Part shown: positions 1-64,000 of the stretch, one piece after another | Numbering within the stretch: position 1 is the first letter of the stretch | How the letters are laid out: each line of letters starts with the position of its first letter | NCBI GenBank assembly: GCA_041737595.1 | Contig: JBGSRK010000011.1 | Coordinates: 2,658-66,657, forward strand | Length of the DNA: 64,000 nt | DNA from: Patescibacteria group bacterium | GTDB lineage: Bacteria; Patescibacteriota; CPR2; UBA1875 | Direction of reading: 5' to 3' | The notes under the pieces: model-generated | Told to the model about the DNA's origin: nothing | Seen by the model: only the letters and a program-made list of their open reading frames with translations | Databases searched by the model: none | Program-made: the position numbers and the translations under genes

Positions 1-2
1 TA

Positions 3-149
3 TTAAATGAGAAAAATAGTGGGTATGTCATATCATCAATCCATTCACGAGAAGGCACTAGAGTATATTCAAAATCAGTAACTAATGGCGATCCAGATTA
101 TAATGTAAGTGAAGAAGAAAAAAAAGCGATTGAAGTAGCAAAAAAATAA
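3..149 (+). CDS. 3' end of an upstream CDS (partial, product unknown)
   Basis: Frame is open from the window edge to TAA at 147-149; too short for a product call. Confidence 0.25.
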   Translation, partial: LNEKNSGYVISSIHSREGTRVYSKSVTNGDPDYNVSEEEKKAIEVAKK

Positions 150-246
150 TAAATTAAATAGAATTGTCATTATTTTAATTACCCCGTAGAATATGAGGGT
201 GAAAAAAATATTAAAAAATAAAAGATGACAAATAAAAGGAGTAAAA

Positions 247-675
247 ATGGTATCAATGTTTGACAAAGGGAAAATTGAAGGGGTAAAAACTGGTGGAGCA
301 GAGACAATAGTTGGGACATCAGTAAAGTTAAAAGGTAATTTAAAAAGCGATGGCGATATTATTATTGATGGTATTGTTACTGGAGAACTAAAAACAAAAG
401 GTTCAGTAATAATTGGACCAAATGCAAATATAATTGCGAATATAAAGGCAAAAGATATAACAGTTTCTGGTTCTGTACAGGGTAATATTGAAGCCACAGA
501 TAGATTAGACATTATGGAAACAGGGCGCGTAATAGGAGATATTTCTGCTAATATTCTTTCAATTTCTGCAGGGGCTTTATTTACTGGTAACTCAAAAATG
601 AATGATTCTCATAGAGAAATAATTCAAGAACCAGTTTTAGAAGAAGAAATCGAAGAAAAAAATGAGGCTAAATAA
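247..675 (+). CDS. bactofilin-family (CcmA-like) polymer-forming cytoskeletal protein
   Basis: 142 aa with repeated G-x-[VI] beta-helix windings (GDIIIDGIVTGELKTKGSVIIGPNANIIANIKAKDITVSGSVQGNIEA) and an acidic tail. AAAGGAG Shine-Dalgarno lies about 6 nt upstream of the ATG. Confidence 0.7.
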   Translation: MVSMFDKGKIEGVKTGGAETIVGTSVKLKGNLKSDGDIIIDGIVTGELKTKGSVIIGPNANIIANIKAKDITVSGSVQGNIEATDRLDIMETGRVIGDISANILSISAGALFTGNSKMNDSHREIIQEPVLEEEIEEKNEAK

Positions 676-700
676 AGGTTCTAATTTATAACTTATATTT

Positions 701-1579
701 ATGTATTATTATATTGTAAACCCCGCTGCTGGCGGAGCAAAAATAAATAAAATTCAAGAAAAACTCATCGCAAGACTTAAAAGGCTTGGTATTATGGGTG
801 AATTTGTAAAATCTACTGGAGCAGATGATGTTGCTAAGCTCGCTAAGCTTGGGATAGAAAGAGGCTATAAAACAATTGTCGCTGTTGGTGGTGATGGAAC
901 AATAAATGAAGTCATGAATGCAATAATTGATAATGATAAAATTGTTCTTGGAGTTATCCCAACTGGGACTACAAATGATTTAGCAGACGCACTAGGTATA
1001 AGTGATTGGTATGCCGCTACGGGTATATTAGCTTCTAGAAAAATTGAACAAATTGATTTAGGTAAAATCGCTAATAAATTTTTTGTAACTTCAGTTACAA
1101 TAGGGTTTGATTCAAAAATTTCAGGTTCAAGGCGACTTTCAAGGGGTAATTTTATCGAAAAATCTCGTTATGCTTTCAAAGTATTCACTGAAGCTGCTTC
1201 TTTTAAACCAATTTCTGCTTTTTTAAAATTTGATAATAATTATGAAGCAGAAGCGGATTGTTTTAATATTATAATTTCTAATTCTCAGTTTTCCCCTGCA
1301 ATAAAAAAAGATAAAAAATTAAATGATAATTTACTTAATACAATGATAATTACAAAAATACCCGGAGCTAAAATCTTCAAATATAGCTATCTTGCAGACA
1401 GTTCTGCTATAGATTTACCAAGAATTTCAGTCTTCCGTTCTAAATATATAGATATCACAACTAAAGACCCGGTTGACGTAACGGCAGATGGTCAAATTAT
1501 TACAAAAACACCAGTAAGAATTTCAGTTACAGATAAAAAATTACGAGTAATAGTATCAAGAAAGAGAAAAATAAAATAG
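701..1579 (+). CDS. diacylglycerol kinase-family lipid kinase (DAGK_cat, YegS/BmrU-like)
   Basis: 292 aa with the motif IVAVGGDGTINEV...GVIPTGTTNDLA that is typical of DAGK catalytic-domain lipid kinases. Confidence 0.7.
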   Translation: MYYYIVNPAAGGAKINKIQEKLIARLKRLGIMGEFVKSTGADDVAKLAKLGIERGYKTIVAVGGDGTINEVMNAIIDNDKIVLGVIPTGTTNDLADALGISDWYAATGILASRKIEQIDLGKIANKFFVTSVTIGFDSKISGSRRLSRGNFIEKSRYAFKVFTEAASFKPISAFLKFDNNYEAEADCFNIIISNSQFSPAIKKDKKLNDNLLNTMIITKIPGAKIFKYSYLADSSAIDLPRISVFRSKYIDITTKDPVDVTADGQIITKTPVRISVTDKKLRVIVSRKRKIK

Positions 1580-1632
1580 ACCTTTACGAAAATCATTTTT
1601 TTTGTTAAAATAAGCTCAAGGTAGGAGTAAAT

Positions 1633-2145
1633 ATACAGCAGAAGATTCGGATTAATAATTCTATTAGAGCGCCTAAAGTACGACTTGTTGATGAAGACGG
1701 TGGCCAATTGGGAGTCGTAGGTTTTTCAGAGGCGCTTTTAAAGGCTGAAGAAGTAGGCCTTGATTTAGTTGAGGTTGCACCTAATGTTGACCCTCCTGTT
1801 TGTAAAATTTTAGATTTTGGGAAATTTAAATATGAACAAGAAAAGAAGGTCCAAAAATCTAAAAAGGCTCAAAAAAATCAAGAAATAAAAGGGTTAAGAC
1901 TTTCGGTAAAAATTGGCCAAAATGATTTTGATACTAAACTTCGGAAGGCCAATGTATTTATTGAAAAAGGGAGTAAAGTTGCTTTACAGTTAAGATTTAA
2001 AGGTAGAGAGATGGCTCATAAGGAGCTTGGTGAAAAAGTTTTACGAAAGTTTGTAGAGGCAATGGGCGAAGTTGTAATTGAACAAGAGCCTAAAATGCTA
2101 GGTAGAGGTATGAATATGGTAGTGGCTCCAAAAAAAAATAAATAA
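1633..2145 (+). CDS. infC: translation initiation factor IF-3; the start is non-canonical (ATA at 1633 or ATT at 1645)
   Basis: The IF-3 signature (VRLVDEDGGQLGV...LDLVEVAPNVDPPVCKILDFGKFKYE) reads in-frame upstream of the first ATG at 1708, and the frame is open back to the stop at 1606-1608. AGGAG at 1623-1627 sits 5 nt before ATA. AUU/AUA starts are classic for autoregulated infC. Confidence 0.85.
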   Translation: MQQKIRINNSIRAPKVRLVDEDGGQLGVVGFSEALLKAEEVGLDLVEVAPNVDPPVCKILDFGKFKYEQEKKVQKSKKAQKNQEIKGLRLSVKIGQNDFDTKLRKANVFIEKGSKVALQLRFKGREMAHKELGEKVLRKFVEAMGEVVIEQEPKMLGRGMNMVVAPKKNK

Positions 2146-2166
2146 TTTTTTTTAAAAATAAGGATT

Positions 2167-2367
2167 TTGATGAAGAACAAACAAAAAACACACAGTGGCG
2201 CGAAAGATAGATTTAAAATTTCGAGTACTGGTAAAATTAAAAGAAGATCGGCATTTTCTTCTCACCTTTTAGGTGGAAAAAGCCAAGACAGAAAAAGAGG
2301 ATATCGGAAAGATGTTGATGTTGCAAAGGGCGATATTAAAAATGTTAAAAAAATGTTGGGGAAATAA
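2167..2367 (+). CDS. rpmI: 50S ribosomal protein L35
   Basis: 66 aa basic protein (MMKNKQKTHSGAKDRFKISSTGKIKRR...) placed between infC and rplT. Confidence 0.9.
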   Translation: MMKNKQKTHSGAKDRFKISSTGKIKRRSAFSSHLLGGKSQDRKRGYRKDVDVAKGDIKNVKKMLGK

Positions 2368-2380
2368 ATAAAGGAAATAT

Positions 2381-2725
2381 ATGAGAATTAAAGGCGGAAC
2401 AGTTACAAAAAGAAAACATAAAAAAGTACTTGCAGCAACCAAGGGTATGCGAGATATGCGCAAGAGGAGCGTTAGACGTGCAAAGGAAGCTATTCTTAAA
2501 GCAGGTTCTAATGCATATATTGATAGAAAAAGAAAAAAGAGAGATTTTAGAACCCTCTGGAATATTAGAATAAATGCTGCAGTGCGTAAATTTGGGATGT
2601 CATATTCAAAATTTATCGGAGCATTGAAATCTAAAAATATTGAAATTGATCGTAAAATACTTGCAGAAATCGCAGCAGAAAAACCTGATGTTTTTGAAAA
2701 AATAATAGAGAAAGTAAAAAGCTAA
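2381..2725 (+). CDS. rplT: 50S ribosomal protein L20
   Basis: 114 aa (MRIKGGTVTKRKHKKVLAATKGMR...RDFRTLWNIRINAAVRKFGMSYSKFIGAL) completing the conserved infC-rpmI-rplT operon. Confidence 0.9.
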   Translation: MRIKGGTVTKRKHKKVLAATKGMRDMRKRSVRRAKEAILKAGSNAYIDRKRKKRDFRTLWNIRINAAVRKFGMSYSKFIGALKSKNIEIDRKILAEIAAEKPDVFEKIIEKVKS

Positions 2726-2907
2726 TGAAAATTCTAGAAGTTAAATGTAAAGATTGCAAAGCTGCTTATGAAACACTTGAAAACATTCCGCGTGATGGCC
2801 TTGCTTGTCCTGCATGTGGCTCTAAAGAATTAGGTTTTAATAAAACAGATAAGGAATTTAACGCTTGTAGTGGAGGCGGATGCAGTACCTGTGATAGTTG
2901 TCATTAA
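2725..2907 (+). CDS. FmdB-family zinc-ribbon small protein
   Basis: 60 aa with CxxC...CxxC (KCKDC...CPACGS) and a Cys-rich tail. The start overlaps the rplT stop (TAATG). Confidence 0.55.
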   Translation: MKILEVKCKDCKAAYETLENIPRDGLACPACGSKELGFNKTDKEFNACSGGGCSTCDSCH

Positions 2908-2920
2908 ATAATAAATTACT

Positions 2921-2950
2921 AAAAACCCACTCATAAGAGTGGGTTTTTTG
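2921..2950 (+). terminator. rho-independent terminator of the infC-rpmI-rplT operon
   Basis: Hairpin cccactc-ataa-gagtggg followed by a T6 run. Confidence 0.7.
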
Positions 2951-2954
2951 ATTG

Positions 2955-3373
2955 TCTAGTTAATCTGTAAGCCGGGTTCTGTTCGTTTCTTGCTTTAAAA
3001 CAAGAAATCTGTCGATCATCTATCTATGCGACAGGATCTTTCACATAAAGCCAAGATTAAAGCCTTTTCAAACATTATAGAGCATTAAGAGACGTTTCCG
3101 TCCCATAAAACACATGTTTGATCATATGAACGACCCACCTGTCTTGCACCGAATAGGGTTTACCTCCCATTATTGTCACCAATAATGGCTGTGAGCTCTT
3201 ACCTCACTCTTTTCAACCTTACTGCATTGTCCAAAGACAATGTTTAGCGGTATAGTTTCTGTGGCACTTTCCCTACTCTTCCGAGCGGTTGCCGTTAGCA
3301 ACTATTCTAATCTTTTGGTGCCCGGACTTTCCTCTCTAAATAAAATTTAGGGCGATCGACCGATTAACTAGAC
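2955..3373 (-). ncRNA. rnpB: RNase P RNA (bacterial type)
   Basis: The minus strand reads GAGAGGAAAGUCCGGGCACC (P4 5' strand, reverse complement of 3318-3337) and ACAGAACCCGGCUUACAG (P4 3' strand, reverse complement of 2968-2985). A P1 helix forms from the 12-15 bp inverted termini gtctagttaatc/gattaactagac. The segment is ORF-free and more G+C-rich than its flanks. Confidence 0.85.
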
Positions 3374-3473
3374 AATATATATTATATCATAATATATACA
3401 ATTAATCAACCTTAAATAAAACTGAACCTTTATTCTTTACCGAAAATTCTTTATAATAAAGCAAGGAGGGGAA

Positions 3474-4424
3474 TTGAAAAATTCAGAAATTAGAAAAGAT
3501 TATTTTTTAGATAAATATGTAATTATTGCTCCTAAAAGGAAAAATAAACCCAAAAAGGTAGCCAATATAGACGATAGTAGTCCTTCGAGTTGTTATTTTT
3601 GTAGCCCACAGGTTGATGATCCAAAGAATCAAATACAAATAAAAAATTATAATTTTGGAGAACATTCTTGGAGAATAAAAGTTATTGGAAATCTATATCC
3701 AGCCCTTTCTAAAGATAATATTAAAGCTTATGGATACCAGGAGGTAATTATTGAAACTCCTGAACATAATAAAGAAATACATGAACTTTCAAATGATCAA
3801 ATGCATAAAATTTTTGATGTATATATAGATAGATATAAAACCTTAATGCAGAAAAAAGGTATTTGTTATGTTGTAGTTTTCAAAAATGAAGGGGGTAAGG
3901 CAGGAGCATCAATACCACATGCCCATTCGCAGGTATATGCTCTCCCAATTATTCCCCCAAGAATTTCAGCTGAAGCAGATGCCGCTGATAATTATTTCCA
4001 AAAACATAAATCTTGTCCTTATTGTGACATTATAAAAAGTGAAAAAGATGGCCCCAGGGTTATTTGGGAAGATGAACATTTGTTTGTACTCGCACCGTAT
4101 GCTTCGGAGTCTCCTTATGGTGCTTGGTTTTTACCAAAAAGACACATAAGATCAATTCTAGATTTAAGAGAAGTGGAAAAAGATTCTTTCGTAAGAGCAT
4201 TGAAATCATTACTTACAAAATTAGACGAGATAGATGTTTCTTATAATTATTTTTTCCAAAACTCATTAGATAATGAATCTCATCATCTAATTTTAAAATT
4301 AGCCCCAAGACCAAATGTTTGGGGAGGGCTTGAGCTTGATACTGGTATAATTGTAAATCCAATGCCACCAGAAGAAGCAGTCAAATTTTATCAAAAAGGG
4401 ATCGGAGCTCAGTCAAATCTATAA
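3474..4424 (+). CDS. HIT-superfamily nucleotidyltransferase, galactose-1-phosphate uridylyltransferase (GalT)-like
   Basis: 316 aa with a CYFCSP zinc motif and the HAHSQ (H-x-H-x-Q) motif of the GalT branch, arranged as two half-domains. TTG start with AAGGAGGGG Shine-Dalgarno. Confidence 0.55.
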   Translation: MKNSEIRKDYFLDKYVIIAPKRKNKPKKVANIDDSSPSSCYFCSPQVDDPKNQIQIKNYNFGEHSWRIKVIGNLYPALSKDNIKAYGYQEVIIETPEHNKEIHELSNDQMHKIFDVYIDRYKTLMQKKGICYVVVFKNEGGKAGASIPHAHSQVYALPIIPPRISAEADAADNYFQKHKSCPYCDIIKSEKDGPRVIWEDEHLFVLAPYASESPYGAWFLPKRHIRSILDLREVEKDSFVRALKSLLTKLDEIDVSYNYFFQNSLDNESHHLILKLAPRPNVWGGLELDTGIIVNPMPPEEAVKFYQKGIGAQSNL

Positions 4425-4425
4425 T

Positions 4426-4456
4426 CAAAAAACTCGCCAATTGAGGCGAGTTTTTT
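4426..4456. terminator. bidirectional rho-independent terminator
   Basis: A7-ctcgcc-aattga-ggcgag-T6, placed between convergent genes. Confidence 0.7.
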
Positions 4457-4474
4457 GATTTTTTGTTTTGATTT

Positions 4475-5137
4475 TTATAAGTTCTTTTTTAATCTTGCGA
4501 TAACTTCTTTTGCTGCATCTTGTCCACCAAGACCAAAGGCTAAACCTCCGGCAATAGCAAGCATTGCAAAAAAAGCTGTAACCATTGTGCTAATTATTGC
4601 AGTTGCAATCCCTAGCTCTAAAAGAGCTGCGAGAACAACGAATACAACAACAGCCCATCTTGTTACATCAGCAGCAATAGCTGCAGTTGTAGCTCCGATT
4701 GTTTGAGCTGTTGATTCAACTACTCGTGAAAGTAAGTCAGCAACAACTACACCAACCATAACTATAACCACTGCAACAACTACGCTAGGCATATATTCTA
4801 CAACAGAAGCTGTAAGATCGCCGACACGTTTTAGACCAAGAATTTCAGAAGCTGGAACAAGAGACGTAATGATAATAATCCATTTTGCCAAATCTCCTAA
4901 AAGTTCTGGTAAGTCTAATTTTGCTGCAAATACTTTATTTAGACCGATTGCATCTGTATAAGGTTTAAGTTTGATAAACTTTAACACTCTTACAAGTACA
5001 ACTTTGACGGCCCAAGCAACAAGAACACCTAATAAAACAACGACCAAAGCACCAAGTATCTCAGGGATGTAATTTACTACATCTGTAAGAGATGCTTTAA
5101 CGGCGTCAGTCGTTAATGTTGTCCATTCTTTTAACAT
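4475..5137 (-). CDS. membrane protein with repeated conserved TM-helix segments (MscS-N-terminal-like)
   Basis: Hydrophobic repeats are present. The start is moved to the internal ATG (MLKEWTT), which is preceded by a strong GGAAAGGAGGTG Shine-Dalgarno. The ORF-track start at 5203 lacks a Shine-Dalgarno. Confidence 0.5.
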   Translation of the reverse strand: MLKEWTTLTTDAVKASLTDVVNYIPEILGALVVVLLGVLVAWAVKVVLVRVLKFIKLKPYTDAIGLNKVFAAKLDLPELLGDLAKWIIIITSLVPASEILGLKRVGDLTASVVEYMPSVVVAVVIVMVGVVVADLLSRVVESTAQTIGATTAAIAADVTRWAVVVFVVLAALLELGIATAIISTMVTAFFAMLAIAGGLAFGLGGQDAAKEVIARLKKNL

Positions 5138-5361
5138 TTTATTCACCTCCTTTCCTATTGACTTGGAGACCAAATCGAGATTTCTCTCGTAAATACCCTC
5201 CACGAGGGCCCCCTACTAAATCAATTTTAGCAAACAATCATAGATAAAAGCAAATTAAAATATTAAATAAAACTTTTATAAATAAATTGTTGATTACAAC
5301 GATGTAATTATAAAAATATTTCATTAAAATTAAATTATAACTTAAGTAAGAGGTAGATATT

Positions 5362-5649
5362 ATGGGTAGTATATTAAGTTGGATAATAATAGGTCTTTTG
5401 GCGGGTTTGTTTGTGAACTATATATTTAAAAAACAAAAAAAATATTTCATCGGTACTATTTTAGCAGCGATTGTTGGGAGTTTTGTTTCTGGTTTAGTTT
5501 ATAGCGCACTTAAATTTGGCGAATTATTAAATTTTATAGATCAAACTTCACTTATAGTGGCGTTATTTGGTTCTATATTTATATTATATATAATTAACTC
5601 TTTAATATATGGAGAAGATAAAGAGATAGAAAAATTTAGCAATTTTTAG
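5362..5649 (+). CDS. GlsB/YeaQ/YmgE-family small membrane protein
   Basis: 95 aa with two to three TM segments carrying Gly-zipper motifs (GLLAGLFV...GSFVSGLVY). Confidence 0.5.
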   Translation: MGSILSWIIIGLLAGLFVNYIFKKQKKYFIGTILAAIVGSFVSGLVYSALKFGELLNFIDQTSLIVALFGSIFILYIINSLIYGEDKEIEKFSNF

Positions 5650-6796
5650 ATTTAGGGCTATATAGCAATATACCTAATTTAATTTGGATAGCATCAGAAA
5701 ATTTCCTTGGGTCAAGCCCAATTTCTTTTTTTATTTTATCAAGACGATAAATAAGAGTATTACGATGTAAATGTAATTTTTTTGAAGCAATAGTTAAATT
5801 CATATCTGAGTTTAAAAATATTTCAACCGTTTTATATAGGCTTGGTTCATCAAATAATTTGCCTATGATTTGGTGAGCGAGTTCACACTTTCTTTCAACG
5901 GTTATATTACTTGATAAGGCCATATACATGCCCACATCAGTTATATGATATATTTTTTCATCTCCCCAAATTTTTTTTCCTAAGGTTAAAGAAGATTGGG
6001 CATCCATAAATGATTTTCTTAAACCTGAAAGTCCAGGATAATATTGACCAACCCCTATAGTAGGAGTTATTCCTGTATATTTTTTTATTGTTTCACTAAT
6101 ATATTTAGCTTTAGATTTATAAAAATTTACTGTATTTAGGGTGTTAATTTGTCCTTTGGCCCACTTTAAAACGATAAACTTATTAGGTCCAAAACAGGTA
6201 AAAATATTTTGTTCATAATTTTTAAATGACATTTTTAAATCTGAAATTATTTTTTTACATTCTTTGTTAATTAAAATATCAATTTTATCCTTTTGCATTG
6301 TATTAAATTTTTTATAGAAGTTTTTATATAAACCAGGGACTTCAATTATTAACACTGCTTGTTGTGATCTTAGGTTAAGCCCCAGAATATCTGCTTTATC
6401 TATCGCCTGGTCAAAATTTTTTATTACATCTGTCTCAAGTAATTCCTTAATAAATGTACTTTTAGGATTATTGTATTTAATTGATTGTTCTTTTAAAAAT
6501 GTTTCATAAGATATTTCATTTATTAGCCCATCAAGAAGTTCTATTTGATTATCTATACTTTTTTTATTTATTTTAATACCAATTGTCCCAAGTGTGACAT
6601 TATTTATAACTATTGGTTTCCAATAAATATTATCTTTTTGTTTAATGATTGATTTTTCAGCAACTCTTTTTGCTATTTCAAAATATTTTCCGTTCCCATC
6701 TATCTCAACACCACTTGTTTCAGTAATAGTATAAATATTACTTATTACGGATTTAACTAATTTTGAAATACTGTATATATCAAATGAATTATCCAT
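5636..6796 (-). CDS. PucR/CdaR-family transcriptional regulator (C-terminal HTH_30)
   Basis: C-terminus LHLHRNTLIYRLDKIKKEIGLDPRKFSDAIQIKLGILL is the PucR-type HTH. It is preceded by a GGDEF-like region (IGVGQYYPGLSGLRKSF). Confidence 0.6.
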   Translation of the reverse strand: MDNSFDIYSISKLVKSVISNIYTITETSGVEIDGNGKYFEIAKRVAEKSIIKQKDNIYWKPIVINNVTLGTIGIKINKKSIDNQIELLDGLINEISYETFLKEQSIKYNNPKSTFIKELLETDVIKNFDQAIDKADILGLNLRSQQAVLIIEVPGLYKNFYKKFNTMQKDKIDILINKECKKIISDLKMSFKNYEQNIFTCFGPNKFIVLKWAKGQINTLNTVNFYKSKAKYISETIKKYTGITPTIGVGQYYPGLSGLRKSFMDAQSSLTLGKKIWGDEKIYHITDVGMYMALSSNITVERKCELAHQIIGKLFDEPSLYKTVEIFLNSDMNLTIASKKLHLHRNTLIYRLDKIKKEIGLDPRKFSDAIQIKLGILLYSPKSKNC

Positions 6797-7901
6797 TATA
6801 TTTCTCCATTAGAAGTGCCATTTGTAGTTCAAAGGCGTCATTGAATGACCTTGGATCAAGGCCTGTTAAATTTAATATTCTCTCAAGTCTATAAACTAAG
6901 GTATTTCGATGTATTTTTAATTTTTTTGACGTCGCAGAAAGGGAAAGATCGTTTCTTAAATATTCTTTAAGCGAATTTAAAAGTTCTTTATTTGACGCAA
7001 TTTTATTTATTAAATTTTTTGATATTTTTATGTTATTTTCGTTAACACCGGAAAAAAGGGGCGCCACAACACCAAAACTATCAAAATGAAATATTTTATT
7101 TTCACCCCAAATTTGTTTTCCAAATGATAAAGCTGTTTTAGATTCCTCATAACTCTCTTTTAAACCAGCTATACCTGGTTGAAACCCACCTACACCAATT
7201 GTAATATTAGTACGTAATTCATCTTTTATCACAAAATAAAGAGAATTAAGGGTTTTTTTAAATTCATTTTGATAAGTTAATGGTTCATCCCCCATATCTT
7301 TAAATATTAAAAAATTACCACTACCTAAATAAGTAATAATATTATTTTTATGATGAGTATAAAAAGAGTTTAAGACATTCTGGATAGATCTTTTAACTCG
7401 AGTAATCTTTTTCTCTCTTTCACCCTCAATAACTTCTTTATTAAATAAAAATAAATATTCAGGCTCCTCAATCTCTACATACATTGCCAGTCTTGGTAAA
7501 TTTAAATCTATACCAAAAGAATTTAAAACTCTATTAAAATCCTTTTGGGTCATATTTTCAGTATTTAAATAATCATATACTATCTGATCTAATCTTTTTT
7601 CGTCTGAAGTTAGAAGATTAGAATAATATATTTGTTGAATAATTAATTCAGCCATAGATTTCAAGACACCACCAATTTCTTTTATTGTGCTTCTATTTTC
7701 ATCAAAATATAGATAGCCAATTTTTTTTCTTTCATAAAAAAGTGGTAATGAGCGATGGCTTTTAATATCAAGTGGACTATGTTCTATAGAAAAATCTTTA
7801 GTTGCTGCAATAATATTCCCAAGTGTGTCACAAGCGGCACATTTTTTATTTGAAAATCGCGATATATTATTGACAATTTTTTCACCCAATTCTTTGTCCA
7901 T
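6789..7901 (-). CDS. PucR/CdaR-family transcriptional regulator, tandem paralogue
   Basis: C-terminus LKIHRNTLVYRLERILNLTGLDPRSFNDAFELQMALLM and core IGVGGFQPGIAGLKESY are clearly paralogous to the adjacent regulator. There is an 8-nt overlap with the downstream gene. Confidence 0.6.
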   Translation of the reverse strand: MDKELGEKIVNNISRFSNKKCAACDTLGNIIAATKDFSIEHSPLDIKSHRSLPLFYERKKIGYLYFDENRSTIKEIGGVLKSMAELIIQQIYYSNLLTSDEKRLDQIVYDYLNTENMTQKDFNRVLNSFGIDLNLPRLAMYVEIEEPEYLFLFNKEVIEGEREKKITRVKRSIQNVLNSFYTHHKNNIITYLGSGNFLIFKDMGDEPLTYQNEFKKTLNSLYFVIKDELRTNITIGVGGFQPGIAGLKESYEESKTALSFGKQIWGENKIFHFDSFGVVAPLFSGVNENNIKISKNLINKIASNKELLNSLKEYLRNDLSLSATSKKLKIHRNTLVYRLERILNLTGLDPRSFNDAFELQMALLMEKYNG

Positions 7902-8030
7902 TTGTAAACTCCAACAAGTTCAAATAATACTTCTTTGTAATAGTTTACAAATATTAGCACTTAAGTATATATTTGTAAAGATTTTCTGTGGACAAACTAA
8001 GCTTAATATATTAAAATTACCTAGTCTTAA

Positions 8031-8107
8031 GGGTGGTTAGCTCAGTTGGCTAGAGCGTCGCGTTGACATCGCGGAGGTCACAGGTTCGAGCCCTGTACCA
8101 CCCACCA
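8031..8107 (+). tRNA. tRNA-Val (anticodon GAC), CCA encoded
   Basis: Cloverleaf: acceptor GGGTGGT/ACCACCC, D-arm AGCTCAGTTGGCTAGAGC, anticodon stem TCGCG/CGCGG with loop TTGACAT, T-arm ACAGGTTCGAGCCCTGT, discriminator A plus CCA. Confidence 0.85.
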
Positions 8108-8228
8108 TAAATATCTGGGCGAGAAGTTTATCCGCCAACCGGCGGAAGCCCTGTACCACCCACCATAAATATCTGGGCGAGAAGTTTATCCGCCAACCGG
8201 CGGAAGCCCTGTACCACCCACCATAAAT
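8091..8228 (+). repeat. tandem direct repeat of a 58-bp unit (2 full copies plus a 22-bp partial)
   Basis: Unit ccctgtaccacccaccataaatatctgggcgagaagtttatccgccaaccggcggaag at 8091-8148 and 8149-8206, then a partial copy at 8207-8228. Unit 1 begins inside the tRNA-Val T-arm/acceptor. Each unit carries the hairpin ccgcc-aacc-ggcgg. Confidence 0.9.
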
Positions 8229-8273
8229 TTTTATAAAATTTCTAATAGTGTATAATAATTTATAGGAGAATTA

Positions 8274-9167
8274 ATGCCTTTTTCAGAAATTATCGAAAAA
8301 TCATTTAAATATCCATGGAAGAATAGATCACTTTGGTTTTATGGTATTCTAATTGCCCTCCTAACAGGGGGAGTGAATACTTCAAATTATATTGATCCCT
8401 CATCGAAGGAATTTAGTAATTTTACAAAAAATATTCCTTCAATTTCTAATATAAGTTCGAGTACCTGGGTTCTTGTGGGAACAGTTTTTGTAGTTCTAAT
8501 TTTTGGTCTGATTATACTTTCTATAATTGTTACTAATTGGTCAGAAGTTGCTATTAATAGAGGAGTTGAGCAATTAGAAAAAGGCAAAAAGATTGAAAGA
8601 AAAAAGATTGGGAAAACAGGTAAACAAGTAATTTGGAGAATGATAATGTTAAATCTGATAATACCTACTTTAATAGTTTTGGCGCTAATTTTAACTATTA
8701 TTCTTAGTATTATTCTGTTCTCAATTATCCCAAAACCACTTGGTTTATATTTAGGGCTAATTGTAGGAGTGATGTTCGCTATTATTTTGTTAATATTTAT
8801 TTGTTATATATCAGTTATTTGGCCTATGGCAAGCCGATTTGTGAGTAATGATGGGTTAAGGGCAATAGAATCATTAAAACTGTCAATTAAATTGATTAAA
8901 AGTAATTATTGGATCAGTTTTGGTTTTAATATTGTGCTCGCAATGATTTCTGGGATGGGAACATTCGTTATTTTTCTTCCAATGCTTGTAATGATTTTAG
9001 CTGCCTTCGCTTTATTTATGGCTAAAATTTATATTGGAGTAATTATCCTATCTATTTTAGCTTTTGTTTATTTAATCCCACTTATTATTGCTGAAGGATA
9101 TTTTCTTACATTTCAAAAAACCGGTCAAACCCTTTGGTGGCTTGAACTTAAAAAACTTAAAAAATAA
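8274..9167 (+). CDS. polytopic membrane protein (uncharacterised)
   Basis: 297 aa with multiple hydrophobic helices and AGGAGAA Shine-Dalgarno. Confidence 0.5.
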   Translation: MPFSEIIEKSFKYPWKNRSLWFYGILIALLTGGVNTSNYIDPSSKEFSNFTKNIPSISNISSSTWVLVGTVFVVLIFGLIILSIIVTNWSEVAINRGVEQLEKGKKIERKKIGKTGKQVIWRMIMLNLIIPTLIVLALILTIILSIILFSIIPKPLGLYLGLIVGVMFAIILLIFICYISVIWPMASRFVSNDGLRAIESLKLSIKLIKSNYWISFGFNIVLAMISGMGTFVIFLPMLVMILAAFALFMAKIYIGVIILSILAFVYLIPLIIAEGYFLTFQKTGQTLWWLELKKLKK

Positions 9168-9542
9168 TTATTTTGCGTATTTATTTACTATTTTAATAAT
9201 GTCTTCGATTTTTAATTCTATCTTCATTAAAAATTCGACTGCACCTAGTTTTTTTGCTCTTTCACGATCATCTTCATTCCCCTTAGAATTAGTAAGAATA
9301 AGGACTGGAATATTTTTAGTGTCGTCAGAACTTTTAAGGGTTTTTAGCACGTCCCAACCTGTCATTCCTGGCATAGCAATATCAAGGAGTATAACAGACG
9401 GCTTTTCATTTTTTGCAATTTTTAAACCATCTTCACCACTGCCAGCAATTAAAGTTTGGTAACCATCATCATGTAGATGAAGAGAAAACATTTGAGTCAT
9501 AAAAGGTGAGTCATCAATTATTAATACTTTTTTCTTATTCAT
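9168..9542 (-). CDS. stand-alone response-regulator receiver (CheY-like REC) protein
   Basis: 124 aa. VLIIDDS (Asp pocket), LLDIAMPGMTGWDVL (phospho-acceptor Asp) and the conserved T/K positions are present. No output domain. Confidence 0.8.
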   Translation of the reverse strand: MNKKKVLIIDDSPFMTQMFSLHLHDDGYQTLIAGSGEDGLKIAKNEKPSVILLDIAMPGMTGWDVLKTLKSSDDTKNIPVLILTNSKGNEDDRERAKKLGAVEFLMKIELKIEDIIKIVNKYAK

Positions 9543-9717
9543 AATAAACTCATTATGTTATAATTTATGAAGTATTTCAAGAAAGATTTTATGAAATGTC
9601 AAAATTATTAACTGGTTTAGCTCAAACTAGTTTTAAATAGGTAAATAATATAGATATACTTTGAGATATCGGGGCTAAAATAGCTTAATTACAATTAGAA
9701 ATTGCAAGGAGAAAAAA

Positions 9718-11469
9718 ATGAATAAATTTGATATAGATACTATAAGACATTCCACATCACATATATTAGCGATGGCTGTTTTGGATATGTTTCCTGAAGC
9801 AAAACTTGCCATAGGCCCATCAATTGAAAATGGTTTTTACTATGATTTTGATTTACCTCGCACATTAATACCTGAGGATTTGCCACTACTTGAAAATAAA
9901 ATGAGAAAAATTCTCAAAAAGAATGAAAAATTTATAAAATCAGAAATGAAAATAGATGACGCTCTATTATTATTGAAAAAATCAGGAGAAATTTATAAGG
10001 CCGAATTAATATCAGATCTTAAAAAAGATGGTGCAAAAAAAGTTTCTTTTTATAAAACTGGTGATTTTTCTGACCTTTGCGCAGGTCCACATGTTGAATC
10101 GACGCAAAACCTTCAAAATATTGGATTTAAACTTACTACTGTTGCAGGCGCATACTGGAAAGGTAGCGAAAAAAATAAAATGCTCCAAAGAATCTACGGT
10201 GTGGCCTTTGAATCAAAAGCAAAACTAGAAGAATATCTTAATATGATGGAAGAGGCAAAAAAAAGAGACCATAGAAAACTCGGTCAAGACCTTGGAATTT
10301 TTATGATAGATGAAACGGTAGGAAAGGGTCTACCTCTTTGGTTACCAAAAGGTGCAATTTTACGCCAAACACTTGAAAGATTTATTGAAGATGAAGAAAC
10401 AAAAAGAGGTTATTTTAGAACGTATACACCCGTTATTGGTAATGTTCGGCTTTATAAAATGTCTGGGCATTGGGACCATTATAAAGATGATATGTACCCT
10501 GTAATGGATCTAGATGGTGAGGAATATGTGCTTCGCCCAATGACTTGTCCTCATCAATTTATGATTTATAAAAATGATTTAAAAAGCTATAAAGATCTTC
10601 CTATTAGGTACGCCGAACTTGCGGAAATGTATCGCAGAGAAAAATCAGGGGAATTATCTGGTCTTTCAAGAGTAATGGGGTTTACTCTAAATGATGCTCA
10701 TATTATTTGTACCTCGGATCAACTCGAGAAAGAATTTTTAGCTGTGCTTGATTTGATAAAATTCTCGCTTAAAAAATTGGGTCTTTCGGAAGATGTTTGG
10801 TATAAGGCCTCTTTAAGGGATAAATTAAAAACGAAATACTTAGATAACGAAAAGTTATGGGAAGAGTCTGAGAAGTCTTTAATTAAAATTCTCAAACAAG
10901 CCGGTATTAAATATGAAGTTGGTATTGGTGATGCTGCATTCTACGGTCCAAAAGCGGATATTCAAATAAAAAATTACTTAGGTAAGGAAGAAACAATAAT
11001 TACTGTTCAAATTGATTTAAATTCTGCCGACAGATTCGATATGAGTTATATTGATAAAAACGGCGAACGGAAGCGTCCAGTGATTATTCATCGTTCAGCA
11101 ATCGGATGTATAGAAAGAACAGTAGCGTTTCTTTTAGAAAAACACGCAGGTCATTTGCCTCTTTGGTTAGCACCTGTGCAAGTCTCAGTTATTACAGTTG
11201 GTCCTTCGGCAAAAAAATATTCAAAGGAATTATTCAAAAAATTACAGGATGAAAAAATAAGAGCAGAGCTTCGAGATGATAATGAAACAATTGGTAAAAA
11301 AATACGTGAGGCAGAGATGCAAAAAATACCTTACATGCTTGTTGTTGGTGATAAGGAGGTTGCTATAAAATCTGTTGCCGTAAGAAAACCAGGTGATAAA
11401 AAAATTGAAGTTATAAAATTTGATAAATTTTTAATTGATCTAAAAAAGAAAATAGAAGATAAAAAATAA
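9718..11469 (+). CDS. thrS: threonyl-tRNA synthetase (short form lacking the N-terminal TGS extension)
   Basis: 583 aa. Editing-domain HSTSHILAMAV, class II core (RPMTCPHQF, FYGPKADIQ) and a C-terminal anticodon-binding domain. AAGGAG Shine-Dalgarno. Confidence 0.9.
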   Translation: MNKFDIDTIRHSTSHILAMAVLDMFPEAKLAIGPSIENGFYYDFDLPRTLIPEDLPLLENKMRKILKKNEKFIKSEMKIDDALLLLKKSGEIYKAELISDLKKDGAKKVSFYKTGDFSDLCAGPHVESTQNLQNIGFKLTTVAGAYWKGSEKNKMLQRIYGVAFESKAKLEEYLNMMEEAKKRDHRKLGQDLGIFMIDETVGKGLPLWLPKGAILRQTLERFIEDEETKRGYFRTYTPVIGNVRLYKMSGHWDHYKDDMYPVMDLDGEEYVLRPMTCPHQFMIYKNDLKSYKDLPIRYAELAEMYRREKSGELSGLSRVMGFTLNDAHIICTSDQLEKEFLAVLDLIKFSLKKLGLSEDVWYKASLRDKLKTKYLDNEKLWEESEKSLIKILKQAGIKYEVGIGDAAFYGPKADIQIKNYLGKEETIITVQIDLNSADRFDMSYIDKNGERKRPVIIHRSAIGCIERTVAFLLEKHAGHLPLWLAPVQVSVITVGPSAKKYSKELFKKLQDEKIRAELRDDNETIGKKIREAEMQKIPYMLVVGDKEVAIKSVAVRKPGDKKIEVIKFDKFLIDLKKKIEDKK

Positions 11470-12599
11470 TGAACGAAGACCCAATAAAATTTCACAAAGA
11501 CTTGGTGGGTAAAATTGAAGTTAGGTCAAAAGCAAAACTCACAAACAAAAATCTCCATCTCGCATACACACCAGGGGTTGGCCGTGTATCCTCTGCTATC
11601 GCTAAAGATAAAAAATTAGTAGAAAAATATACAGGTAAATATAATAATGTTGCTATTGTTACTGATGGAACAGCTGTTTTAGGTCTTGGTAATATTGGGC
11701 CAGAGGCTGCTTTGCCAGTAATGGAAGGTAAGGCAGCAATTTTTTCTGATTTTGCTGGTGTTAATGCTACACCAATTTGTCTTTCGACCCAAGAACCCGA
11801 AGAAATAATAAAAACCGTAAAGGCAATCGCGCCTTCATTTGGTGGGATTAATCTTGAAGATATTGCTGCCCCCCAATGTTTTTATATTGAAAGAACTTTA
11901 TCTCGTGAACTCGATATCCCAGTTTTCCATGATGATCAACATGGGACAGCAATTGTGGTGCTTGCCGGTCTTATAAATGCTTTAAAAGTAGTAAAAAAAG
12001 ATAAAAATGTAAAAATTGTAATTTCCGGTGCAGGGGCAGCTGGTCTTTCTATTGCTGATCTTCTTTTTGAGGCAGGGTACAAAAATTTTTGCATATGCGA
12101 TTCAAAAGGAGTCATTTCAAAAGATAGAAAAGATATTAGAGGTGAAAAAAAGAAAATTGCTACTAAAGGGAAAATGAAATGTGTTGCAGGGACCTGTAGT
12201 GAAATGCTTTTTGAAACAGATGTGTTTATTGGAGTTTCAAAACCAAATTTATTAACTGCGGAAGATATCTCTAAAATGAATAAAAATCCGATTATTTTTG
12301 CTCTTGCTAACCCAGATCCAGAAATACTCCCAGATATAGCTAAATTAGGCGGTGCGAAGGTTATCGCTACGGGAAGAAGTGATTTTCCAAACCAGATAAA
12401 CAATGCTCTTGTTTTCCCTGGTATGTTCAGAGGGCTACTCGATGCAAGAATCAAAAAAGTAACACCTGAAATTAAAATTTCCGTATCAAAAGCGATTGCA
12501 AAATTAGTAAAAAAACCAACGGCAAAAAATATAATACCTTCTATTTTTAATAAAAAAGTAGTTACAGAAGTTGCAAAGGCTGTTAAACGATTCAAATAA
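11469..12599 (+). CDS. NAD(P)-dependent malic enzyme (small MaeB-type)
   Basis: AYTPGVGRVS...VTDGTAVLGLGNIGPEAALPVMEGKAAIF...SGAGAAG. Confidence 0.85.
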   Translation: MNEDPIKFHKDLVGKIEVRSKAKLTNKNLHLAYTPGVGRVSSAIAKDKKLVEKYTGKYNNVAIVTDGTAVLGLGNIGPEAALPVMEGKAAIFSDFAGVNATPICLSTQEPEEIIKTVKAIAPSFGGINLEDIAAPQCFYIERTLSRELDIPVFHDDQHGTAIVVLAGLINALKVVKKDKNVKIVISGAGAAGLSIADLLFEAGYKNFCICDSKGVISKDRKDIRGEKKKIATKGKMKCVAGTCSEMLFETDVFIGVSKPNLLTAEDISKMNKNPIIFALANPDPEILPDIAKLGGAKVIATGRSDFPNQINNALVFPGMFRGLLDARIKKVTPEIKISVSKAIAKLVKKPTAKNIIPSIFNKKVVTEVAKAVKRFK

Positions 12600-12644
12600 A
12601 CTTTTAGTTTATAAAAACATAATAATTTGTTAAAATAAGGCGCT

Positions 12645-13901
12645 ATGAAATATTTTATTTGGGTGCTGGGTTGTACGATGAATTATTCGGATGCGGAACG
12701 AATTGCTACGGTAATGAATCTTTTAGGTTACAAAAAAACAGAAGAAGAAAAAGAGGCAAATATAATCATTACAGTTGCTTGTAGTGTAAGACAGACTGCA
12801 ATAGACCGAATTTACGGAAAAACAAGAGATTGGAATAAAAAAAGGTTAAAAGATATTAAATTCAAAACTATACTTTCTGGTTGTGTACTGCCAAAAGATC
12901 AACTAAAAATGGAAAATTCATTTGATTTAATTTTTGATATTAATGAGATAGAAAAATTATCAAAATTTTTGAAACCTAAAAATGATATTAAAGGCCTTTC
13001 TGGAGAATACTTATCAATTTTACCCCAACATAAATCCAGTTTTAGAGCATTTGTCCCTATAATGACAGGATGCAATAATTTTTGCTCATATTGTGCAGTC
13101 CCATATACAAGAGGAAGAGAAAAATCTCGCCCTCAAAAGGAAGTAATTTTAGAGGTGAAAGATTTAATAAAAAGAGGATATACAGAAATTCATCTTCTCG
13201 GACAAAATGTAAATTCATATAAATATAATTTTTCCGAATTATTAAAAAAAATTGATTCTTTAGAGGGCGAATGGAGAGGATATTTTTATTCTAACCACCC
13301 TAAAGATTTTTCTGAAGAACTTTTGAATACAATTTCAAAATTAAATCATTTCCCGCACTATATTCACTTCCCACTCCAATCTGGAGATGACAATATATTA
13401 AAAAGTATGAACAGAAATTATACAAAAAAGATTTATCTTAATCTGATAAATAAAATAAGAAAATTAATGCCAGATGTGGTTATCACAACAGATATAATTG
13501 TTGGTTATCCAGGCGAAAACGAAAAAGAATTTAAACAAACTATAGAAGTTTCAATAAAATCAAAATTTGAAATGATTTTTATTGGTAAATATAGTCCAAG
13601 GCCGGGGGCTAAAAGTATAAAACTTCTTGATAATGTCTCGAATCTTGAGAAGAAGAAAAGAGAAAAAATATTAACAAAAGTCCTTGAAGAAAATTTAATC
13701 AAGGTTAATAAAAAATTTAAGAATAAATACCTAAGGATTCTGGTTGATGAAAAAAAGAACAATAAATATTATGGTCGGACAGAGGGATATAAAGTGGTTG
13801 AAATAAAAACCGACCAAGAATTAAATATTGGCCAGTTTTATGATGTTTTAATTATAGATACTAGTGCTTGGAAACTATTCGGAGAGCTTAGGGATATTTA
13901 A
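12645..13901 (+). CDS. MiaB/RimO-family radical-SAM methylthiotransferase
   Basis: UPF0004 N-domain, CNNFCSYC radical-SAM cluster motif and a TRAM-like C-terminus. Confidence 0.75.
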   Translation: MKYFIWVLGCTMNYSDAERIATVMNLLGYKKTEEEKEANIIITVACSVRQTAIDRIYGKTRDWNKKRLKDIKFKTILSGCVLPKDQLKMENSFDLIFDINEIEKLSKFLKPKNDIKGLSGEYLSILPQHKSSFRAFVPIMTGCNNFCSYCAVPYTRGREKSRPQKEVILEVKDLIKRGYTEIHLLGQNVNSYKYNFSELLKKIDSLEGEWRGYFYSNHPKDFSEELLNTISKLNHFPHYIHFPLQSGDDNILKSMNRNYTKKIYLNLINKIRKLMPDVVITTDIIVGYPGENEKEFKQTIEVSIKSKFEMIFIGKYSPRPGAKSIKLLDNVSNLEKKKREKILTKVLEENLIKVNKKFKNKYLRILVDEKKNNKYYGRTEGYKVVEIKTDQELNIGQFYDVLIIDTSAWKLFGELRDI

Positions 13902-14354
13902 ATTTTGGCCGTTATCTATCTCCCAGTCATTTCTCCCCTCAGTCCCTGTTATCCCAGGGTTTCTTTTTTCTACTTCAGCCATAAATGCATCCAAAGAAAA
14001 ACCATTTTCAGCATAAGGTAACTTGTGATAAATACCTATAACACTATCTCCTCCCTCAACATGATAATTTCTATCTGGGAGTAGTGAAAGTTCAACATTT
14101 TTATCGATATCTCCTGCATATTCAACCCCAATATCTCTTTTCACAGAATTTTCACCTTCACTATGTGCTATCCCGGCGACTATAGCACCAGATGCTGCAG
14201 TAAGCATTGCTGTTGCTGCTATCCTCCCGGCCTTTTGTTTTAAACTCAATTTTCTATTTTTTTCTTCATCTCTTTTAATTTTAGATTTCTTAGCGGACAT
14301 CTCCGCTTGTTCTCTTATTTCATTTGTTGATGGTCTATAGCCTGATTCTGACAT
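13875..14354 (-). CDS. membrane-anchored LysM-like domain protein
   Basis: 159 aa with an N-terminal TM (IAATAMLTAASGAIVAGIA) and a C-terminal LysM-like segment (YHVEGGDSVIGIYHKL...NLNIP). It overlaps the convergent 3' end of the radical-SAM gene by 27 nt. Confidence 0.4.
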   Translation of the reverse strand: MSESGYRPSTNEIREQAEMSAKKSKIKRDEEKNRKLSLKQKAGRIAATAMLTAASGAIVAGIAHSEGENSVKRDIGVEYAGDIDKNVELSLLPDRNYHVEGGDSVIGIYHKLPYAENGFSLDAFMAEVEKRNPGITGTEGRNDWEIDNGQNLNIPKLSE

Positions 14355-14399
14355 AAAATTCTCCTAAATTATCTTAAGTCAGAGTATAATATAGCTTAC

Positions 14400-15326
14400 G
14401 TGAAAAAGCCAATTATTGTTATTACAGGGCCTACTGCGAGCGGGAAAACTGCTCTTTCTTTAATTGTGGCGAAAAAATTTAAAGCAGAGATAATTTGTGC
14501 TGATTCAATGACAGTATTTCGCGGGATGGATATTGGGACCGATAAACCCACTACAAATAAAAAATTATTAAAAAGAAAAGATGGCAGTTATATTATTAAT
14601 GGAATATCACACCATCTCTTAGACGAATTAAATCCTGATCAGGAATTTAATGTTTCTATTTTTAAAGAACTTGCAGATGAAAAAATCAAAAATATACATA
14701 AAAGAGGCAATATACCAATATTAGTTGGTGGTTCAACAATGTACATTGACGCAACAGTTTATCAATATGAAATACCAAAAGTAAAACCAGATTTTGATCT
14801 TAGAAATGAGCTAGAAAAAAAATCAAATGAAGAACTTTTCTCAGAACTAGTTGAGCTTGACCCAGATTGTGAGTGGACAATTGATCGCCATAATAAAAGA
14901 AGAATTATAAGGGCTCTTGAGGTGATAAAAAAAACAGGTCAGCCATTTTGTGGGCAGAGAACTAAATCAATTTTACCCGATAATGTTTTATATTTAGCAG
15001 TGGAAAGAGATCGTTCGGAACTATATTTAGATATAAATCGCCGAGTAGATGAAATGATGAAGATAGGTTTTTTAAAGGAAGTAGAGAGCCTCTTTGTTAA
15101 ATATGATCATAATACTGCAATGCAAGCAGCTGGTTATAAACAGTTAACTAAATATTTAGATGGGACAATGGAGCTCGAAGAAGCTATAGAAAAAACTAAA
15201 CAAGTTCATCGTAATTATGCAAAAAGGCAAATGACATGGCTCAGAAGAAACAAAGATATTATTTGGGTTGATAATAATAAACACGCCGAAGAAGAAATAA
15301 AAAATTTTTTAAATAAAATTAAGTGA
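14400..15326 (+). CDS. miaA: tRNA dimethylallyltransferase
   Basis: IVITGPTASGKTALS P-loop and MiaA core. GTG start, TGA stop. Confidence 0.85.
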   Translation: MKKPIIVITGPTASGKTALSLIVAKKFKAEIICADSMTVFRGMDIGTDKPTTNKKLLKRKDGSYIINGISHHLLDELNPDQEFNVSIFKELADEKIKNIHKRGNIPILVGGSTMYIDATVYQYEIPKVKPDFDLRNELEKKSNEELFSELVELDPDCEWTIDRHNKRRIIRALEVIKKTGQPFCGQRTKSILPDNVLYLAVERDRSELYLDINRRVDEMMKIGFLKEVESLFVKYDHNTAMQAAGYKQLTKYLDGTMELEEAIEKTKQVHRNYAKRQMTWLRRNKDIIWVDNNKHAEEEIKNFLNKIK

Positions 15327-15360
15327 TTCCAACCAGGTGCTCATGTTATACTAAATTTAT

Positions 15361-16752
15361 ATGAAATTATTTGCGATATTAATCGGTAAATTTATTATTT
15401 TTGCGACAAGAATTACTCATATGGGGAGTGGCACAACATTACCCGGGCTTGTTGCACAAAAAATTGATAGGAATATTATAAGGAGTCTATCAGAAAAATT
15501 AAGATATGGGGCCATTATTGTTACAGGGACAAATGGCAAAACAACTTCTTCTAAAATGCTTGTCGAAATTTTATCTGAAGAGGGCTATACGGTTCTTCAT
15601 AACCCTTCTGGTTCAAACCTTACACGCGGAATCGCATCTGCCTTAATACAATCATCTAATATTATTGGGACAAATCTTGCTGCCGATATAGCAGTTTTTG
15701 AAGTTGATGAGGCAACAATGCCAGAGGCAACCACAAAAATAAGACCAAAAATAGTTGTAGTAAATAATCTTTTTCGTGACCAACTTGATCGTTATGGTGA
15801 ACTAGATAAAACCGCTTCAATAATTGGTAATTCTTTAAGAGGGTTTTCTAAGATGATTACCATACTAAATGCTGATGACCCATTAGTCTATTCACTTTCA
15901 AAATATGCCGAAGGGACTGTTAAATATTTTGGTCTTTCTGATAAAGATATAATTGCAAAATCTACAGCTGCTATGGATTCAAAAGATTGTACTGAATGTG
16001 GCCACGAACTAATTTATAAAAATAGACATTTCGGGCATTTAGGTGACTGGAAATGTAAAAATTGTGGGGTTGCTCGACCAAAACTTGATTATTATGCTGA
16101 AGATATTATTATAAGCCCCGAAAAATCAAATTTTAAAATAAAATTATCAAAGGAATTGCTACCCGTTGAGATACCGCTTCCAGGTCTTTATAACGTTTAT
16201 AATGCACTTTCAGCTGTAGCAACTTCAGATATTATTTCTTCAGGAGGGGCAGCAGTTTCTCACGCGTTAAGAAATTTCGCAGCGGCTTTTGGGAGAATGG
16301 AAACATTAGATATAGAAGGGAAAAAGGTAATGATTCTTCTTGTTAAAAACCCAACGGGAGCAAACCAATCCTTGGAAGCAATTTTTTCTGATGATAAACA
16401 GAAAAACATTTTATTTGCCCTAAATGATAATTTTGCAGATGGTACAGATGTTTCATGGATTTGGGATATTGATTTTGAATCATTTGATTTTTCCAAAACT
16501 AAAATTGTGGCCTCTGGTTTAAGAGCAGAAGATATGGCTTTAAGATTTAAATACGCTGGTCTTATTAAAAATCAATTTACAATTGAAAAAGATATAATAT
16601 TAGCCGTTAAAGAATTAATAGGTAAAAGCAAAGAGGGTGAAACTAGTTACATTTTTTCTACATATACTGCAATGATAGAAATTAGAAATACGTTTATCGA
16701 AAAAGATGATGTCCATTCAGAATTAGGTAAAGTAACAAAGCATGGAGTTTAA
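15361..16752 (+). CDS. murT: lipid II isoglutaminyl synthase subunit MurT (Mur-ligase fold)
   Basis: TGTNGKTTSS Mur-ligase P-loop, Cys4 zinc ribbon (CTECGHE...CKNCG) and a DUF1727-like C-terminus. The N-terminus is collinear with characterised MurT. Confidence 0.8.
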   Translation: MKLFAILIGKFIIFATRITHMGSGTTLPGLVAQKIDRNIIRSLSEKLRYGAIIVTGTNGKTTSSKMLVEILSEEGYTVLHNPSGSNLTRGIASALIQSSNIIGTNLAADIAVFEVDEATMPEATTKIRPKIVVVNNLFRDQLDRYGELDKTASIIGNSLRGFSKMITILNADDPLVYSLSKYAEGTVKYFGLSDKDIIAKSTAAMDSKDCTECGHELIYKNRHFGHLGDWKCKNCGVARPKLDYYAEDIIISPEKSNFKIKLSKELLPVEIPLPGLYNVYNALSAVATSDIISSGGAAVSHALRNFAAAFGRMETLDIEGKKVMILLVKNPTGANQSLEAIFSDDKQKNILFALNDNFADGTDVSWIWDIDFESFDFSKTKIVASGLRAEDMALRFKYAGLIKNQFTIEKDIILAVKELIGKSKEGETSYIFSTYTAMIEIRNTFIEKDDVHSELGKVTKHGV

Positions 16753-16795
16753 TAAAAATTTTAACTAATATTTATAAAAGGATATAAAGGAAAAA

Positions 16796-17593
16796 ATGAG
16801 CTATAAAATAAAACTATATCACCTTTACCCATATAATATGAATCTTTATGGTGATCTTGGGAATGTAATAGCAATAAAAAAAAGATGTGAATGGCGTGGC
16901 TTAGAATTTGAAATTGTAAATGTAAAAATTGGGGACAAGGTTGATTTTTCTGATGCCGACATAATATTCATGGGAGGTGGTCAGGATAAAGGTCAAAGTA
17001 TTGTATCATTTGATTTAATAAAAAGAGGTGCTCAAATACGAGACAGAATTGAGGATGGTTGTGTGGCCCTTACAATATGTGGTGGATTCCAATTATTTGG
17101 TAAAACATTTAAAACAAAAGATGGAGTAGAAATTAAGGGCATAGAAGTTTTTGACGTTGAAACAGTTGGAGGAGATAAAAGATTTATAGGGAATGTTGTA
17201 ATTGATATTGCAGACACTTCAACTGAATGGCAAAGCTTATATAAATATAAACAAATGGAAACACCATATACAACTCTAGTGGGGTTTGAGAATCACTCTG
17301 GTCTTACAAAGATTGGAAAGAATTCAAAACCACTTGGTTATGTTCTAAATGGATATGGGAATATGGGAGATGGAAGTTATGAAGGGGCAGTATATAAAAA
17401 TGCTTTTGGCACATATCTTCATGGATCATTATTACCTAAAAACCCTTGGTTTTGCGACCATTTAATTTCAATTGCTTTAATGAACAGATACGGGGTAGCA
17501 ATCCCACTTGATAAAATTGATGATGATTTAGAAATATCTGCTCATCAGGCAGCTATAGAACGAGCAAAAACAGCTAAAACTCTTAGTATATGA
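16796..17593 (+). CDS. gatD: lipid II isoglutaminyl synthase glutaminase subunit GatD (CobB/CobQ-type GATase)
   Basis: 265 aa with the catalytic Cys in LTICGGFQLFG and a His near the C-terminus. Immediately downstream of murT. Confidence 0.8.
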   Translation: MSYKIKLYHLYPYNMNLYGDLGNVIAIKKRCEWRGLEFEIVNVKIGDKVDFSDADIIFMGGGQDKGQSIVSFDLIKRGAQIRDRIEDGCVALTICGGFQLFGKTFKTKDGVEIKGIEVFDVETVGGDKRFIGNVVIDIADTSTEWQSLYKYKQMETPYTTLVGFENHSGLTKIGKNSKPLGYVLNGYGNMGDGSYEGAVYKNAFGTYLHGSLLPKNPWFCDHLISIALMNRYGVAIPLDKIDDDLEISAHQAAIERAKTAKTLSI

Positions 17594-18252
17594 AATACAT
17601 AAATAATGAGATTGGTAATATACCCTTGTTAATATCTGTCCCACATGGAGGATACTTATCGGGTGAAAATTTCAAAGATAGAGAAAAGGGATGTTTTGAA
17701 AAAGACAAAAACCTAATTTCTACATTTAAATCTATAAAAAAAGAATTTAATAAATTAGGGCTTGAACCATATTATGTTTATTCAAGAATAAAAAGAATAA
17801 AAGTTGATTTAAATAGAGATAAAAATGAGGTAATTAAACTAAAAAAAAATCTTTTACACTGGGAAGAATACCATGCTCTTATTTCAAAATATATTAATGA
17901 AATTGATAAAAAATACAATAAAGGTATATATATTGATTTGCATGGTCAATCAACAAGAGACTATTTAGAGATTGGATATGGTTCAAAAGAAATAATTAGT
18001 AAATATATTTCAAAAAAAAGTTTCGGCAGTATACTTGAGAAAAACGGGGTTAGTTGTTTTCCATCTTTTAAAAATAAAAAAGTAATTGGTAGGTATCGTG
18101 ATGGTGGTTTTTGTAACAGACGTTACAATAAAAATAATATTAAATCAGTGCAAATAGAGATTGATAAGAAGTGGCGAAAGGATAAAAAAAATAGAGAATT
18201 ATTCGCAGATAAGTTTACTAAATCACTCATAGCTTATTTAAATATTAGTTAG
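17590..18252 (+). CDS. N-formylglutamate amidohydrolase-family (FGase-like) zinc hydrolase
   Basis: SVPHGG, VDLNRD and IDLHGQS motifs resemble the FGase fold. ATGA overlap with the gatD stop. Confidence 0.45.
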   Translation: MKYINNEIGNIPLLISVPHGGYLSGENFKDREKGCFEKDKNLISTFKSIKKEFNKLGLEPYYVYSRIKRIKVDLNRDKNEVIKLKKNLLHWEEYHALISKYINEIDKKYNKGIYIDLHGQSTRDYLEIGYGSKEIISKYISKKSFGSILEKNGVSCFPSFKNKKVIGRYRDGGFCNRRYNKNNIKSVQIEIDKKWRKDKKNRELFADKFTKSLIAYLNIS

Positions 18253-18254
18253 TT

Positions 18255-18285
18255 ATTAAAAAAGAGCCAATTTATGGCTCTTTTA
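18255..18285. terminator. bidirectional terminator
   Basis: A6-agagcca-attt-atggctct-T4, placed between convergent genes. Confidence 0.6.
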
Positions 18286-18462
18286 TTTTGTTTTATTCAT
18301 TGTTTTGAAGCAATTTCCACAAATTCTTATTCTTTTTTCTCCGGGTGCTTCTCTAAAATATTGAAGATTTGGTAGCCATCTTCGCTTTGTTTTTAAATGC
18401 GAATGAGAAACAGCGTGACCTGCCATTGGTTTTTTACCACATTTATCGCAAACTCTACTCAT
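18283..18462 (-). CDS. rpmB: 50S ribosomal protein L28
   Basis: 59 aa: [59 protein letters not shown]. Absent from the ORF track because it is under 60 aa. Confidence 0.8.
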
Positions 18463-18593
18463 TATAATTTTATATTCCTACGAATGTAGGAAACTTCCTT
18501 TTATGGATCCCTGAACAAGTCAGAAATGACATACTTATTGATTTATTACACCTAGAAATGTTAACATAACTTGAAGAAAAGTTCAATAATATT

Positions 18594-19199
18594 ATGCCAC
18601 AAGAAGTTACATCTACAATTATAATTATATTCTGTTTTTTAACAGCTATTACTGTACATGAATTTTCCCATGCCTGGGTAGCAAATTATTTAGGAGACGA
18701 TACAGCAAAAATGGCCGGGAGAATGACTTTAAATCCCATAAAACATATAGATTTATGGGGATTACTTGCGATTGTTCTTATTGGTATAGGTTGGGCAAAA
18801 CCAGTCCCTGTAAATTATCTTAAATTTAAAAATGCCAGGGTGGGTAACTTTTTAGTTTCACTCGCAGGGCCTTTTTCGAATTTTGTGTTAGCTTTGCTTT
18901 TTGCGGGTTTATATAAAGTATTGCCCGTAAAAGAAAGTCTATTTTCTTTAATGTTAATTTTAATGGTTCAAATAAATCTAATTTTAATGGTTTTAAACCT
19001 TTTACCTCTACCGCCACTAGATGGCTCAAAAGTTTTTTTATCAATACTACCACTAAAAAATTATCACGAAGCATTAATAAAAGTTGAATCAATGTTTGTT
19101 TTTTCAATTATCATTTTAATATTATTTGGAAGATTTCTTATTATTCCCGCAGCTTCTTTTTTAATGAACTTTATGGGAATCCCTCTAAATTACTATTAA
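18594..19199 (+). CDS. site-2 protease-family (peptidase M50) zinc metalloprotease
   Basis: HEFSHAW (HExxH) in a TM helix and LNLLPLPPLDG. Confidence 0.75.
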   Translation: MPQEVTSTIIIIFCFLTAITVHEFSHAWVANYLGDDTAKMAGRMTLNPIKHIDLWGLLAIVLIGIGWAKPVPVNYLKFKNARVGNFLVSLAGPFSNFVLALLFAGLYKVLPVKESLFSLMLILMVQINLILMVLNLLPLPPLDGSKVFLSILPLKNYHEALIKVESMFVFSIIILILFGRFLIIPAASFLMNFMGIPLNYY

Positions 19200-19340
19200 T
19201 TTCGCTTGTCATCTTTAATTTATAAATACTTTCATAAAGTGAAGTAGGAAAGTATTTATAAATATTTATTTTCTTGGTGATAACACAAATCATGTCAGTT
19301 AAACTGGCATTTTTTTATTTTGAGATTTATAATTTAATTA

Positions 19341-21113
19341 ATGAATAAATTTTTGTTAAAGGTTTTTTTAATTAGTTTTGTTTTTATTTTTTGTCTAATC
19401 CCATTTAATACCTTTTCAGCTTCAAATGAAGTAGTGCGTGATTTTTCTGGGACGTATAGAATAAATAAAGACGCTACAGTTTCAGCTACTGAAAAAATAG
19501 TTTATGATTTTGGTATTCAAAAAAGACATGGGATATATAGATATATACCCTATAAATACCCCATTGAAAAAGGCACAAGAATTGTTGAATTTTCTTCTAT
19601 CAAAGTTAAAGATTCGGCTGGGAATAATATTAATTTTACTAAAAAATATTCTAATCAAAATTTTGAGATAAAAATCGGTAACGCAGATGAATACGTAACC
19701 GGCGAAATTACATATATTATTGATTATCAGATAAACGGGGCTATAAATTATTTTGATTCATATGATGAATTTTATTGGAACGTTACTGGCAATGGGTGGG
19801 AAGTCCCAATTGAAAAAGCTTCAGGAACAGTATATTTCCCAGATGGAACAGAAGAGTCGACGGCGAAAATAAAATGTTTTTCTGGTAGTTACAATTCAAA
19901 AACTGAATGTGATACTAAAAATACCGGGATAATAACAAATGAGACTTTAGCTAACTATAACCAAAGTAATTTATCAGCTGGCCAGGGTCTTACTATCGTA
20001 AATGGGTTTCCAAAAGAATTGGTTGCCTTTCGTGAACCCATCATGGATAGAGGGATTCTTAATGGTTATTCTTGGTGGCTTATTGTTTTAGGTGCGATTA
20101 TAATATTTGCCATACCACTATTAACTTTTATATGGATGTTTTTAACTTGGGTTAAGAGTGGGCGTGACCCAAAAATCAATAGTGCTTATCCGGCCCAATT
20201 TGACCCTCCAAAAAATATGACCCCAATTGAAATTGGAGCAATTATAAAAGATAAAATTGATAATAAACTCGCGAGCGCGGAGTTAATTTATCTTGCCCAA
20301 AAAGGTTATTTGACAATTAATAAGATCCAGAAAAAAATATTAATGTTTAAACAAGAAGATTACGAAATTGTAAAAATAAAAGATTTTGATAATAAATTAA
20401 ATGAATATGATATAAGTTTTTTTACTTCATTAATGGATGGGAAAGAAAAAATAACAATTTCTGAAATGAAAAATTCCAGCAGCAAAGGAGTAATAGATAA
20501 TTTTAAAAAATTAAAAAAACAAGTTTTTGCGAGTCTTACCAAATCTGGATATTATGTAAAATCTCCTCATGAAGTTCAGTTAAAATATTTTGGAATTGCT
20601 GGAGGTTTCTTAACAGCTGGTTTTATTATTACATTTATATTCTCAATTGCTTTTGTTTTTTCAATTGGGCTTTTTCTATCCGCCGGGATTGTCGCACTTT
20701 TTGCAATAATTATGCCAGCAAAAACAATTGAAGGTACAAAAATGAAAGAATACGTTTTAGGGTTTAGAGAATATTTATCGGTTGCAGAAAAAGATCGGTT
20801 AAAAATATTAAATGCACCAAAAGCAGACCCAGAAAGATTTGAAAGTCTACTTTCATATGCAATTGCACTTGGGGTAGAAAAAGAGTGGGCGAAAAAGTTT
20901 GAAGGTATATATAACCAATCACCGTCTTGGTATTCTGACCCTAATAATGCAGTCTTTAATGCAATAGTTCTAACAAGTATTATGGATGATTTTGGAACTG
21001 GATTTAATGGAGCAGTTTTTGCTTCTGCAGCAGCCGCAGGCTCAAGTGGTTTTTCAGGCGGCGGAGGATTTTCTGGTGGTGGGTTTGGCGGCGGAGGCGG
21101 AGGGTCTTGGTAA
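19341..21113 (+). CDS. DUF2207-family membrane protein with a C-terminal Gly-rich tail
   Basis: Signal/TM segment, extracellular N-domain, central TM pair and a GGGGFSGGGFGGGGGGSW tail, as seen in DUF2207 proteins. Confidence 0.6.
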   Translation: MNKFLLKVFLISFVFIFCLIPFNTFSASNEVVRDFSGTYRINKDATVSATEKIVYDFGIQKRHGIYRYIPYKYPIEKGTRIVEFSSIKVKDSAGNNINFTKKYSNQNFEIKIGNADEYVTGEITYIIDYQINGAINYFDSYDEFYWNVTGNGWEVPIEKASGTVYFPDGTEESTAKIKCFSGSYNSKTECDTKNTGIITNETLANYNQSNLSAGQGLTIVNGFPKELVAFREPIMDRGILNGYSWWLIVLGAIIIFAIPLLTFIWMFLTWVKSGRDPKINSAYPAQFDPPKNMTPIEIGAIIKDKIDNKLASAELIYLAQKGYLTINKIQKKILMFKQEDYEIVKIKDFDNKLNEYDISFFTSLMDGKEKITISEMKNSSSKGVIDNFKKLKKQVFASLTKSGYYVKSPHEVQLKYFGIAGGFLTAGFIITFIFSIAFVFSIGLFLSAGIVALFAIIMPAKTIEGTKMKEYVLGFREYLSVAEKDRLKILNAPKADPERFESLLSYAIALGVEKEWAKKFEGIYNQSPSWYSDPNNAVFNAIVLTSIMDDFGTGFNGAVFASAAAAGSSGFSGGGGFSGGGFGGGGGGSW

Positions 21114-21527
21114 TTAAAAGCCTGCTTCGTCTAGCGCTTCATTAACTAACTTGTCAGCTTCTTTATTAAATTCACGTCGGATATGGCTAAAGGTGATATT
21201 TTTAAAAAATATTAAATCTTTAATTTGATTAAATAACTCTTTCATGCCAGGCTCTTTAACTTTATATACGCCTGTAAGTTGTTTAACAACAAGCTCAGAA
21301 TCAAGACGACATTCAATTTCTTCAGGTTCAAACTTTTGAGCTCTTTTTATTGCTATGACAAGCGCGGTATATTCTGCGACGTTGTTTGTTGCTTTACCAA
21401 TATATTCCTTATGTTCTTCAATTATATTGCCTAATTCATCATAAATAACAATGCCAATACCAGCTGGGCCAGGGTTATTGCGTGAACCGCCGTCTGTGTT
21501 TATTATTAATTTTTTATATTTTTTCAT
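21114..21527 (-). CDS. rnhA: ribonuclease HI
   Basis: INTDGGSRNNPGPAGIGIVI...EYTALVIAIK and the catalytic DEDD residues. Confidence 0.85.
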   Translation of the reverse strand: MKKYKKLIINTDGGSRNNPGPAGIGIVIYDELGNIIEEHKEYIGKATNNVAEYTALVIAIKRAQKFEPEEIECRLDSELVVKQLTGVYKVKEPGMKELFNQIKDLIFFKNITFSHIRREFNKEADKLVNEALDEAGF

Positions 21528-21676
21528 TACTTATCTATTTTAATGGCAAACCTAAAAATATGGAAATATATTATTTTTTACTTGAAATAAATTGTGAAAA
21601 GTAGGATAATTTAACTACAGTTTAAGGGGGAAAGAGGGCATCAGTACTTATCAAAAAAAACCCAACCTATTTTTTA

Positions 21677-21876
21677 AGATATTCAAGAAAATATCTAGTT
21701 TTTTTGTATTATCATCTCGACTTTGTTTTGTCATTCTGAGCGTAGCGAAGAATCTAAATTTAGATCCTTCACATTTGTTCAGGATGACATATAGGGGAGG
21801 GGTTAATGTTTAAAAAGATATTCAAGAAAATATCTCGTACTTTAGTATTGTCATCCCGAGTGAAATCGAGGGATCT
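21677..21876. repeat. cluster of short palindromic repeat modules (family 1) plus a 20-bp direct repeat
   Basis: agatattcaagaaaatatct at 21677-21696 and 21816-21835. Module A tgtcattctgagcgtagcgaagaatct at 21729-21755. Module B gatccttcacatttgttcaggatgaca at 21763-21789. Variant ttgtcatcccgagtgaaatcgagggatct at 21848-21876. The same modules occur at 51731-51890 and 52225-52413. Confidence 0.85.
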
Positions 21877-21982
21877 AGGCTTTAAAGGGTTGCACCCTTT
21901 TAAAAAGGGACTGTCCCTTTTTAAGGGGTTCCATCAATTAAGGTTTAAAACAACTTTCCATCTTCACCTTAAAGCTTCAAGG

Positions 21983-24900
21983 ATGAATTGGTATAAAAGG
22001 TGGCATGATTACAAATTTTCACACCATGTACACTCTGCAACTGCAGTAGTGGCAATTTTTACATTAATTTTTTCTTTATTCATATTCCCTCATGAGACAA
22101 AAGCTTCACTTGTCGAAACAACCAAAACAATTACCAGTGAAAATGATTTTAATTTAGGTAGTCATTCTAATACCGAAACAACAAATATTTCTGGAGGCGA
22201 GGTTAGGCTTGAAACAATAGAAAATTGGTGGAATACATCTTGGACCAAAAGAAAAGAAATAACTGTTACAAATAGTAACCCTACTGTTTTAACTGATTAT
22301 GAATTAAAAATCACCACTAGTTATGATTCTGATATGCAAGCAGATTTTGATGATTTGCGATTTACTAATTTAGCTGGTACAGAACTTGGTTATTGGATTG
22401 AAACTAAAACCAATAGTGTTTCAGCTAACGTTTGGGTGAAAATAAATTCATTAGCAGCATCCAGCGATACAAAAATTTATGTTTATTATGGGAACAATAG
22501 TGTTTCCACTACAAGTAATAAAACAGTTATTTCTCCAATTGTAACGTCTGGCGGGACAACAACTACTTCTGGTTCAGCTGTAATTCATAAATTCACATCA
22601 ACAGGAACATTCACGGTTAGTGGTGGGAGCGGAACTGTCGAGGCACTTGTGGTTGCTGGCGGCGGTGGTGGAGGAGGGCGAATGGGTGGCGGCGGCGGAG
22701 CTGGAGGGTTGCTTTATAATGCAACATTACCGGTTAGTTCTCAGAGTTATACAGCTACAATAGGTGGCGGCGGTGCGGGCGGATATTCAGCTGCATCAGG
22801 TGTAAAAGGTTCAAATTCAGTTTTTAGTACACTCACTGCGATTGGCGGGGGAGGAGGCGGTTATTATAGTAATGTGGCTGGCATTACAGGTGGTTCTGGT
22901 GGTGGTGGTGGTGGCTCTTCAAGCACTACAACTGGGTCTGCTGGAGGATCAGAAACTTCTGGACAAGGATATTCAGGGGGTAGATCAGGTGGTTCTTCTT
23001 ATAAATACGATGGAGGTGGTGGTGGAGGTGCTGGTGGTTTAGGACAAGATGGTCAATCAAATCGAGGTGGGAATGGTGGGGTTGGTAAACAATATTCAAT
23101 CTCTGGTGTTACTACCTATTATGCAGGAGGTGGAGGTGGCGGCGGTTACTATTATTCCCCTTACTGCACAGCTACAAGTGTTGGTGGTTTGGGTGGAGGC
23201 GGTGCAGGTAATTGCCTGTCTGGTGGAAATGGTACAGCTGGTACTGCAAATACTGGCGGTGGTGGAGGCGGTGCAGGCTATTCAACTGGTAGAGGTGGTG
23301 CTGGTGGCTCAGGTATTGTAATTATCCGTTATGATTTTCGCACTCCAGCAGCCGTGGAACCTACTTTTACGTTTGGGAATGAAATTGCTTCTATAACATC
23401 TTCCGGTACATGGCAATCACCAACAGATATTGAAAATGGAGCAATTGACCTTATTTGGAATGGAGGATGGGGGACTCCAAACGGGTTAGAAGTAGACGTC
23501 ACAATCCCAACTAATTCTTTAATTAATTTTGAAATTCGTTCAAGTGCCATTGGTGGAGCTTCAGATGGCGACTGGTCTTCTTGGCAAAATATTGGCTCAG
23601 CGACCCCCGGAACAACTACTTATATGGTTACAAATGGGAATATGCCGAGTAATGCGAATTTACCAATTGGGACTAATCGATATGTACAATTAAGAGCAAA
23701 TTTAAGTAGTTCTGATGGAGTAGGCAACCCTCAATTAAAAGAAATGCGGCTTATCTATATGGCAGATAATAATGCACCAACAAACCCTAATTTAGTAGAA
23801 GGGTTTAAAGATGATTCTAAAAATAATACTGTTTCCGATGAAAATTGGTCAAATTCAAACACCCCATACTTTGAATGGACTGGAGAAGCTGATGGCCCTG
23901 GTGAATCTGGTATAGATGGTTATTGGGTATATTTTGGAACAGACCCAACAGCCGATCCTATGACTGCTGGAGCTTGGCAGGTCACAAATACATACCAAGC
24001 AAGTATTGATGAAGCTCAATCAGGGAAAACATATTATTTATGCATATCTACTCAAGATGAGGCATTAAACCGTTATTTAAATGGTGATCCAAATTATTTT
24101 AAAACATTCACTTACAAATTTGATAAAACCTTACCTCAGAATCCTTCAAATGTTACAGTTGACCCTTTTGGGTGGGCAACAGTTAATGAATTTGATTTTA
24201 ATTGGAATGCAGGGTCTGACCCAATGTTTAATGGTGATGCATCTGGGATTGCGGGTTATCAATACCGAGTCGGAGATACAGGTGACTGGAGTGTTACAGT
24301 AACAGATAGATCACTCAATAATGTAATTGCTTATCAAAATGGAGAAAATAACTTTTATTTAAGAACAGTTGATAACGCAGGGAATATTTCCGAACCTCCT
24401 GCACAAATAATTTACAGATACAATGCAGATGCACCTGAGAAACCAACATATCTTACTGTAAATCCTCAATCATCTCAGGAAAATAGTTTTACTTTTGAAT
24501 GGGACCTACCAGATTCATATAATGGCTCAATTAAAAAATATTATTATTCTGTAAATGCTATACCATCAGAAAATAATTCAGTTCAAATTAGTGTAAATAA
24601 CCCTCCTTCAAATGTGACAATTGATGGTGAGGGCCATGTAATACTTGATTCAATCACTGCTGCATCACAACAAGGTTTAAATACTTTTTATGTTGTAGCA
24701 ATGGATGATACAGAAAATATTAACTTTAATAATTATGAACAAATCCAATTTGAATGTAATACTCCTGCCCCTGGTTCTCCAACATCAGTTAAAATATTTG
24801 ATACCTCTGACAGAGAAGAACAAGAATATTCAATAGCACTTTCATGGAAAGAACCGACATTTACTGGGGTTGGTTTTTCCGGTTATATAATTGAACGTTC

Positions 24901-26281
24901 TGATGATAATAATCATTTTGATGTCATTGGAGCTGGTTCCTCACCTTCATTTATAGATATTGAACTTGAAAGTAGAACATATTATTATCGTGTTCTTTCA
25001 AAAGATAATTCAGGTAATGTTTCAGCCCCAAGTACTGTTGTTTCTATTGTCCCAACCGGTAAATATACTACCCCACCTGAACTTACTGATGGTCCAACAA
25101 TTGAATACAAGATTTCTTCAGCCAAAGTTTCTTGGCTTACAGATAGAGAAGCTTCATCATTTGTAGAAATAGGTGAAAATACAAATTATGGTTTAACCCA
25201 GGGTCAATTTGATTTTTTGAAAAAACATGAAGTAAATTTAGATAATTTAAAACCTGATACAATTTATCATTACAGAGTCAAATATGTAGATCAAGATGGT
25301 AATATTGGATATTCAGCTGATTCTACCTTTAAAACAGAACCAGCCCCAAGAGCAGCAAATGTAGAAATTTTTGATATCAGATTAACAACTGCTGTTATAA
25401 ATTGGAACACAACGGCCCCTGCAGAGTGTAGTGTCCTTATTGGTAAAAATTCAAATTATTCAACTACTATCGAAAATGTTTCAGGTGGGTTTACTAAATC
25501 CCACTCTGTTAGACTTTCGGATTTAGAACATTCATCGCTTTATCATTTTGCAATAAGAATAAAAGATATTGATGATAATGAAGTTATTTCAGATGATTAT
25601 TCCTTTGAGACATTAAAATTTCCTAAAGTATCTTTAGTAAGGCTTGAACCGATTAAAGATGCTTCAACTGCAACCATGAAATTTACCTGGACAACTAATG
25701 TTCCAACAACATCGGTGATAGAATATACTCCTCAAGGTGGACGAACACAAGAAGCTGTTAGTTCGAAATTAATAACTACACATGAGTTAACGATTCCAGG
25801 GCTTCAAGATAATACCCCATATGTCGTTCAAATTCTAGGAAGAGATCAATTTGGGAATCAACCAATTTCTGATAGACAGACATTTAAAACAGATTTTGAT
25901 ACTAGACCACCAAAAGTTAGTAATGTAACCAGTGAGTCAGAAATTCTTGGTTATGGTCTTGAAGCAAAAGGGCAACTTGTTGTTTACTGGGAAACAGATG
26001 AACCATCAACTTCTCAGGTTGAGTTTGGAATAGGCTCAAATAGTTCTTCTTACACAAATAAGACCCAAGAAGATACAAATTATGTTACATCACATGTAGT
26101 TATTGTTTCAGATTTAAAAACATCTGCTCCTTATCATATTCGTACTGCTTCGAAAGATCAATCTGGGAATGTTGGTTATTCAGAAGACCGTTCTACTCTT
26201 ATTGGGCAAGCTAGTAATTCAGTCTTTGATATAATAGTAGAAACATTAAATGCTACACTTGGCTGGTTATTTAGGCTATAA
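21983..26281 (+). CDS. giant cell-surface protein: N-terminal TM anchor, DUF2341 (concanavalin-like) domain, Gly-rich beta-helix-like region, then multiple fibronectin-III / purple-acid-phosphatase-N-like repeats
   Basis: WNTSWTKRKEITV...LGYWIETK...VWVKINSL...IYVYYGN matches DUF2341. ALVVAGGGGGGG...GGGGAGG...IVIIRYDF is a Gly-rich domain. At least five repeats have the pattern W.TDEPS...VEYG...Y...H.V.LSDLKP.T.YHYR. The ORF-track start at 21806 is inside the repeat/palindrome zone. The first plausible start is ATG at 21983 (MNWYKRW...TM), but the exact start is uncertain. Confidence 0.65.
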   Translation: MNWYKRWHDYKFSHHVHSATAVVAIFTLIFSLFIFPHETKASLVETTKTITSENDFNLGSHSNTETTNISGGEVRLETIENWWNTSWTKRKEITVTNSNPTVLTDYELKITTSYDSDMQADFDDLRFTNLAGTELGYWIETKTNSVSANVWVKINSLAASSDTKIYVYYGNNSVSTTSNKTVISPIVTSGGTTTTSGSAVIHKFTSTGTFTVSGGSGTVEALVVAGGGGGGGRMGGGGGAGGLLYNATLPVSSQSYTATIGGGGAGGYSAASGVKGSNSVFSTLTAIGGGGGGYYSNVAGITGGSGGGGGGSSSTTTGSAGGSETSGQGYSGGRSGGSSYKYDGGGGGGAGGLGQDGQSNRGGNGGVGKQYSISGVTTYYAGGGGGGGYYYSPYCTATSVGGLGGGGAGNCLSGGNGTAGTANTGGGGGGAGYSTGRGGAGGSGIVIIRYDFRTPAAVEPTFTFGNEIASITSSGTWQSPTDIENGAIDLIWNGGWGTPNGLEVDVTIPTNSLINFEIRSSAIGGASDGDWSSWQNIGSATPGTTTYMVTNGNMPSNANLPIGTNRYVQLRANLSSSDGVGNPQLKEMRLIYMADNNAPTNPNLVEGFKDDSKNNTVSDENWSNSNTPYFEWTGEADGPGESGIDGYWVYFGTDPTADPMTAGAWQVTNTYQASIDEAQSGKTYYLCISTQDEALNRYLNGDPNYFKTFTYKFDKTLPQNPSNVTVDPFGWATVNEFDFNWNAGSDPMFNGDASGIAGYQYRVGDTGDWSVTVTDRSLNNVIAYQNGENNFYLRTVDNAGNISEPPAQIIYRYNADAPEKPTYLTVNPQSSQENSFTFEWDLPDSYNGSIKKYYYSVNAIPSENNSVQISVNNPPSNVTIDGEGHVILDSITAASQQGLNTFYVVAMDDTENINFNNYEQIQFECNTPAPGSPTSVKIFDTSDREEQEYSIALSWKEPTFTGVGFSGYIIERSDDNNHFDVIGAGSSPSFIDIELESRTYYYRVLSKDNSGNVSAPSTVVSIVPTGKYTTPPELTDGPTIEYKISSAKVSWLTDREASSFVEIGENTNYGLTQGQFDFLKKHEVNLDNLKPDTIYHYRVKYVDQDGNIGYSADSTFKTEPAPRAANVEIFDIRLTTAVINWNTTAPAECSVLIGKNSNYSTTIENVSGGFTKSHSVRLSDLEHSSLYHFAIRIKDIDDNEVISDDYSFETLKFPKVSLVRLEPIKDASTATMKFTWTTNVPTTSVIEYTPQGGRTQEAVSSKLITTHELTIPGLQDNTPYVVQILGRDQFGNQPISDRQTFKTDFDTRPPKVSNVTSESEILGYGLEAKGQLVVYWETDEPSTSQVEFGIGSNSSSYTNKTQEDTNYVTSHVVIVSDLKTSAPYHIRTASKDQSGNVGYSEDRSTLIGQASNSVFDIIVETLNATLGWLFRL

Positions 26282-26306
26282 TATTAGTAATTAAGAGGGG
26301 ATTAAA

Positions 26307-27065
26307 ATAAAAAATAAAAAACCAATAATAGAGATAAAAAAAGTCTATAAATCTTTTAATGTAGGTAAGGGTAAGGTAGATGTATTAAAGGATATAAATT
26401 TAGAAATTTATCCTGGAGAATTTGTTATTCTTTTTGGACCTTCTGGTTGTGGTAAATCAACTCTTTTAAATACAATTGTTGGTCTTGAAACACCGACATC
26501 GGGCGAGGTTAGTGTACGTGGTAAAAACTTTTATGGGATGAAAGAAAATGACCGGACAATTTTTCGACGTAAAAAGTTTGGGATTGTTTATCAACAACCA
26601 AACTGGGTTAAATCACTTAATGTTCTCGATAATGTCGCATTCCCGTTATGCCTCTCTGGTTCAAGTGAAAAAAAAGCAAAAGAAAGAGCAAAAAATTTAT
26701 TGAATCTTTTCCGTTTAGAGGAATTTGAAAAAAATGTTCCAACAGAACTTTCCGGTGGTCAACAACAAAGAGTATCTGCCGCAAGGTCTCTTATAGCAAA
26801 TCCATGGATAATAATTGCAGATGAACCAACTGGTAATCTAGATACAACTTCTGCATCTGATTTAATGTATACTTTTCAATTTTTAAATAATGAATCAAAA
26901 AGAACCGTTATTATGGTAACTCATAACCCAGAATATGAAAAATACGCAACTAAAATTATTAAAATGGAAGACGGTAGAGTCAAGTCTACAAAGATTAAAA
27001 AAGATATTTGTATTAAAGAAGAAGACATTTTACCTGATATTATTCCTGAAGGAGATAAAAAATGA
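26307..27065 (+). CDS. ABC transporter ATP-binding protein (MacB/LolD-like) with an apparent non-ATG start
   Basis: The Walker A motif GPSGCGKST and the conserved N-terminus IIEIKKVYKSF lie in-frame upstream of the first ATG at 26538. The frame is open from 26295 and contains no ATG/GTG/TTG. AAGAGGGG Shine-Dalgarno at 26293-26300 is followed by ATT at 26301 and ATA at 26307. LSGGQQQRV signature and Walker B IIADEPTGNLD are present. Confidence 0.75.
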   Translation: MKNKKPIIEIKKVYKSFNVGKGKVDVLKDINLEIYPGEFVILFGPSGCGKSTLLNTIVGLETPTSGEVSVRGKNFYGMKENDRTIFRRKKFGIVYQQPNWVKSLNVLDNVAFPLCLSGSSEKKAKERAKNLLNLFRLEEFEKNVPTELSGGQQQRVSAARSLIANPWIIIADEPTGNLDTTSASDLMYTFQFLNNESKRTVIMVTHNPEYEKYATKIIKMEDGRVKSTKIKKDICIKEEDILPDIIPEGDKK

Positions 27066-28264
27066 GTATGAAAAGAACATATTTATATAAGCTTGCCCTT
27101 CTTAATATTGTGGCACATAAATTAAGATCAATATTAACTATATCGGGTGTAGCAATTGGCGTTGGGTTTATTGTGTTTCTTATTTCTCTCGGTTATGGTT
27201 TACAACGAATTTCTACCCAACAAATTGCAAACCTGGAAGCATTACAAATAATAGATGTTACACCAGGTAAATCAAAAATTGTAAAAATTAATGAAGAAGT
27301 TTTGGATAAATTTAAAAAACTTTCAAATGTGAGTGAGGTTACCCCAGAACTTAGTTTAGTAGGGAAAATATCCTATGCCTCTAGTACAACAGAAGGCGTA
27401 ATTTATGGTAAAAATTCTGATTATATAAAACTCGAAGATCCACGATTAGTAACTGGAAGTTTTTATACTAATAATAATTCAGATGGTGCAATTATAAATC
27501 AAACAGCTGTTAAACAACTTGGGTTAAAAGATGATAAAGATGCAATTGGTAAGAAAATTGATTTATCAATAATAATAGGGAAAGATTATTTTGAGGATGC
27601 AGAGAACGATAAAACAGAAGACATAGTAGTCTCTATTTCAGGTGTTTTAGAAAATGAAAGTTCACCTTATGTTTACATCCCATTAGAAAAATACAAGTCA
27701 CTTGGTGTAGTTAATTACAGTTCAGTTAAAGTTAAAGTAGCGAACAAAGAAAGTGTCGATATCACAAAAAAACAACTTGAAAACCTTGGTTTTAAAACCA
27801 CAACTCTAAAAGATACAGTTGACCAAATTAATCAATTTTTTACTATATTTCAATTAATATTACTTTCATTTGGTGTTATTGCAGTAATTGTTGCAGCTCT
27901 GGGTATGTTTAATACTCTTACTATCTCATTACTTGAAAAAACTCGCGAAATATCTTTTATGAAAGTACTTGGGACTGAAACAAATGATATTTGGAGATTA
28001 TTCTTAGGAGAAGCAATTATTATTGGTCTTCTCGGAACAACACTTGGAATACTTGCGGGGACATTAATTGGGTCAGGATTAAATAATTTTTTAATAGATT
28101 TAGCTCAGAAGACAGGCAATAAGCCCGTTGAAATATTTTATACTCCAATTACATTTATCTTAATAATCTTTACTATTTCACTCACAATAAGTATTCTCAC
28201 TGGTATTTATCCAGCTTATCGTGCTACCCGTATTGATCCTCTTGAAGCAATGCGTTACGAATAA
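27062..28264 (+). CDS. ABC transporter permease, FtsX/MacB-type
   Basis: N-terminal TM helix, large periplasmic domain and a C-terminal 3-TM FtsX domain. ATGA overlap with the ATPase gene. Confidence 0.8.
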   Translation: MSMKRTYLYKLALLNIVAHKLRSILTISGVAIGVGFIVFLISLGYGLQRISTQQIANLEALQIIDVTPGKSKIVKINEEVLDKFKKLSNVSEVTPELSLVGKISYASSTTEGVIYGKNSDYIKLEDPRLVTGSFYTNNNSDGAIINQTAVKQLGLKDDKDAIGKKIDLSIIIGKDYFEDAENDKTEDIVVSISGVLENESSPYVYIPLEKYKSLGVVNYSSVKVKVANKESVDITKKQLENLGFKTTTLKDTVDQINQFFTIFQLILLSFGVIAVIVAALGMFNTLTISLLEKTREISFMKVLGTETNDIWRLFLGEAIIIGLLGTTLGILAGTLIGSGLNNFLIDLAQKTGNKPVEIFYTPITFILIIFTISLTISILTGIYPAYRATRIDPLEAMRYE

Positions 28265-28287
28265 TTGAAATTATTTCTCTCTAAAGA

Positions 28288-29250
28288 TTGTATTATAAAG
28301 ACACAAAACCTTTTTTGATTTATAATTGGTTTGGTAATTATTTTATGAGACAACACAGTATAAGATTAAGAAATCAATATAAGCAAAAAAAAGCCAAGAA
28401 AAAAATGTTTGGTCTATTTTTGTTATTTACTTTACTTATATGTCTTAGTTATTTTGGTTATAAATATTATATTCAAGGTAAAACTGATATATTAAATGAC
28501 ACAAAAAATATAGTTGTTCCAATTATAAAAAAAGAACCACCAAAGCCGAAAATTCAAGAGTCAGAACTTCGTGAAAAAATCGCAACTGTTCTTTTGAGTT
28601 ATCCTGGGGTAGATACTACAATTGTAATTTCTGAACCAAAAAATGATGTGCCAATAATTATCGGGAACAATGAGAAATATTTAGGAGCCTCTACTACAAA
28701 ATTAATTTCTGCTATATATTATCTTTCAAAAGTTGAGTCAGGTCAAAGAACACTTACTCAATATTTTGGTAGTTATACCGCAGAATGGCATCTTGCGCAA
28801 CTTATAAATCAAAGTAATAATGCCTCATGGGATATATTTATTAAAAATTTAGGGTATAAAAATATTGAAAATTATGCGCATCAAATTGGAGCAACTTCCT
28901 TTAATAATAATGATAATAGTATAATTGCATCAGACACAAACCTGATTACAAAAAAATTGTATAATGGTGAACTTTTAAATGAAACCCATACTAATCTTTT
29001 ATACTCTTATATGACTGGGACTAACAATGAAGACCTGATTCCAGCATATTTTACTGATGGGACCGAAGTTTTACATAAATATGGGATTTTATATGGTAAT
29101 TTACACGATACGGCGATTGTTAAAGATAAAAATAGTACTTATATTTTAACAATTTATACAAATAGCGATGCAGGGCTTTACTACGAAACAAGAATGCAAC
29201 TTTTCCATGATATTGTTAAACAGGTTTCTTGGTATCAAAATAATAAATAG
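28288..29250 (+). CDS. class-A beta-lactamase-fold serine hydrolase (PBP/beta-lactamase-like), membrane-anchored
   Basis: GASTTKLISAIYYL (SxxK), NQSNNASW (SDN-like) and HKYG (KTG-like), plus an N-terminal TM. Alternative starts exist at 28345 and 28405. Confidence 0.5.
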   Translation: MYYKDTKPFLIYNWFGNYFMRQHSIRLRNQYKQKKAKKKMFGLFLLFTLLICLSYFGYKYYIQGKTDILNDTKNIVVPIIKKEPPKPKIQESELREKIATVLLSYPGVDTTIVISEPKNDVPIIIGNNEKYLGASTTKLISAIYYLSKVESGQRTLTQYFGSYTAEWHLAQLINQSNNASWDIFIKNLGYKNIENYAHQIGATSFNNNDNSIIASDTNLITKKLYNGELLNETHTNLLYSYMTGTNNEDLIPAYFTDGTEVLHKYGILYGNLHDTAIVKDKNSTYILTIYTNSDAGLYYETRMQLFHDIVKQVSWYQNNK

Positions 29251-29259
29251 GGATAATTT

Positions 29260-31080
29260 ATGAAAGAAAATAAAAATTCTGAGACAATTCAAGATCCTAG
29301 TTCAGAAGAAACAACTGATCTAAAAACTACAATAAGCTCAATTGAACTAGAACCAGGGGATTTATTAAAAACTGATCATAATTTTATAAAATTTACGCCC
29401 GATAATTCGGAAATTAATGAACAAGAAATAGAACGGCTAAGACTATTGATATCTCACCCTGAATATAATGAGCCTACAGGTAAAAAAGCTGAAGATATTG
29501 AAAAGTTAAGTTCACTCCAAATATTAAAAAGTCTTAGAAAACTTGGAAGGGGGCTCGATACTAGCCAGGGGTTTATGTATCAAGAAGATATTTGGGGGAG
29601 AGATAGAGTAATTACTGCAATTGATACACTTTCGACCGAACCAGAAATTGCTCTAGAAACAATTAAGACCTTAGCTGAAATTCAAGGGACAAAAGTAAAT
29701 AAAAAATCAGAAGAAGAGCCAGGTAGAATTCATGATGAAAATAAAAATATAGATAGATGGCCAGCACCGCCCTTAGTAAAGTTACCATTTAGAACAATAA
29801 TCTCACCTCTATGGGGGGGCAATTCAAAAGAATATACAATGTATTTTTCTGGAGATACAACCCCTCTATATATCTCATTAGTACATGAATATTTTGAGAA
29901 AGTAGATTCAAATATTTTAGATCAAGAGATTATTGATAAAGATGGAAAGCAAAAGAATGTAGGGGAATCAGTTAAACAAGCGGTTGGCTGGATATCTAGC
30001 CATTTAAATAATGATGGGCTTGTTGAAATCCCGAAGACAAATATTTTTAGTATTTTATTTCAAACCTGGAGAGATGGAATTTATTCAAACCCTGATGAAA
30101 AAGGTAGGTTACCAAATATTTTAGAACCAATAGTGTATTTAGATATCCAAGCTTTATCAGCTCAAGCATATAATCATGCAGCCGAAATGGTTTCAAATAA
30201 TAATGAAGAATCTGATTTACTCCGAGAAAAAGCAAAAAGATTAATAGATGTTACTGTAAAAGAAATGTGGATGGAGGATGAGCAATTTTTTTCTATTGGA
30301 TTTGATAAAGATGAAAAAGGTAATAATAGATTACTAAGGACAATTCAATCAAATGCTGGTTGGTTATTAAATACAGATTTTTTTGACGAACTATCTGAAG
30401 GTGAACGCAAAAAGTATATTAGTGGTATAATTACAAAATTATTTTCAGATGAGTTTTTAACTGATGTGGGGATTAGAACAAGGTCTGTCAGACATGCAGA
30501 TGATAGAAGCACAGCTGATTATCACGGAAGTTTAGTTTCATGGCCAGTAGATACTTATATGTTTGCAAAAGGGTTAAGAAGACAAGGTTTCCCTGATTTA
30601 GCGACTCAATTGGAAAATAGGATTATTAATGCGGTAAATATGGCAGGTAAAACCGAAGAATTTTTCATTATTGATAAAAATGGGAAAGTTATCATAGATG
30701 TAGAAGAGGCAACCAAAAAAGATAATACCGAAGATATTATAGCTATAGAAAGAATACCTGAAAAAAATATTGCTTGGACTACAACTGCTGTAGCAGCCTC
30801 AAAAAGACAAAAAGGTAAAGAATTTAGACAGCCAAAAAAAGAGATTGAATCAGATCAGTGGAAAATTGATTTACAATCTGAGATACTAAAAAATATAAAA
30901 CAAATTGATGTATATAAATCACGTGAAGAAGTTGCAAAGAATTTTTTTGAGCAACCAAATACTAAGGTAGATCCATTAAAGGGGATGTTAAATTCTATTA
31001 AAGATTTAACCTCGCAGATGTCTAGGGAATTATTTCCAAATAAATTAAGAAAGATTTTAAGAGAAAAGTTTAAGAAGTAA
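29260..31080 (+). CDS. (alpha/alpha)6-barrel glycoside hydrolase-like protein (GDE_C/GH63-like), tentative
   Basis: 606 aa. The C-terminal half resembles amylo-alpha-1,6-glucosidase / GH63 barrels (HGSLVSWPVDTYMFAKGL). Assignment is weak. Confidence 0.35.
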   Translation: MKENKNSETIQDPSSEETTDLKTTISSIELEPGDLLKTDHNFIKFTPDNSEINEQEIERLRLLISHPEYNEPTGKKAEDIEKLSSLQILKSLRKLGRGLDTSQGFMYQEDIWGRDRVITAIDTLSTEPEIALETIKTLAEIQGTKVNKKSEEEPGRIHDENKNIDRWPAPPLVKLPFRTIISPLWGGNSKEYTMYFSGDTTPLYISLVHEYFEKVDSNILDQEIIDKDGKQKNVGESVKQAVGWISSHLNNDGLVEIPKTNIFSILFQTWRDGIYSNPDEKGRLPNILEPIVYLDIQALSAQAYNHAAEMVSNNNEESDLLREKAKRLIDVTVKEMWMEDEQFFSIGFDKDEKGNNRLLRTIQSNAGWLLNTDFFDELSEGERKKYISGIITKLFSDEFLTDVGIRTRSVRHADDRSTADYHGSLVSWPVDTYMFAKGLRRQGFPDLATQLENRIINAVNMAGKTEEFFIIDKNGKVIIDVEEATKKDNTEDIIAIERIPEKNIAWTTTAVAASKRQKGKEFRQPKKEIESDQWKIDLQSEILKNIKQIDVYKSREEVAKNFFEQPNTKVDPLKGMLNSIKDLTSQMSRELFPNKLRKILREKFKK

Positions 31081-31114
31081 TACTAATTATTTTAAACTAT
31101 AATGTTAAAAATAA

Positions 31115-31393
31115 TTAGTCAATATCTATTTTAATAGCTTTACCATTTACAATTGCATCGCTAATTTTTTTATATGCGGAAGATAATATTCTTTGAAAAG
31201 TACTTTGTGAAGTATCCATAATTTTTGCGGCTTCAGTTTGGTCTAATTTATTATTATTTTTAAGTCTTAAGGCTTCAACTTCTTCATGTGTTAATTCTAT
31301 AATTTCAAGATCCCTCAAAGGTACACCCTTAGGTTTAAAAAATGTTATAGAAGGTTTATATAAAATATTTCTGCATTTTCTTGGTCTCATCAA
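31115..31393 (-). CDS. DUF134/UPF0251-family putative DNA-binding protein
   Basis: MMRPRKCRNI...FKPKG N-terminus and a sigma-70-region-4-like HTH (QTEAAKIMDTSQSTFQRILSSA). Confidence 0.7.
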   Translation of the reverse strand: MMRPRKCRNILYKPSITFFKPKGVPLRDLEIIELTHEEVEALRLKNNNKLDQTEAAKIMDTSQSTFQRILSSAYKKISDAIVNGKAIKIDID

Positions 31394-31464
31394 TTTTCCT
31401 TTATCTGTTATAATTATTTTGCGGGTCGCTCCTCATCGATTATATCGACAAGGAGCGGCTCTGT

Positions 31465-31698
31465 CTATTTTACAGAAAGTTCTGTAACTCTTTCTTTAAC
31501 AGCTTTAAGGTCTGCTTCGAGTAGTTCTTGGCTTTCTTTGAGCTCTTCTAACTCCTCATTTTTAGAGAGATAGTTTCTTCCAAAACCATATCCCCTAAAA
31601 CATCCTCGTCCGCCATATTGACCCTTACCACATGGGCCAAAACCACGTCCAGTTTGTGGACCTTGTCCTTGTGGACCTGTTCCATCATATTTAGGCAT
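31465..31698 (-). CDS. DUF5320-family protein
   Basis: MPKYDGTGPQGQGPQTGRGFGPCGKG Gly/Pro/Cys-rich N-terminus and a coiled-coil C-terminus. Immediately upstream of the DUF134 gene, the usual pairing. Confidence 0.7.
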   Translation of the reverse strand: MPKYDGTGPQGQGPQTGRGFGPCGKGQYGGRGCFRGYGFGRNYLSKNEELEELKESQELLEADLKAVKERVTELSVK

Positions 31699-31822
31699 AA
31701 TAGACTCCTTCCTTTGTTATTTATTACCTCACTTATGAGTATATACCCATAATCCAATAAAGTCAATAACATTATACACAAATATTTCTTTAAACTTAAA
31801 AATTTATGATAAAATATGATAT

Positions 31823-32569
31823 ATGAATAATATTTTACTAGAAGCAATTATAGCTACATTAATTATCAGTGCATTTTCTCTTGTAGGTGTTTTTAGTTTT
31901 GCAATAGGTGATAAAATTCTCAAAAAAATTACTATATTTCTAGTTGCATTTTCTACTGGTGCTCTATTAGGTGGAGCATTTTTCCATCTTCTTCCTGAAG
32001 CAATAACTGGAGGGGATGATTTAAAACCATTTATTTATCTTTTATTCGGAATAATTATTTTTTATTTAATGGAAAGACTTTTAAAATGGCATCATTGTCA
32101 TGAAGAAGAAGATTGCGAAATTCATACATTTACCTATATGAGTCTTTTTGGTGACGGTGTCCATAATTTTATTGATGGCCTTGTAATAGTATCTGCTTTT
32201 CATATTAGCAGGGAACTTGGTTTTGCAACGACAATTGCAATTGCGGCTCACGAAATACCTCAAGAATTTGGTGATTTTGGAGTTTTAATCCATGGTGGAT
32301 TCTCTAGGATAAAGGCACTTATGTGGAACTTATTGTCTGCTCTTACTGCAGTTGTTGGGGCAATAGTTGGGTATCTTATGATCTCGAATATAGAAAATTT
32401 TTCATTAGTTCTTTTACCATTTGCCGCTGGAGGTTTTATTTATATTTCAATGTCAGACCTAATACCTGAATTACACAAAGAAAACAATTTAATAAAATCA
32501 CTTATTAATTTCTTAATATTTGTACTTGGTCTTGGGTTTATGTATCTGGTAAAAATTATTTCAGGATAG
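31823..32569 (+). CDS. ZIP-family divalent metal (Zn/Fe) transporter
   Basis: HNFIDGLVIVSAF and AIAAHEIPQEFGDFGVL signature helices, with a His-rich loop (HHCHEEEDCEIH). Confidence 0.8.
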   Translation: MNNILLEAIIATLIISAFSLVGVFSFAIGDKILKKITIFLVAFSTGALLGGAFFHLLPEAITGGDDLKPFIYLLFGIIIFYLMERLLKWHHCHEEEDCEIHTFTYMSLFGDGVHNFIDGLVIVSAFHISRELGFATTIAIAAHEIPQEFGDFGVLIHGGFSRIKALMWNLLSALTAVVGAIVGYLMISNIENFSLVLLPFAAGGFIYISMSDLIPELHKENNLIKSLINFLIFVLGLGFMYLVKIISG

Positions 32570-32574
32570 TCATA

Positions 32575-32883
32575 TTATTTTATAAAAATCAGTATTGTAA
32601 GTCCTAAGACAGTATATAAACCAAGCCAGCTAATACTATAAATAGCTGATTTTATACTTTCACTCTTATTTTTATCTAGAAATAAAATAACTGATTGACC
32701 TAAAATAAGTCCTCCAACAACAGCTGCTGAAAAAGAAAAAAGCAGTAAAATTACAAATGGTGTCATAGAATTATTTTTTCCAAACCAATTTTCTCCATGT
32801 ACCATAACTTGAGATACTAAAAAAATATATATGACAGCTAAAGCAGAATTTCTAAATGTTTTTAATAATAATATTTTATCCAT
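32575..32883 (-). CDS. small membrane protein (uncharacterised)
   Basis: 102 aa with three predicted TM helices. Confidence 0.4.
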   Translation of the reverse strand: MDKILLLKTFRNSALAVIYIFLVSQVMVHGENWFGKNNSMTPFVILLLFSFSAAVVGGLILGQSVILFLDKNKSESIKSAIYSISWLGLYTVLGLTILIFIK

Positions 32884-33069
32884 ATAATAATTATAACATT
32901 TTAGTTAAATAATTAATGAGATAGTTTTAATAAATATCAGAATAGAGCGTAGTTAAAAAAGTGTAGAACCTTTACCATTTTGTTTTAGATACATATATGT
33001 TGAAGGCCGCCTCACAGCGGACGACCTTCAAGAAGGATCCGATATAGACGGCCTTTGTTTGTAGCGGAG

Positions 33070-33522
33070 CTACCCAAGCTCCAATGTGAATGTGAGGTTG
33101 GCGTCGACGTCGTAGCCTTCAGCAACCTTTTGCAGGATTGCAACTGCTTCAGTACAGTCGATGAACCCCTCAGAACCTACGTCCCACAGAGACTGATGAG
33201 GCCCATGCTTCTCTATCTCTTGTGGCGCGTAATAGTCCTCCAGGATGTTAACCACCTCATCCATGATGCTTGGAGGTATGTTCCAAATGCGTGGCGTGAT
33301 AGAGATTATGGCAGTGTTGTCACAGATATCCTTCCAAGCAGTCAGAACGCCTTGGGCCAAAATTACCGCGGTCTTGACCTCAATTGACCCCGACACTGTG
33401 AGTTCATAACACTCGGCGATGTCTTTGATATCAGACACTTCGTCAAGTTTGACCCCCAGTGAGTCGGCGACTCCCAACACTATCTCGCGCAACTGCCTTA
33501 GCCTCTTCGGAATAATCGGCAT
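33070..33522 (-). CDS. hypothetical protein encoded in the G+C-rich island
   Basis: 150 aa starting MPIIPKRLRQ. Strong GGGAGGAG Shine-Dalgarno 7 nt upstream. G+C is markedly higher than the flanks. The AT-rich 92-codon extension in the ORF track (to 33798) has no Shine-Dalgarno and a different composition. Confidence 0.5.
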   Translation of the reverse strand: MPIIPKRLRQLREIVLGVADSLGVKLDEVSDIKDIAECYELTVSGSIEVKTAVILAQGVLTAWKDICDNTAIISITPRIWNIPPSIMDEVVNILEDYYAPQEIEKHGPHQSLWDVGSEGFIDCTEAVAILQKVAEGYDVDANLTFTLELG

Positions 33523-33756
33523 CAAAATCTCCTCCCAGGTTCTAGATTTAGAGTGGCAACGATCTTTTATTGCTTTACTCTTATCTTCAATGGTAGCAGT
33601 ATACAAAAAATATTTTAGATTGTAAATAATAATATCCATATTGTGGCCCAATAAAGCCAAATTAGTTGATAATAGCAGACCTGTCTCGCAAAGATCAAAG
33701 AGTGAAATATGGAAGAAGTTTGGGAATTGTTTAATGTTTTTTGATATAATTATCTT

Positions 33757-33987
33757 ATGAAAAGAATTAAAATATTTTGCTCTAATTGTAATATTCAACT
33801 CTATTCATATAATAAAGATATTCGAGGCCATCTAATTAAATGCTATAAAGATATGATTATTAAGGATTTTACTAACCAGGGTTTAAAATGTCCCAATTGT
33901 GATCAAAAATTTGCAAGAGAGGCCTTATATCATAACCGGCCAGCAAATAAGATTATTCAAGGTAAGGTATTTACAAAAGGGGCTTAA
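33757..33987 (+). CDS. small CxxC...CxxC zinc-finger protein (tentative)
   Basis: 76 aa with CSNC...CPNC. Confidence 0.3.
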   Translation: MKRIKIFCSNCNIQLYSYNKDIRGHLIKCYKDMIIKDFTNQGLKCPNCDQKFAREALYHNRPANKIIQGKVFTKGA

Positions 33988-34069
33988 GAACTTCTATAAA
34001 AGCTATAAAGTAATTATTGTCGATATAATTGTTTTTATATAGCAGAAAGCCCCGTAGAGGCGGCTTTCG

Positions 34070-35023
34070 CTAGTTCTCTTGCGGGGCTTGTGGGATGACA
34101 CGAGGTGATTCGACTGTACGATTCTCTAGCCAGTTGGCGGCCGAGTCGAAATCAGAGAAGTCGCAGACGGCTGTGTGTTTGTATGCTTCTTCCTGACTTT
34201 GAACATCTGGTGGAACGTTGTTGTAGTCAACTACGATGAAGCGGTCTCCGACGACATTGACGTGTCCGTAGGTCCAGTATCTTCCTCCAGCTACAAAGTA
34301 GACAGCATGTCTATACTCACTAATGTGCCAGTAACCAATTTCAGTACAGTCTCTTTCTAAAACCGAGACTTTCGGGACTGTAGCTGCCTGAATTTCTTCC
34401 TCAGTAACCTCGTACATTCGTCGTTGTTTAGTCCACGGGAACTCTTTCCAATGAGCTAACAGCGTCTCTCGTTCTTCAGCCCTAATTTCCTCCCGAGCCA
34501 CATATTGATCTACCCCAAAGTGCTTGCGGTGAATTGGGATCGGAAAGCCATCGGCGATGCGATTGAGACCAAGGTTCGTTAGGTCGGTGTCCACCATAAC
34601 ATCGAGTCCTTGATGGTGGAAGTGTGCAGCGAATTTGTCGACACAGTCAGCTTCATGGAACCCAGCGATCACCACCTTACCCAACTCTCCTTGTATTTGA
34701 TTCTGCACGAAGGCTGGGTCGGCGTAGATCTCCTGATCCAGTTGGTCTCGCGTGATGCCTGAAGCCAGGAACCCATCAGTTGGATATATATTCACGTGAG
34801 TTGTAATCCAGCGAAGATCTGGTTCTAGTGTGTTGTCTGGTTCTGAAAACAGCAACCAGAGTACTTTGAATCCTCTTTGTCTATAACGAACATCGATAAG
34901 CGAGTCGAAGTAGGGGAATACGTATTTGCAGCATTCAGGAGAGCCAAGAGAGAAGCCAAGGTCTTTCTGTTCATGTTCGAAGTACCTCATGTCTGGGTAC
35001 ACGAACAAAAGGATGTCTTGCAT
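34070..35023 (-). CDS. G+C-rich island protein: isochorismatase-like (cysteine-hydrolase fold) N-domain fused to an unknown C-domain
   Basis: 317 aa. VVIAGFHEADCVDKFAAHFHHQGLDVMVDTDL resembles the catalytic-Cys strand of isochorismatase-family hydrolases. AAGGAGGT Shine-Dalgarno. G+C is about half, against about one-third in surrounding genes. Confidence 0.45.
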   Translation of the reverse strand: MQDILLFVYPDMRYFEHEQKDLGFSLGSPECCKYVFPYFDSLIDVRYRQRGFKVLWLLFSEPDNTLEPDLRWITTHVNIYPTDGFLASGITRDQLDQEIYADPAFVQNQIQGELGKVVIAGFHEADCVDKFAAHFHHQGLDVMVDTDLTNLGLNRIADGFPIPIHRKHFGVDQYVAREEIRAEERETLLAHWKEFPWTKQRRMYEVTEEEIQAATVPKVSVLERDCTEIGYWHISEYRHAVYFVAGGRYWTYGHVNVVGDRFIVVDYNNVPPDVQSQEEAYKHTAVCDFSDFDSAANWLENRTVESPRVIPQAPQEN

Positions 35024-35252
35024 CGTGTACCTCCTTAGAAGGTGCGGGATTTACAGGGTTGAATTGTATACTAAAATATAGAAAATGTCAATGAAATGTT
35101 AATGGTTATTATATTTAAAAAACCCATATAAAGCCATAAAGTAAGTATTAGTGGAGTGTAGTGGGGTATATGTGGTACTTACATTATTCTAGTTGTATCC
35201 AATAATAGGAGGTATACTCTAATTAGGTAGTATTTTAATAAAGGATTTAATT

Positions 35253-35447
35253 ATGACTAATTTAGAAGAAATTAAAAGAAAAGAAGCCCGTCAGCAAAAA
35301 GTTATTTCTATGCTTCGTCAAAAAAACGCCAAACTAGATCATAAAATGGCCGATATTCAAGGGGAAGAGACACGTTTACAGCAACAGATAGATACTGAAA
35401 TTAAAAAATTGGAAGCAATTCAACGGTCTGCACAAAATAATATGTAA
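35253..35447 (+). CDS. small coiled-coil protein (uncharacterised)
   Basis: 64 aa, charged and helical, between the island and ssrA. Confidence 0.3.
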   Translation: MTNLEEIKRKEARQQKVISMLRQKNAKLDHKMADIQGEETRLQQQIDTEIKKLEAIQRSAQNNM

Positions 35448-35475
35448 TGTTTTAACTAAATAAAAAATTAAACAT

Positions 35476-35862
35476 TGGTGGAGCTGGCGGGAATTGAACC
35501 CGCGTCCGAAAGCAAAAACAAAATAAATTTAGCAACCATACTTAGCTCTGTTGTTTTAGATACAGACTAAAGAACCAAGAAAAAATCTATATCCTATTTC
35601 TTATGTCTTAGACGTGATTAAGAAAATCACACGTAGCAGTCCGAAAATATAACACCTCGAACTCCCTATCGGACGTCAGGGGCGAGATGGTTGTATGCGA
35701 TTAGGCTACAACTGGTGCAAAAGTAGGCATGCTGAAAGCAGCTTTTACTTTTGCGGCAAGTGAGTTTACACTTGTTGTTTAACGCATTGAATAACGCGGA
35801 TACGTTACCGCGGATTGCATTATTTTGTTTTTAATGTACCTTCGTCGAAGCCTGGCAGCCCC
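35476..35862 (-). ncRNA. ssrA: transfer-messenger RNA (tmRNA)
   Basis: 5' end GGGGCUGCCAGGCUUCGACG and 3' end GGACGCGGGUUCAAUUCCCGCCAGCUCCACCA form the tRNA-Ala-like acceptor/T-arm with the G3·U pair. The internal tag ORF GCC GCA AAA GUA AAA GCU GCU UUC AGC AUG CCU ACU UUU GCA CCA GUU GUA GCC UAA encodes (A)AKVKAAFSMPTFAPVVA. smpB lies 1.5 kb away. Confidence 0.85.
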
Positions 35863-36040
35863 TTCGTCAGCGCAAGCTAACGATAATCGCAACTAAAGTT
35901 ACTTTTATCTCCCACTGCGCTTCCTCTTAAATCAAAATAAACAGATTTTGATTTGTAAGACAAGAAGGATTTTAGCACAAATAAGGTTATTTTTCAATTA
36001 TGTCTGGTACGATAAATTTATATTTTGTATAATAATAAGT

Positions 36041-37360
36041 ATGAAGATAGCTATATTTACTGATACATATTCACCTGAAATAAACGGGATTGTTACAAGT
36101 ATTACAAACTTTACTACAAGAATGGCTAAGCGTGGGCATAAGATTTATATATTTTGTCCAAAATATGATAGAAAAAAGGATATCCCTCAAAAAAATATAG
36201 AAGTTTATAGATATATTTCCTTTAGTTTTGCTACAAATAAAAATACTAAATTAGCCTTTCCTTCACTTTTTACTATTGTAAATAAACTAGATGAAATTAA
36301 GCCGGATATTATTCATTCGCAAACACCAATGAACATAGGTATGACAGGGGTAATGGCAGCAAAAATCCTTAAAATCCCTAATATTCAGACTTATCATACA
36401 TATATTCCAGATTTTATGGTTTATCTTTCTCCTAAAAAGCTTCTTGGAATTGATGGTTTTTATGAACAAATTAGAGATTCAAAAGTTTTAAGATCAATAT
36501 ATCAAACTAGAGCATTTAGAAAAATTATTAAAACGAGAAAGAATTTAAATGAAAGTGAATTTTCTAAAAATCTTGAAAAGGCATTTAAAACTCAAAAAAG
36601 AGTAAAAAGGTTTGATCTAACAGAAAGATTTGCTTGGGATTTTACTAGGTTTTTATATGGTAGAGCTGACCTTGTTCTTGCTCCTTCAAATGCACTTGTG
36701 ACTTCTCTTAAAAAACACAAACTTAAAGCACCTGCGGAATTCCAAAGTAATGGGATTGAATATAATTATTTCCCTAAAAAAACAAATTATCTAATCCACC
36801 AAAAGATAGTTCATGTTGGAAGATTAGGGCTAGAAAAAGATGTCGATATTGTTATAAAGGCAATTAACATTTTGAGAAAGGATTATCCTAATATAAAGCT
36901 TGATATTGTTGGGGATGGACCAGCCAGACAGTCTTTGGAAAAATTAGTAAAAAAACTCAAATTAGAAAATAATGTAAAATTTTTAGGTTTTGTCCCTCGA
37001 AGTAAAATAAGAACCAAATTGAAGTCTTATGATTTTTTTGCAACAGCCTCAGCAATAGAAACCCAAGGTTTGGTTATCCTTGAGGCAATGGCTGCAGGTC
37101 TCCCGGCAATTGGGGTTAAAAAACTCGCAGTTCCCGAGATTGTAATAAATGATAAATCTGGTTATCTTGCTAAACCCAAAAATCCTAAATCATTTGCAGA
37201 AAAAATGAGATTACTATTACAATCAAAGAAAAAAAATAAACGCTTAGGCACTGGGGCAATGGAAGTAGCACTTTCTCATCATATTTATGGTGAAGTCGAA
37301 AAACTTGAGAATTATTATTCAGAAACTGTTTTTAAATATTTAAACAAAAAAAGATCATAG
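36041..37360 (+). CDS. GT4-family glycosyltransferase (glycosyl transferase group 1)
   Basis: MKIAIFTDTYSPEINGI N-terminus and the C-terminal EX7E region (GLVILEAMAAGLPAIG). The ORF-track start at 35948 would leave no room for an ssrA promoter. Confidence 0.8.
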   Translation: MKIAIFTDTYSPEINGIVTSITNFTTRMAKRGHKIYIFCPKYDRKKDIPQKNIEVYRYISFSFATNKNTKLAFPSLFTIVNKLDEIKPDIIHSQTPMNIGMTGVMAAKILKIPNIQTYHTYIPDFMVYLSPKKLLGIDGFYEQIRDSKVLRSIYQTRAFRKIIKTRKNLNESEFSKNLEKAFKTQKRVKRFDLTERFAWDFTRFLYGRADLVLAPSNALVTSLKKHKLKAPAEFQSNGIEYNYFPKKTNYLIHQKIVHVGRLGLEKDVDIVIKAINILRKDYPNIKLDIVGDGPARQSLEKLVKKLKLENNVKFLGFVPRSKIRTKLKSYDFFATASAIETQGLVILEAMAAGLPAIGVKKLAVPEIVINDKSGYLAKPKNPKSFAEKMRLLLQSKKKNKRLGTGAMEVALSHHIYGEVEKLENYYSETVFKYLNKKRS

Positions 37361-37801
37361 CTATTTTTTTAAAGCTCTTTTGATATCTCGTTCTTGTTCT
37401 CTTTTCTTAATCGTTTCACGTTTATCATATCTTTTTTTACCTTTACCGAGACCTATTTCAACTTTTATCAAGTTATTCTTTGAATAAATTTTAAGAGGGA
37501 TTAGGGTATTGCCTTCAGCTTGGGCCTTTCCAATTAATTTTATTATCTCAGATTTTTTTAAGAGAAGTTTTCTTGATCTTGTTGGATTATAATCTGTGTT
37601 TAGAGCTGGTTTATATGGAGAAATATGAGCATTAGTTAAATATAATTCGCCCTGTTTTGTTGTTGCGAATGATTCTTTTATACTAATCTGACCAGCACGG
37701 ACAGATTTAACTTCTGGCCCAGTAAGCATAATACCAGCCTCATATTCTTCTAAAATTTCATAATTGAATCTAGCTTTTTTATTCTCTGCAAATATTTTCA
37801 T
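37361..37801 (-). CDS. smpB: SsrA-binding protein
   Basis: 146 aa: KKARFNYEILEEYEAGIMLTGPEVKS...GKGKKRYDKRE. Confidence 0.9.
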   Translation of the reverse strand: MKIFAENKKARFNYEILEEYEAGIMLTGPEVKSVRAGQISIKESFATTKQGELYLTNAHISPYKPALNTDYNPTRSRKLLLKKSEIIKLIGKAQAEGNTLIPLKIYSKNNLIKVEIGLGKGKKRYDKRETIKKREQERDIKRALKK

Positions 37802-37854
37802 ATATTTATTATACTTTACCTTATGCCTATTAGTATAATTATATCTTTCAATTT

Positions 37855-38003
37855 GAGACAGTTGAAAAACGTTTTTCTAATGTCATTGCGAGCCTGCGAA
37901 GCAATCTTTTTCGTACTTAGGGGTTAGATTGCCACGTCGTGAACTCCCTGCCTGCCGGCAGGCAGGCTCGCAATGACGTTTCGGGGAGTTTTTCAACAGT
38001 CTC
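37855..38003. mobile_element. MITE-like non-autonomous element (repeat family 2) with terminal inverted repeats and a target-site duplication
   Basis: Terminal inverted repeats gagacagttgaaaaac / gtttttcaacagtctc (15 of 16 matched). 10-bp direct repeat ctttcaattt immediately outside both ends (37845-37854 and 38004-38013). Internal 20-bp perfect palindrome cctgcctgccggcaggcagg and core tgtcattgcgagcctgcgaagcaatct. Confidence 0.75.
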
Positions 38004-38104
38004 CTTTCAATTTATGTACTTCACATTAGCGAAGCATAAGCTTTATTATGTTATTTTGGAGATATTTAAATGACAATAAAGTTAAAATCAAGTATAATAT
38101 CGTT

Positions 38105-39736
38105 ATGTTTGAAGATAAAATTAAAGACGAAATTCAATCTTCTGTGAGTATTTGTTTCGGGGAACATATAAAAACAGCAGATATTATTATAGAAAAACCT
38201 TCAGATAAAAAGTTTGGTGATTTTTCCTCGAATATTTCTTTCCAACTTGCAGGGAAACTTAAAAAATCTCCAAATGATATAGCTGAAAAGTTAGTAATTG
38301 ATTTAATAAAAACAAATAACTTTGAAAAAGTTGAAGCTGTTTCTGGTTTTATAAATTTTAAATTAAAAAAAGAAAAATATTTCAAAGTCTTAGAAGATAT
38401 TCTAAAAAATAAAGAATCTTTTGCTAAAAATAATGTCCTTAAGAATAAAAAAATCCAAGTAGAGTTTATTTCAGCAAATCCAACTGGTCCACTTACTCTC
38501 GCAAATGGGAGAGGGGGATATTCTGGTGATACTCTTTCTAATGTTTTGGCATTTTGTGGGGCAAACGTTGAAAGAGAATATTATGTTAATGATGGCGGGA
38601 ATCAGGTAAAAATACTTGGAGAATCTGTTCTTGTATCTGCTGGCTTATTAAAAAAAGAGGATGATATTTATCGGGGCGAATACATCGATAAGTGGGTTAA
38701 AGATAACAAAAAAGAAATAGAAAAATTAAAAGAAAAACCTTTTGAAATTGGTTACCTCTGTGCTAAATATGTGATGGAAAATTATATCAAAGCAGAAGTA
38801 AAAAGCATGAAGATTGGTTTTGATAATTGGTACAGCGAAAAATCTCTTTATGACAGAGGGTTAGTTGAAAAAGCTTTATCTTTTCTTGATAATAAAAAAT
38901 TAACTTACGAAAAAGATGATGCAAAATGGTTAAAAACATCAGAGTTTGGAGATGACAAAGATAGAGTAATTGTAAAAACCAACGGCGAATACACATATGT
39001 AATGCCTGATATCGCATATCATTGGGAAAAATTTACAGATAGAAAATATAATCAAGTCATTGATATTTTAGGGGCGGATCATCATGGTTATACCGAAAGA
39101 ATGCTTGCAGGCGTTGCTACACTTGGTTATCGTGATAATCTAACCTATATTTTAACTCAGATGGTCCGTTTGGTTAAAAACGGTAAAGAATTCAGAATGT
39201 CTAAAAGAAAAGGTGTAGTTGTAACTATTGAAGATCTTTTTGAGCTTATCGGAGGGGAAACAAGTGAAGCATCTGATGTTGCAAGATTTTTCTTTCTTTC
39301 ACGTTCTTTTAATACACATATGGATTTTGATTTAGATCTAGCAAAAGAACGTTCAGAAAAAAATCCAGTTTTTTATGTTAAATATGCCTACGCTCGAACA
39401 TATGGGATATTGTCAAAATCAAATAAAAATAACTCAAAACCAAATTTAAAATTATTAACAGAAGATGCGGAGATAGAGCTTATTGATAAATTATCAGAAC
39501 TTCCTGCACTTGTGCAGATGATAGCAACTACAGGTGATTACCCTGTTCATCTACTAACTTCCTATGCTATTGAAGTAGCAAAAAAATTCCATCACTTTTA
39601 TGATAAATGTCGAGTGATTGATGAAGAAAACCCTGAACTTACTAATGCTCGTCTTTCTTTGGTTTCCGGTACTAAAATTATTCTTGGTATAGTTGGTAAA
39701 GATCTTATTGGTATTGATATGCCAGATAAAATGTAA
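38105..39736 (+). CDS. argS: arginyl-tRNA synthetase
   Basis: Class I HIGH-like SANPTGPLTLANGRG, a DALR anticodon-binding C-terminus and the MSKRKG (KMSKS) motif. Start taken at ATG 38105 (MFEDKIK). Confidence 0.9.
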   Translation: MFEDKIKDEIQSSVSICFGEHIKTADIIIEKPSDKKFGDFSSNISFQLAGKLKKSPNDIAEKLVIDLIKTNNFEKVEAVSGFINFKLKKEKYFKVLEDILKNKESFAKNNVLKNKKIQVEFISANPTGPLTLANGRGGYSGDTLSNVLAFCGANVEREYYVNDGGNQVKILGESVLVSAGLLKKEDDIYRGEYIDKWVKDNKKEIEKLKEKPFEIGYLCAKYVMENYIKAEVKSMKIGFDNWYSEKSLYDRGLVEKALSFLDNKKLTYEKDDAKWLKTSEFGDDKDRVIVKTNGEYTYVMPDIAYHWEKFTDRKYNQVIDILGADHHGYTERMLAGVATLGYRDNLTYILTQMVRLVKNGKEFRMSKRKGVVVTIEDLFELIGGETSEASDVARFFFLSRSFNTHMDFDLDLAKERSEKNPVFYVKYAYARTYGILSKSNKNNSKPNLKLLTEDAEIELIDKLSELPALVQMIATTGDYPVHLLTSYAIEVAKKFHHFYDKCRVIDEENPELTNARLSLVSGTKIILGIVGKDLIGIDMPDKM

Positions 39737-39769
39737 TTTTTTTTCGTATACTTCTCAAAAGTAAATAAT

Positions 39770-41176
39770 ATGGATAAAACTATAAAAATTATTTTAATAA
39801 TATCGATTCTTTCTGCAGCTGGGTTGATATTATATTTTGCTAAATTTAATAATAAATCATCCATAGCTAAAAACAATGAAGTCAATAAAAAAACATATAC
39901 AGAGTATTATGTCCCAGTTACAAATTATTGGTCCGGAAAAGAAGATATATCAATTAATGAATTAAAAAATAAAAATATTATAATTGAATTAGGTGAAAAA
40001 GATAATCTTAAAGAAATCTTGGGTGATGTAATTTTGGAGAATCAAGAAAAATCACTTAAAGATATAGAGCTTGTAGCGAAAGAAGAAATAGCCATTATTA
40101 AATGGGATAGTGTTACTCCAAATTTAAAAACACTCTCAGTTGATAAATTATATTTATGGTCGCAAGAACAAGATAATAATTATTTATTAAAGAAAAAAAT
40201 AGAAACAGATAAAAATATAAAAGATATAAACGAATTTAATCCATTAAACATTACAAGAATTGTTGCAGGTGGTGATGTAATGCTTTCGAGACATGTATCA
40301 ACCAAAATTAAAAGTTTAGGGGAACTTGCCCCATGGAAAAAAATTTCAGATTTTTTTAAACAAGCTGATATTTCTTTTTTAAATTTGGAAGTACCTCTAT
40401 CCGACAGGTACCCAACCCCATCTTCAGGGATGAGTTTTATTGCTCCAACTGAATATGCTAACGGGCTTATTTTTTCCGGAATCGATATTGTATCTGTCGC
40501 AAATAATCATAGCGCCAACTTTGGCCAAAAAGTTTTTGAAGATAATTTAGATACACTTAAAACAAATAATATTCTTGCTTGTGGAGGTGGAATGAATGAT
40601 GTGGAGGCAAGAACACCAAAAATTATCGAAAAAAATGGTATCAAATTTTCTTTCTTATGTTATAACGCAATCACGGGTGGTCTTGCTGCTGATTCAGATT
40701 CAGGCACTGCATTTTTAAGCATAGAACCTTGGTATCGTGACAATGAAGCAAATATTAAAAAACTCGAAGAAGATATTAAAAGCGCTAAAAAGATTTCCGA
40801 TGTTGTTATTGTTAGCCCTCACTGGGGAGTGGAATATAAGCTTGCGCCAAATTCTTCACAACAAAAAGTAGCAAAAAGAATGATAGACGCTGGAGCAGAT
40901 TTAATTATTGGCACGCATCCCCATGTTGTTCAAGCTTCTGAATATTATAAGGGGAAATATATAACATATTCTTTAGGTAATTTAATTTTCGATCAGGAAT
41001 GGTCACAAGAAACAAAACAGGGGATTATACTTGAGAATTATTTTTATAAGAACAAACAGGTTTCTGCAAATATAATTCCTATTCAAATAAAAGATTACCA
41101 TGAACCAAACTTTACACTTTTTGATTTGAGTCGTTTAATTATTGAAAAGATAAAATCAGTATCAACTGGTTTTTAG
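39770..41176 (+). CDS. CapA/PgsA-family metallophosphatase-fold protein (poly-gamma-glutamate/capsule synthesis-like), membrane-anchored
   Basis: N-terminal TM, VAGGDVMLSRHV...ISFLNLEVPL...SVANNHSANFG...GTHPHVVQ (PGA_cap). Confidence 0.7.
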   Translation: MDKTIKIILIISILSAAGLILYFAKFNNKSSIAKNNEVNKKTYTEYYVPVTNYWSGKEDISINELKNKNIIIELGEKDNLKEILGDVILENQEKSLKDIELVAKEEIAIIKWDSVTPNLKTLSVDKLYLWSQEQDNNYLLKKKIETDKNIKDINEFNPLNITRIVAGGDVMLSRHVSTKIKSLGELAPWKKISDFFKQADISFLNLEVPLSDRYPTPSSGMSFIAPTEYANGLIFSGIDIVSVANNHSANFGQKVFEDNLDTLKTNNILACGGGMNDVEARTPKIIEKNGIKFSFLCYNAITGGLAADSDSGTAFLSIEPWYRDNEANIKKLEEDIKSAKKISDVVIVSPHWGVEYKLAPNSSQQKVAKRMIDAGADLIIGTHPHVVQASEYYKGKYITYSLGNLIFDQEWSQETKQGIILENYFYKNKQVSANIIPIQIKDYHEPNFTLFDLSRLIIEKIKSVSTGF

Positions 41177-41306
41177 TTAATTTATCAATTAACTATACCT
41201 TTTGTTCTACTAAAATATTGTAACCAAAATATCCGATCGAAAAAAACGATTACAAGATTTTATTAAATTTTAAATAATAAATTTTTTAATTATAAATTAA
41301 AAACAA

Positions 41307-43571
41307 TTAGAAGTTGACAGTGTAAATTTTACCGCCAGAAAGAACATATATAAGTGAAGTGTCGTCTATGACAACTAAATCTTTAATATCTTTTAAATCG
41401 CTTGAAATGTATTGTGCAGAGAAGTTTTGTTTATCATCGATTTTGATCAATTTATTTTTCTGAGCAACTATATATAATCCTGCGACAATAGGGTCTGCAT
41501 AAATATTTTTTGGATCGGTAATATTCTCTGGTAGATTATTTGGGTTAAAGGTTTGTCTTTTGCCTGAGGTATATTTTTTTATAAAACCATCATTTGAAAT
41601 GACATAAATATCACTATCAATAGCAATAGAAACAGCAGTACTTAAATCTTCACCAGTGCTTGTAATATAATTTGTTTTTTTACCATATCCTCCAGATATT
41701 TTAGTATGTTTATATATTTGGTTATCTTCTGGTGATAACAAATAAATATTTGTTCCATAAGATGAAATATCAATTGCATTAGGAACTCCACCTGACACAT
41801 TTTGTTTTGTAGCTTTTTTAGATACTAAATCAATTTCATATATTTCTTTTGAATCTGTATAGGCAACAATTGTTTTTCTACTTTCAATAAAAGTGGCAAA
41901 ACTGATTTTCCCATCAATATTTGGTTTATCAACAATAGTTGCTGTAAGTTTTGAGGCAGGGTCTAGAGAATAAACAGAACCGTCGGAAAAATTTAAGGTA
42001 TAAAATATCTTTCCGTCATAATATAAACCATCTAGATTTTCTTTTGAAAAATCAAAGAACATATTTGCTGAGTTTCTTATAATACCAAGTGCTAGGTCTT
42101 TTGTTTCTGTAATCTTTTTAAGCAAAGCTTCCGCATCTGTTTTTTTATAATCAGTTTTTGCAGCATTTTCGGCTAAGCCTTCTGCAATTTTTAAATCTTC
42201 AAGGGCAACTAATTTATCTCCAGAAGAAATATTTGTTAATGCAGTTTCATACTTTGTTTTTGCTTGATTATATAAATTGTCTGCTTCTGTTTTTTTATTT
42301 TGAATATTATTGTTATATGCTAAAAAACCAAAAAGACCTACAACCACCAATATTGCCGCTCCAAGATAAATATATGAATATTTACCCTTTGGCATAGAAA
42401 ATCTTTTACCTGCTGATGATAAACCATCTTTTGCTTTTGAAAGAAAGGAAAAATTAAATCTTTCAAGAGAAACTCTTTTTGGTTTCTGCTCGCTTTCTTT
42501 TATCCTTATCTCTCTTTCAAAATTATCTTCATTTGGTGCGATAAGAATCCCATCATCAGTATCTGTTTCAAGGTCTGAATATAATTTTTCACTTTGAGGA
42601 TGAATTTTTTCTTCAGATTCAATTATTATTTTTTCAGCATCTTTTTCTTTTCTAAAACTCTTTATTTGCTTTACAACTTTTTGGACACCTTTTTTTGCGA
42701 TAGGGTATGCCCTTGTTGTAATAAATGCAGAAGCTGAAGAAGTAGCTTTGCCTATAAAATCAAAAACCTTAGCTGCACCATGTAAAGTATTTTCTGAAGC
42801 AACATCAAGTGGCCTTGTTTCTGGTGTTACCCAAACCTCGGCAGCAGGTTCTTTTTCTGTTTCTTCTGATGAAGCCGCAAAAGCTTCTGGGGATACCATT
42901 TCAAGAATTAAAATTGCATTTGGTTGAGAAGAACCATTTTCTCCAGCGATAATTTTTGATATATCAGAAGCCGCATTGATAGGGCTTCCACTTGTAGCGA
43001 ATTTTTTTAATTCACTTTTTGATAATTTATAAAAAACTCCAGGAGTAACAAGAACCATACGATCATTTTCTGATAATTCCCCTGAAGCGACATTGATAAA
43101 TGTTCGAAGAGGGTTAACACTGTCACCAGCAAGATCTTCTGTGATATGCATTGCATGTTCACCTCTATATAGATAAGCCTCGGCTTTTCCTGCTTGAGTT
43201 ACATGGAGCATATTATCTGTGAGTACAGCAAGAATAGCATTCATTTTGCCAAGCCAATGTATTTGGCCTTCAGAAGATCGTTCGGCGAGAGTTTCATTAA
43301 TTTTCGCGAGGGATGATTCAAATGATTCAAGTGGATTTTTATCAGTATCTTCATAATATTCATTATGGAGCACATCAATTATCTGTTCTGCAATTTCTTC
43401 AGCATGTCCACCCGCATCTTCAAGTTCTATGACAGCATAAATAGAACCATGCTCCTGCTCTTTTGGATTTCGAGGAATGTGTTCATAAGCGATTGCAATC
43501 GCTTCTTTATCTTTTGATCTTTTCGTTTCAGAAAGGACCTTTGCAGTTTTAGAAACAAGCTTTTTGCCCAT
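41307..43571 (-). CDS. membrane-spanning PP2C-like (possibly degenerate) phosphatase domain protein with an extracytoplasmic beta-propeller-like repeat domain
   Basis: N-terminus has PP2C-like blocks (IELEDAGGHAEE; VTQAGKAEAYLYRGEHAMHITED; SENDRMVLVTPGV), but Lys replaces the usual Asp of the GDSR block. Single TM (YIYLGAAILVVVGLFGFLAY). The C-terminal half has YxxxxIYxL-type repeated beta strands. Confidence 0.45.
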   Translation of the reverse strand: MGKKLVSKTAKVLSETKRSKDKEAIAIAYEHIPRNPKEQEHGSIYAVIELEDAGGHAEEIAEQIIDVLHNEYYEDTDKNPLESFESSLAKINETLAERSSEGQIHWLGKMNAILAVLTDNMLHVTQAGKAEAYLYRGEHAMHITEDLAGDSVNPLRTFINVASGELSENDRMVLVTPGVFYKLSKSELKKFATSGSPINAASDISKIIAGENGSSQPNAILILEMVSPEAFAASSEETEKEPAAEVWVTPETRPLDVASENTLHGAAKVFDFIGKATSSASAFITTRAYPIAKKGVQKVVKQIKSFRKEKDAEKIIIESEEKIHPQSEKLYSDLETDTDDGILIAPNEDNFEREIRIKESEQKPKRVSLERFNFSFLSKAKDGLSSAGKRFSMPKGKYSYIYLGAAILVVVGLFGFLAYNNNIQNKKTEADNLYNQAKTKYETALTNISSGDKLVALEDLKIAEGLAENAAKTDYKKTDAEALLKKITETKDLALGIIRNSANMFFDFSKENLDGLYYDGKIFYTLNFSDGSVYSLDPASKLTATIVDKPNIDGKISFATFIESRKTIVAYTDSKEIYEIDLVSKKATKQNVSGGVPNAIDISSYGTNIYLLSPEDNQIYKHTKISGGYGKKTNYITSTGEDLSTAVSIAIDSDIYVISNDGFIKKYTSGKRQTFNPNNLPENITDPKNIYADPIVAGLYIVAQKNKLIKIDDKQNFSAQYISSDLKDIKDLVVIDDTSLIYVLSGGKIYTVNF

Positions 43572-43669
43572 ACAAAATTAACTCTTTAGCTAAAAAAGAA
43601 TATACCACAATTATAGATATTTCAAAAGCAAAAAAATCAAAAAAATTAGTTTAATGTTAAAATGTATTT

Positions 43670-46582
43670 ATGAAAGATATTGATTTACTTAATGACCTAA
43701 CAAAAAAACAGATAGAAGCTGTTACTCATAATAAGGGGCCTATTCTTGTTGTTGCAGGGGCTGGAACGGGTAAAACCACCGTAATTACAAGAAGAATTTC
43801 TTGGCTCATTACAAAAAAATATGCTAAACCAGAGGAAATTTTAGCACTTACTTTTACAGAAAAAGCCGCCACAGAAATGATAACTCGGGTAGATGAACTT
43901 TCTGATTATATTTATTCAGGTCTAAATATCTCTACGTTCCACTCATTTGGGTCAGATATTATCTCAGAATTTGCTTTCGAGCTTGGACTTACGGCTGATA
44001 TAAGAGTGTTAACTGATGTTGAACAAGTTCTTTTTATAAAAGATCACATTTTTGATTTTGAGTTTTACCATTATCAAAATTTGGCGGATCCAACATCATT
44101 AATAAAAGAATTAATAAAAACCTTTTCACGGCTTAAAGACGAATCTATAAGCCCAGATGAATTTATATCAAATGCTAAAAAACAAATTAAAAGTTCAAAA
44201 ACCGTTGAAGATAAAGAAAATGCGGAAAAACAAGTAGAGATGGCAAATGCTTATAAAACTTACAATAAACTCTTGCGAGAAGAAGGATATATCGATTATG
44301 GTGATCAGATTAATCTTGTTCTTGAGCTAATGAAAAAACCTTCATGTGCGAAAAAAATTAGAGATAAATTTAAATATGCTCTAATAGATGAATTTCAAGA
44401 TACAAATTATGTTCAAAGTAAGTTAATATTTGAAATTTTTGGTAAAAATGGGAATGTAATGGTGGTGGGAGATGATGACCAAAGTATTTATAAATTTCGT
44501 GGGGCTGCTATTTCTAATATATTAAATTTTAGAGAGCAATATGAAAAAGTCAAAACAGTAATTCTTTCGGATAATTTTCGTTCTACCCAAAATATTTTAG
44601 ATGCATCATATAAATTAATCCAAAACAACAACCCAAATAGGCTCGAAGCAAAATATAATATTTCAAAGAAACTGAAATCACATCTCCCCAATAAGGAAGA
44701 TCCAAAACTAATTTTATGTGAAACTGAATCCCAAGAAGCAGAGGTAGTTGCAGAAGAAATTATAAAGAAAAATAAAAATGGGTTAAATTTCGGTGATATA
44801 GCAATTTTATTCCGAGCAAACCGACATGCAGAAGAGTTTATAAGAACTTTAAAAAAACATAGTATTCCTTTTATATTTTCAGGGGCGGAGGGTCTTTATC
44901 AAAAACTAGAAGTGAAAATGCTTGTTTCTTTAATTTCCGCTTTATATAACCCAGAAGATGATTTGGCCACTTTTCATTTAGCTTCTTCAGATGTATATAA
45001 TATGAATGCAGATGATCTGGTTCAAATTTCTGGTTGGGCCAGGAAAAGAAATCGCCCACTTCAACAAGTATTCACAGATCTATTTTCACTTTCAGAACAA
45101 CTTTCTTTATTCCCAGAAACAATTGATATTAGTCTTAAGATAGTAGATGATTTGAGTAATTTACGACAAGAAGCAAAAACATCCACAGCAGGAGAAGTTG
45201 TTAATCTTTTTCTAAAAGAATCTGGTTATTATTCAAAATTAACTCATCTTGCAAAAGATGGTTCGATTGAAGCACATAATAAAATTACTAACATTGCCTC
45301 ATTTTTTGATAAGATTATTCATTTTCAACGTAATTATAAAGACCACTCTCTCCAAAAATTTGCCGAATATCTTGAACTTATACTAGATGCTGGGGATGAT
45401 CCAAAACCTTTTGAAATAACAGACGGGGTTGAGGCTGTAAATATTTTAACTATTCATAAGGCTAAAGGGCTTGAATTTGATACGGTTTTTATCTCTTCGT
45501 TATCTGATTCTCATTTTCCCGGGGCAGATAGAAAAGATAAACTACCATTCCCAGATGAATTATTGAAAGAGAAAGCAGACATGGCTTCTGGGACCGAAGA
45601 AGAAAGAAGACTTTTTTATGTAGCTTCAACAAGAGCTAAAAATAGTCTATTTTTTACGGCTGCTCTAGATTATGGGACAAAAAGAACCCATAAAATTTCT
45701 AGGTTTATAATAGAAACTCTTGGTCTCACAGGAATTGAACAAAGATTTTTAAAAACTGAAGCCATAGATAAAGTAAGACACTTTGATAAATTACCTACAT
45801 TATATGGTACAAAAATTGAACCTATTCCTGATTCTGAAAAAATTATTCTTTCGAGAGCTGCCATTGATGATTATTTGACTTGTCCATTTAAATATCAATT
45901 AATCCACGTAACCCCAATAAGAATTGTTGCAGATGCAACTGTCGCTTATGGGACAGCTATACATAATACAATTGGTGAATATTATAAAAGGAAAATGTCA
46001 GGGAGCGACGTAAAACTTTCGGAGGTTTATGAATGGTTTGAACTATTTTGGGATGAAGCTGGATTTCTTTCTAGAATTCATGAAAAGAAGAGGTATGAAT
46101 CAGGCAAAAATACTTTAAAATTGTTTTATGAAACTGCTGAAAAATCTCCTCTACCGACTTATCTAGAAAAAGAATTTAAATTTCCGATAGGAAATAATAT
46201 TATTAAAGGTCGTTATGACGCTGTTTATGAATCAAAAGATAAAACAGAAATTATTGATTACAAAACTTCTAAAATCACAAATCAAGAAAAGGCAGATGAT
46301 AGAACAAAAAAATCTTCTCAACTCGAAATGTATGCACTTTCATGGAAAATTATAAATAATAAATTACCTGATGCAGTTAAATTATATTTTGTTGAAAGTG
46401 GAATTGTCGGCACTTTTACTCCCACAGAAAAAAGCATAGAAAAAACAATTAAGAATATAAATATCGCAACAGAGGGCATCAGGAAAAGAGATTATCACGC
46501 AACCCCCAAATATGATAAATGCCCCTATTGCCCGTTTAAATTTTATTGCCCCGTGGCAATTACAGAAAAAGTCAGTTCATAA
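43670..46582 (+). CDS. UvrD/PcrA-family SF1 helicase fused to a C-terminal Cas4/AddB-like PD-(D/E)xK nuclease with a 4-Cys cluster
   Basis: LVVAGAGTGKTTV (Walker A), DEFQDTN, GDDDQSIYKFRGA, VNILTIHKAKGLEFD and YVASTRAK. The C-terminus has GRYDAVYE...EIIDYKTSK plus CPYCPFKFYC. Confidence 0.8.
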   Translation: MKDIDLLNDLTKKQIEAVTHNKGPILVVAGAGTGKTTVITRRISWLITKKYAKPEEILALTFTEKAATEMITRVDELSDYIYSGLNISTFHSFGSDIISEFAFELGLTADIRVLTDVEQVLFIKDHIFDFEFYHYQNLADPTSLIKELIKTFSRLKDESISPDEFISNAKKQIKSSKTVEDKENAEKQVEMANAYKTYNKLLREEGYIDYGDQINLVLELMKKPSCAKKIRDKFKYALIDEFQDTNYVQSKLIFEIFGKNGNVMVVGDDDQSIYKFRGAAISNILNFREQYEKVKTVILSDNFRSTQNILDASYKLIQNNNPNRLEAKYNISKKLKSHLPNKEDPKLILCETESQEAEVVAEEIIKKNKNGLNFGDIAILFRANRHAEEFIRTLKKHSIPFIFSGAEGLYQKLEVKMLVSLISALYNPEDDLATFHLASSDVYNMNADDLVQISGWARKRNRPLQQVFTDLFSLSEQLSLFPETIDISLKIVDDLSNLRQEAKTSTAGEVVNLFLKESGYYSKLTHLAKDGSIEAHNKITNIASFFDKIIHFQRNYKDHSLQKFAEYLELILDAGDDPKPFEITDGVEAVNILTIHKAKGLEFDTVFISSLSDSHFPGADRKDKLPFPDELLKEKADMASGTEEERRLFYVASTRAKNSLFFTAALDYGTKRTHKISRFIIETLGLTGIEQRFLKTEAIDKVRHFDKLPTLYGTKIEPIPDSEKIILSRAAIDDYLTCPFKYQLIHVTPIRIVADATVAYGTAIHNTIGEYYKRKMSGSDVKLSEVYEWFELFWDEAGFLSRIHEKKRYESGKNTLKLFYETAEKSPLPTYLEKEFKFPIGNNIIKGRYDAVYESKDKTEIIDYKTSKITNQEKADDRTKKSSQLEMYALSWKIINNKLPDAVKLYFVESGIVGTFTPTEKSIEKTIKNINIATEGIRKRDYHATPKYDKCPYCPFKFYCPVAITEKVSS

Positions 46583-46675
46583 AATTATTATAGATATTTT
46601 GATATTGCACTAAATATTATAATTTAGGTATAATTTAACAAAGGTCGAAAGTCTAATTAATAGGAGGAAATTATT

Positions 46676-46858
46676 ATGACTTCTAAAAATGTACTCATGG
46701 TTGTAGGTGGTCTTGTAGCTCTTATGGGGTTATGGGGTCTTGGAGTTTACTTTGGTTGGGTTCCTGCAGTTTTCGATGTTGTAGACCCATGGTGGCATGC
46801 AGTCTTGAAGGTTGTCTTGGGCGGTTATGCTTTCTATGTCGCATACAGCGAAAAATAG
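46676..46858 (+). CDS. small membrane protein (uncharacterised)
   Basis: 60 aa with two TM helices, AGGAGGAAA Shine-Dalgarno and a terminator immediately downstream. Confidence 0.45.
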   Translation: MTSKNVLMVVGGLVALMGLWGLGVYFGWVPAVFDVVDPWWHAVLKVVLGGYAFYVAYSEK

Positions 46859-46872
46859 TACGTACTATTTTA

Positions 46873-46899
46873 TAAAAGCCCTCTTTCGAGGGCTTTTAT
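46873..46899 (+). terminator. rho-independent terminator
   Basis: aaaagccctc-tttc-gagggctttt. Confidence 0.7.
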
Positions 46900-46917
46900 G
46901 ATTAAAAAAATGAAAAA

Positions 46918-46952
46918 CTTGCACAATAAAAAAAGTAGCAGTAAAATAATTC
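46918..46952 (+). promoter_or_regulatory. sigma70-like promoter upstream of pyrG
   Basis: TTGCAC, 17 nt, TAAAAT. Confidence 0.5.
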
Positions 46953-47009
46953 TAGTTAGGGGGATTCGCGGGCAGAAATTTAATATTAATTATGCGGATT
47001 TAAATTATT

Positions 47010-48620
47010 TTGGTTAAAAAGAACACTAAATATATATTTGTTACTGGAGGTGTACTTTCGGGCCTCGGAAAAGGGATAATGGCGGCATCTATCGGTCATA
47101 TCCTAAAAAGCCGAGGTTTTTCTGTAAACCTTCAAAAATGTGATCCATATCTTAATTGTGATGCAGGGACTCTAAACCCAGGGGAACATGGTGAAGTTTT
47201 TGTAACAGATGACGGTGCGGAAACTGATCTTGATCTTGGACATTATGAAAGATTTCTTGATCAAAATCTGACACAAAAATCATCACTAATGAGTGGACGA
47301 ATATATAACGCAGTTCTTGCTGAAGAACGGTGTGGCGCTTATTTAGGCAAAACAGTTCAAGTTATTCCACATATAACGGGTAAAATTCAAGAAATGATAA
47401 TCGAAGCTGGTAAAGGTTTTGACATCCATATAGTTGAAATCGGAGGCACAATTGGTGATTTTGAAGCCCTTCACTTTTTAGAAACAATAAGACAGATGAA
47501 ACGAAAAGTTGGTCCAGAAAATGTATTATATGTTCATCTTGTATTTATGCCTTTTCTTGAGACTTCAAAAGAGATAAAAACAAAACCAGCTCAAAGCTCA
47601 ATCCGAGATCTTATGTCTCTTGGAATCCACCCAGATGTTATTGGTTGTAGGGCCGATAAAACAATTTTACCTGAACATCTTAAAAAAATAGCTCTTTTTG
47701 CAGATGTAGATGAAGAGGCTGTTATTGCTCTTCCAACAATTAAAACAGTGTATGAGGTTCCAATTAATCTTGAAAAAGTTAATCTTGGTGATTATATTAC
47801 AAAAAAATTACATCTTGGGAAACATCCAAATAAAAATGGTTGGTATAAACTTTTACCAAAAATAGAAAAATCTGAAAAGTCGAAGAAAATTGCATATATT
47901 GGTATCGTTGCAAAATACCTTCAAAACGAAGACACTTATAAATCTGTAACAGAAGCACTTAAATCAGCCGGTTGGGAGACTGATGTAAAAGTAAAATGGG
48001 ACTGGGTTGATTCAGAGAAAGTTGAAAAAGTTGGCACAAAAATTTTTGAAAAATATGATGGTATTTTGGTCCCTGGCGGTTTTGGTAATCGTGGGACAGA
48101 AGGGAAAATTGCGGCAGCAAAATATGCACGAGAAAATAATGTGCCATATCTAGGTCTTTGTCTTGGAATGCAAGTTGCAACCATTGAATTTGCAAGAAAT
48201 GTCGCAGGTATAACCGGGGCGACATCTGAAGAATTTTCAGAAAAAGCAAAAAACAAAGTTATACATATTATGAAAGATCAAATAAAAATACTTCACCGAA
48301 AAGAGATGGGTGGTTCAATGAGGCTTGGAGCATATCCATGTGTTCTCGCTGATGGGTCACTGGCTAAAAAACTTTATAAAAAGAAAAATATTTTAGAACG
48401 TCATCGTCACAGATATGAATTTAATAATGATTATAAGGAAAAATTAGAGAAAACTGGGCTTTTATGTTCTGGTGTTTCACCAGACGGGAAATTGGTTGAA
48501 ATGGTTGAGATACCTACCCATAAATTTTTTATTGCCTCGCAATTTCATCCAGAATTCAAATCAAGACCAGATCGAGCCCACCCAATGTTTTTAGGATTTA
48601 TAGAAAAAGCAAAAAAATAG
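47010..48620 (+). CDS. pyrG: CTP synthase
   Basis: KYIFVTGGVLSGLGKGI N-terminus and a C-terminal GATase (GLCLGMQ, HPEF). Apparent TTG start at 47010, because the upstream in-frame ATG is followed by TAA. Confidence 0.9.
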   Translation: MVKKNTKYIFVTGGVLSGLGKGIMAASIGHILKSRGFSVNLQKCDPYLNCDAGTLNPGEHGEVFVTDDGAETDLDLGHYERFLDQNLTQKSSLMSGRIYNAVLAEERCGAYLGKTVQVIPHITGKIQEMIIEAGKGFDIHIVEIGGTIGDFEALHFLETIRQMKRKVGPENVLYVHLVFMPFLETSKEIKTKPAQSSIRDLMSLGIHPDVIGCRADKTILPEHLKKIALFADVDEEAVIALPTIKTVYEVPINLEKVNLGDYITKKLHLGKHPNKNGWYKLLPKIEKSEKSKKIAYIGIVAKYLQNEDTYKSVTEALKSAGWETDVKVKWDWVDSEKVEKVGTKIFEKYDGILVPGGFGNRGTEGKIAAAKYARENNVPYLGLCLGMQVATIEFARNVAGITGATSEEFSEKAKNKVIHIMKDQIKILHRKEMGGSMRLGAYPCVLADGSLAKKLYKKKNILERHRHRYEFNNDYKEKLEKTGLLCSGVSPDGKLVEMVEIPTHKFFIASQFHPEFKSRPDRAHPMFLGFIEKAKK

Positions 48621-48630
48621 TTGACAGATA

Positions 48631-49800
48631 GTGCTATTGTTTGCGAAAATACATTTAGTAATTATTAAACTCTTTCAAGGGGGAAGAATTATAAAAAAGA
48701 AAAAAGGTAAGAAACGATCTTCAAAAAGCTTAAATTCTAAAAGCTTATTAAAAAATCGTAAGCTTTTATTTGGTGCAGCAATTGTTCTCGCAATTGTTGT
48801 TGTTGCAGGTTTTGCTTCTTTTGCAGGTGGTGCTAAAACGATGGGTAAAGTTTATTCTTGGAAACAAGGGAAAGTAATAAATAATTATAAAACTGCAAAA
48901 ACATCACCAGGTGCAGATTATCAGTTTGTAATGTTTAATGGATCAGACTGGGGTAACGAATATTACGGAACTTATACAGAAAAAACTGAACCTGCTTTTG
49001 GCTCACGTGAGTTATTACCAGGTGATGAAGGACAAGATGTTTTGCTTTTAAATAGTGCACTTAAATATATCGGAGGGTTCCAAATTTATACTGGGTCAAG
49101 AACTGATATAACTCAAGCTTATAGAACGGTAAGTACATTATCATCTACGTCTTTTGCCTCTTTAGTCAACAGTTCAAAATTTGATGATAATACATCAGCT
49201 GCAATTAAGGCTATAAGTTATCCAAATCTTGATTCCAGTTATGGAACTTATTTGGATGACAATAAACTTGATTCTTATGAACTTGCTAGAATCCTAACAA
49301 TTGCCACTAGTCACTGGGGAGCGCCAGTAGACAATAGTAGAATGGTCACATTCACTGTTGGCGGGAAATGTAAACCAATTTGTGCTGGTTTTATAAAACC
49401 AGATACAGCTAAATATACAAAGAAAAAAACTACTTACTATGGTCAAACCTCATTTAGAAAAAGTGGGGAAGCTCTCATGAAAGCATATCCAGCTGTGAGT
49501 TTTGCAGTCAATAAGGAAATGTTAAATGATGACTCAACAAAAGCTGGGAAATCTTTTGTTCTTAGCTCTTTGAAAGGTAATTATGCAAAAACAGTTCAAA
49601 GCATGTTGAATTTAGCTATTAAATGGGGTCATATAACTGCCTTTAAAACAGACTTTAACACTAATGGTGTTTGGGATGCAAAATCTCAAACAGCACTTAA
49701 ATCATTCGAAAAATTCTATGGTCTTACTCAAGACGGAAAATGGGATTCTCGAATAGAATATCATGTAATTCAAGAGCTTGGCTGGGCTCTTTACGAATAA
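48631..49800 (+). CDS. membrane-anchored protein with two putative peptidoglycan-binding (PG_binding_1-like) domains
   Basis: TM LLFGAAIVLAIVVVAGF, GDEGQDVLLLNSALKYIG and a second similar domain near the C-terminus. The start is ambiguous: GTG at 48631 has no Shine-Dalgarno, while AAGGGGGAAG Shine-Dalgarno is followed by in-frame ATT at 48688 and ATA at 48691. Confidence 0.5.
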   Translation: MLLFAKIHLVIIKLFQGGRIIKKKKGKKRSSKSLNSKSLLKNRKLLFGAAIVLAIVVVAGFASFAGGAKTMGKVYSWKQGKVINNYKTAKTSPGADYQFVMFNGSDWGNEYYGTYTEKTEPAFGSRELLPGDEGQDVLLLNSALKYIGGFQIYTGSRTDITQAYRTVSTLSSTSFASLVNSSKFDDNTSAAIKAISYPNLDSSYGTYLDDNKLDSYELARILTIATSHWGAPVDNSRMVTFTVGGKCKPICAGFIKPDTAKYTKKKTTYYGQTSFRKSGEALMKAYPAVSFAVNKEMLNDDSTKAGKSFVLSSLKGNYAKTVQSMLNLAIKWGHITAFKTDFNTNGVWDAKSQTALKSFEKFYGLTQDGKWDSRIEYHVIQELGWALYE

Positions 49801-49806
49801 GGGGGA

Positions 49807-51138
49807 ATGATGAAAATAAAAAATAAATTTATATTGGCGATAATAACTGTTCTGGTAATTACTTCATTTGCAGTTGCTATAAAACCAAATACAGCAAGTG
49901 CAGCATCTTGTAAAGTAACAAATGATATGAAAGTAAGATATATTAAAGGCGGATTTTATAATTATGCTAATGCATGGGAGGTCCACCCTTTAACGTGGGG
50001 ATATTACCATTTGTTTAAATATAATAATAAGGGTTGTGGAACTTGGGGATATTCTTATTATAATGTAAGAAGACCAAATGCAGCAGAAAAAAAGACACTC
50101 TTGACTAATAAATATGGTTCTAATATTGGCACAAAGGTAAATGACAATAAATATAAAAAAACTGATTATAATAGTTGCAGAGTTTCAGGAGGTAAAAAAC
50201 AGCACCAGATAACAAATTATATGTATTCTAACAATGGGTTATCAAAACAAGATTCAATTTGGGAAAGTTATGCTAATGCTACCTCAGCAGAGATAAGTGC
50301 TAAAAAATGTAATGCTACTAACTCTCCAGTTGTTAACCCTGATTCTCAATTAAAAATATATAGTTATATTAAAAGTAAATTTAGCGGTTCAGCAAAGACA
50401 ACCACAAATAGTGCAACATTTTCTTATTCTGCATTAAATTCATATGGTGGTTATACTCTAAAAAGTATTACCGTCCAAACTAAAGGTGCCCCAGCAGGTT
50501 ATACTAATGTTGTAGGACCTAAACCAAGTGGTTCAAAAACAATATCGGGTCTTAATAAAAATGCCTCATACCAAACATTTGTTGTTGCATCTTATAGTAA
50601 TGGTAAAGATCCAGCATATACTCCAAAACTTATTTTTAATTATAAAACAAGTAGTGGTAGCTATAACGGTAGCCCTAGTTCTGATAATAATGGTTCTACT
50701 CAACCAACGGTTACTAATAAATATAAACCTACTGTAACTGCCGGGTCTAATAAAACCACATATAAACTTGGTGAAACTGTTGTAATTTCTGCTAAGGGTG
50801 TTGATGCAGATGGGGATAAAGTTAAAATCAGATTACACGTTAAAAAACCAGATGGTAAAACTATCACTTCTGGTTGGAGTGCATTTATGAAAAGTGGTTA
50901 TACGTGGAAAACAGGTACTGGTGGATTTTATTTGACAGATAAGTCAATACTTGGGGGGAAATGGAGTACTATTCCTACTGGTAAATACACTATAACTGTT
51001 GAAATTGCTGATCAACCAGGTATTACTAGAATGGGTAAAGCTTTTTCATTCACGGTAAGTAAAACAGCAACAGCAACGCCTTTGAAGGCATTCCATAAAT
51101 TACTTCTCAAAGATTACCGACTACCAACTGTTTATTAG
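49807..51138 (+). CDS. secreted Cys-containing protein with a C-terminal Ig-like domain (uncharacterised)
   Basis: Signal peptide with AxA site (SAAS) and AGGAGG-like Shine-Dalgarno (AAGGGGGAATG). Confidence 0.5.
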   Translation: MMKIKNKFILAIITVLVITSFAVAIKPNTASAASCKVTNDMKVRYIKGGFYNYANAWEVHPLTWGYYHLFKYNNKGCGTWGYSYYNVRRPNAAEKKTLLTNKYGSNIGTKVNDNKYKKTDYNSCRVSGGKKQHQITNYMYSNNGLSKQDSIWESYANATSAEISAKKCNATNSPVVNPDSQLKIYSYIKSKFSGSAKTTTNSATFSYSALNSYGGYTLKSITVQTKGAPAGYTNVVGPKPSGSKTISGLNKNASYQTFVVASYSNGKDPAYTPKLIFNYKTSSGSYNGSPSSDNNGSTQPTVTNKYKPTVTAGSNKTTYKLGETVVISAKGVDADGDKVKIRLHVKKPDGKTITSGWSAFMKSGYTWKTGTGGFYLTDKSILGGKWSTIPTGKYTITVEIADQPGITRMGKAFSFTVSKTATATPLKAFHKLLLKDYRLPTVY

Positions 51139-51193
51139 AGGAATTAACTATTAAAGAGGCGCCAAGAGGCGTCTCTTTTGGTATAATTAGTTT

Positions 51194-51706
51194 ATGCGTG
51201 ACGATAAATGGTTATTTTCAAAATTAGATGAAGTTTGGGATAAATATTTTTCTGATCTTTCTCAGGATAATGACGTTCAAATAGTTTGGGGGAGAAAAGC
51301 AAAAACTCGTTTGGGTTCAATTAAACAAGAATTAAGTAAAAATTTAATTCTAAATTCAAAATTAAAAAATAATATTAAAAATATAAATCAAAAAATTCAT
51401 CCTGGTACTGTAATAACAATAAACTCACTTTTTAAAGATAAAAATATCCCAGAATTTGTTATTCTTGCCACAATTGCCCATGAACTTGCTCATTATGCTC
51501 ATGGTTTTCATTCTCCGATTGAACAAAAATATGCTACTCCTCATGCTGGTGGTATTATTCATAAGGAATTGAAAGAAAGAGGAATAGGAAACCTAGAGAA
51601 AAGACAGAAAAAATGGCTTAAAGAAAACTGGCGTAATTATATTTTAGAAAATTTACCTCAAAAACCAATTAATAGAAAAAGAAGATTTGTAATTAAATGG
51701 TTTTAA
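51194..51706 (+). CDS. SprT-like / DUF45-type HExxH zinc metallopeptidase-domain protein
   Basis: VQIVWGRKAKTRLGS...VILATIAHELAHYAH. Confidence 0.5.
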   Translation: MRDDKWLFSKLDEVWDKYFSDLSQDNDVQIVWGRKAKTRLGSIKQELSKNLILNSKLKNNIKNINQKIHPGTVITINSLFKDKNIPEFVILATIAHELAHYAHGFHSPIEQKYATPHAGGIIHKELKERGIGNLEKRQKKWLKENWRNYILENLPQKPINRKRRFVIKWF

Positions 51707-51730
51707 TTTTTTCTAGAGTTTAGTTTTTTA

Positions 51731-51890
51731 GATCCTTCACATTCGTTCAGGATGACAGCCATTTCTACAAAGGATGACAGCCACCTTGTCATTCTGAGTG
51801 GAACGAAGAATCTGGATGATAGATCCTTCACATTCGTTCAGGACGACAACTACCTTGTTTAGAATGACAATTACTTCTGCTAGAAATACC
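51731..51890. repeat. palindromic repeat modules (family 1) upstream of the GIY-YIG gene
   Basis: B gatccttcacattcgttcaggatgaca at 51731-51757, A ttgtcattctgagtggaacgaagaatct at 51786-51813, B at 51823-51848, plus ttgtttagaatgacaa. About 118 bp is near-identical to 52261-52378. Confidence 0.85.
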
Positions 51891-51951
51891 AACTTTTATT
51901 GTCATTTTTAGCACGGTCGAATAATCTAAAAGCTTATGTTAAAATATAATT

Positions 51952-52236
51952 GTGAAAACATATTATGTATATATTTTAACGAACTACACAAATAAGGTTT
52001 TATATATTGGTGTAACAAATAATTTAATAAGACGAATATATGAACATAAAAATAAGATAATTGACGGTTTTACAAAAAAATATAACATCAATAAATTGGT
52101 TTATTATGAGGTATTCAATAGAGCTAATGACGCAATAGTAGCTGAAAAGAAGCTTAAAGGATGGCTACGGGAAAAGAAAATAGAGTTAATAGTTTCAATG
52201 AACCCAGAATGGGAGGACCTTTCCTTGTCATTCTGA
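51952..52236 (+). CDS. stand-alone GIY-YIG nuclease-family protein (about 94 aa)
   Basis: YVYILTN...KVLYIGVTNNLIRRIYEHKN matches GIY...YIG with the conserved Arg/Glu/Asn. GTG start. The last five codons and the TGA stop lie inside repeat module A. Confidence 0.75.
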   Translation: MKTYYVYILTNYTNKVLYIGVTNNLIRRIYEHKNKIIDGFTKKYNINKLVYYEVFNRANDAIVAEKKLKGWLREKKIELIVSMNPEWEDLSLSF

Positions 52237-52413
52237 GTGGAACGAAGAATCTGGATGATAGATCCTTCACATTCGTTCAGGACGACAGCCATTTCTGCAA
52301 AGGATGACAGCCACCTTGTCATTCTGAGTGGAACAAAGAATCTGGATGATAGATCCTTCACATTCGTTCAGGATGACAACTACTTCTGTCATTCTGAGCA
52401 AAACGAAGAATCT
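52225..52413. repeat. palindromic repeat modules (family 1) downstream of the GIY-YIG gene
   Basis: A at 52225-52251, B at 52261-52287, A at 52316-52343, B at 52352-52378 and A-variant tgtcattctgagcaaaacgaagaatct at 52387-52413. Confidence 0.85.
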
Positions 52414-52939
52414 ATTTAAGTGTTTCTTTTAGATAAACCTCATTATTTTTTTTGAGTATTTTTATAGCTTCTTTTTTATGGGCCCACCCCGTTATAACAA
52501 CGTGTTTTTCTTCTAGGGCTTTATATTCTTCAAAAAAGTGAGCAATTTCTTTTCTTGTGTGTGATCTAATATCTTTTAGATTCTTTATTGCATCATATCT
52601 TGGGTTATGAGCCGGAACTGCTACAATTTTATTATCTATTTCACCACCATCTTCCATAAACATAATCCCAATTGGACGAACAGTAATAACACACCCAGGG
52701 AAAACTGGATAGCTTGTGAGTACAATAACATCCGTGTGGTCGCCATCTTCTGCTCTTGTTTCTGGGATAAACCCATAATCTACAGGATAATGGAGGGAAG
52801 AATGAAGAGTTCTATCAAGCTTCATTACATCTAATTCTTCATCATATTCATATTTATTATCGGAATCTTTAGGTATTTCTATTACAGCGTTAAACTCATT
52901 TGGAAATTTTTTACCGATTGGTAGTTTTTTAATGCTCAA
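52412..52939 (-). CDS. ppa: inorganic pyrophosphatase (family I)
   Basis: VIEIPKDSDNKYEYDE...HYPVDYGFIPETRAEDGDHTDVIV. AGGAGGCTTCTTG Shine-Dalgarno. Confidence 0.9.
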   Translation of the reverse strand: MSIKKLPIGKKFPNEFNAVIEIPKDSDNKYEYDEELDVMKLDRTLHSSLHYPVDYGFIPETRAEDGDHTDVIVLTSYPVFPGCVITVRPIGIMFMEDGGEIDNKIVAVPAHNPRYDAIKNLKDIRSHTRKEIAHFFEEYKALEEKHVVITGWAHKKEAIKILKKNNEVYLKETLK

Positions 52940-53060
52940 GAAGCCTCCTTATTTAATAACTTAAATAGTATAATTGAAAGCAGAAGTATTGTAAATGATT
53001 CAAAAAGCACCTTTAAACTTATTTTAAGATTGTTATAATAGATATATCAAGGAGGGGACA

Positions 53061-53426
53061 ATAGTTTTTATCAATTTTGTAATCTGGTGGTACTCAAAAG
53101 GAATTTCAGAGTTAATTTCTTTTTTAGGAAACCTTTTTTTATATATAAGTAATTACTTTTCTATTAAAGAGATTCTTTTAAGTTTTTTTTCTCCCTGGAA
53201 AAGGTTTGTTGCAGAAAGAAGACCTGGACTTGATGGACTTCGTGACTGGATACTTGATAATATAATTTCAAGGTTAGTCGGGATGATAATGAGAATATTT
53301 ATTATTATTATCTATATTTTTACTATAATTTTGTATATTACTTTTTCTATTACTTCTTTTTTCTTTTGGGTTTTTATGCCATTTTTATTATTTTATTCTA
53401 TCTACCTAATATTTAGAGGTCTGTAA
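53061..53426 (+). CDS. small polytopic membrane protein with no canonical start codon (tentative)
   Basis: Open frame from 53028 to TAA at 53424-53426, overlapping the next ATG. It is hydrophobic, and AAGGAGGGG Shine-Dalgarno sits 5 nt before ATA at 53061. The first ATG is at about codon 70. Confidence 0.3.
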   Translation: MVFINFVIWWYSKGISELISFLGNLFLYISNYFSIKEILLSFFSPWKRFVAERRPGLDGLRDWILDNIISRLVGMIMRIFIIIIYIFTIILYITFSITSFFFWVFMPFLLFYSIYLIFRGL

Positions 53427-55927
53427 TGGAATCATTAAGTAAAATTATGTTTAATAGAAACAAACAAACTGAAAGTGCTTCTTTGTTTTACCTAATACTT
53501 TCAAAAAAAATTGTAAGATCTATTACTATTTTAACAATTTGGGTTAATTTTTTTACATTATTATTAAAATACTTGTTAGCACTTCTTGAATATAATTATT
53601 TTTTAATAGATTTAATGTCACGTTTTAGTCCAATTATCTTATTAATTGGTTTTATATATTTTATTTTTATTCATTTCTTATCGTCATTTGAAAATAAATT
53701 AGAAATTCCAGATAACCAAGAAACATACGATATTTTAAAATATCTTGATTTTGAATCTATTAAGATAATGTCATCAGTTGGGACTTCAAATATTGACATT
53801 AGTTTATTATTTAATAATATTTTTAGAACAAGAATTATAGGTTTCGTAGCGAAAGAATTAGAACTGAATACAAATCAAATAGATATAATTGTAAAAGGTA
53901 TGCCTCAAAGTCTTACGGGGTCTCAATTGGCTTGCCTTATCTTTGATGAAGCACTAAAAATTGCAATTTCATCTAAATCTAAAATAATTACTTCCGCTGA
54001 TATTTTTTGGGGGTTTATAAAAACATCGAAAAATTTTAATGAATTTTTATCTACACTTGAACTTGAAGAAAAAGATATTAAAAATGTAATATATTTCGCT
54101 GATGTTTGTTTTTTAGATAATAAAAAAGGACTTACGGAAAAAATAAAAGTAAGAAAACCTGGTATTGCAGAAGATTGGGCATCAGGTTATACATTAAATT
54201 TAAATAGATTTTCTAGTGATATATCTTCTTCTGGAAGTAATAATTCTGAATCATTAGGAGGAAGAGACGATCTAATTTCTGAAATGGAAAGTGTTTTAAC
54301 AAAAGGTTCAAAAAATAATTGTATAATAGTTGGTCCTACAGGAGTTGGTAAAAGCACTCTCGTAAGAGTGCTTGCAAAAAAAATATATTGGGGGGAATCT
54401 GTTGATTCTCTTAATCACAAAAGGGTCGTCAAAATAGACTCAGGTGCTTTGATCTCTGCATCTAAAAATTCTGCTGAATTAGAATATTTAATCAGAAGTG
54501 TTTTTTCTGATGCAATTACAGCTGGGAATATTATCCTTTTTATTGATGATATACATGTTCTTTTTTCAGGTGGTTCCAAAAAGGGGACAATTGATGCATC
54601 AGAAATCATTATGCCATTTTTAGAAAGTTCGGAACTGAAAATTATCGGAGTTACTACAGATGAATATTATGAAACATATATATCCTCAAAAACAAATATT
54701 TCAGGTAATTTTGAAAAAATTGAAATGGAACCAACCGACGAAACAGAAACTATGAAAATTCTTGCGGATGTTAGTATGTACTATTCATTTAAATATAAGG
54801 TTCCAATTGCTTATAGTGGTCTAAAAACTTTATATACTTTTTCAGAAAGTTTGAATAATGATAAAGAGTTACCTGCAAAAGCAATTGATCTTTTAGAAGA
54901 AACTTGTTCTTATGCTAGAAATTCAAAAGTGAAAGCATTAGATAAAAGAACAATTTCACCTATTTTAGAAAAAATAACAAAACTACCAGTAGCAGAAGCT
55001 GGTGAAAGCGAAAAAGTTTTATTAAAAGATATTGATAACAAAATTTCCACTAAAGTTATAGGTCAAAAAGAGGCAGTGCGTGCTGTTTCTGATGCGCTTA
55101 AAATAGCAAGAACTGGAGCAGATAGTACAAGAAAAAAACCTATTGGTAGTTTTTTATTTTTAGGCCCTACAGGGGTTGGGAAAACTGAACTTACAAAAGC
55201 ACTTGCTTGGGCATATTTTGGGAATGAAGATTCTATGGTTAGAATGGACATGAGTGAATACCAATCACCAGGTTCTATAGAAAGATTTACAGGTAAAAAA
55301 ATTTCTGGGAAAGAAGAACTTGAAGGTGGTGATTTTGCTAAAAAAATAAGAAACAATCCATTTTCTGTTGTTCTATTGGATGAACTTGAAAAAGCTGAGC
55401 CTAAAATATTAGATCTTTTTTTACAAATACTAGATGAGGGATATTTTACTGATGGTATGGGTAAAAAAATAAATATGAAAAATACTATCATTATTGCTAC
55501 CTCAAATGCAGGTGCAAATGTAATACGTGAAAAATTAATTTCTGGTGTAGAAATTTCTGGCTTAAAGGAAGATGTCCTAGAATATATTCAAAAGAATAAT
55601 ATCTATCGCCCAGAATTTATTAATCGATTTGATGGTGTAATACTATTTTCACCACTTTCTAAAAATGATATTACTGAAATTGCAAAATTGACTCTAAACA
55701 ATTTACTTAAATCATACCAAGATAAAGGATATCTGATTAGTATTGAAGAGGGAGCACTTTCAAAAATGGCGGAAGAAGGCTATAACCCAGAATATGGGGC
55801 AAGACCAATGAATAGAGTTTTTAAAGACAGATTCGAAAAACATATAGCTGACCTAATCTTAAATGATAAAATAAATAAGGGCGAAATGTATAATGTAACT
55901 CAAGTTGAACTATATAATGAGGTTTAA
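53426..55927 (+). CDS. Clp/Hsp100-family AAA+ ATPase (ClpA/ClpC-like, two nucleotide-binding domains) with an unusual hydrophobic N-terminal extension
   Basis: D1 has IIVGPTGVGKSTL and IDDIH. D2 has LFLGPTGVGKTELTKALA, VVLLDELEKAEPKILDLFLQILDEGYFTD, sensor ATSNAG and RPEFINRFDGVILFSPL. Clp_N-like repeats occur around aa 110-200, and predicted TM helices in aa 30-80. Confidence 0.75.
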   Translation: MESLSKIMFNRNKQTESASLFYLILSKKIVRSITILTIWVNFFTLLLKYLLALLEYNYFLIDLMSRFSPIILLIGFIYFIFIHFLSSFENKLEIPDNQETYDILKYLDFESIKIMSSVGTSNIDISLLFNNIFRTRIIGFVAKELELNTNQIDIIVKGMPQSLTGSQLACLIFDEALKIAISSKSKIITSADIFWGFIKTSKNFNEFLSTLELEEKDIKNVIYFADVCFLDNKKGLTEKIKVRKPGIAEDWASGYTLNLNRFSSDISSSGSNNSESLGGRDDLISEMESVLTKGSKNNCIIVGPTGVGKSTLVRVLAKKIYWGESVDSLNHKRVVKIDSGALISASKNSAELEYLIRSVFSDAITAGNIILFIDDIHVLFSGGSKKGTIDASEIIMPFLESSELKIIGVTTDEYYETYISSKTNISGNFEKIEMEPTDETETMKILADVSMYYSFKYKVPIAYSGLKTLYTFSESLNNDKELPAKAIDLLEETCSYARNSKVKALDKRTISPILEKITKLPVAEAGESEKVLLKDIDNKISTKVIGQKEAVRAVSDALKIARTGADSTRKKPIGSFLFLGPTGVGKTELTKALAWAYFGNEDSMVRMDMSEYQSPGSIERFTGKKISGKEELEGGDFAKKIRNNPFSVVLLDELEKAEPKILDLFLQILDEGYFTDGMGKKINMKNTIIIATSNAGANVIREKLISGVEISGLKEDVLEYIQKNNIYRPEFINRFDGVILFSPLSKNDITEIAKLTLNNLLKSYQDKGYLISIEEGALSKMAEEGYNPEYGARPMNRVFKDRFEKHIADLILNDKINKGEMYNVTQVELYNEV

Positions 55928-56734
55928 ATGACTGAAGAAAAAAAAGATATAAAAAATATTTTTACTAAAAAAAATGTTTTGTATATAATCGCAGGAAGTT
56001 TAACTCTTATTATATTATTGATTTTAGGGTATGGTTTTTTGAGCGGTAAATCTATAAAAAATTATGCAGTTAATTCACAAAAGATGATTGATAATACAAA
56101 AGATTGGGATAACTTATTAGATAGTGAAGAAGATCTTTCATCTATGAAAAATAAAATAGAAATTATTAAAAATAATTCAGACCGATATGTAGTAGAACTA
56201 GGTGAAGGTAAAAAACAAAAAAAAATAAAACAATTAAACGATAATTTAATTGAATATTTTACTTTAGTTTCTAATGTTTCATCTGAAACATTAGATATAA
56301 TTGATTGGTCAATTGATATAGAAACAGCAACTAAAAACGCAAATGTTTTATCTACACTTGATTCTTCATCTACGGAAACAATTGTCGTTTCGCTTGAGTT
56401 GACTAAAAAAAATACGGAAAACACAATTTCTAAATTAAAAAAAATTAACCCACCGGCTAGTATAAAAACCTTTCATAATTCATTTATAAATACTCTTTCC
56501 GAAACGACATTAATATATCAAAAGCTGATTGATGCAATTAAAACAAATAATGTTGATGTTCTTACTTCTATTTCTTCAGAACTTTCATCTATTGAAATAG
56601 ATTTTGGAGATATCCCTTCTCCTGGTGAAACCATAGAATCAGAATTTAAAAGTGATATTGAAAAATCAAATAATCTAGAAAAAGACATTCAAACAGAAAT
56701 TGACCTATTAAAAAATACTATTTTTTCTTTTTAA
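55928..56734 (+). CDS. membrane-anchored hypothetical protein
   Basis: 268 aa with an N-terminal TM and a Ser/Asn-rich exported domain. ATGA overlap with the Clp gene. Confidence 0.45.
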   Translation: MTEEKKDIKNIFTKKNVLYIIAGSLTLIILLILGYGFLSGKSIKNYAVNSQKMIDNTKDWDNLLDSEEDLSSMKNKIEIIKNNSDRYVVELGEGKKQKKIKQLNDNLIEYFTLVSNVSSETLDIIDWSIDIETATKNANVLSTLDSSSTETIVVSLELTKKNTENTISKLKKINPPASIKTFHNSFINTLSETTLIYQKLIDAIKTNNVDVLTSISSELSSIEIDFGDIPSPGETIESEFKSDIEKSNNLEKDIQTEIDLLKNTIFSF

Positions 56735-56737
56735 ACC

Positions 56738-56878
56738 GAGACCGTTAAAAAAATCTCCGAAAAGTCATTGCGAGGAGTATTTTTAGTAAAATACGACGTG
56801 GCAATCTAACCCTTAAGCATGAAAGAGATTGCTTCGCAGGCTCGCAATGACGTTAGAAAAACTTTTTTCAATAGTCTT
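56738..56878. mobile_element. second, degenerate copy of the MITE-like element (family 2), inverted relative to 37855-38003
   Basis: gagaccgttaaaaaaatctccgaaaagtcattgcgagg ... cgacgtggcaatctaaccc ... gcaggctcgcaatgacgttagaaaaacttttttcaatagtctt. Its arms align to the reverse complement of the 37855-38003 arms, and cacgacgtggcaatctaacccc is shared. Confidence 0.65.
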
Positions 56879-56927
56879 AAACTAATTGTCTACTTGAAAT
56901 ATTATGCTGATGATATAATCTATTTCT

Positions 56928-57962
56928 ATGGAACAAAATTCAATTTATTTACTTATTTCCGTTATCGTTATCGGGTTTGCTGTGATAATTGTTTTTATAA
57001 ATAAAAAATTATCAGATATTTCTTCGGGTAAATCCGAGACTAATACCGATTTTTTTAAGGATCTTTCAGAAAGGCTAGATAGAGGTCTTACTGAACAACG
57101 CCAATCAAGTGAACGAATAATCCAAAATGTTACGGAAAAACTGAAAGATTTAGAATCAACTAACAAACAAGTAGTTGGGATTGCAGATCAACTCCAAGGG
57201 CTTGAAAATGTACTTAAAAATCCTAAACAAAGAGGTATTTTAGGCGAATACTATCTTGAAACACTTCTTAAAAATTTATTCCAGCCAAACCAATATCAAT
57301 TACAATATAAATTTAAAGATGGCACTATTGCTGATTCTGTTTTATTTGTTAAAGATAAGAAAGAACCGCAGTCTATAATTCCAATAGATTCTAAATTCTC
57401 TTTAGAAAATTATAATAAGCTCGTAGTTGAAAAAAATGAAACAAGACGTGCCGAGCTAGAAAAAATATTTAAACAAGATTTAAAAAATAGAATAGACGAA
57501 ACAGCCAAGTATATTAAACCGAATGAAAATACTATGGATTTTGCATTTATGTTTATTCCATCCGAAGGGATTTATTATGACCTTTTAGTTAGTCAAGTTG
57601 GGGCTGTTAAGGTTAATACAAGGGATCTAATCGAATATGCTTTTAAAGAGAAGAAAGTTATAATAGTTTCTCCAACCTCGTTTGCAGCATATCTTCAGAC
57701 CGTTTTACAGGGTCTTAAAGCGCTTTCTATAGAGAAGTCTGTAAAAGAGATCATTCAAAATGTTCAGAAGCTAGGAACCCATCTGAATGCCTATGAAGAC
57801 CATATGAAAAAAGTTGGTGCTCATCTTTCAACAACGGTTAATGCTTATAACACAGCTGATAAAGAGTTGGGTAAAATTGATAAAGATGTAGTTAAAATTA
57901 CTGGCGGGAATGCTCAAATAGGGCATGAAATATCAGAGATTGATAAACCTCATACGGATTAA
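56928..57962 (+). CDS. rmuC: DNA recombination protein RmuC
   Basis: N-terminal TM, long coiled coil and the C-terminal RmuC nuclease-like core (IADSVLFVKD...IPIDSKFSLE...DFAFMFIPSEGIYYDL). Confidence 0.8.
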   Translation: MEQNSIYLLISVIVIGFAVIIVFINKKLSDISSGKSETNTDFFKDLSERLDRGLTEQRQSSERIIQNVTEKLKDLESTNKQVVGIADQLQGLENVLKNPKQRGILGEYYLETLLKNLFQPNQYQLQYKFKDGTIADSVLFVKDKKEPQSIIPIDSKFSLENYNKLVVEKNETRRAELEKIFKQDLKNRIDETAKYIKPNENTMDFAFMFIPSEGIYYDLLVSQVGAVKVNTRDLIEYAFKEKKVIIVSPTSFAAYLQTVLQGLKALSIEKSVKEIIQNVQKLGTHLNAYEDHMKKVGAHLSTTVNAYNTADKELGKIDKDVVKITGGNAQIGHEISEIDKPHTD

Positions 57963-57966
57963 TAAT

Positions 57967-58374
57967 ATGAGCGGAGAGCTTTTTACTAAATCAATTTTTT
58001 CTGATAAACAGCCCTCTTTCGCTACTCATATTTCAGTAATGTCTAGACATACCCAGAATGATGGGATAACTCCTGATGTTAGAATAAAAGAAGGTGAATC
58101 TTTTGATGAGTGGATAAAAGAATTGGCCCCGCCAGATAAACTTGTTGGAGCTTATTATAGAAATGAGTTATCCTGGGATGATTATGAAATAAAGTATCTT
58201 GATTATTTAAGAACTGATGAAATTTCAACTTTTGTTAATAATTTCGCAAAAAGATGTACAAAAGAAACTATAACTTTATTATGTTCAGAGCAAAGTGCAG
58301 AGAATTGTCATCGAAGAATATTAGCAGAAGAATTGCAAAGAATAGAACCTAGTTTACAAATAATACACAAATAA
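57967..58374 (+). CDS. DUF488 (YeaO-like) family protein
   Basis: ELAPPDKL...ITLLCSEQSAENCHRRILAE. The ATG at 57967 follows the rmuC stop; the ORF-track start at 57925 overlaps rmuC. Confidence 0.6.
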   Translation: MSGELFTKSIFSDKQPSFATHISVMSRHTQNDGITPDVRIKEGESFDEWIKELAPPDKLVGAYYRNELSWDDYEIKYLDYLRTDEISTFVNNFAKRCTKETITLLCSEQSAENCHRRILAEELQRIEPSLQIIHK

Positions 58375-58438
58375 TTGTGGAAAACATTATTAAAATAAGC
58401 ACAAAATATATTTATCCACAGGCACTTAGATAAAATCA

Positions 58439-58467
58439 TTGACATATGTCTTTAGACATGATAAACT
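58439..58467 (+). promoter_or_regulatory. near-consensus sigma70 promoter driving the downstream leader and operon (membrane ORFs plus pheS/pheT)
   Basis: TTGACA at 58439-58444, 17 nt, TAAACT at 58462-58467. Confidence 0.55.
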
Positions 58468-58522
58468 GTTATCACGATATTAATTTGCCCAAGTCGTACC
58501 TTAAATCGTAAACAAGCACAGC

Positions 58523-58573
58523 GGAGACTGTGCAGATAATAAGCACCCCCCTTGTTTATTATCTGCACAGTCT
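58523..58573 (+). promoter_or_regulatory. 19-bp perfect-stem hairpin in the leader
   Basis: gagactgtgcagataataa - gcaccccccttgt - ttattatctgcacagtctc. Confidence 0.6.
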
Positions 58574-58855
58574 CTACTGTTCAAGGTTTTTAAAAAAATT
58601 CTAGGGTTAAAGTATACTCTAGGAAATTAATAAAAATCGATGGTATAGTCCAGTAAGTTGGCTATAAATTTTCTTCGGAATTTTAATAGTCAACTTACTG
58701 AACTTTACCGGAGAACGGTAAAGATATGTTGTCTACCTTAATAAGTAGATAATGCACCTACAAGATCGTAGGCAAAATTTCAACCATGACATCGGAAGAA
58801 AGATGCCACGCTCATACGAGGCGACAGCGCTCAATTATTTATTTTATGGGGCGGA

Positions 58856-59335
58856 TTGTCGCCTCTAATCATGTCTGAACATAATTATCACCAAATGGTG
58901 ATTTTTTTATATAATTATCTTTATTCTTTTGATATGATTCTATATACTATATATGAAGGGGGAAGATTGAACTGGCAGAATTTTATCCGCGGACTTATTG
59001 TTAGTACTTTGATTTTTGGAGGAGTAATCCTTTTTTTAACGTTTGCAACTTCTCCAGATGATAACCAAATGGCAATTTGGGCTTACTATTTTTCTGTTTT
59101 CTTTTTTGTTGGTGGGGTAGCATCAATTATAGGCTTTTTGTTTCGTAAATGGTGGATGCATAATGAAGTCCTATTCTCTAATGTAAAAGTTTCAATGCGA
59201 CAAGGTTTTATTTTTTCAAGTCTTATCTGTGGGATGCTTCTTCTTTCAGCTATGCAACTTCTAACATGGTGGGACGCAGTTATTATGTTAGTTTGCACGA
59301 TATTAATAGAATTATATTTTAAAACAAGGAATTAA
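58856..59335 (+). CDS. polytopic membrane protein (uncharacterised)
   Basis: About 155-160 aa with four TM helices. TTG at 58856 or ATG at 58871; the start region sits in the hairpin gaggcgaca/tgtcgcctc. Confidence 0.45.
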   Translation: MSPLIMSEHNYHQMVIFLYNYLYSFDMILYTIYEGGRLNWQNFIRGLIVSTLIFGGVILFLTFATSPDDNQMAIWAYYFSVFFFVGGVASIIGFLFRKWWMHNEVLFSNVKVSMRQGFIFSSLICGMLLLSAMQLLTWWDAVIMLVCTILIELYFKTRN

Positions 59336-59336
59336 A

Positions 59337-59711
59337 ATGCAATACAATCCAATAAATATCATTTCAGGTACATTAATACTTTATTTTGTTTCCTATCTTT
59401 TAATAACCTTTTTTACTTTTGTATATATTGGTTTTTTAAAAAATGCTCATAATAAAAAAGCCTCAAAGATATTACTCGCTACCTCACTTGTTTCTTTGGC
59501 ATGGTTGGTTTCGACTTTTGTTTCTTTAGCGGTTTCTTTTTCGAGTGGTGTATTGTTATTTTCAATTTTATCTCTTATATTTATTTTTGGTTTTAGTTAT
59601 TTATTTGCGAAAAAAACACTTAATTTTACTATTAAGGAAAATTTAATCTATTCTTTTATAGCTGCTATAATTTTTAACCCGGGCTGGTTAGTTCTCATGG
59701 GAGTTTTATAA
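59337..59711 (+). CDS. polytopic membrane protein (uncharacterised)
   Basis: 124 aa with four TM helices, tightly packed between the flanking genes. Confidence 0.45.
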   Translation: MQYNPINIISGTLILYFVSYLLITFFTFVYIGFLKNAHNKKASKILLATSLVSLAWLVSTFVSLAVSFSSGVLLFSILSLIFIFGFSYLFAKKTLNFTIKENLIYSFIAAIIFNPGWLVLMGVL

Positions 59712-60733
59712 TGGACATAAATTTAGTTGAAAAAAAATCAATCTCAGAAATAGAAGATTCTAAAAACATAAAAGATCTTTCTGCTATTGAGATTAAATAT
59801 TTAGGTAGAAAAGGAGAGTTAACCGAGCTACTGAAAAGCATTTCTACATTGCCCGTTTCTGAAAGAAAAATTTTTGGGGCTGAAACAAATCGAATTAAGA
59901 AAAAAATTGAGGAATTAATAAAAACCAAGCGTGAAACAATATTAAATTCATCAATCTCAAAATCAATAGATATAACCGCACCAGGTGAAAAATATCCAGA
60001 AGGTCATCTGCACCCAATTACTCACTTTTTGAATAAATCAATAAATGTTTTTAAATCAATGGGTTTTGAGGTTTATGAATCTCCAGAAATTGATCTTGCT
60101 TATTATAATTTTGATGCAATTAATGTTCCAAAAGATCACCCCGCTCGTGATGCATGGGATACATTTTATATTAAAGATGGTTTAGATTTATCTGATGATA
60201 AAAAAATGTTATTAAGAACCCATACTTCAAATTCACAAGTACGTGCTATGGAAGATAGAAAACCACCCGTTAGAATTGTTGTCCCAGGTCGTTGTTATCG
60301 AAATGAAAATGTCGATGCATCACATGAAACAACATTTTATCAAATGGAAGGTTTTGTAATTGATAAGGGGGTAGCATTAACTGATTTAATGGGTACTGTA
60401 CGGATGTTTGCTCAAAAAATGTTTGGTCCAGAAGTAAAAATAAGACCAAGGCCTCATTACTATCCATTTACTGAGCCAAGTATAGATTTTGATATTAGTT
60501 GTATTTTATGTGGAGGAAAAGGTTGCCCTGTTTGTAAAAATTCAGGTTGGCTTGAAGTTATGCCCTCTGGGATGATTAACCCAAAAGTTATTAAAAATAT
60601 GGGGCTTGATCCAGAAGTCTATTCTGGTTTTGCTTTCGGTTTTGGTATTGATAGACTTATGATGCTTTATCATGGGATAAATGATATTCGACTTTCTTAC
60701 AGTGGGGATTTAAGATTTTTGGAGCAGTTTTAA
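59711..60733 (+). CDS. pheS: phenylalanyl-tRNA synthetase alpha subunit
   Basis: Class II motifs LLRTHTS, RIVVPGRCYRNE and GFAFGFGIDRLMML. Confidence 0.9.
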   Translation: MDINLVEKKSISEIEDSKNIKDLSAIEIKYLGRKGELTELLKSISTLPVSERKIFGAETNRIKKKIEELIKTKRETILNSSISKSIDITAPGEKYPEGHLHPITHFLNKSINVFKSMGFEVYESPEIDLAYYNFDAINVPKDHPARDAWDTFYIKDGLDLSDDKKMLLRTHTSNSQVRAMEDRKPPVRIVVPGRCYRNENVDASHETTFYQMEGFVIDKGVALTDLMGTVRMFAQKMFGPEVKIRPRPHYYPFTEPSIDFDISCILCGGKGCPVCKNSGWLEVMPSGMINPKVIKNMGLDPEVYSGFAFGFGIDRLMMLYHGINDIRLSYSGDLRFLEQF

Positions 60734-60945
60734 TGAAAAAGCTAATAATTTTTAATTTAATAATATTCTTTATAATATTTTCAGTAATTTTTTATAAAGG
60801 TTCAATTAATGCTGACATTTGGGGGAAATGGCAAGATTTTGAAATTGTTTTCCCGATTATGATATCATTTTTCCTTGCTGTAATTTTTATGACGCCAGTT
60901 ATGTTGATTGAGTTTTTATTACAAAAAAGGAAAAATAACAAATGA
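60733..60945 (+). CDS. small membrane protein between pheS and pheT (tentative)
   Basis: 70 aa with two TM helices. ATGA overlaps at both ends. Confidence 0.35.
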   Translation: MKKLIIFNLIIFFIIFSVIFYKGSINADIWGKWQDFEIVFPIMISFFLAVIFMTPVMLIEFLLQKRKNNK

Positions 60946-63815
60946 AAATATCTTTAAATTGGTTAAAAGAATATGTTGATACAAGTAACTTAACTCCTGA
61001 GCAGATTTCTGAAAAATTGACTCTTTCGGGGTCTGAGGTGGATTCTTTACACAAGCCTGTAAATTATAAAAATATTGTAGTAGGTGAAATAAAAGAAATA
61101 ATAAAACATCCAAACGCCGATAAACTCCAAATAACAAAAACCGATGTGGGTAAAAAAAATGGTGGCATTCTTCAAATAGTTTGTGGTGCACCAAATATTA
61201 AAGTTGGTCAGAAAATCCCTGTTGCTTTAGTTGGTGCCAAATTTGATGATTTTGAGATAAAAAAAGCAAAAATTAGAGATATTGAATCATTTGGAATGCT
61301 TTGTTCCGAAAAAGAACTTGGAATATCAGATGAACATTCTGGAATTATGATTTTAAACGAAAAAGCAACTGTCGGGCAAGATTTTTCAACTTATATTGGG
61401 GCTGATTATGTTTTTGATATAGATATCACTCCAAATCGAGGTGATTGTTTATCAGTTATTGGTATTGCAAGAGAACTTGCGGCAACATTAAATAAGAATG
61501 TTATTAATCTTAAATTCCCAAACGCAACAGTTAAATCTAAAAAAACAGTCAATGTGTTAGTTAAAGAAAAAGATATATGTCCTCGTTATATTTCTAAGGT
61601 AATAGAAGGGGTCAAACTAGGTCCTTCGCCGAAATGGATGCAAGAAAGACTTATTTTAGCTGGTGTGCGGCCAATAAATAATATAGTTGATGTTGCAAAT
61701 TATGTAATGCTTGAATGGGGACAACCACTACATACTTTTGATGGAGATAAAATCAATGGGGATATTATTGTAAGAAAAGCAAAAGAGGGTGAAAAGATAA
61801 TCACTCTTGATGGGCAAGAAAGAAAATTAATTTCAAAAGATATTATTATTTGTGATAGTAAAAAACCAATTGCTCTTGCAGGTGTTATGGGTGGTCTCAA
61901 CTCTGAAATAGATGATAAAACTAAAACAGTAGTACTTGAGGCAGCTGTTTTTGATCGAGTTATGATAAGAAAAACAGCTCAACGACTAAATCTTAGGTCA
62001 GAAGCATCAAATAGATTTGAAAAAGGTATTCCATTAAATTTACCAGAAATAGCAATTGAACGAGCAGCAAGTTTATTAACAGAAATCCCAGGTGGTCTTT
62101 CGGGACAAATGCCAGTGGTAAAACCTAAGGCAGGGAAAAATATTGATGTATTATCACAATGGTTATGGATTCAACATATTGGGATGAGGTTCTCACGTTT
62201 AAAACAAATTATTGGTATAAAAATTTCAGAAGAAAAAGTAATAACCATATTATCTTCTTTAGGGTTTGAAGTGGGAAAATTTGATTTTAAAAAAGAAGCA
62301 AGAAATCAAGTTGGAAAACCATATATTCTTGGTGCTAGTTACAAAACCTATGGGGACATGGCCTTTGATTGCTCATATTTGACTGATTATATATATTCAA
62401 AAATTGGTAAATTTATAGGTTATACTTCGTTGGCTCAATATGAATTAGGAACTTCAATAAAGGATAATGAATTATTACCAGGGGATATTTTATTTATAAA
62501 AGGGCAGATAGATAAATCTGTAACCGATCATTATTTTATCCCAGACGAAAAGACTGGCTATAAAAAAATATTACTAAAAAATAAAAAAGAAGTGGGGCAT
62601 AACGCAATTTATATTGGAGATGGCAGAATAATACATGCTAAGCATTTTGAATATAATTTAAAAACAAAAAAATGGGAGAAATTAAAAGAGGGGAAAGTGA
62701 TAGAAGAAGATGTTACTGTATTTACAAAAAATCCTGATTATCTTGGTGCCAAAAGATATATTACTCCAGGGGTTGATTATTTAGCCATTACAGTTCCTTG
62801 GTGGAGATTAGATATATTAACAGAAGAAGATATATTTGAAGAAATCGCAAGAATTTATGGTTATGACAACTTACCATCAACCCTACCTAGTGGCGAGCTC
62901 CCAATATTTGAAGAAAATAATAAAATAAAAATTTCTAATGACTTAAAATTAATTCTTTCTGGGATCGGTTTTTCGGAAGTCTATAATTATTCATTTGTAT
63001 CAAAAAAACAGATTGAGCTATTTGATGGTAATACTGATAATTCATACATTATTTCAAATCCAACAAATCCTGAACAAAATTATATGAGAACTTCATTGGC
63101 CCCAATACTAATAAATAATGCTGCCACAAACCAAGATAATTTTGATAATTTTAAGATATTTGAAATCGCTCCTGTATATAAAAAATTGAAAAATAATACA
63201 TCAGAAGAACCTTTGTTTTTAGGAATGATTATAAAATCAAATAAAAAAAATAATACTTCGGCCTTTTATGAAACAAAAGGAGCAATAGATATTCTATTTA
63301 ATAAAATAAATTTAGGTAAAGCAGAATATAAGGAAGACAAAATAGAGTATTTATCAGAAGGACAAATGGCTTTTATATATATAAATAATATTAAAGTAGG
63401 TCATATCGGGATGCTAAGTGACAAAATAAAACATGAATATAAGATTAAAACACCAATGGCACTTGCTGAAATTGAAATATCAAAATTATTACCACTCTAT
63501 GGCGAAATTATTCAATATAAAGAAATATCAAAATTTCCTTTTATTGTCCGTGATATCAATATATTATTCCCCTTAACAGTAAGCGCTAAAACAATTACCC
63601 AAGAATTCTCGAAATTCCAAATTGATAAGCTTATTTCTATTGAACTTGTAGATATATTTGAGGGAGGTAGCTTGCCACCCGATAAGAAAAGTGTCACAAT
63701 TAGATTAACTTTTGGTTTGAAAGATAAAACTCTTAAAGAAGAGGAAATCGTAGAAAGCCTGAGTTTAATTACAAAAAAATTGATAAACAAAACCGGTGGT
63801 GAGATTCGTAGTTAG
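60942..63815 (+). CDS. pheT: phenylalanyl-tRNA synthetase beta subunit carrying an inserted NlpC/P60-like domain within B5
   Basis: tRNA-binding N-domain, B3/4, B5 (ISEEKVITILSSLGFEV ... ITVPWWRLDILTEEDIFEEIARIYGYDNLP), B6/7 and the C-terminal FDX-ACB-like domain. About 166 aa are inserted between the B5 halves, carrying DCSYLTDYIY, PGDILFI and GHNAIYIGDGRIIHA. Confidence 0.9.
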   Translation: MKISLNWLKEYVDTSNLTPEQISEKLTLSGSEVDSLHKPVNYKNIVVGEIKEIIKHPNADKLQITKTDVGKKNGGILQIVCGAPNIKVGQKIPVALVGAKFDDFEIKKAKIRDIESFGMLCSEKELGISDEHSGIMILNEKATVGQDFSTYIGADYVFDIDITPNRGDCLSVIGIARELAATLNKNVINLKFPNATVKSKKTVNVLVKEKDICPRYISKVIEGVKLGPSPKWMQERLILAGVRPINNIVDVANYVMLEWGQPLHTFDGDKINGDIIVRKAKEGEKIITLDGQERKLISKDIIICDSKKPIALAGVMGGLNSEIDDKTKTVVLEAAVFDRVMIRKTAQRLNLRSEASNRFEKGIPLNLPEIAIERAASLLTEIPGGLSGQMPVVKPKAGKNIDVLSQWLWIQHIGMRFSRLKQIIGIKISEEKVITILSSLGFEVGKFDFKKEARNQVGKPYILGASYKTYGDMAFDCSYLTDYIYSKIGKFIGYTSLAQYELGTSIKDNELLPGDILFIKGQIDKSVTDHYFIPDEKTGYKKILLKNKKEVGHNAIYIGDGRIIHAKHFEYNLKTKKWEKLKEGKVIEEDVTVFTKNPDYLGAKRYITPGVDYLAITVPWWRLDILTEEDIFEEIARIYGYDNLPSTLPSGELPIFEENNKIKISNDLKLILSGIGFSEVYNYSFVSKKQIELFDGNTDNSYIISNPTNPEQNYMRTSLAPILINNAATNQDNFDNFKIFEIAPVYKKLKNNTSEEPLFLGMIIKSNKKNNTSAFYETKGAIDILFNKINLGKAEYKEDKIEYLSEGQMAFIYINNIKVGHIGMLSDKIKHEYKIKTPMALAEIEISKLLPLYGEIIQYKEISKFPFIVRDINILFPLTVSAKTITQEFSKFQIDKLISIELVDIFEGGSLPPDKKSVTIRLTFGLKDKTLKEEEIVESLSLITKKLINKTGGEIRS

Positions 63816-64000
63816 GGGTAATTATAAAAAATATAGATTCAATTACATCTCCATCTAAAAAAGAAAAACCTTTAGATAATAAAATAACAGCTATAAATTT
63901 TAAAAAAGATAGATTTATTAGTTTTTGGAATTCAGAATTAAAAATTACACCCTTAAAAAAAGTTATCAAAAAGAAGAATAAACCTAAATTAATAAAGAAT

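What the first reader, a model, noticed from the sequence alone, without database searches (positions are those of the whole stretch)
33000..35050. G+C-rich two-gene island adjacent to the 3' end of the tmRNA gene
Two minus-strand genes (33070-33522 and 34070-35023) are visibly far more G+C-rich (roughly half G+C) than every other gene in the window (about one-third). Their codon choice differs (GAG, CTG, GCC, CGC) and both carry unusually strong Shine-Dalgarno sequences (GGGAGGAG, AAGGAGGT). The intergenic DNA around them is AT-rich like the host. The island lies about 450 bp beyond the 3' (CCA) end of ssrA, a classic integration hotspot. No integrase or flanking ssrA direct repeat is visible, so it may be an old, degraded island. 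One product is an isochorismatase-like cysteine-hydrolase domain fused to an unknown 150-aa C-domain; the other is a 150-aa protein with no recognisable family. A GC-rich imperfect hairpin (gaaggccgcctcacagcggacgaccttc, about 33003-33030) marks the island edge.
Basis: partly seen in the sequence, partly recalled or inferred. Interest (0 to 1): 0.65.

Follow-up and report, generated by a model that had tools for sequence, protein, structure and literature searches.

The report
Gene cassettes stacked behind the tmRNA gene
The two G+C-rich genes are real foreign genes, but they are two separate self-contained cassettes in a repeat-delimited array behind the tmRNA gene, an arrangement that recurs in several other Saccharibacteria/Patescibacteria assemblies and resembles an integron with no recombinase in view.

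Summary
ORF A (34070-35023, minus strand) and ORF B (33070-33522, minus strand) have GC3 of 0.50 and 0.60. The 54 other ORFs have GC3 of 0.196 ± 0.034, so these are 9 and 12 sd out. The DNA around them is 0.30-0.34 G+C.

This is not one degraded two-gene island. It is a 2.5-kb array of four small units between ssrA and a conserved 102-aa membrane-protein gene.

Each G+C-rich gene is its own cassette: an ssrA-terminator-like hairpin, a sigma-70-like promoter, a strong SD, the ORF and a G+C-rich hairpin. Each ends in a decayed copy of a ~32-nt repeat (GTTCCAAACTTCTTCTACTAYGCTCCACCA) whose last 9 nt equal the ssrA 3' end.

A related metagenome carries each cassette separately, at other loci, with homology starting at the repeat core.

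Well-preserved copies of the repeat delimit 0.5-1.9 kb units behind ssrA in several other Saccharibacteria/Patescibacteria assemblies. Their cargo is varied and often compositionally foreign.

No recombinase was found in the window or in any array examined. ORF A is a remote isochorismatase-like hydrolase with a rare C-terminal domain. ORF B has no recognisable family. Both are under purifying selection (dN/dS about 0.1).

I found no published description in a limited search.

The parts
35476..35862 (-). tmRNA gene (ssrA). Its last 9 nt, GCTCCACCA (35484-35476), are the shared core of the junction repeats.
   Evidence: ARAGORN. Rfam RF00023, 126.7 bits, full length. Repeat model R1 hits 35484-35446 with E = 0.002.
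35150..35475 (-). Unit 1 of the array: A+T-rich, carrying a 64-aa coiled-coil ORF on the + strand (35253-35447).
   Evidence: ORF list. Only weak coiled-coil Pfam and PHROG matches. G+C is 0.30.
35118..35180 (-). Junction repeat 1: decayed left arm plus core (CACTACACTCCACTA), then a remnant of the ssrA-terminator-like hairpin and T-run that opens cassette A.
   Evidence: Best R1 hit in the whole 64 kb (35162-35118, 18.2 bits, E = 9.4e-5). 21/32 ungapped to the consensus, second best in the window. Local alignment score 60, reached by 0 of 500 shuffles. A 36-nt match to L002 706-741.
35063..35091 (-). Cassette A promoter: TTGACA, 17 nt, TACAAT.
   Evidence: Consensus scan, 11 of 12 matches. 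The region is conserved in L001.
34070..35023 (-). ORF A, 317 aa. Isochorismatase-like N-domain (1-200, invariant Cys127 in GFHxxDCV) plus a rare C-domain (about 203-317).
   Evidence: GC3 0.50. Homologs listed. AF2 model pLDDT 83.5. Foldseek against PDB. dN/dS 0.12.
34040..34072 (-). G+C-rich hairpin closing cassette A. It has no U-tract.
   Evidence: -17 kcal/mol, z = -4.1. Conserved in L001 at -14.3 kcal/mol.
33993..34019 (-). Junction repeat 2, a decayed post-core part (CAATAATTACTTTATAGCTTTTATAGA). It forms a 20-nt direct repeat with 35149-35130, flanking cassette A at a spacing of 1131 nt.
   Evidence: the repeat finder family D2, 90% identity. Alignment score 32, reached by 0.2% of 500 shuffles. 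Window-L001 homology ends at 34027.
33757..33987 (+). Unit 3: A+T-rich 76-aa zinc-ribbon ORF on the opposite strand.
   Evidence: ORF list. Weak zinc-ribbon Pfam matches and PHROG 5602/4875. GC3 0.22.
33645..33726 (-). Junction repeat 3, decayed and interrupted: left arm TTCCCAAACTTCTTC, then the post-core hairpin TTTGGCTTTATTGGGCC that opens cassette B.
   Evidence: R1 hits 33726-33712 (E = 0.43) and 33672-33645 (E = 4.6). Gapped alignment reached by 3.6% of shuffles. Homology to L002 starts at 33662, at the L002 core. This is the weakest of the four junctions.
33598..33626 (-). Cassette B promoter: TTTACA, 17 nt, TATACT.
   Evidence: Consensus scan, 10 of 12 matches. Conserved in L002.
33070..33522 (-). 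ORF B, 150 aa, with no recognisable family.
   Evidence: GC3 0.60. Only one homolog cluster besides itself. No Pfam, PHROG, PADLOC or NCBIfam hit. No significant fold match. dN/dS 0.11.
33003..33055 (-).
   Evidence: -28.9 kcal/mol, z = -3.8.
32940..32975 (-). Terminal junction repeat (AAAGGTTCTACACTTTTTTAACTACGCTCTA), marking the distal end of the array.
   Evidence: Best ungapped match to the 32-nt consensus in the whole window on either strand, 23/32. None of 200 Markov null windows reaches 23. Alignment score 38, reached by 0 of 500 shuffles. Homologous to the decayed repeat after the L002 B cassette (score 51, 0 of 500).
32575..32883 (-). Conserved 102-aa membrane-protein gene, the host flank on the far side of the array.
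   Evidence: 62% identical to L028 5913-6224, which lies just past the last repeat of that genome's ssrA array.

Best explanation
The region 35475-32940 is a small array of mobile gene cassettes anchored at the 3' end of ssrA in a Saccharibacteria-like genome.

Each G+C-rich gene is an independent expression cassette. In order it holds:
- a surrogate ssrA terminator hairpin,
- its own promoter and strong SD,
- the ORF,
- a G+C-rich hairpin,
- a ~32-nt attachment-site-like repeat whose last 9 nt copy the ssrA 3' end.

The cassettes came from a G+C-richer gene pool that related bacteria share. I infer that they entered serially at the GCTCCACCA core. Each newcomer would restore the ssrA 3' end and terminator and push older units outwards.

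Shown here: cassette boundaries, the repeats, the different locations in relatives, foreign composition and purifying selection.

Inferred: the joining reaction. I favour site-specific recombination by a recombinase encoded elsewhere in the genome, as with non-autonomous cassettes. Homologous recombination through the conserved repeats and flanks after natural transformation could contribute.

ORF A is probably a cysteine-dependent amidohydrolase of unknown substrate. The function of ORF B is not resolved.
For: 1. Foreign composition sits exactly on the two ORFs.

2. Homology to the relative's copies is unit-shaped. Window 35142-34027 matches L001 at 78% nt, and 33662-33043 matches L002 at 85% nt. 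Both blocks start within a few nt of the repeat core and include promoter and hairpin. The flanking genes are unrelated.

3. The cassette B 3' repeat is homologous between the window and L002 although the DNA beyond it differs.

4. All four window junctions resemble the repeat consensus. The two best matches in 64 kb on either strand are both in the island and in ssrA orientation. A 20-nt direct repeat flanks cassette A.

5. Well-preserved repeats delimit units behind genuine ssrA ends in L007, L009/L028, L019 and L026. They delimit seven consecutive single-gene units in L002 and three in L006. They also flank the 45%-identical ORF A homolog in L005.

6. The locus type is syntenic. SmpB and a GT4 glycosyltransferase lie beside ssrA in L007. 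The 102/103-aa membrane-protein gene lies past the last repeat in L028. The contents between differ.

7. Cassette composition is uncoupled from the host in both directions. Examples: L028 has a 209-aa ORF with GC3 0.67 in a 0.40 genome. L017 has a 0.35 cassette in a 0.47 genome.

8. dS between the window and L001 copies of A is 1.14. Both still have GC3 of 0.50, with symmetric third-position changes (55 vs 53). They have therefore not evolved for long under the host's A+T bias.

9. An independent assembly (L004, Logan, SRR28170473) is 100% identical across ssrA, unit 1 and ORF A.
Against: - No recombinase was found. None appeared among the 40 larger window ORFs scanned with Pfam, the five ORFs in and beside the island, or the ORFs examined in other arrays.
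- No circular or empty-site form was observed.
- The window's repeats are decayed. Junction 3 is marginal: 3.6% of shuffles reach its score, and the R1 E-values are 0.43 and 4.6.
- L001 shows only a hairpin remnant and no clear repeat.
- L002 is not shown to adjoin ssrA, because the contig ends.
- In L005 and L008 the array follows a tRNA-Leu plus a 26-nt ssrA-like fragment, which this model does not explain.
- The repeat shares only 9-11 nt with ssrA.
Confidence: 0.6

Rival explanations
1. This is a single, old, degraded integrative element (prophage or genomic-island remnant) that entered ssrA once and then lost its integrase and most genes.
For: The position at the ssrA 3' end, decayed repeats, absence of an integrase and foreign composition. 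Such remnants are well known at tDNAs (PMC4383910; 10.1101/2020.12.28.424599).
Against: A and B are separated by an A+T-rich unit and internal repeat remnants. A relative holds them on separate contigs with different neighbours, and homology is limited to each cassette. Arrays of 0.5-1.9 kb units with well-preserved repeats and no integrase recur in several genomes. There are no phage homologs.
Confidence: 0.12
2. Cassettes are exchanged only by homologous recombination after natural transformation. The conserved ssrA, flank genes and 30-45-nt repeats act as homology anchors, and no dedicated recombinase exists.
For: Saccharibacteria are naturally competent and integrate DNA by homologous recombination (PMC10633639). 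No recombinase was seen. The array is bracketed by conserved genes.
Against: The repeat is conserved almost base for base across genomes of 0.32-0.47 G+C whose own ssrA T-arms differ. It contains a short palindrome, up to 12-bp arms in L006 (sequence). It keeps one orientation whatever the gene orientation. These features fit a protein-recognised site better than passive homology, and 30 nt is short for RecA. The same cassette also occurs between unrelated flanks.
Confidence: 0.2
3. This is an assembly or binning chimera. G+C-rich fragments from another organism were joined into an A+T-rich contig.
For: Sharp composition steps in a metagenome-derived sequence.
Against: The steps coincide with ORF ends, and each ORF has a host-like A+T-rich promoter and 5' UTR that are conserved together with the ORF in another sample. 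The Logan contig L004 reproduces 36023-34022 exactly, though it may derive from the same reads as the deposited assembly. The same step pattern appears in L001, L002, L005 and L028.
Confidence: 0.03
4. A and B form a functional pair, such as toxin-immunity or defence, inherited together as one module.
For: Both occur here, and both have homologs in one other sample, SRR7589087. Both have strong expression signals.
Against: They are not adjacent in the relative. There are no PADLOC or PHROG hits. Each has its own promoter and terminator hairpin. A homologs in L003 and L005 lack a neighbouring B.
Confidence: 0.05

Closest known systems
Genomic islands integrated at tRNA/tmRNA genes (Islander-type; PMC4383910)
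   Same: They sit at the 3' end of ssrA. The target gene stays intact. A copy of its 3' end recurs at unit boundaries. Tandem accumulation pushes older units outwards.
   Different: The units are 0.3-1.9 kb, mostly with one gene, and none encodes an integrase. Only 9-11 nt are shared with ssrA. The rest of the repeat is an element-specific arm conserved across genomes.
Integrons (attI/attC cassette arrays)
   Same: Arrays of mostly single-gene cassettes. Each carries one recombination-site-like repeat at its 3' end, in a single orientation. The cargo is miscellaneous and compositionally foreign. The array is anchored at a fixed chromosomal site.
   Different: No IntI gene lies next to the array. 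The repeat is not attC-like: it has no R''/L''-L'/R' architecture and no GTTRRRY box. The cassettes carry their own promoters and terminator hairpins. The anchor is the ssrA 3' end rather than attI.
Tycheposon-shaped islands of Prochlorococcus (10.1101/2020.12.28.424599)
   Same: A streamlined genome. Flexible genes are concentrated next to tRNA/tmRNA genes. Partial tDNA repeats are scattered through the island. Newcomers push older material inwards.
   Different: Tycheposons are multi-kb elements with their own recombinase and replication modules. Here no hallmark genes are seen and the repeats bound single genes.
SCC and pseudo-SCC composite islands at rlmH in staphylococci (own knowledge, not tested here)
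   Same: Recombinase-less cassettes bounded by direct repeats that copy the 3' end of a conserved gene, stacked in tandem and thought to be mobilised in trans.
   Different: A different target gene, much larger units, and known Ccr serine recombinases in the same species.
Isochorismatase-like cysteine hydrolases (PF00857; PncA, NicF, BiuH, CSHase)
   Same: The ORF A N-domain has this fold. It has an invariant Cys in a G-x-x-x-x-C-V strand-turn motif that aligns with the nucleophile motif of 3kl2.
   Different: ORF A has no Pfam hit at E <= 1. The usual Asp and Lys of the triad are not evident among the conserved columns; the conserved residues are R46/Y47/R48, D83, H123 and D126. The extra C-domain of about 115 aa is found in only four known proteins, which form three 50%-identity clusters.

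Membership tests
tDNA-integrated genomic island (Islander definition) | Located at a tRNA/tmRNA gene that remains intact | tested here: met
   Full-length tmRNA at 35476-35862. The array begins at its last base.
tDNA-integrated genomic island (Islander definition) | A displaced fragment of the target's 3' end marks the distal end | tested here: inconclusive
   The repeat at 32975-32940 is the best match in the window to the family consensus (23/32, 0 of 200 nulls). Its core has decayed (GCTCTATTC). Even well-preserved copies share only GCTCCACCA(AT) with ssrA.
tDNA-integrated genomic island (Islander definition) | An integrase gene inside the island | tested here: not met
   The island holds only four small ORFs, none with a recombinase domain. 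The 40 other window ORFs scanned gave none either.
Integron | An IntI-type tyrosine recombinase adjacent to the array | tested here: not met
   None in the window or in L002, L006, L007, L008 or L028. Not every ORF of those loci was scanned.
Integron | attC sites (imperfect palindrome with R''/L'' and L'/R' boxes, GTTRRRY) | tested here: not met
   Read by eye, the alignment of 17 repeat copies shows a short palindrome plus the GCTCCACCA core and no GTTRRRY or RYYYAAC boxes. No attC-specific model was run.
Integron | An array of single-gene cassettes, each with one site | tested here: met
   L002 has seven consecutive units of 515-950 bp. The window has four units. Unlike typical integron cassettes, A and B have their own promoters.
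Tycheposon | The element carries recombinase and replication modules | tested here: not met
   No such genes were found in any array examined.
Isochorismatase-like hydrolase superfamily (ORF A N-domain) | The three-layer alpha/beta fold of the family | tested here: met
   The top 50 Foldseek PDB hits are all members of this family (E 2e-4 to 3e-3, probability about 1.0, TM relative to target 0.32-0.53) on a model with pLDDT 83.5.
Isochorismatase-like hydrolase superfamily (ORF A N-domain) | A match to Pfam PF00857 above the gathering score | tested here: not met
   ORF A has no hit at E <= 1. 33 of 85 family members hit weakly, best E = 5.7e-6.
Isochorismatase-like hydrolase superfamily (ORF A N-domain) | Catalytic Cys; Asp and Lys of the triad | tested here: inconclusive
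   Cys127 is invariant in 85 sequences and aligns with the CV motif of 3kl2. The Asp and Lys equivalents were not identified.

The most novel reading that the evidence does not exclude
Saccharibacteria, and perhaps other Patescibacteria, have an integron-like gene-capture system. Promoter-bearing single-gene cassettes each carry a conserved ~32-nt site that mimics the ssrA 3' end. A recombinase encoded elsewhere inserts them serially at ssrA. The arrays would then be a major store of exchangeable accessory genes in these ultra-small genomes.
Probability: 0.35. Interest if true: 0.8.

Novelty: new variant of a known kind. Interest (0 to 1): 0.6.

Why it matters
Saccharibacteria have genomes of roughly 1 Mb (own knowledge, not measured here) and live as epibionts on other bacteria. 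How they gain and swap accessory genes is largely unknown.

A fixed, repeat-delimited cassette array behind ssrA would be a defined place to look for their flexible genes. Cargo seen here includes acetyltransferases, NUDIX, VanZ, methyltransferases and many genes of unknown function.

It would also point to a recombination site, and possibly a recombinase, usable for genetic tools in a group that has only recently become tractable.

Finally, it shows that sharp single-gene G+C spikes in such genomes can be read as cassette boundaries rather than as assembly errors.

Tried and rejected
- Pfam, PHROG, PADLOC and NCBIfam scans of A and B: no hits.
- tblastn of A and B against 50,697 phage records: no match.
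- Scans of viral contigs with the repeat. Pattern 1 hit only a coding coincidence (GDFYYAPP). The same coincidence accounts for metagenome loci L025, L029, L032 and L033. Pattern 2 hit only an unrelated coding match in L035. So no phage-borne attP was found.
- Genome hits L010, L011 and L016 are chance or coding matches lacking the left arm.
- Fold searches for ORF B against PDB and BFVD: nothing below E = 0.05, only generic beta-alpha-beta modules. The model came from a single sequence (pLDDT 71).
- Rfam scan of the island: only the tmRNA.
- Repeat as a tRNA-like 3' half: ARAGORN finds nothing there, and no 5' acceptor partner exists.
- Repeat as a general promoter or terminator motif: rejected, because it is confined to the arrays and keeps one orientation whatever the gene strand.
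- G+C-rich stretch at 22000-24000 as a second island: rejected, because GC3 is host-like at 0.19.
- Literature searches for ssrA-linked cassette arrays or integrons in Saccharibacteria/Patescibacteria found nothing relevant.
Full report
**Observation**

The window is 32% G+C. Two blocks, 32950-33550 and 34000-35050, reach 0.46-0.51 G+C in 300-nt windows. The DNA between and around them stays at 0.23-0.35.

I compared the two minus-strand ORFs with 54 other ORFs of the window.

| ORF | Coordinates | Length | GC | GC3 | z (GC3) |
|---|---|---|---|---|---|
| A | 34070-35023 | 317 aa | 0.48 | 0.50 | 9.0 |
| B | 33070-33522 | 150 aa | 0.51 | 0.60 | 12.0 |
| Background (n = 54) | - | - | 0.310 ± 0.036 | 0.196 ± 0.034 (max 0.284) | - |

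The intergenic DNA inside the region is 0.30-0.34 G+C. The only other G+C-elevated stretch (22000-24000) reflects amino-acid composition. That ORF has GC2 of 0.48 but host-like GC3 of 0.19.

The tmRNA gene is at 35476-35862 on the minus strand (Rfam 126.7 bits, full length). The strong SD sequences and both terminal hairpins are present.

**Two cassettes, not one island**

Each ORF has its own sigma-70-like promoter:
- A: TTGACA-17-TACAAT at 35091-35063, 11 of 12 matches.
- B: TTTACA-17-TATACT at 33626-33598, 10 of 12 matches.

Each also has its own G+C-rich hairpin after the stop codon (-17 and -28.9 kcal/mol, z about -4). An A+T-rich 76-aa zinc-ribbon ORF on the other strand (33757-33987) lies between them.

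Both proteins are very rare. A has five homolog clusters besides itself and B has one.

In metagenome SRR7589087 the closest homologs lie on different contigs:
- A homolog (76% aa) on L001, next to a His_Phos_1 gene.
- B homolog (87% aa) on L002, among YkuD, Ham1, SET-domain and other genes.

Nucleotide homology to the window is limited to 35142-34027 (78%) and 33662-33043 (85%). That span is the promoter, ORF and hairpin of each gene. The flanks are unrelated. In both contigs the homolog is again a G+C-rich spike in A+T-rich DNA.

**The junction repeat**

L002 carries a same-orientation repeat between all seven of its genes. This holds whether the genes are A+T-rich or G+C-rich, and whichever strand they are on. 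The consensus is RGTTCCAAACTTCTTCTACTAYGCTCCACCA. The last 9 nt equal the 3' end of ssrA. A short GGCTT...AAGCC hairpin and a T-run usually follow.

L005 holds a 45%-identical homolog of A. There the cassette lies between an ssrA-like 3' fragment (GGTTCAATTCTCGTTCGCTCCACCA) and a standard repeat.

Scanning public genomes and metagenomes with the repeat found it in Candidatus Saccharibacteria and Patescibacteria assemblies. In four independent cases a genuine ssrA 3' end is followed by one to four units, each closed by the repeat:
- L007: one unit.
- L009/L028: repeats after 1.4, 0.9 and 1.8 kb, with a weak fourth 1.6 kb further on.
- L019: one unit.
- L026: one unit.

The genuine ssrA in L007 and L009 is followed by the same kind of hairpin that follows each repeat core. 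This fits cassettes that bring a replacement terminator for ssrA.

**The window's own junctions**

I built a sequence model from 17 repeat copies. Its best hit in the whole 64 kb is 35162-35118 on the minus strand (E = 9.4e-5). The second best is the real ssrA end.

An ungapped scan with the 32-nt arm-plus-core consensus gave these top matches on either strand:
- 32971-32940, minus strand: 23/32. None of 200 null windows reaches 23.
- 35180-35149, minus strand: 21/32.

Local alignments of the four predicted junctions against the consensus beat shuffled controls.

| Junction | Shuffles reaching the observed score (of 500) |
|---|---|
| Before A | 0 |
| After A | 0.2% |
| Before B | 3.6% |
| After B | 0 |

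A 20-nt direct repeat (35149-35130 and 34018-33999, 90% identity) brackets cassette A at 1131 nt. This agrees with the homology block shared with L001.

The decayed repeat after cassette B is homologous to the decayed repeat after the L002 B cassette, although the DNA beyond differs. So the unit that moved includes its 3' repeat.

The region therefore reads as follows:
1. ssrA.
2. Unit 1: a 64-aa coiled-coil ORF.
3. Cassette A.
4. Unit 3: the zinc-ribbon ORF.
5. Cassette B.
6. The terminal repeat.
7. A conserved 102-aa membrane-protein gene.

That last gene is 62% identical to the gene just past the last repeat in L028. On the other side of ssrA, SmpB and a GT4 glycosyltransferase are syntenic with L007, the glycosyltransferase at 53% identity. 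The syntenic arrays of L007 and L028 hold other genes, not A or B.

**Origin and age**

dN/dS is 0.12 for A (window vs L001) and 0.11 for B (window vs L002). Both genes are therefore maintained by selection.

For A, dS is 1.14, yet both copies keep GC3 of 0.50 and third-position changes are symmetric (55 vs 53). Long residence under the host's bias (GC3 about 0.2) should have eroded this. I infer that most of the divergence happened in a G+C-richer pool and that the arrivals were recent or independent.

Cassette composition is uncoupled from the host in both directions elsewhere:
- G+C-rich cassettes sit in A+T-rich arrays: L002, L028 (GC3 0.67).
- L006 has an NDK-like ORF with GC3 0.54 about 1.8 kb from its repeat array. 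It has no repeats of its own.
- An A+T-rich cassette sits in the 0.47 G+C genome of L017.

A 37%-identical homolog of A lies in a 58% G+C contig without the repeat (L003). The donor range may therefore extend beyond Saccharibacteria.

**Mechanism**

The layout matches what integration at a tDNA produces: an intact target, a copy of its 3' end at each unit boundary, and older units pushed outwards (PMC4383910; 10.1101/2020.12.28.424599).

It departs from the known pattern in three ways:
- The units are mostly single genes.
- None encodes a recombinase.
- The repeat's left arm is not ssrA sequence. It is an element-type arm conserved almost base for base across genomes whose ssrA T-arms differ.

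The arm includes a short palindrome, which reaches 12-bp arms in one L006 copy (sequence).

I found no recombinase among the 40 window ORFs scanned, in the island ORFs, or in the other arrays' cargo.

I therefore favour capture of non-autonomous cassettes by a recombinase encoded elsewhere. Homologous recombination after natural transformation is the main alternative or an added route, since Saccharibacteria are competent (PMC10633639). This step is an inference, not a demonstration.

**The proteins**

The first 200 residues of ORF A belong to a family of about 410 clusters (50% identity) of mostly stand-alone proteins of about 195 aa. Of 85 members tested, 33 hit Pfam Isochorismatase weakly. 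A profile hits the putative isochorismatase 3kl2 at the Cys motif (E = 0.12).

The AlphaFold model (pLDDT 83.5, pTM 0.82) matches only isochorismatase-like hydrolases in the PDB. Cys127 is invariant.

The C-terminal domain of about 115 aa occurs in only four known proteins, which form three 50%-identity clusters.

ORF B gave no family or fold assignment.

**Alternatives**

- *Assembly chimera.* This is unlikely. An independent Logan contig reproduces 36023-34022 exactly, though it may come from the same reads as the deposited assembly. The same composition steps also recur with the cassettes in other samples.
- *Single degraded element.* This does not explain the separate homes of A and B or the internal repeats.
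- *Functional A-B pair.* Gene neighbourhoods elsewhere do not support it.

**Novelty**

Islands at tmRNA genes are well known. A repeat-delimited array of promoter-bearing single-gene cassettes behind ssrA, with no recombinase in cis and a junction site conserved across several Saccharibacteria/Patescibacteria assemblies, is not something I found described. That literature search was limited.

I rate it a new variant of a known kind.

Noticed in passing
L036 1-6825; L038 1-7098; L039: Stand-alone relatives of ORF A's N-domain end a run of 8-10 small same-strand genes. That run abuts a convergent Xer-like tyrosine recombinase (217-223 bits to the XerC/XerD models, below their cut-offs), followed by gltX, murG and ftsW. 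In L038 the gene is flanked by a 94-nt direct repeat (4841-4934 and 5666-5759, 88% identity). This may be another repeat-bounded cassette region.
   Followed up: partly
L005 359-410; L008 5136-5164 (-): A 26-nt fragment nearly identical to an ssrA 3' end (GGTTCAATTC[C/T]CGTTCGCTCCACCA) lies 45-60 nt after a tRNA-Leu gene and opens a cassette array. The rest of ssrA is not visible in these short loci.
   Followed up: partly
L026 812-830: The tmRNA gene ends in ACTCCACCA and is followed one base later by a second core-like GCTCCGCCA. This could be an empty or scarred attachment site.
   Followed up: no
window 35701-35769 (-): ARAGORN reads the tmRNA tag peptide as VNSLAAKVKAAFSMPTFAPVVA (22 aa). 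A Saccharibacteria-type tmRNA in L026 has ADAFRVNVFAPVVA. Both end in FAPVVA.
   Followed up: no
window 21806-26281 (+): A 1491-aa ORF causes the only other G+C rise in the window (0.41-0.44 at 22000-24000). The rise comes from second codon positions (GC2 0.48, GC3 0.19), so it reflects amino-acid composition rather than foreign DNA.
   Followed up: partly
L002 3822-4043: In the relative, the B cassette carries a second small G+C-rich ORF (73 aa, apparently a membrane protein) before its hairpin. The window copy lacks it through an indel of roughly 250-300 bp.
   Followed up: partly
L003 (JGI 3300038998, 4.1 kb): A 37%-identical full-length homolog of ORF A lies in a 58% G+C contig of small unannotated ORFs without the junction repeat. 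It is a possible representative of a G+C-rich donor lineage.
   Followed up: partly
L017 2876-3532 and 3682-3749: In an 848-kb contig, a repeat copy and an A+T-rich cassette (G+C 0.35 in a 0.47 genome) follow a 218-aa ORF. Its N-terminus looks like ComM/YifB from my own knowledge, and it may be truncated. This was not tested.
   Followed up: no
window 21114-21527 (-): A small RNase H / RVT_3-type ORF (137 aa) lies just upstream of the large ORF. It is probably an ordinary RNase HI.
   Followed up: no

What the first reader, a model, noticed from the sequence alone, without database searches (positions are those of the whole stretch)
37855..38003. MITE-like element with 16-bp terminal inverted repeats, 10-bp target-site duplication and an internal 20-bp perfect palindrome
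A 149-bp unit is bounded by gagacagttgaaaaac and gtttttcaacagtctc (15 of 16 matched as inverted repeats). It is flanked on both sides by the direct repeat ctttcaattt, the signature of transposase-mediated insertion. It sits in the smpB/argS divergent intergenic region. Inside is the perfect palindrome cctgcctgccggcaggcagg and the core tgtcattgcgagcctgcgaagcaatct. That core has the same architecture (tgtcattNNgag N4-5 cgaagNNatct) as module A of the repeat family around the GIY-YIG gene, which suggests the families are related. No transposase is present in the window, so the element is non-autonomous here.
Basis: seen in the sequence. Interest (0 to 1): 0.6.

Follow-up and report, generated by a model that had tools for sequence, protein, structure and literature searches.

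The report
Miniature transposon carrying two hairpin repeats
This 149-base non-coding stretch is a miniature transposon: its ends match those of IS1182-family insertion sequences, and inside are two hairpin repeats resembling those cut by small GIY-YIG (Ssn) nucleases, so it is an ordinary kind of mobile DNA from a family I found no description of.

Summary
Window 37855-38003 is a 149-bp unit with 16-bp terminal inverted repeats (15/16), an exact 10-bp flanking direct repeat, and a 20-bp perfect internal palindrome.

The MITE reading is supported and can be made sharper:
- The terminal 16-mer GAGACTGTTGAAAAAC is also the terminus of several full-length IS1182-family insertion sequences.
- One metagenome contig (L318) carries such an IS next to two 141-bp elements built like this one.
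- More than 120 metagenome loci hold the same architecture: TIR, hairpin unit, AT-rich spacer, inverted hairpin unit, TIR.

The inner units, (C/T)GTCAT-stem-GA…GA-stem-ATCT, share their layout with the repeats flanking the window's GIY-YIG gene. That layout resembles published Ssn-related motifs (Chenal 2025) and CGTC-tagged REPs.

One feature is odd. Relatives have 4-5-bp target duplications, while this copy has 10 bp.

No transposase lies in the window. Orthologous smpB-argS spacers in relatives are 58-125 nt and lack the element.

Verdict: a new member of a known kind, of modest interest.

The parts
37845..37854 (.). Left copy of the 10-bp direct repeat CTTTCAATTT, the putative target-site duplication
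   Evidence: D1. It is the only 10-bp case among 69 non-redundant family insertions.
37855..37870 (+). Left terminal inverted repeat GAGACAGTTGAAAAAC, of IS1182-family type; one substitution from the family form GAGACTGTTGAAAAAC
   Evidence: I2. The same 16-mer ends full-length IS1182-family ISs.
37881..37907 (+). Hairpin unit 1, minimal form: TGTCATTGCGAGCCTGCGAAGCAATCT. It has a (C/T)GTC tag, a 5-bp stem ATTGC/GCAAT and a GA-rich loop
   Evidence: CM R1 hit at 37879-37909, 36.5 bits, E 2e-6.
37908..37923 (.). Central spacer between the two inverted hairpin units
   Evidence: Family architecture seen in 76 distinct elements.
37924..37980 (-). Hairpin unit 2, long form, read on the minus strand: CGTCATTGCGAG - distal hairpin - GACGTGGCAATCT
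   Evidence: CM R1 hit at 37924-37980, 29.1 bits, E 1e-4.
37947..37966 (.). 20-bp perfect palindrome, which is the variable distal stem of unit 2. The second window copy has an AT hairpin (GTATTTTTAGTAAAATAC) at the same position
   Evidence: I6. Distal stems covary across the family.
37988..38003 (-). Right terminal inverted repeat. Its reverse complement is GAGACTGTTGAAAAAC, identical to the family and IS terminus
38004..38013 (.). Right copy of the 10-bp direct repeat CTTTCAATTT
   Evidence: D1.
56738..56878 (-). Second, decayed copy of the same MITE: 141 bp, opposite orientation, 78% identical. Its TIRs are degraded to GAGACCGTTAAAAAAA and AAGACTATTGAAAAAA. Flanks are aacc|..|aaac. It lies upstream of an RmuC-family gene
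   Evidence: nhmmer gives a full-length hit, E 3e-19. CM units at 56761-56809 (+) and 56824-56854 (-). Pfam result.

Best explanation

Its 16-bp termini are the recognition and cleavage sites of an IS1182-family DDE transposase supplied in trans. That transposase is not in this window and may no longer be in this genome. A transposase-mediated insertion into the short divergent smpB/argS promoter spacer produced the flanking 10-bp duplication.

Between the termini lie two inverted copies of a short hairpin module: (C/T)GTCAT, a 5-bp AT-started stem, GA-rich internal loops, a freely variable distal stem, then ATCT. This layout is shared with the repeats that flank the small GIY-YIG nuclease gene at 51952-52236, and it resembles the published Ssn-related motifs.

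What is shown:
- the anatomy of the element;
- profile-level membership in a large family;
- identity of its termini with IS1182-family ISs;
- an autonomous IS and MITEs on one contig;
- target duplications in the family;
- absence of the element from syntenic sites in relatives.

What is inferred:
- that an IS1182 transposase actually moved it;
- that the hairpins act as single-stranded DNA (or RNA) structures;
- that the focal copy is younger than the decayed copy at 56738-56878.
For: 1. **Shared termini with full-length ISs.** GAGACTGTTGAAAAAC ends these full-length ISs:
   - L083, 1502 bp. Its transposase scores 393.9 bits on NF033551 against a cutoff of 270, and Pfam gives DUF772 + DDE_Tnp_1_6 + DDE_Tnp_1.
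   - L119, 1511 bp, 374.7 bits.
   - L318 5910-7513, 363.7 bits.
   - L331-L334, 1593 bp, and L335-L337, 1582 bp.
2. **Autonomous and non-autonomous partners together.** L318 carries that IS plus two 141-bp elements with the same TIRs and the same hairpin modules. Each has a 5-bp direct repeat.
3. **Abundance and shared design.** Seventy-six distinct elements of 81-284 bp (most 131-170 bp) share the design TIR, unit, spacer, inverted unit, TIR.
4. **Independent profile.** An nhmmer profile made from 74 of those elements, with no window sequence, hits only 37855-38003 (E 1e-22) and 56738-56878 (E 3e-19).
5. **Target duplications in relatives.** Among 69 non-redundant insertions the abutting exact direct repeat is 4 bp in 31, 5 bp in 9, and 0-1 bp in 25.
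6. **Hairpin-loop targeting.** Flanks outside the duplication are inverted-complementary more often than controls: at least 4 of 6 positions in 12 of 41 cases, against 5.7% in controls. This fits the published palindrome targeting of IS1182-family members (PMC5678879).
7. **Insertion, not ancestral sequence.** Syntenic spacers in three relatives are 58-125 nt, against 303 nt here.
8. **Other taxa.** Short TIR-bounded derivatives with the same 16-mer occur in Verrucomicrobiota, Sphingomonas, Rhodospirillales, a Deferribacteres-labelled MAG and CPR MAGs.
9. **Precedent.** IS1182-derived MITEs of 160 bp with a 4-bp direct repeat are published for Methanosarcina acetivorans (PMC3852290, Table 4).
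Against: - **Atypical duplication length.** The 10-bp duplication is unique among the 69 family insertions examined, where 4-5 bp is typical. The second window copy shows at best a 3-of-4 match for a 4-bp repeat.
- **No transposase seen.** No IS1182 transposase lies in the 64-kb window. The rest of the genome could not be searched.
- **Limited similarity to the ISs.** Similarity between MITEs and full-length ISs is confined to about 17 terminal bases. The MITE is therefore not a simple deletion derivative.
- **No true empty site.** The nearest relatives are too divergent for alignment (ArgS 63-64% identical).
- **No experimental evidence.** No transposition has been shown.
- **Search bias.** The exact-match searches could only return elements that keep the queried bases. 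The apparent invariance of the TIR core and of ATTGC/GCAAT is partly a consequence of the search design.
Confidence: 0.85

Rival explanations
1. The mobile or functional unit is the inverted pair of hairpins, a REPIN-like doublet. It would be propagated or processed as single-stranded DNA by the Ssn-type GIY-YIG nuclease encoded at 51952-52236. The outer 'TIRs' would be incidental or secondary.
For: - The units share their layout with those flanking the GIY-YIG gene.
- In the three other GIY-YIG gene contexts examined, from different MAGs, the gene is flanked on both sides by such hairpins.
- Ssn proteins bind and cut such hairpins as ssDNA, and the repeat-gene-repeat layout resembles an IS (PMC11893778).
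- No DDE transposase lies in the window.
- The 10-bp direct repeat is atypical for the IS1182-type relatives.
Against: - The boundaries of homology across more than 70 elements fall exactly at the 16-bp termini shared with IS1182 ISs, not at the hairpins.
- Relatives carry the 4-5-bp target duplications typical of DDE insertion.
- No strand-transfer or transposase activity has been reported for Ssn (PMC11893778).
- The MITE stems (ATTGC/GCAAT) differ from those around the window's GIY-YIG gene (ATTCT/AGAAT, ATCCT/AGGAT), so cognate recognition is unproven.
Confidence: 0.07
2. It is, or has become, a host regulatory or structural element rather than selfish DNA. One possibility is a cruciform or insulator between the divergent smpB and argS promoters. 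Another is a structured RNA, if it is transcribed.
For: - The predicted hairpin is very stable on both strands, z about -8 to -9.
- It sits between two promoters without disrupting them. The argS promoter-like site ATGACA-17-TATAAT at 38070-38098 lies downstream of the element.
- Distal stems in the family keep pairing despite sequence turnover.
Against: - No Rfam family matches, even at E up to 10.
- No terminator-like site is found.
- Three syntenic relatives lack it.
- Family members sit in unrelated contexts, often inside other palindromic repeats.
- The second window copy is decaying.
- Any inverted-repeat transposon gives such fold scores.
Confidence: 0.05
3. It is a chance low-complexity palindrome with a fortuitous flanking repeat.
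For: - The genome is AT-rich, 32% GC.
- Matches to the TIR 16-mer with up to 3 mismatches occur at about 1 per window in shuffles.
Against: - An independent family profile hits it full length at E 1e-22.
- The 10/10 abutting repeat has a chance probability of about 3e-6 (my calculation from the composition).
- Zero of 200 shuffles fold as well.
Confidence: 0.01

Closest known systems
MITEs derived from IS1182-family insertion sequences, such as the ISMac2-related MITEs of Methanosarcina acetivorans (PMC3852290, Table 4)
   Same: - Small size: about 160 bp there, 149 bp here.
- Terminal inverted repeats matching an IS1182-family IS.
- No coding capacity, and multi-copy.
- A 4-bp direct repeat in most relatives found here.
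   Different: - The host here is a Patescibacteria (CPR) bacterium.
- This copy has a 10-bp direct repeat.
- The interior is not IS-derived. It consists of two inverted hairpin modules that resemble Ssn-related motifs.
- No sequence comparison with the ISMac2 MITEs was possible.
IS1272 and the IS1182 family (PMC5678879; ISfinder family description, recalled from memory as giving direct repeats of 0-60 bp)
   Same: - A DDE transposase with DUF772 + DDE_Tnp_1 domains in the cognate ISs.
- 16-bp terminal IRs.
- A preference for palindromic or stem-loop targets, also seen in the flanks of relatives here.
- Variable or absent target duplication.
   Different: - IS1272 replaces the target stem-loop and leaves no duplication. 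Relatives here mostly duplicate 4-5 bases at the centre of the palindrome.
- The focal element encodes nothing.
Ssn-related motifs (SRM; NTS/dRS3 of Neisseria) and their GIY-YIG ssDNA nucleases, Ssn (Chenal et al. 2025, PMC11893778)
   Same: - The units begin (C/T)GTCAT, continue with an AT-started stem and a loop of free sequence, and end ATC. Compare the published NTS, CGTCATTCCCGCGMAVGCGGGAATCYRG.
- The same kind of unit flanks a small single-domain GIY-YIG gene on both sides in this window and in three other loci.
   Different: - The published degenerate SRM pattern matches none of the units in the window or in L327-L329.
- Stems here are only 5 bp, followed by GA/GA internal loops.
- In the MITE the units are enclosed by DDE-type TIRs. 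The word MITE does not occur in that paper.
- Binding or cleavage by an Ssn was not tested.
CGTC-tagged REPs (Di Nocera et al. 2013, PMC3733652)
   Same: - A terminal CGTC/TGTC tag.
- Stems starting with complementary A-T residues.
- Units mostly arranged as inverted dimers.
- Wide phylogenetic spread.
- Reported to lack a dedicated transposase.
   Different: - Those REPs have 8-9-bp stems, 4-5-nt loops and a CCA tail.
- Here the stem is 5 bp, with GA-rich loops, an optional long distal stem and a CT tail.
- Those REPs are not bounded by TIRs.
REPINs and RAYT transposases (PMC3116915, PMC2817692)
   Same: Two inverted hairpin repeats separated by a spacer form the repeated unit, and a nuclease gene is flanked by its own repeats elsewhere in the genome.
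   Different: - There is no GTAG tag.
- No Y1/RAYT gene was seen in the window.
- The termini match a DDE insertion sequence, and target duplications are present. REPINs make none.

Membership tests
MITE (miniature inverted-repeat transposable element) | Short length (about 50-500 bp) with no coding capacity | tested here: met
   The element is 149 bp. No frame holds an ATG/GTG/TTG-initiated ORF of 50 aa or more. One frame on each strand is stop-free across the 147 translated bases, 49 codons.
MITE (miniature inverted-repeat transposable element) | Terminal inverted repeats | tested here: met
   16 bp, 15 of 16 complementary (I2).
MITE (miniature inverted-repeat transposable element) | Flanking target-site duplication | tested here: met
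   An exact 10-bp direct repeat abuts both ends (D1). Relatives have 4-5 bp.
MITE (miniature inverted-repeat transposable element) | Multiple copies, within the genome or across a family | tested here: met
   A second copy lies at 56738-56878. More than 120 related metagenome loci were found. The genome-wide copy number is not testable from 64 kb.
MITE (miniature inverted-repeat transposable element) | Termini shared with an autonomous IS that encodes the transposase | tested here: met
   The same 16-mer ends ISs in L083, L119, L318, L331-L334 and L335-L337. L318 holds both an IS and MITEs.
IS1182-family derivative | The cognate transposase is an IS1182-family DDE enzyme | tested here: met
   NF033551 scores 393.9, 374.7 and 363.7 bits against a cutoff of 270. 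Pfam gives DUF772 + DDE_Tnp_1 + DDE_Tnp_1_6.
IS1182-family derivative | The cognate transposase is present in the same genome | not testable with these tools
   None lies in the window.
IS1182-family derivative | Target duplication length and target type typical of the cognate ISs: 4-5 bp at the centre of a palindrome | tested here: not met
   The repeat here is 10 bp, the only such case among 69 insertions. The flanks TATAT/ATGTA give only 4 of 6 complementary positions, which 5.7% of controls reach.
Ssn-related motif (SRM/NTS) hairpin | Match to the published degenerate SRM search pattern | tested here: not met
   There are 0 matches in the window and in L327-L329, while the NTS control matches.
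Ssn-related motif (SRM/NTS) hairpin | An oriented hairpin with a 5' (C/T)GTC tag, an AT-started stem and a C after the palindrome, found on both sides of a small single-domain GIY-YIG gene | tested here: met
   This holds for the units around 51952-52236 and around homologues in L327, L328 and L329. The MITE units share the architecture and are the top CM hits, with the gene-flanking units next. The MITE itself is not adjacent to a GIY-YIG gene.
Ssn-related motif (SRM/NTS) hairpin | Bound and cleaved as ssDNA by the cognate Ssn nuclease | not testable with these tools
   This needs an in vitro nuclease assay. Assignment of the window protein to cd10448 was also not tested; only Pfam PF01541 is on record.
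CGTC-tagged REP | A CGTC/TGTC tag, a stem of 8-9 bp starting with A-T pairs, a 4-5-nt loop and a CCA-like tail | tested here: inconclusive
   The tag and the AT start are met. Stem length, loop and tail differ: a 5-bp stem, GA-rich loops and a CT tail.
REPIN/RAYT system | GTAG-tagged REP doublets with a flanked Y1 (RAYT) transposase and no target duplication | tested here: not met
   The tag is (C/T)GTC, not GTAG, and a target duplication is present. No systematic search for a Y1/RAYT gene was run on the window.
Known structured RNA family (Rfam) | A covariance-model match at or near the gathering score | tested here: not met
   There is no hit in the region at gathering threshold. Only chance-level hits appear at E of 5 or more.

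The most novel reading that the evidence does not exclude
This MITE family is a vehicle by which Ssn-type or CGTC-type hairpin repeats are copied and spread between phyla by a DDE (IS1182-family) transposase. Those repeats have been reported to lack a dedicated transposase. The conserved hairpins are kept because they interact, as single-stranded DNA, with Ssn GIY-YIG nucleases or with the hairpin-seeking transposase itself. That would link two otherwise separate mobile-DNA systems.
Probability: 0.25. Interest if true: 0.6.

Novelty: new member of a known kind. Interest (0 to 1): 0.35.

Why it matters
For this genome it matters little. It is a small piece of selfish DNA parked between two promoters, with a second, decaying copy 19 kb away.

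More broadly, three points are of interest.
- It identifies a large MITE family in groundwater and sediment metagenomes for which I found no description. The termini tie it to IS1182-family transposases.
- Its cargo is a pair of hairpins of the class recently shown to be targets of Ssn single-strand nucleases. This offers a concrete, testable route by which such repeats could multiply and cross phyla.
- The published search pattern for those motifs misses the variants examined here: all units in this window and those around three other GIY-YIG genes.

Tried and rejected
- **Rfam.** Searches at gathering threshold and at E up to 10 found no RNA family for the element.
- **Phage databases.** The GenBank phage collection gave only two short, insignificant matches. 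The viral-contig scan with the TIR gave only single matches with no inverted partner. The viral-contig scan with the TIR-plus-unit pattern gave 0 hits.
- **rRNA promoter idea.** The conserved context of the 16-mer in Sphingomonas and Acetobacteraceae suggested an rRNA-operon promoter. Rfam found no rRNA there, and the loci proved to be ISs and MITEs.
- **True empty site.** The nearest relatives are only 63-64% identical in ArgS, so only spacer lengths could be compared.
- **Source contig.** A lookup by the exact GIY-YIG protein found nothing on record.
- **GIY-YIG genes next to ATTGC-type units.** tblastn over all held loci found none. The C-terminal tails of 120 homologues were uninformative.
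- **Novelty of the GIY-YIG link.** I first treated the association of the GIY-YIG gene with hairpin repeats as possibly new. This was rejected on finding Chenal et al. 2025.
- **K-turn reading.** A K-turn reading of the GA-rich loops does not fit the register (my inspection).
- **Stability of minimal units.** Thermodynamic support for the minimal units as ssDNA hairpins is absent, z about 0. The hairpin claim rests on stem covariation, not on energy.
- **Literature string searches.** Searches for the unit sequences found nothing relevant.

Full report
**Observation**

- Window 37855-38003 is bounded by GAGACAGTTGAAAAAC and GTTTTTCAACAGTCTC, complementary at 15 of 16 positions (I2).
- CTTTCAATTT abuts both ends, at 37845-37854 and 38004-38013 (D1). 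That 10-mer occurs only three times in the 64 kb.
- At 32% GC, two abutting 10-mers agree by chance with a probability of about 3e-6 (my calculation).
- Inside are the perfect palindrome at 37947-37966 (I6) and a further 19-nt inverted repeat, 37879-37897 with 37962-37980 (I1).
- Either strand folds into one long hairpin, -74 and -67 kcal/mol, z = -8.8 and -8.0.
- The element lies between smpB (37361-37801, minus strand) and argS (38105-39736, plus strand).
- An independent Logan assembly of the same organism carries the identical spacer, so it is not an assembly artefact.
- The organism is a Patescibacteria (CPR) bacterium. This rests on the ArgS homologues, of which the best non-self hits are 63-64% identical.

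**The termini belong to IS1182-family insertion sequences**

About 500 single chance matches are expected in 596 Gb (my estimate). However, many loci carried two matches in inverted orientation 200-330 bp apart, mostly in Verrucomicrobiota. With up to three mismatches allowed, further short pairs appeared in Sphingomonas, Rhodospirillales, a Deferribacteres-labelled MAG, Terriglobia and a CPR (Uhrbacteria) MAG.

Several loci are complete insertion sequences:
- L083 is a 1504-bp Sphingomonas contig holding a 1502-bp IS with these termini. It encodes a 447-aa protein that scores 393.9 bits on NCBIfam NF033551 (IS1182 family, cutoff 270). Pfam finds DUF772, DDE_Tnp_1_6 and DDE_Tnp_1.
- L119 (1511 bp) and L318 (1604 bp) score 374.7 and 363.7 bits.
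- The L318 transposase has about 57 close homologues, nearly all on contigs of 1.5-2 kb, as expected of a multi-copy IS.
- The longer contigs fetched (L331-L337) again show GAGACTGTTGAAAAAC...TTTTTCAACAGTCTC ends, with 5-bp direct repeats.

**A large family with the same internal design**

- Seventy-six distinct elements, mostly 131-170 bp, share one plan.
- The plan is a 16-bp TIR, then 9-12 nt, then a unit GTCATTGCGAG - variable distal hairpin - CG(A/T)(A/G)GCAATCT. An AT-rich spacer of 20-35 nt follows, then the same unit inverted, 10-20 nt, and the other TIR.
- Contig L318 holds the full IS and two such 141-bp elements with the same ends. This is an autonomous and non-autonomous pair.
- Similarity between IS and MITE is confined to about 17 terminal bases.
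- An nhmmer profile built from 74 of these elements, with none from the window, hits the window at exactly two places. These are 37855-38003 (E 1e-22) and 56738-56878 (E 3e-19), both full length.

- It is 141 bp, in the opposite orientation, and 78% identical.
- Both TIRs are degraded.
- An AT hairpin stands where the focal copy has its GC palindrome.
- It lies upstream of an RmuC-family gene.

**Target duplication**

I examined 69 non-redundant insertions with well-formed ends. The exact abutting direct repeat is 4 bp in 31, 5 bp in 9, and 0-1 bp in 25. It is 10 bp in one, the focal element.

The sequences just outside the duplication are inverted-complementary more often than in controls. 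The mean is 2.68 against 1.64 of 6 positions. At least 4 of 6 are complementary in 12 of 41 cases, against 5.7% of controls. Some targets are perfect palindromes with the duplicated bases at their centre, for example L262.

This matches the published behaviour of IS1182-family members, which seek stem-loops and give variable or no duplication (PMC5678879). From memory, ISfinder lists 0-60 bp for the family. MITEs of an IS1182-family IS with a 4-bp repeat are published (PMC3852290, Table 4).

The 10-bp repeat here is therefore real but atypical. Its flanks, TATAT and ATGTA, could form only a weak stem, so a 'loop duplication' reading is possible but unproven.

**Insertion rather than ancestral sequence**

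Three relatives keep the order glycosyltransferase, smpB, argS. Their smpB-argS spacers are 60, 125 and 58 nt, against 303 nt here. That 303 equals 144 + 149 + 10. The 125-nt spacer holds an unrelated palindrome. The sequences are too diverged to align, so this is not a true empty site.

A promoter-like site for argS, ATGACA-17-TATAAT at 38070-38098, lies downstream of the element, and no terminator-like site is present. The element therefore sits between the two promoters.

No IS1182 transposase is encoded in the window.

**The inner hairpin units**

I built a covariance model from 33 metagenomic MITE units. Its structure is a 5-bp stem, a GA/GAA loop, a G-C pair, a GA/GA loop and a distal stem. 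All four distal pairs show changes on both sides. Ninety-five per cent of cells are paired, against 17-60% when the partners are slid.

In the window the model finds the four MITE units first (E 2e-6 to 1e-4). Next come the units at 21727, 21847, 51785, 51898, 52224, 52315 and 52385 (E 0.003 to 2.3). A looser architectural pattern gives 17 hits in the window against 2.3 in shuffles.

Across units the stem changes with compensation. Observed forms are ATTGC/GCAAT, ATTCT/AGAAT, ATCCT/AGGAT, ATCCC/GGGAT, ATTCC/GGAAT, ATGCC/GGCAT and ATTTC/GAAAT.

The minimal units are weak hairpins by nearest-neighbour energies, z about 0. The structural claim therefore rests on covariation.

**What the units are**

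The 94-aa GIY-YIG protein has homologues about 70% identical in MAGs labelled Patescibacteria, Ignavibacteria, Gammaproteobacteria, Clostridia and Sulfurihydrogenibium. In the three other gene contexts examined, the gene is flanked on both sides by such hairpins.

This arrangement is already published. Chenal et al. 2025 (PMC11893778) showed the following.
- Small single-domain GIY-YIG proteins (Ssn) are site-specific single-stranded-DNA endonucleases.
- They bind hairpin repeats (NTS, CGTCATTCCCGCGMAVGCGGGAATCYRG; more generally 'SRM') and cut just upstream of them.
- Their genes are typically flanked by these repeats.

The units also fit the CGTC/TGTC tag and AT-started stems of the 'CGTC-tagged REPs', which were reported to lack a dedicated transposase (PMC3733652).

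Two caveats apply. The published degenerate SRM pattern matches none of the units in the window or in L327-L329. Cleavage by an Ssn was not tested. I therefore call the units SRM-like rather than SRM. The word MITE does not occur in the Ssn paper.

**Mechanism**

The best-supported account has three steps.
1. An IS1182-family DDE transposase, supplied in trans, recognised the 16-bp ends.
2. It inserted the element into the smpB-argS spacer.
3. Repair of staggered cuts gave the duplication.

The anatomy, family membership, shared termini, co-resident IS and MITEs, family duplications and absence from syntenic sites are shown. The act of mobilisation is inferred, as is any role for the hairpins. 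The focal copy, with near-perfect TIRs and a perfect duplication, looks younger than the decayed copy at 56738-56878.

**Rival readings**
- **REPIN-like doublet driven by the Ssn nuclease.** The homology boundaries fall at the TIRs, target duplications are present, and Ssn has no known transposase activity.
- **Host regulatory hairpin or RNA.** There is no Rfam match and no synteny, and one copy is decaying.
- **Chance.** The profile E-values exclude it.

**Comparison and novelty**

This is a MITE, and specifically a member of the IS1182-associated kind that is already known. I found no description of this particular family, in which IS1182-type ends enclose two SRM-like hairpins. The library searched is incomplete.

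I rate it a new member of a known kind, of modest interest. The most novel reading still open is that such MITEs are a route by which Ssn-type hairpin repeats are multiplied and moved between phyla by a DDE transposase.

Noticed in passing
window 51727-52413 (gene 51952-52236, +) and 21719-21878: A 94-aa GIY-YIG gene (PF01541) is flanked on both sides by arrays of TGTCAT-stem-GA..GA-stem-ATCT hairpin units in alternating orientation. A further small cluster of the same units lies at 21.7 kb without such a gene. This layout resembles the published SRM-ssn-SRM arrangement of Ssn single-strand nucleases (PMC11893778). Homologues about 70% identical occur in MAGs from several phyla, many on contigs under 1 kb.
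   Followed up: yes
window (all); L327, L328, L329: The published degenerate search pattern for Ssn-related motifs matches the Neisseria NTS. It matches none of the hairpin units around the GIY-YIG genes in this window or in the three other loci examined, so it misses these variants.
   Followed up: yes
window 8031-8228: tRNA-Val(GAC) is followed by two further direct copies of its last ~24 bases, within a 58-nt unit (AGCCCTGTACCACCCACCATAAAT...) repeated in tandem. This looks like repeated integration scars at the tRNA 3' end, or a slippage product.
   Followed up: no
window about 33000-35000, next to tmRNA at 35476-35862 (-): A block of much higher G+C than the 32% background lies immediately beside the tmRNA gene. 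Its two large ORFs (33070-33798 and 34070-35023, minus strand) have no Pfam match. It may be a foreign island integrated at ssrA.
   Followed up: partly
L324 2376-2500: The smpB-argS spacer of a relative carries a different, unrelated palindromic insert (agggtcggaccctagcag...ctgctagggtccgaccct). This short divergent spacer has been hit by small palindromic elements more than once.
   Followed up: no
L318, L331-L337 and many of L203-L322 (flanks of the ISs and MITEs): The sequences into which these ISs and MITEs inserted are themselves recurrent palindromic repeats, for example GGGTGTCCC..GGGACACCC and GGGTCA..TGACCC. The duplicated 4-5 bases sit at the centre, which indicates nested insertion into other hairpin repeats.
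   Followed up: partly
L003, L008, L021, L023, L030, L043, L064, L080, L089 and other Verrucomicrobiota loci: MITE families of 200-330 bp with the identical 16-bp termini but different interiors occur in Verrucomicrobiota MAGs, mostly flanked by CTAG, CTAA or TTAA. One MAG (LejiaC_63_26) has matches on at least nine contigs. Sphingomonas species carry 168-170-bp derivatives.
   Followed up: partly
window 2952-3371 (-): A bacterial class A RNase P RNA gene, 219.7 bits. This is routine and is recorded only for orientation.
   Followed up: no

What the first reader, a model, noticed from the sequence alone, without database searches (positions are those of the whole stretch)
51731..52413. GIY-YIG mini-nuclease gene framed by about 118-bp direct repeats built from palindromic modules: candidate composite selfish element
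A 94-codon stand-alone GIY-YIG gene (51952-52236) sits between two near-identical direct repeat blocks (51731-51848 and 52261-52378). Each block is module B (gatccttcacattcgttcaggaYgaca), a spacer, module A (ttgtcattctgagtggaacRaagaatct), then B again. Extra A copies follow at 52225-52251 and 52387-52413. The gene's last codons and its TGA stop are supplied by module A, so the ORF boundary is set by the repeat. The same A/B modules and a 20-bp repeat recur at 21677-21876, where they overlap the annotated 5' end of the giant surface-protein gene. This looks like a repeat-delimited mobile or selfish unit rather than ordinary intergenic DNA. It is the best candidate in the window for an undescribed element.
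Basis: seen in the sequence. Interest (0 to 1): 0.72.

Follow-up and report, generated by a model that had tools for sequence, protein, structure and literature searches.

The report
Ssn nuclease gene with hairpin repeats
The small GIY-YIG gene and its flanking repeats are real. They belong to the Ssn system described in 2025, a 94-residue nuclease that cuts single-stranded DNA next to a hairpin repeat; here it sits in a Patescibacteria-like genome with a repeat variant that the published search pattern misses.

Summary
A 94-codon GIY-YIG gene (51952-52236) lies inside an array of 25-26-nt repeats and is framed by a 125-nt direct repeat (97% identical). Its last codons and TGA stop come from a repeat.

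The pairing is not new. Chenal et al. 2025 (PMC11893778) described the Ssn family: 94-aa single-domain GIY-YIG nucleases. These bind a CGTC-tagged hairpin repeat (NTS/SRM) as single-stranded DNA only and cut just upstream of it. Their genes are typically flanked by those repeats.

The window protein is 47% identical to the Neisseria gonorrhoeae gene I take to be the ssnA orthologue. Its catalytic Tyr/Tyr/Glu spacing is the same as in SsnA.

In 80 related loci from many phyla, 60 carry this module within 100 nt of the gene. That is 60-90 times the density seen 3-10 kb away.

What is new is modest: the host lineage, and a G.A-bulged repeat variant that the published SRM pattern never matches (0 of 464). 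Mobility remains unproven.

The parts
51952..52236 (+). ssn-family gene: 94-aa single-domain GIY-YIG nuclease, GTG start, TGA stop inside a repeat
   Evidence: ORF. Pfam GIY-YIG E=4e-15. 47% identity over 85 aa with the N. gonorrhoeae gene taken as the ssnA orthologue, E=4e-28. Y7, Y18, R28, H32, E65 and N84 are invariant across 49 homologues.
51731..51756 (-).
   Evidence: covariance model 35.4 bits
51788..51812 (+).
   Evidence: 43.1 bits
51822..51847 (-). SRM-like hairpin module (B)
   Evidence: 31.7 bits
51900..51927 (+). Degenerate module copy 24 nt upstream of the start codon (gtcatttttagcacggtcgaataatc). It occupies the position where most homologues carry an intact + module.
   Evidence: Read. 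Weak model hit, 13.3 bits, E about 1. The upstream nearest module is + in 40 of 49 loci that have one within 100 nt upstream.
52227..52251 (+). Module (A) that supplies the last three codons and the TGA stop of the gene
   Evidence: 23 of the 120 best homologues end in a ...DLSLSF-type C-terminus, and 18 end in ...SLRSE/SLRSG from a minus-oriented module.
52261..52286 (-). Module (B), the downstream inverted partner
52318..52342 (+). Module (A), one substitution in the 3' G.A position
   Evidence: 34.5 bits
52352..52377 (-). Module (B)
52388..52412 (+). Module (A variant). Its last base at 52412 is also the last stop-codon base of the convergent pyrophosphatase ORF (52412-52939, minus strand).
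51729..51853 (.). Left copy of the 125-nt direct repeat (modules -, +, -)
52259..52383 (.). Right copy of the 125-nt direct repeat, 97% identical
21730..21875 (.). Gene-less cluster of three modules (+21730-21754, -21763-21788, +21850-21875) upstream of the 1491-codon surface-protein ORF

Best explanation
This is an Ssn locus: an Ssn-family nuclease gene embedded in an array of its cognate hairpin repeats (SRM, Ssn-related motifs).

Shown here:
- The 94-aa protein is a single-domain GIY-YIG enzyme with all catalytic residues present.
- It is 47% identical to the Neisseria gene I take to be the ssnA orthologue.
- Each repeat has the published SRM layout: an unpaired 5' (C/T)GTC tag, a hairpin whose first two pairs are A-T and T-A, and a conserved C just 3' of the stem. 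The middle of the stem differs from the published type: it is a tandem G.A/A.G mismatch followed by a 2-bp, GNA-loop mini-hairpin.
- The stem covaries across genomes.
- Modules cluster tightly around homologous genes in many phyla, most often as + module, gene, - module.

Inferred by homology with the characterised Neisseria and Wolbachia enzymes (PMC11893778):
- The protein binds the module only when the DNA is single-stranded, and only on the strand that reads TGTCAT...GATCT.
- It cuts a few nucleotides 5' of the tag and does not act on duplex DNA or RNA.
- Modules alternate in orientation, so each strand of a doublet offers one cleavable site.
- The likely consequence is processing of single-stranded DNA that carries modules, for example incoming DNA or replication and recombination intermediates. 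In Neisseria this lowers recombination of repeat-bearing transforming DNA.

The role in this host, and how the arrays arose, are not known.
For: Protein:
- Pfam GIY-YIG only, 94 aa.
- tblastn finds the N. gonorrhoeae gene at 47% identity, 90% coverage, E=2e-18 in a 7.3-Gb database. Pairwise BLASTP gives E=4e-28.
- That Neisseria locus carries 8 matches to the published SRM pattern, with NTS-type sequence, in 3.2 kb.
- Y7/Y18/E65 have the same spacing as the Y6/Y17/E64 mutated in SsnA.
- The nearest solved structures are the uncharacterised UPF0213 GIY-YIG proteins 1ZG2 and 1YWL.

Repeat:
- Eleven copies in the window, none expected by chance.
- Copies were collected using only the unpaired anchors, with no pairing requirement. 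Of these, 71 of 81 have all five outer pairs and 61 of 81 have both inner pairs.
- 94.8% of cells are paired, against 78.5% in shuffles and 17-51% when partners are slid. 83 cells carry a change on both sides, against 24.5 in shuffles; 0 of 500 shuffles reach the observed values.
- The flanking 5' T and 3' T were not selected for, yet are 87% and 81% conserved.

Association:
- 60 of 80 loci have a module within 100 nt of the gene and 41 have one on both sides; 29 of those 41 are + gene -.
- Density is 8.9-10 per kb within 100 nt, against 0.11-0.16 per kb at 3-10 kb.
- 13 of the 17 loci without a G.A-type module within 300 nt instead have fully paired NTS-like hairpins beside the gene. One example is GTCATTCCCGCGAAGGCGGGAATC on both sides in a Rickettsiaceae contig.

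Literature: PMC11893778 describes exactly this gene-repeat pairing and the biochemistry. PMC3733652 had catalogued CGTC/TGTC-tagged REPs as lacking a dedicated enzyme.
Against: - None of the window's modules, and 0 of 464 G.A-type modules in related loci, match the published degenerate SRM search sequence. Only 2 of the 80 related loci have a literal SRM match within 500 nt of the gene.
- Nearest-neighbour DNA folding gives only -0.9 to -2.6 kcal/mol for single modules, no better than shuffles. Those parameters do not credit sheared G.A pairs or GNA triloops, so the hairpin rests on covariation, not on energy.
- Assignment to CDD cd10448 and a direct comparison with the N. meningitidis protein CAX49033.1 could not be run. 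The Neisseria comparison used the N. gonorrhoeae gene, whose reading frame appears to lack an in-frame ATG.
- No biochemistry exists for any G.A-type pair, and Ssn specificity is known to depend on sequence as well as shape.
Confidence: 0.85

Rival explanations
1. An active selfish mobile element, with the GIY-YIG nuclease as its only protein. The gene bracketed by inverted hairpin modules would be the autonomous unit. The gene-less + / - doublets would be its non-autonomous miniature derivatives. Movement would go through single-stranded intermediates or nick-induced gene conversion between dispersed modules. This does not exclude the Ssn identity; it concerns what the system does.
For: - IS-like architecture: + module, gene, - module in 29 of 41 two-sided loci. 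One 343-nt unit exactly fills the carA-carB spacer.
- The closest homologues (74-78% identical) lie in unrelated contexts.
- The unit is absent after the sprT-like gene in the nearest relatives found.
- Identity of 59-72% across about 15 phyla.
- Gene-less doublets are scattered in the flanks.
- An in-frame module insertion sits in one carA gene and is absent from another carA that is 55% identical.
- The authors of PMC11893778 themselves note the IS-like layout.
Against: - GIY-YIG enzymes hydrolyse DNA and have no known strand-joining activity.
- In the three loci that hold two gene copies, the copies are divergent. Only one pair shares any detectable DNA similarity (73% over 166 nt), so there is no sign of recent transposition.
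- No target-site duplication or clean filled-versus-empty pair was found.
- None of 120 virus-contig loci carrying the module carries the gene. Modules therefore far outnumber genes, as with domesticated REP systems.
- High identity across phyla may simply reflect strong constraint on a 94-residue enzyme.
Confidence: 0.25
2. Generic REP-like or RNA-level elements (terminators, mRNA stabilisers, small RNAs) that merely accumulate in intergenic DNA, with the GIY-YIG gene beside them by chance.
For: - Modules occur without the gene at 21730-21875 and in at least 120 virus-derived contigs.
- They are intergenic and they covary, as an RNA hairpin also would.
Against: - Module density is 60-90 times higher next to the gene, with an orientation rule, across phyla.
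- No Rfam family matches near its gathering score (best 20.4 bits against a threshold of 42).
- There are no terminator-like sites and no T-run after the hairpins.
- The conserved tandem G.A exists on one strand only, yet modules are found in both orientations relative to neighbouring genes.
- SsnA does not bind RNA.
Confidence: 0.04
3. An assembly artefact: the 125-nt direct repeat and the array result from mis-joining of repeat-containing reads in a metagenome-assembled genome.
For: An independent short-read assembly of the same sequence breaks inside the first repeat block, 91 nt after the sprT-like gene.
Against: - The two repeat copies differ at specific positions (97%), and the module subtypes alternate regularly.
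- The same layout, a gene inside an alternating array, recurs in independent assemblies from other phyla, such as L007, L013, L060 and L075.
Confidence: 0.03

Closest known systems
Ssn nucleases with NTS/SRM repeats (SsnA of Neisseria meningitidis; Chenal et al. 2025, Nat Commun 16:2388, PMC11893778)
   Same: - A 94-aa single-domain GIY-YIG protein with the same Tyr/Tyr/Glu spacing, 47% identical to the Neisseria gene taken as the orthologue.
- The gene is flanked by oriented hairpin repeats with a 5' (C/T)GTC tag, A-T and T-A as the first stem pairs, and a conserved C after the stem.
- Repeats also occur as clusters elsewhere. Here one lies upstream of a large surface-protein gene, as is reported for Neisseria membrane-protein genes.
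   Different: - The repeat has a tandem G.A/A.G internal loop and a GNA mini-hairpin where NTS has continuous G-C pairs. It never matches the published SRM search sequence.
- The host appears to be Patescibacteria (32% G+C).
- The gene sits inside a 91-nt-period array, and a repeat supplies its stop codon.
- No biochemistry exists for this pair, and the role in this host is unknown.
CGTC-tagged REP superfamily (Di Nocera et al. 2013, PMC3733652), including Neisseria dRS3 and Rickettsia RPE-4/RPE-6
   Same: A terminal CGTC or TGTC tag, A-T residues in the first two stem positions, a short unpaired tail, and predominance of dimers in opposite orientation.
   Different: - That catalogue describes 8-9-bp uninterrupted stems with 4-5-nt loops.
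- It reported no associated enzyme. Here the stem is interrupted and the associated enzyme is evident.
REP/BIME repeats with RAYT (TnpA-REP) genes, and REPINs
   Same: A single-copy nuclease gene flanked by inverted copies of a hairpin repeat. The repeat is otherwise dispersed as doublets and arrays. Hairpins with an unpaired 5' tetranucleotide tag are recognised as single-stranded DNA.
   Different: RAYTs are HUH Y1 enzymes that cut and rejoin DNA through a covalent tyrosine intermediate. This protein is a GIY-YIG hydrolase with no known joining activity, and the tag is GTC rather than GTAG.
Free-standing and intron-encoded GIY-YIG homing endonucleases (I-TevI, T4 Seg proteins)
   Same: The same catalytic domain and residues. 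The gene is found inserted between conserved host genes.
   Different: Homing endonucleases carry a separate DNA-binding domain (roughly 200-250 aa in total, from general knowledge of the family) and cut duplex DNA. This protein is the bare 94-aa domain, and its characterised relatives cut only single-stranded DNA.

Membership tests
Ssn nuclease family (PMC11893778) | Single-domain GIY-YIG protein of about 94 aa (under 150 aa) | tested here: met
   94 aa. Pfam GIY-YIG covers residues 4-76, and the only other Pfam hit is the overlapping, weaker T5orf172 match.
Ssn nuclease family (PMC11893778) | BLASTP hit to N. meningitidis SsnA at E<1e-10 with at least 75% query coverage | tested here: met
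   Tested against the N. gonorrhoeae gene, not CAX49033.1 itself. Result: 47% identity over 85 of 94 residues, E=2e-18 in the database search and E=4e-28 pairwise. I infer that this gene is the ssnA orthologue from its NTS-rich locus: 8 matches to the published SRM pattern in 3.2 kb.
Ssn nuclease family (PMC11893778) | Catalytic residues corresponding to Y6, Y17 and E64 of SsnA | tested here: met
   Y7, Y18 and E65 are invariant in 49 homologues, together with R28, H32 and N84. The spacings of 11 and 47 residues equal those in SsnA.
Ssn nuclease family (PMC11893778) | Top CDD assignment is cd10448 (GIY-YIG_unchar_3) | not testable with these tools
   No CDD search is available. NCBIfam has no specific model for it.
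Ssn nuclease family (PMC11893778) | SRM repeats within 500 bp on both sides of the gene, using the published pattern HGTCWYN(0-2)YYVSBRHN(0-5)WNVSBRGN(0-2)RNCYNB | tested here: not met
   The published pattern gives 0 matches in the whole window and 0 of 464 on G.A-type modules. Only 2 of 80 related loci match within 500 nt. The same script does find 8 matches in the Neisseria locus.
Ssn nuclease family (PMC11893778) | Flanking oriented hairpin repeats with a 5' GTC tag and a 3' C. [quoted passage not shown] | tested here: met
   Modules lie on both sides of the gene. A tag plus 5-bp stem plus C hairpin lies within 500 nt in 78 of 80 related loci, and on both sides in 59 of 80, against 18 and 4 in shuffled flanks.
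Ssn nuclease family (PMC11893778) | Cleavage of single-stranded DNA only, a few nucleotides upstream of the repeat | not testable with these tools
   Needs purified protein and labelled oligonucleotides.
REP-RAYT / REPIN systems | The associated enzyme is an HUH Y1 (IS200/IS605 TnpA-like) transposase | tested here: not met
   The protein is GIY-YIG with no HUH domain.
Insertion sequences / MITEs | A recognised transposase, target-site duplications, and several near-identical copies per genome | tested here: not met
   There is no transposase domain. Gene copies within one locus are divergent. No duplications were seen at the element ends in the loci read.
GIY-YIG homing endonucleases | Nuclease domain joined to a separate DNA-binding domain | tested here: not met
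   The protein is 94 aa, the nuclease domain only. The match to the group I intron endonuclease model is 16.9 bits against a cut-off of 56.
Known RNA families (Rfam 15) | A match at or near the family's gathering score | tested here: not met
   The best hit is wcaG at 20.4 bits against a gathering score of 42.

The most novel reading that the evidence does not exclude
The gene plus its two inverted hairpin modules would be an autonomous mobile element of a new mechanistic class, with a bare GIY-YIG single-strand nuclease as its only protein. The abundant gene-less doublets and arrays, including in-frame insertions in genes such as carA, would be its non-autonomous offspring. The G.A-bulged repeat type seen here would be a separate specificity lineage that has spread across phyla, including Patescibacteria.
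Probability: 0.2. Interest if true: 0.7.

Novelty: new member of a known kind. Interest (0 to 1): 0.3.

Why it matters
As a discovery it is ordinary. The gene-repeat pairing and its biochemistry were published in 2025.

Three points still have some value.

1. Ssn enzymes are being developed as sequence-specific cutters of single-stranded DNA, and each enzyme-repeat pair is a potential new specificity. The clade around this protein uses a repeat with a G.A internal loop that the published search pattern does not detect (2 of 80 loci by the literal pattern, 78 of 80 by a tag-plus-hairpin definition). Published counts may therefore underestimate repeat-associated homologues, and a whole specificity class remains uncharacterised.
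2. The only demonstrated role of Ssn is in natural transformation of Neisseria. Its presence in what appears to be a reduced Patescibacteria genome is a different setting in which to ask what it does.
3. These repeats generate annotation artefacts. They supply stop codons and C-terminal tails such as LSF or SLRSE, give false N-terminal extensions (here on the giant surface-protein gene), and break assemblies.

Tried and rejected
- Rfam scan of 51000-53000 at E up to 10: only chance-level hits.
- DNA folding of single modules and a doublet: the predicted structures agree with the covariation model, but the energies are no better than shuffles, so they add no support.
- Promoter and terminator scans: no terminator-like sites; promoter-like sites at chance level.
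- Looking up the window protein by exact sequence to recover its source contig failed twice. The neighbouring sprT-like protein recovered only a 4.6-kb contig that ends in the repeats.
- A clean empty site in a close relative could not be found. The nearest sprT-like homologues are 74% identical or less, and their loci are rearranged: they have a 123-aa gene where the window has ssn plus ppa.
- Recent duplicates that would define element ends: the three loci with two gene copies hold divergent copies.
- Anti-phage defence models (PADLOC) and NCBIfam gave nothing specific.
- Literature searches found nothing when combining GIY-YIG with REP/RAYT, COG2827, RNA motif or inverted repeats, or when using the literal module sequence. 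The Ssn paper surfaced only when dRS3, CGTC and BIME were added. No follow-up paper on Ssn is in the library.
- Considered and rejected: that A and B are two distinct modules, that the repeats are terminators, and that the gene is a classical homing endonuclease.

Full report
**1. What is in the sequence**

The region reads as the first-stage reader described it. A GTG-started ORF at 51952-52236 encodes 94 residues. Its only clear Pfam domain is GIY-YIG (PF01541, E=4e-15, residues 4-76); the one other hit is a weaker, overlapping T5orf172 match.

A 125-nt direct repeat (51729-51853 and 52259-52383, 97% identical) brackets the gene. It has an internal 91-nt period. A short module recurs eight times here and three times at 21730-21875. 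One spacing class alone gives 6 matches where dinucleotide shuffles give none.

The gene's final codons and stop (TTG TCA TTC TGA) belong to the module at 52227-52251.

**2. A and B are one module**

The plan is: GTC, a 5-nt arm, GA, a short inner hairpin, GA, the complementary arm, C.

The arms differ between copies but stay complementary: ATTCT/AGAAT, ATCCT/AGGAT and ATCCC/GGGAT. So do the inner two pairs: GT..AC, AC..GT and GC..GC.

The locus is therefore an alternating array, written in the gene's orientation:

- minus, plus, minus;
- a degenerate plus copy at 51900-51927;
- the gene;
- plus, minus, plus, minus, plus.

Plus/minus pairs form doublets with their tags pointing outward and 8-9-nt spacers.

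**3. The hairpin is supported by covariation, not by energy**

I collected copies near homologous genes using only the unpaired anchors (GTC..GA..GA..C, 7-nt centre), so pairing was not selected for.

- 71 of 81 copies have all five outer pairs, and 61 of 81 have both inner pairs.
- On 58 distinct sequences, 94.8% of cells are paired, against 78.5% in column shuffles and 17-51% with slid partners.
- 83 cells carry changes on both sides, against 24.5 in shuffles.
- No shuffle in 500 reaches the observed values.

A covariance model built from these sequences recovers all eleven window copies at 31.7-46.1 bits.

Nearest-neighbour DNA folding predicts the same shape, but only at -0.9 to -2.6 kcal/mol, which is no better than shuffles. 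Those parameters ignore sheared G.A pairs and GNA triloops. The commonest centre, GCGAAGC, is, from my own knowledge of the literature, a well-known very stable DNA mini-hairpin. That is a lead, not a test.

**4. The gene-repeat association is general**

The protein has thousands of relatives. The best 120 are 66-100% identical and come from Patescibacteria, Ignavibacteria, Gammaproteobacteria, Clostridia and Aquificae, among others. Many of them end in ...DLSLSF or ...SLRSE/SLRSG, which are translations of the module in its two orientations; 41 of 120 do so.

A scan of one genome per species found at least 597 loci. The best 80 span about fifteen phyla at 59-72% identity. A scanner that allows one mismatch finds 464 modules in these 1.11 Mb, against 43 in shuffled sequence. 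Their distribution relative to the gene is as follows:

| Measure | Value |
|---|---|
| Loci with a module within 100 nt of the gene | 60 of 80 |
| Loci with a module within 100 nt on both sides | 41 of 80 |
| Density within 100 nt | 8.9-10 per kb |
| Density at 3-10 kb | 0.11-0.16 per kb |
| Nearest upstream module, plus : minus | 40 : 9 |
| Nearest downstream module, minus : plus | 37 : 15 |

The common form is thus plus module, gene, minus module. In one case the unit is a 343-nt insert that fills the carA-carB spacer.

Of the 17 loci without a G.A-type module within 300 nt, 13 have fully paired hairpins with the same tag and tail next to the gene.

The reverse does not hold. None of 120 virus-derived contigs that carry the module carries the gene, so modules greatly outnumber genes.

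**5. It is a known system**

Di Nocera et al. 2013 (PMC3733652) defined a superfamily of CGTC-tagged palindromic repeats. The tag is often TGTC, A-T residues fill the first two stem positions, and dimers dominate. They noted that it lacked a dedicated enzyme.

Chenal et al. 2025 (PMC11893778) then reported the following:

- The 94-aa single-domain GIY-YIG protein SsnA of Neisseria meningitidis binds the repeat CGTCATTCCCGCGMAVGCGGGAATCYRG (NTS).
- It binds only single-stranded DNA, and only in one orientation.
- It cuts a few nucleotides upstream of the repeat.
- Cleavage was most affected by the three nucleotides before the palindrome. The C just after the palindrome was the most critical position for binding.
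- Homologues across phyla (CDD cd10448) are flanked by related motifs (SRM): 71% have at least one and 42% have them on both sides.
- Enzymes from two further Neisseria species and from Wolbachia behave in the same way.
- In N. meningitidis the enzyme lowers transformation by repeat-bearing DNA.
- The authors note the IS-like repeat-gene-repeat layout and the analogy with REP/RAYT, and they propose domestication.

**6. Membership tests**

- By luck, two N. gonorrhoeae chromosomes are filed as plasmids in the plasmid collection. There the window protein finds a homologous gene at 47% identity, 90% coverage, E=2e-18 (pairwise E=4e-28).
- That locus holds eight matches to the published SRM pattern, all of NTS type, in 3.2 kb. 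On that basis I take the gene to be the ssnA orthologue.
- Y7, Y18 and E65 of the window protein are spaced exactly as the mutated Y6, Y17 and E64 of SsnA. They are invariant in 49 homologues, together with R28, H32 and N84.
- The modules have the tag, the A-T/T-A first pairs and the 3' C.
- One defining feature fails if taken literally. The published degenerate SRM sequence matches nothing in the window and none of the 464 G.A-type modules. It finds a motif within 500 nt of the gene in only 2 of the 80 related loci.
- A definition by tag, 5-bp stem and C finds a motif in 78 of 80 loci, and on both sides in 59 of 80. Shuffled flanks give 18 and 4.

I therefore file the protein as an Ssn-family member. 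The repeat is an SRM variant: two central base pairs of the NTS stem are replaced by a tandem G.A mismatch. CDD assignment and enzymology could not be tested.

**7. How it most likely works**

Shown: the anatomy, the covariation, the association, and homology to characterised enzymes.

Inferred:

- The protein binds a module on the strand that reads TGTCAT...GATCT when the DNA is single-stranded, and nicks a few nucleotides 5' of the tag.
- Alternating orientation places one such site on each strand of every doublet.
- What this achieves in this host is unknown. Processing of incoming or replicative single-stranded DNA is the only demonstrated precedent.

**8. Mobility**

Points in favour of past insertion:

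- The closest homologues lie between carA and carB in two genomes whose CarA proteins are only 55% identical, and between thyX and dut in another.
- The nearest relatives of this genome at the sprT-like/clpB-like locus lack both gene and modules.
- One carA carries an in-frame module insertion that the other lacks.

Points against an active element:

- No joining chemistry is known for GIY-YIG enzymes.
- Duplicated genes within a locus are divergent.
- No target duplications or clean empty sites were found.

I rate an active selfish element at about 0.2-0.25. It does not exclude the Ssn identity.

**9. Verdict**

However, it is a member of the Ssn/SRM system published in 2025, not an undescribed element, and mobility is not shown.

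The new content is limited to the host lineage, the G.A-type repeat variant missed by the published pattern, and the annotation artefacts that these repeats cause.

Noticed in passing
window 37881-37978 and 56765-56851: A second hairpin-repeat subfamily with the same GTC tag but stem ATTGC/GCAAT. It occurs as two intergenic plus/minus doublets, one arm carrying a long insertion in the loop. Each doublet lies inside a roughly 130-150-nt unit bounded by about 16-nt imperfect inverted repeats (GAGACAGTTGAAAAAC ... GTTTTTCAACAGTCTC). No matching nuclease gene is in the window.
   Followed up: partly
window 21677-21697 and 21816-21836: A 21-nt direct repeat, AAGATATTCAAGAAAATATCT. Each copy lies upstream of a plus-oriented module, by about 13 nt (21816 copy) to about 32 nt (21677 copy), so the duplicated unit there is longer than the module itself.
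   Followed up: no
window 21806-26281: The first 59 codons of the 1491-codon surface-protein ORF translate repeat DNA (...VLSSRVKSRDL...). An in-frame ATG at 21983 starts MNWYKRWHDYKF... followed by a hydrophobic helix and is the likelier start. The protein has Gly_rich_2, DUF2341 and fibronectin type III domains.
   Followed up: partly
L201 5240-5312: A Patescibacteria carA gene carries a 29-residue in-frame insertion (36 gap columns in all in the pairwise alignment) made of a hairpin module and a partial partner. The insertion is absent from a carA that is 55% identical. This is direct evidence that modules can land inside coding sequence.
   Followed up: partly
L201 6001-6285 and L203 2150-2428: Two different genomes carry the ssn unit in the same place, between carA and carB. 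The Ssn proteins are 79% identical and the CarA proteins only 55%. I did not resolve whether this is one old insertion or a preferred site.
   Followed up: no
L212 (NZ_CP119142.1 1880219-1883473): Two 2.17-Mb Neisseria gonorrhoeae 'plasmid' records in the plasmid collection are chromosome-sized. In this one, the reading frame of the ssnA-like gene has no in-frame ATG near the start, and the ATG frame stops after 10 codons. The gene may be frameshifted in this strain.
   Followed up: no
Viral-contig loci L081-L200: At least 120 IMG/VR contigs contain exact copies of the G.A-type module GTCATYCTGAGCGNAGCGAAGRATC, and none has an Ssn-like gene in the fetched stretch. I did not examine whether these are true phage genomes or host fragments.
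   Followed up: partly
window 51707-53425 compared with L208, L210 and L211: Relatives have sprT-like gene, 123-aa gene, clpB-like gene, rmuC. The window has the ssn array and a convergent inorganic pyrophosphatase gene in place of the 123-aa gene, so the whole interval has been rearranged.
   Followed up: partly
window 60942-63815: The phenylalanyl-tRNA synthetase beta-chain ORF has an NlpC/P60 domain hit (residues 458-531, E=6e-12) between its B3/4 and B5 domains. That is an unusual insertion.
   Followed up: no
window 21114-21527 (-): A stand-alone RNase H-like protein (RVT_3/RNase H, 137 aa) is encoded on the minus strand, its 5' end about 200 nt from the gene-less module cluster.
   Followed up: no
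window 35476-35862 (-) and 8031-8107 (+): A tmRNA gene (tag peptide VNSLAAKVKAAFSMPTFAPVVA) and a tRNA-Val(GAC) gene.
   Followed up: no
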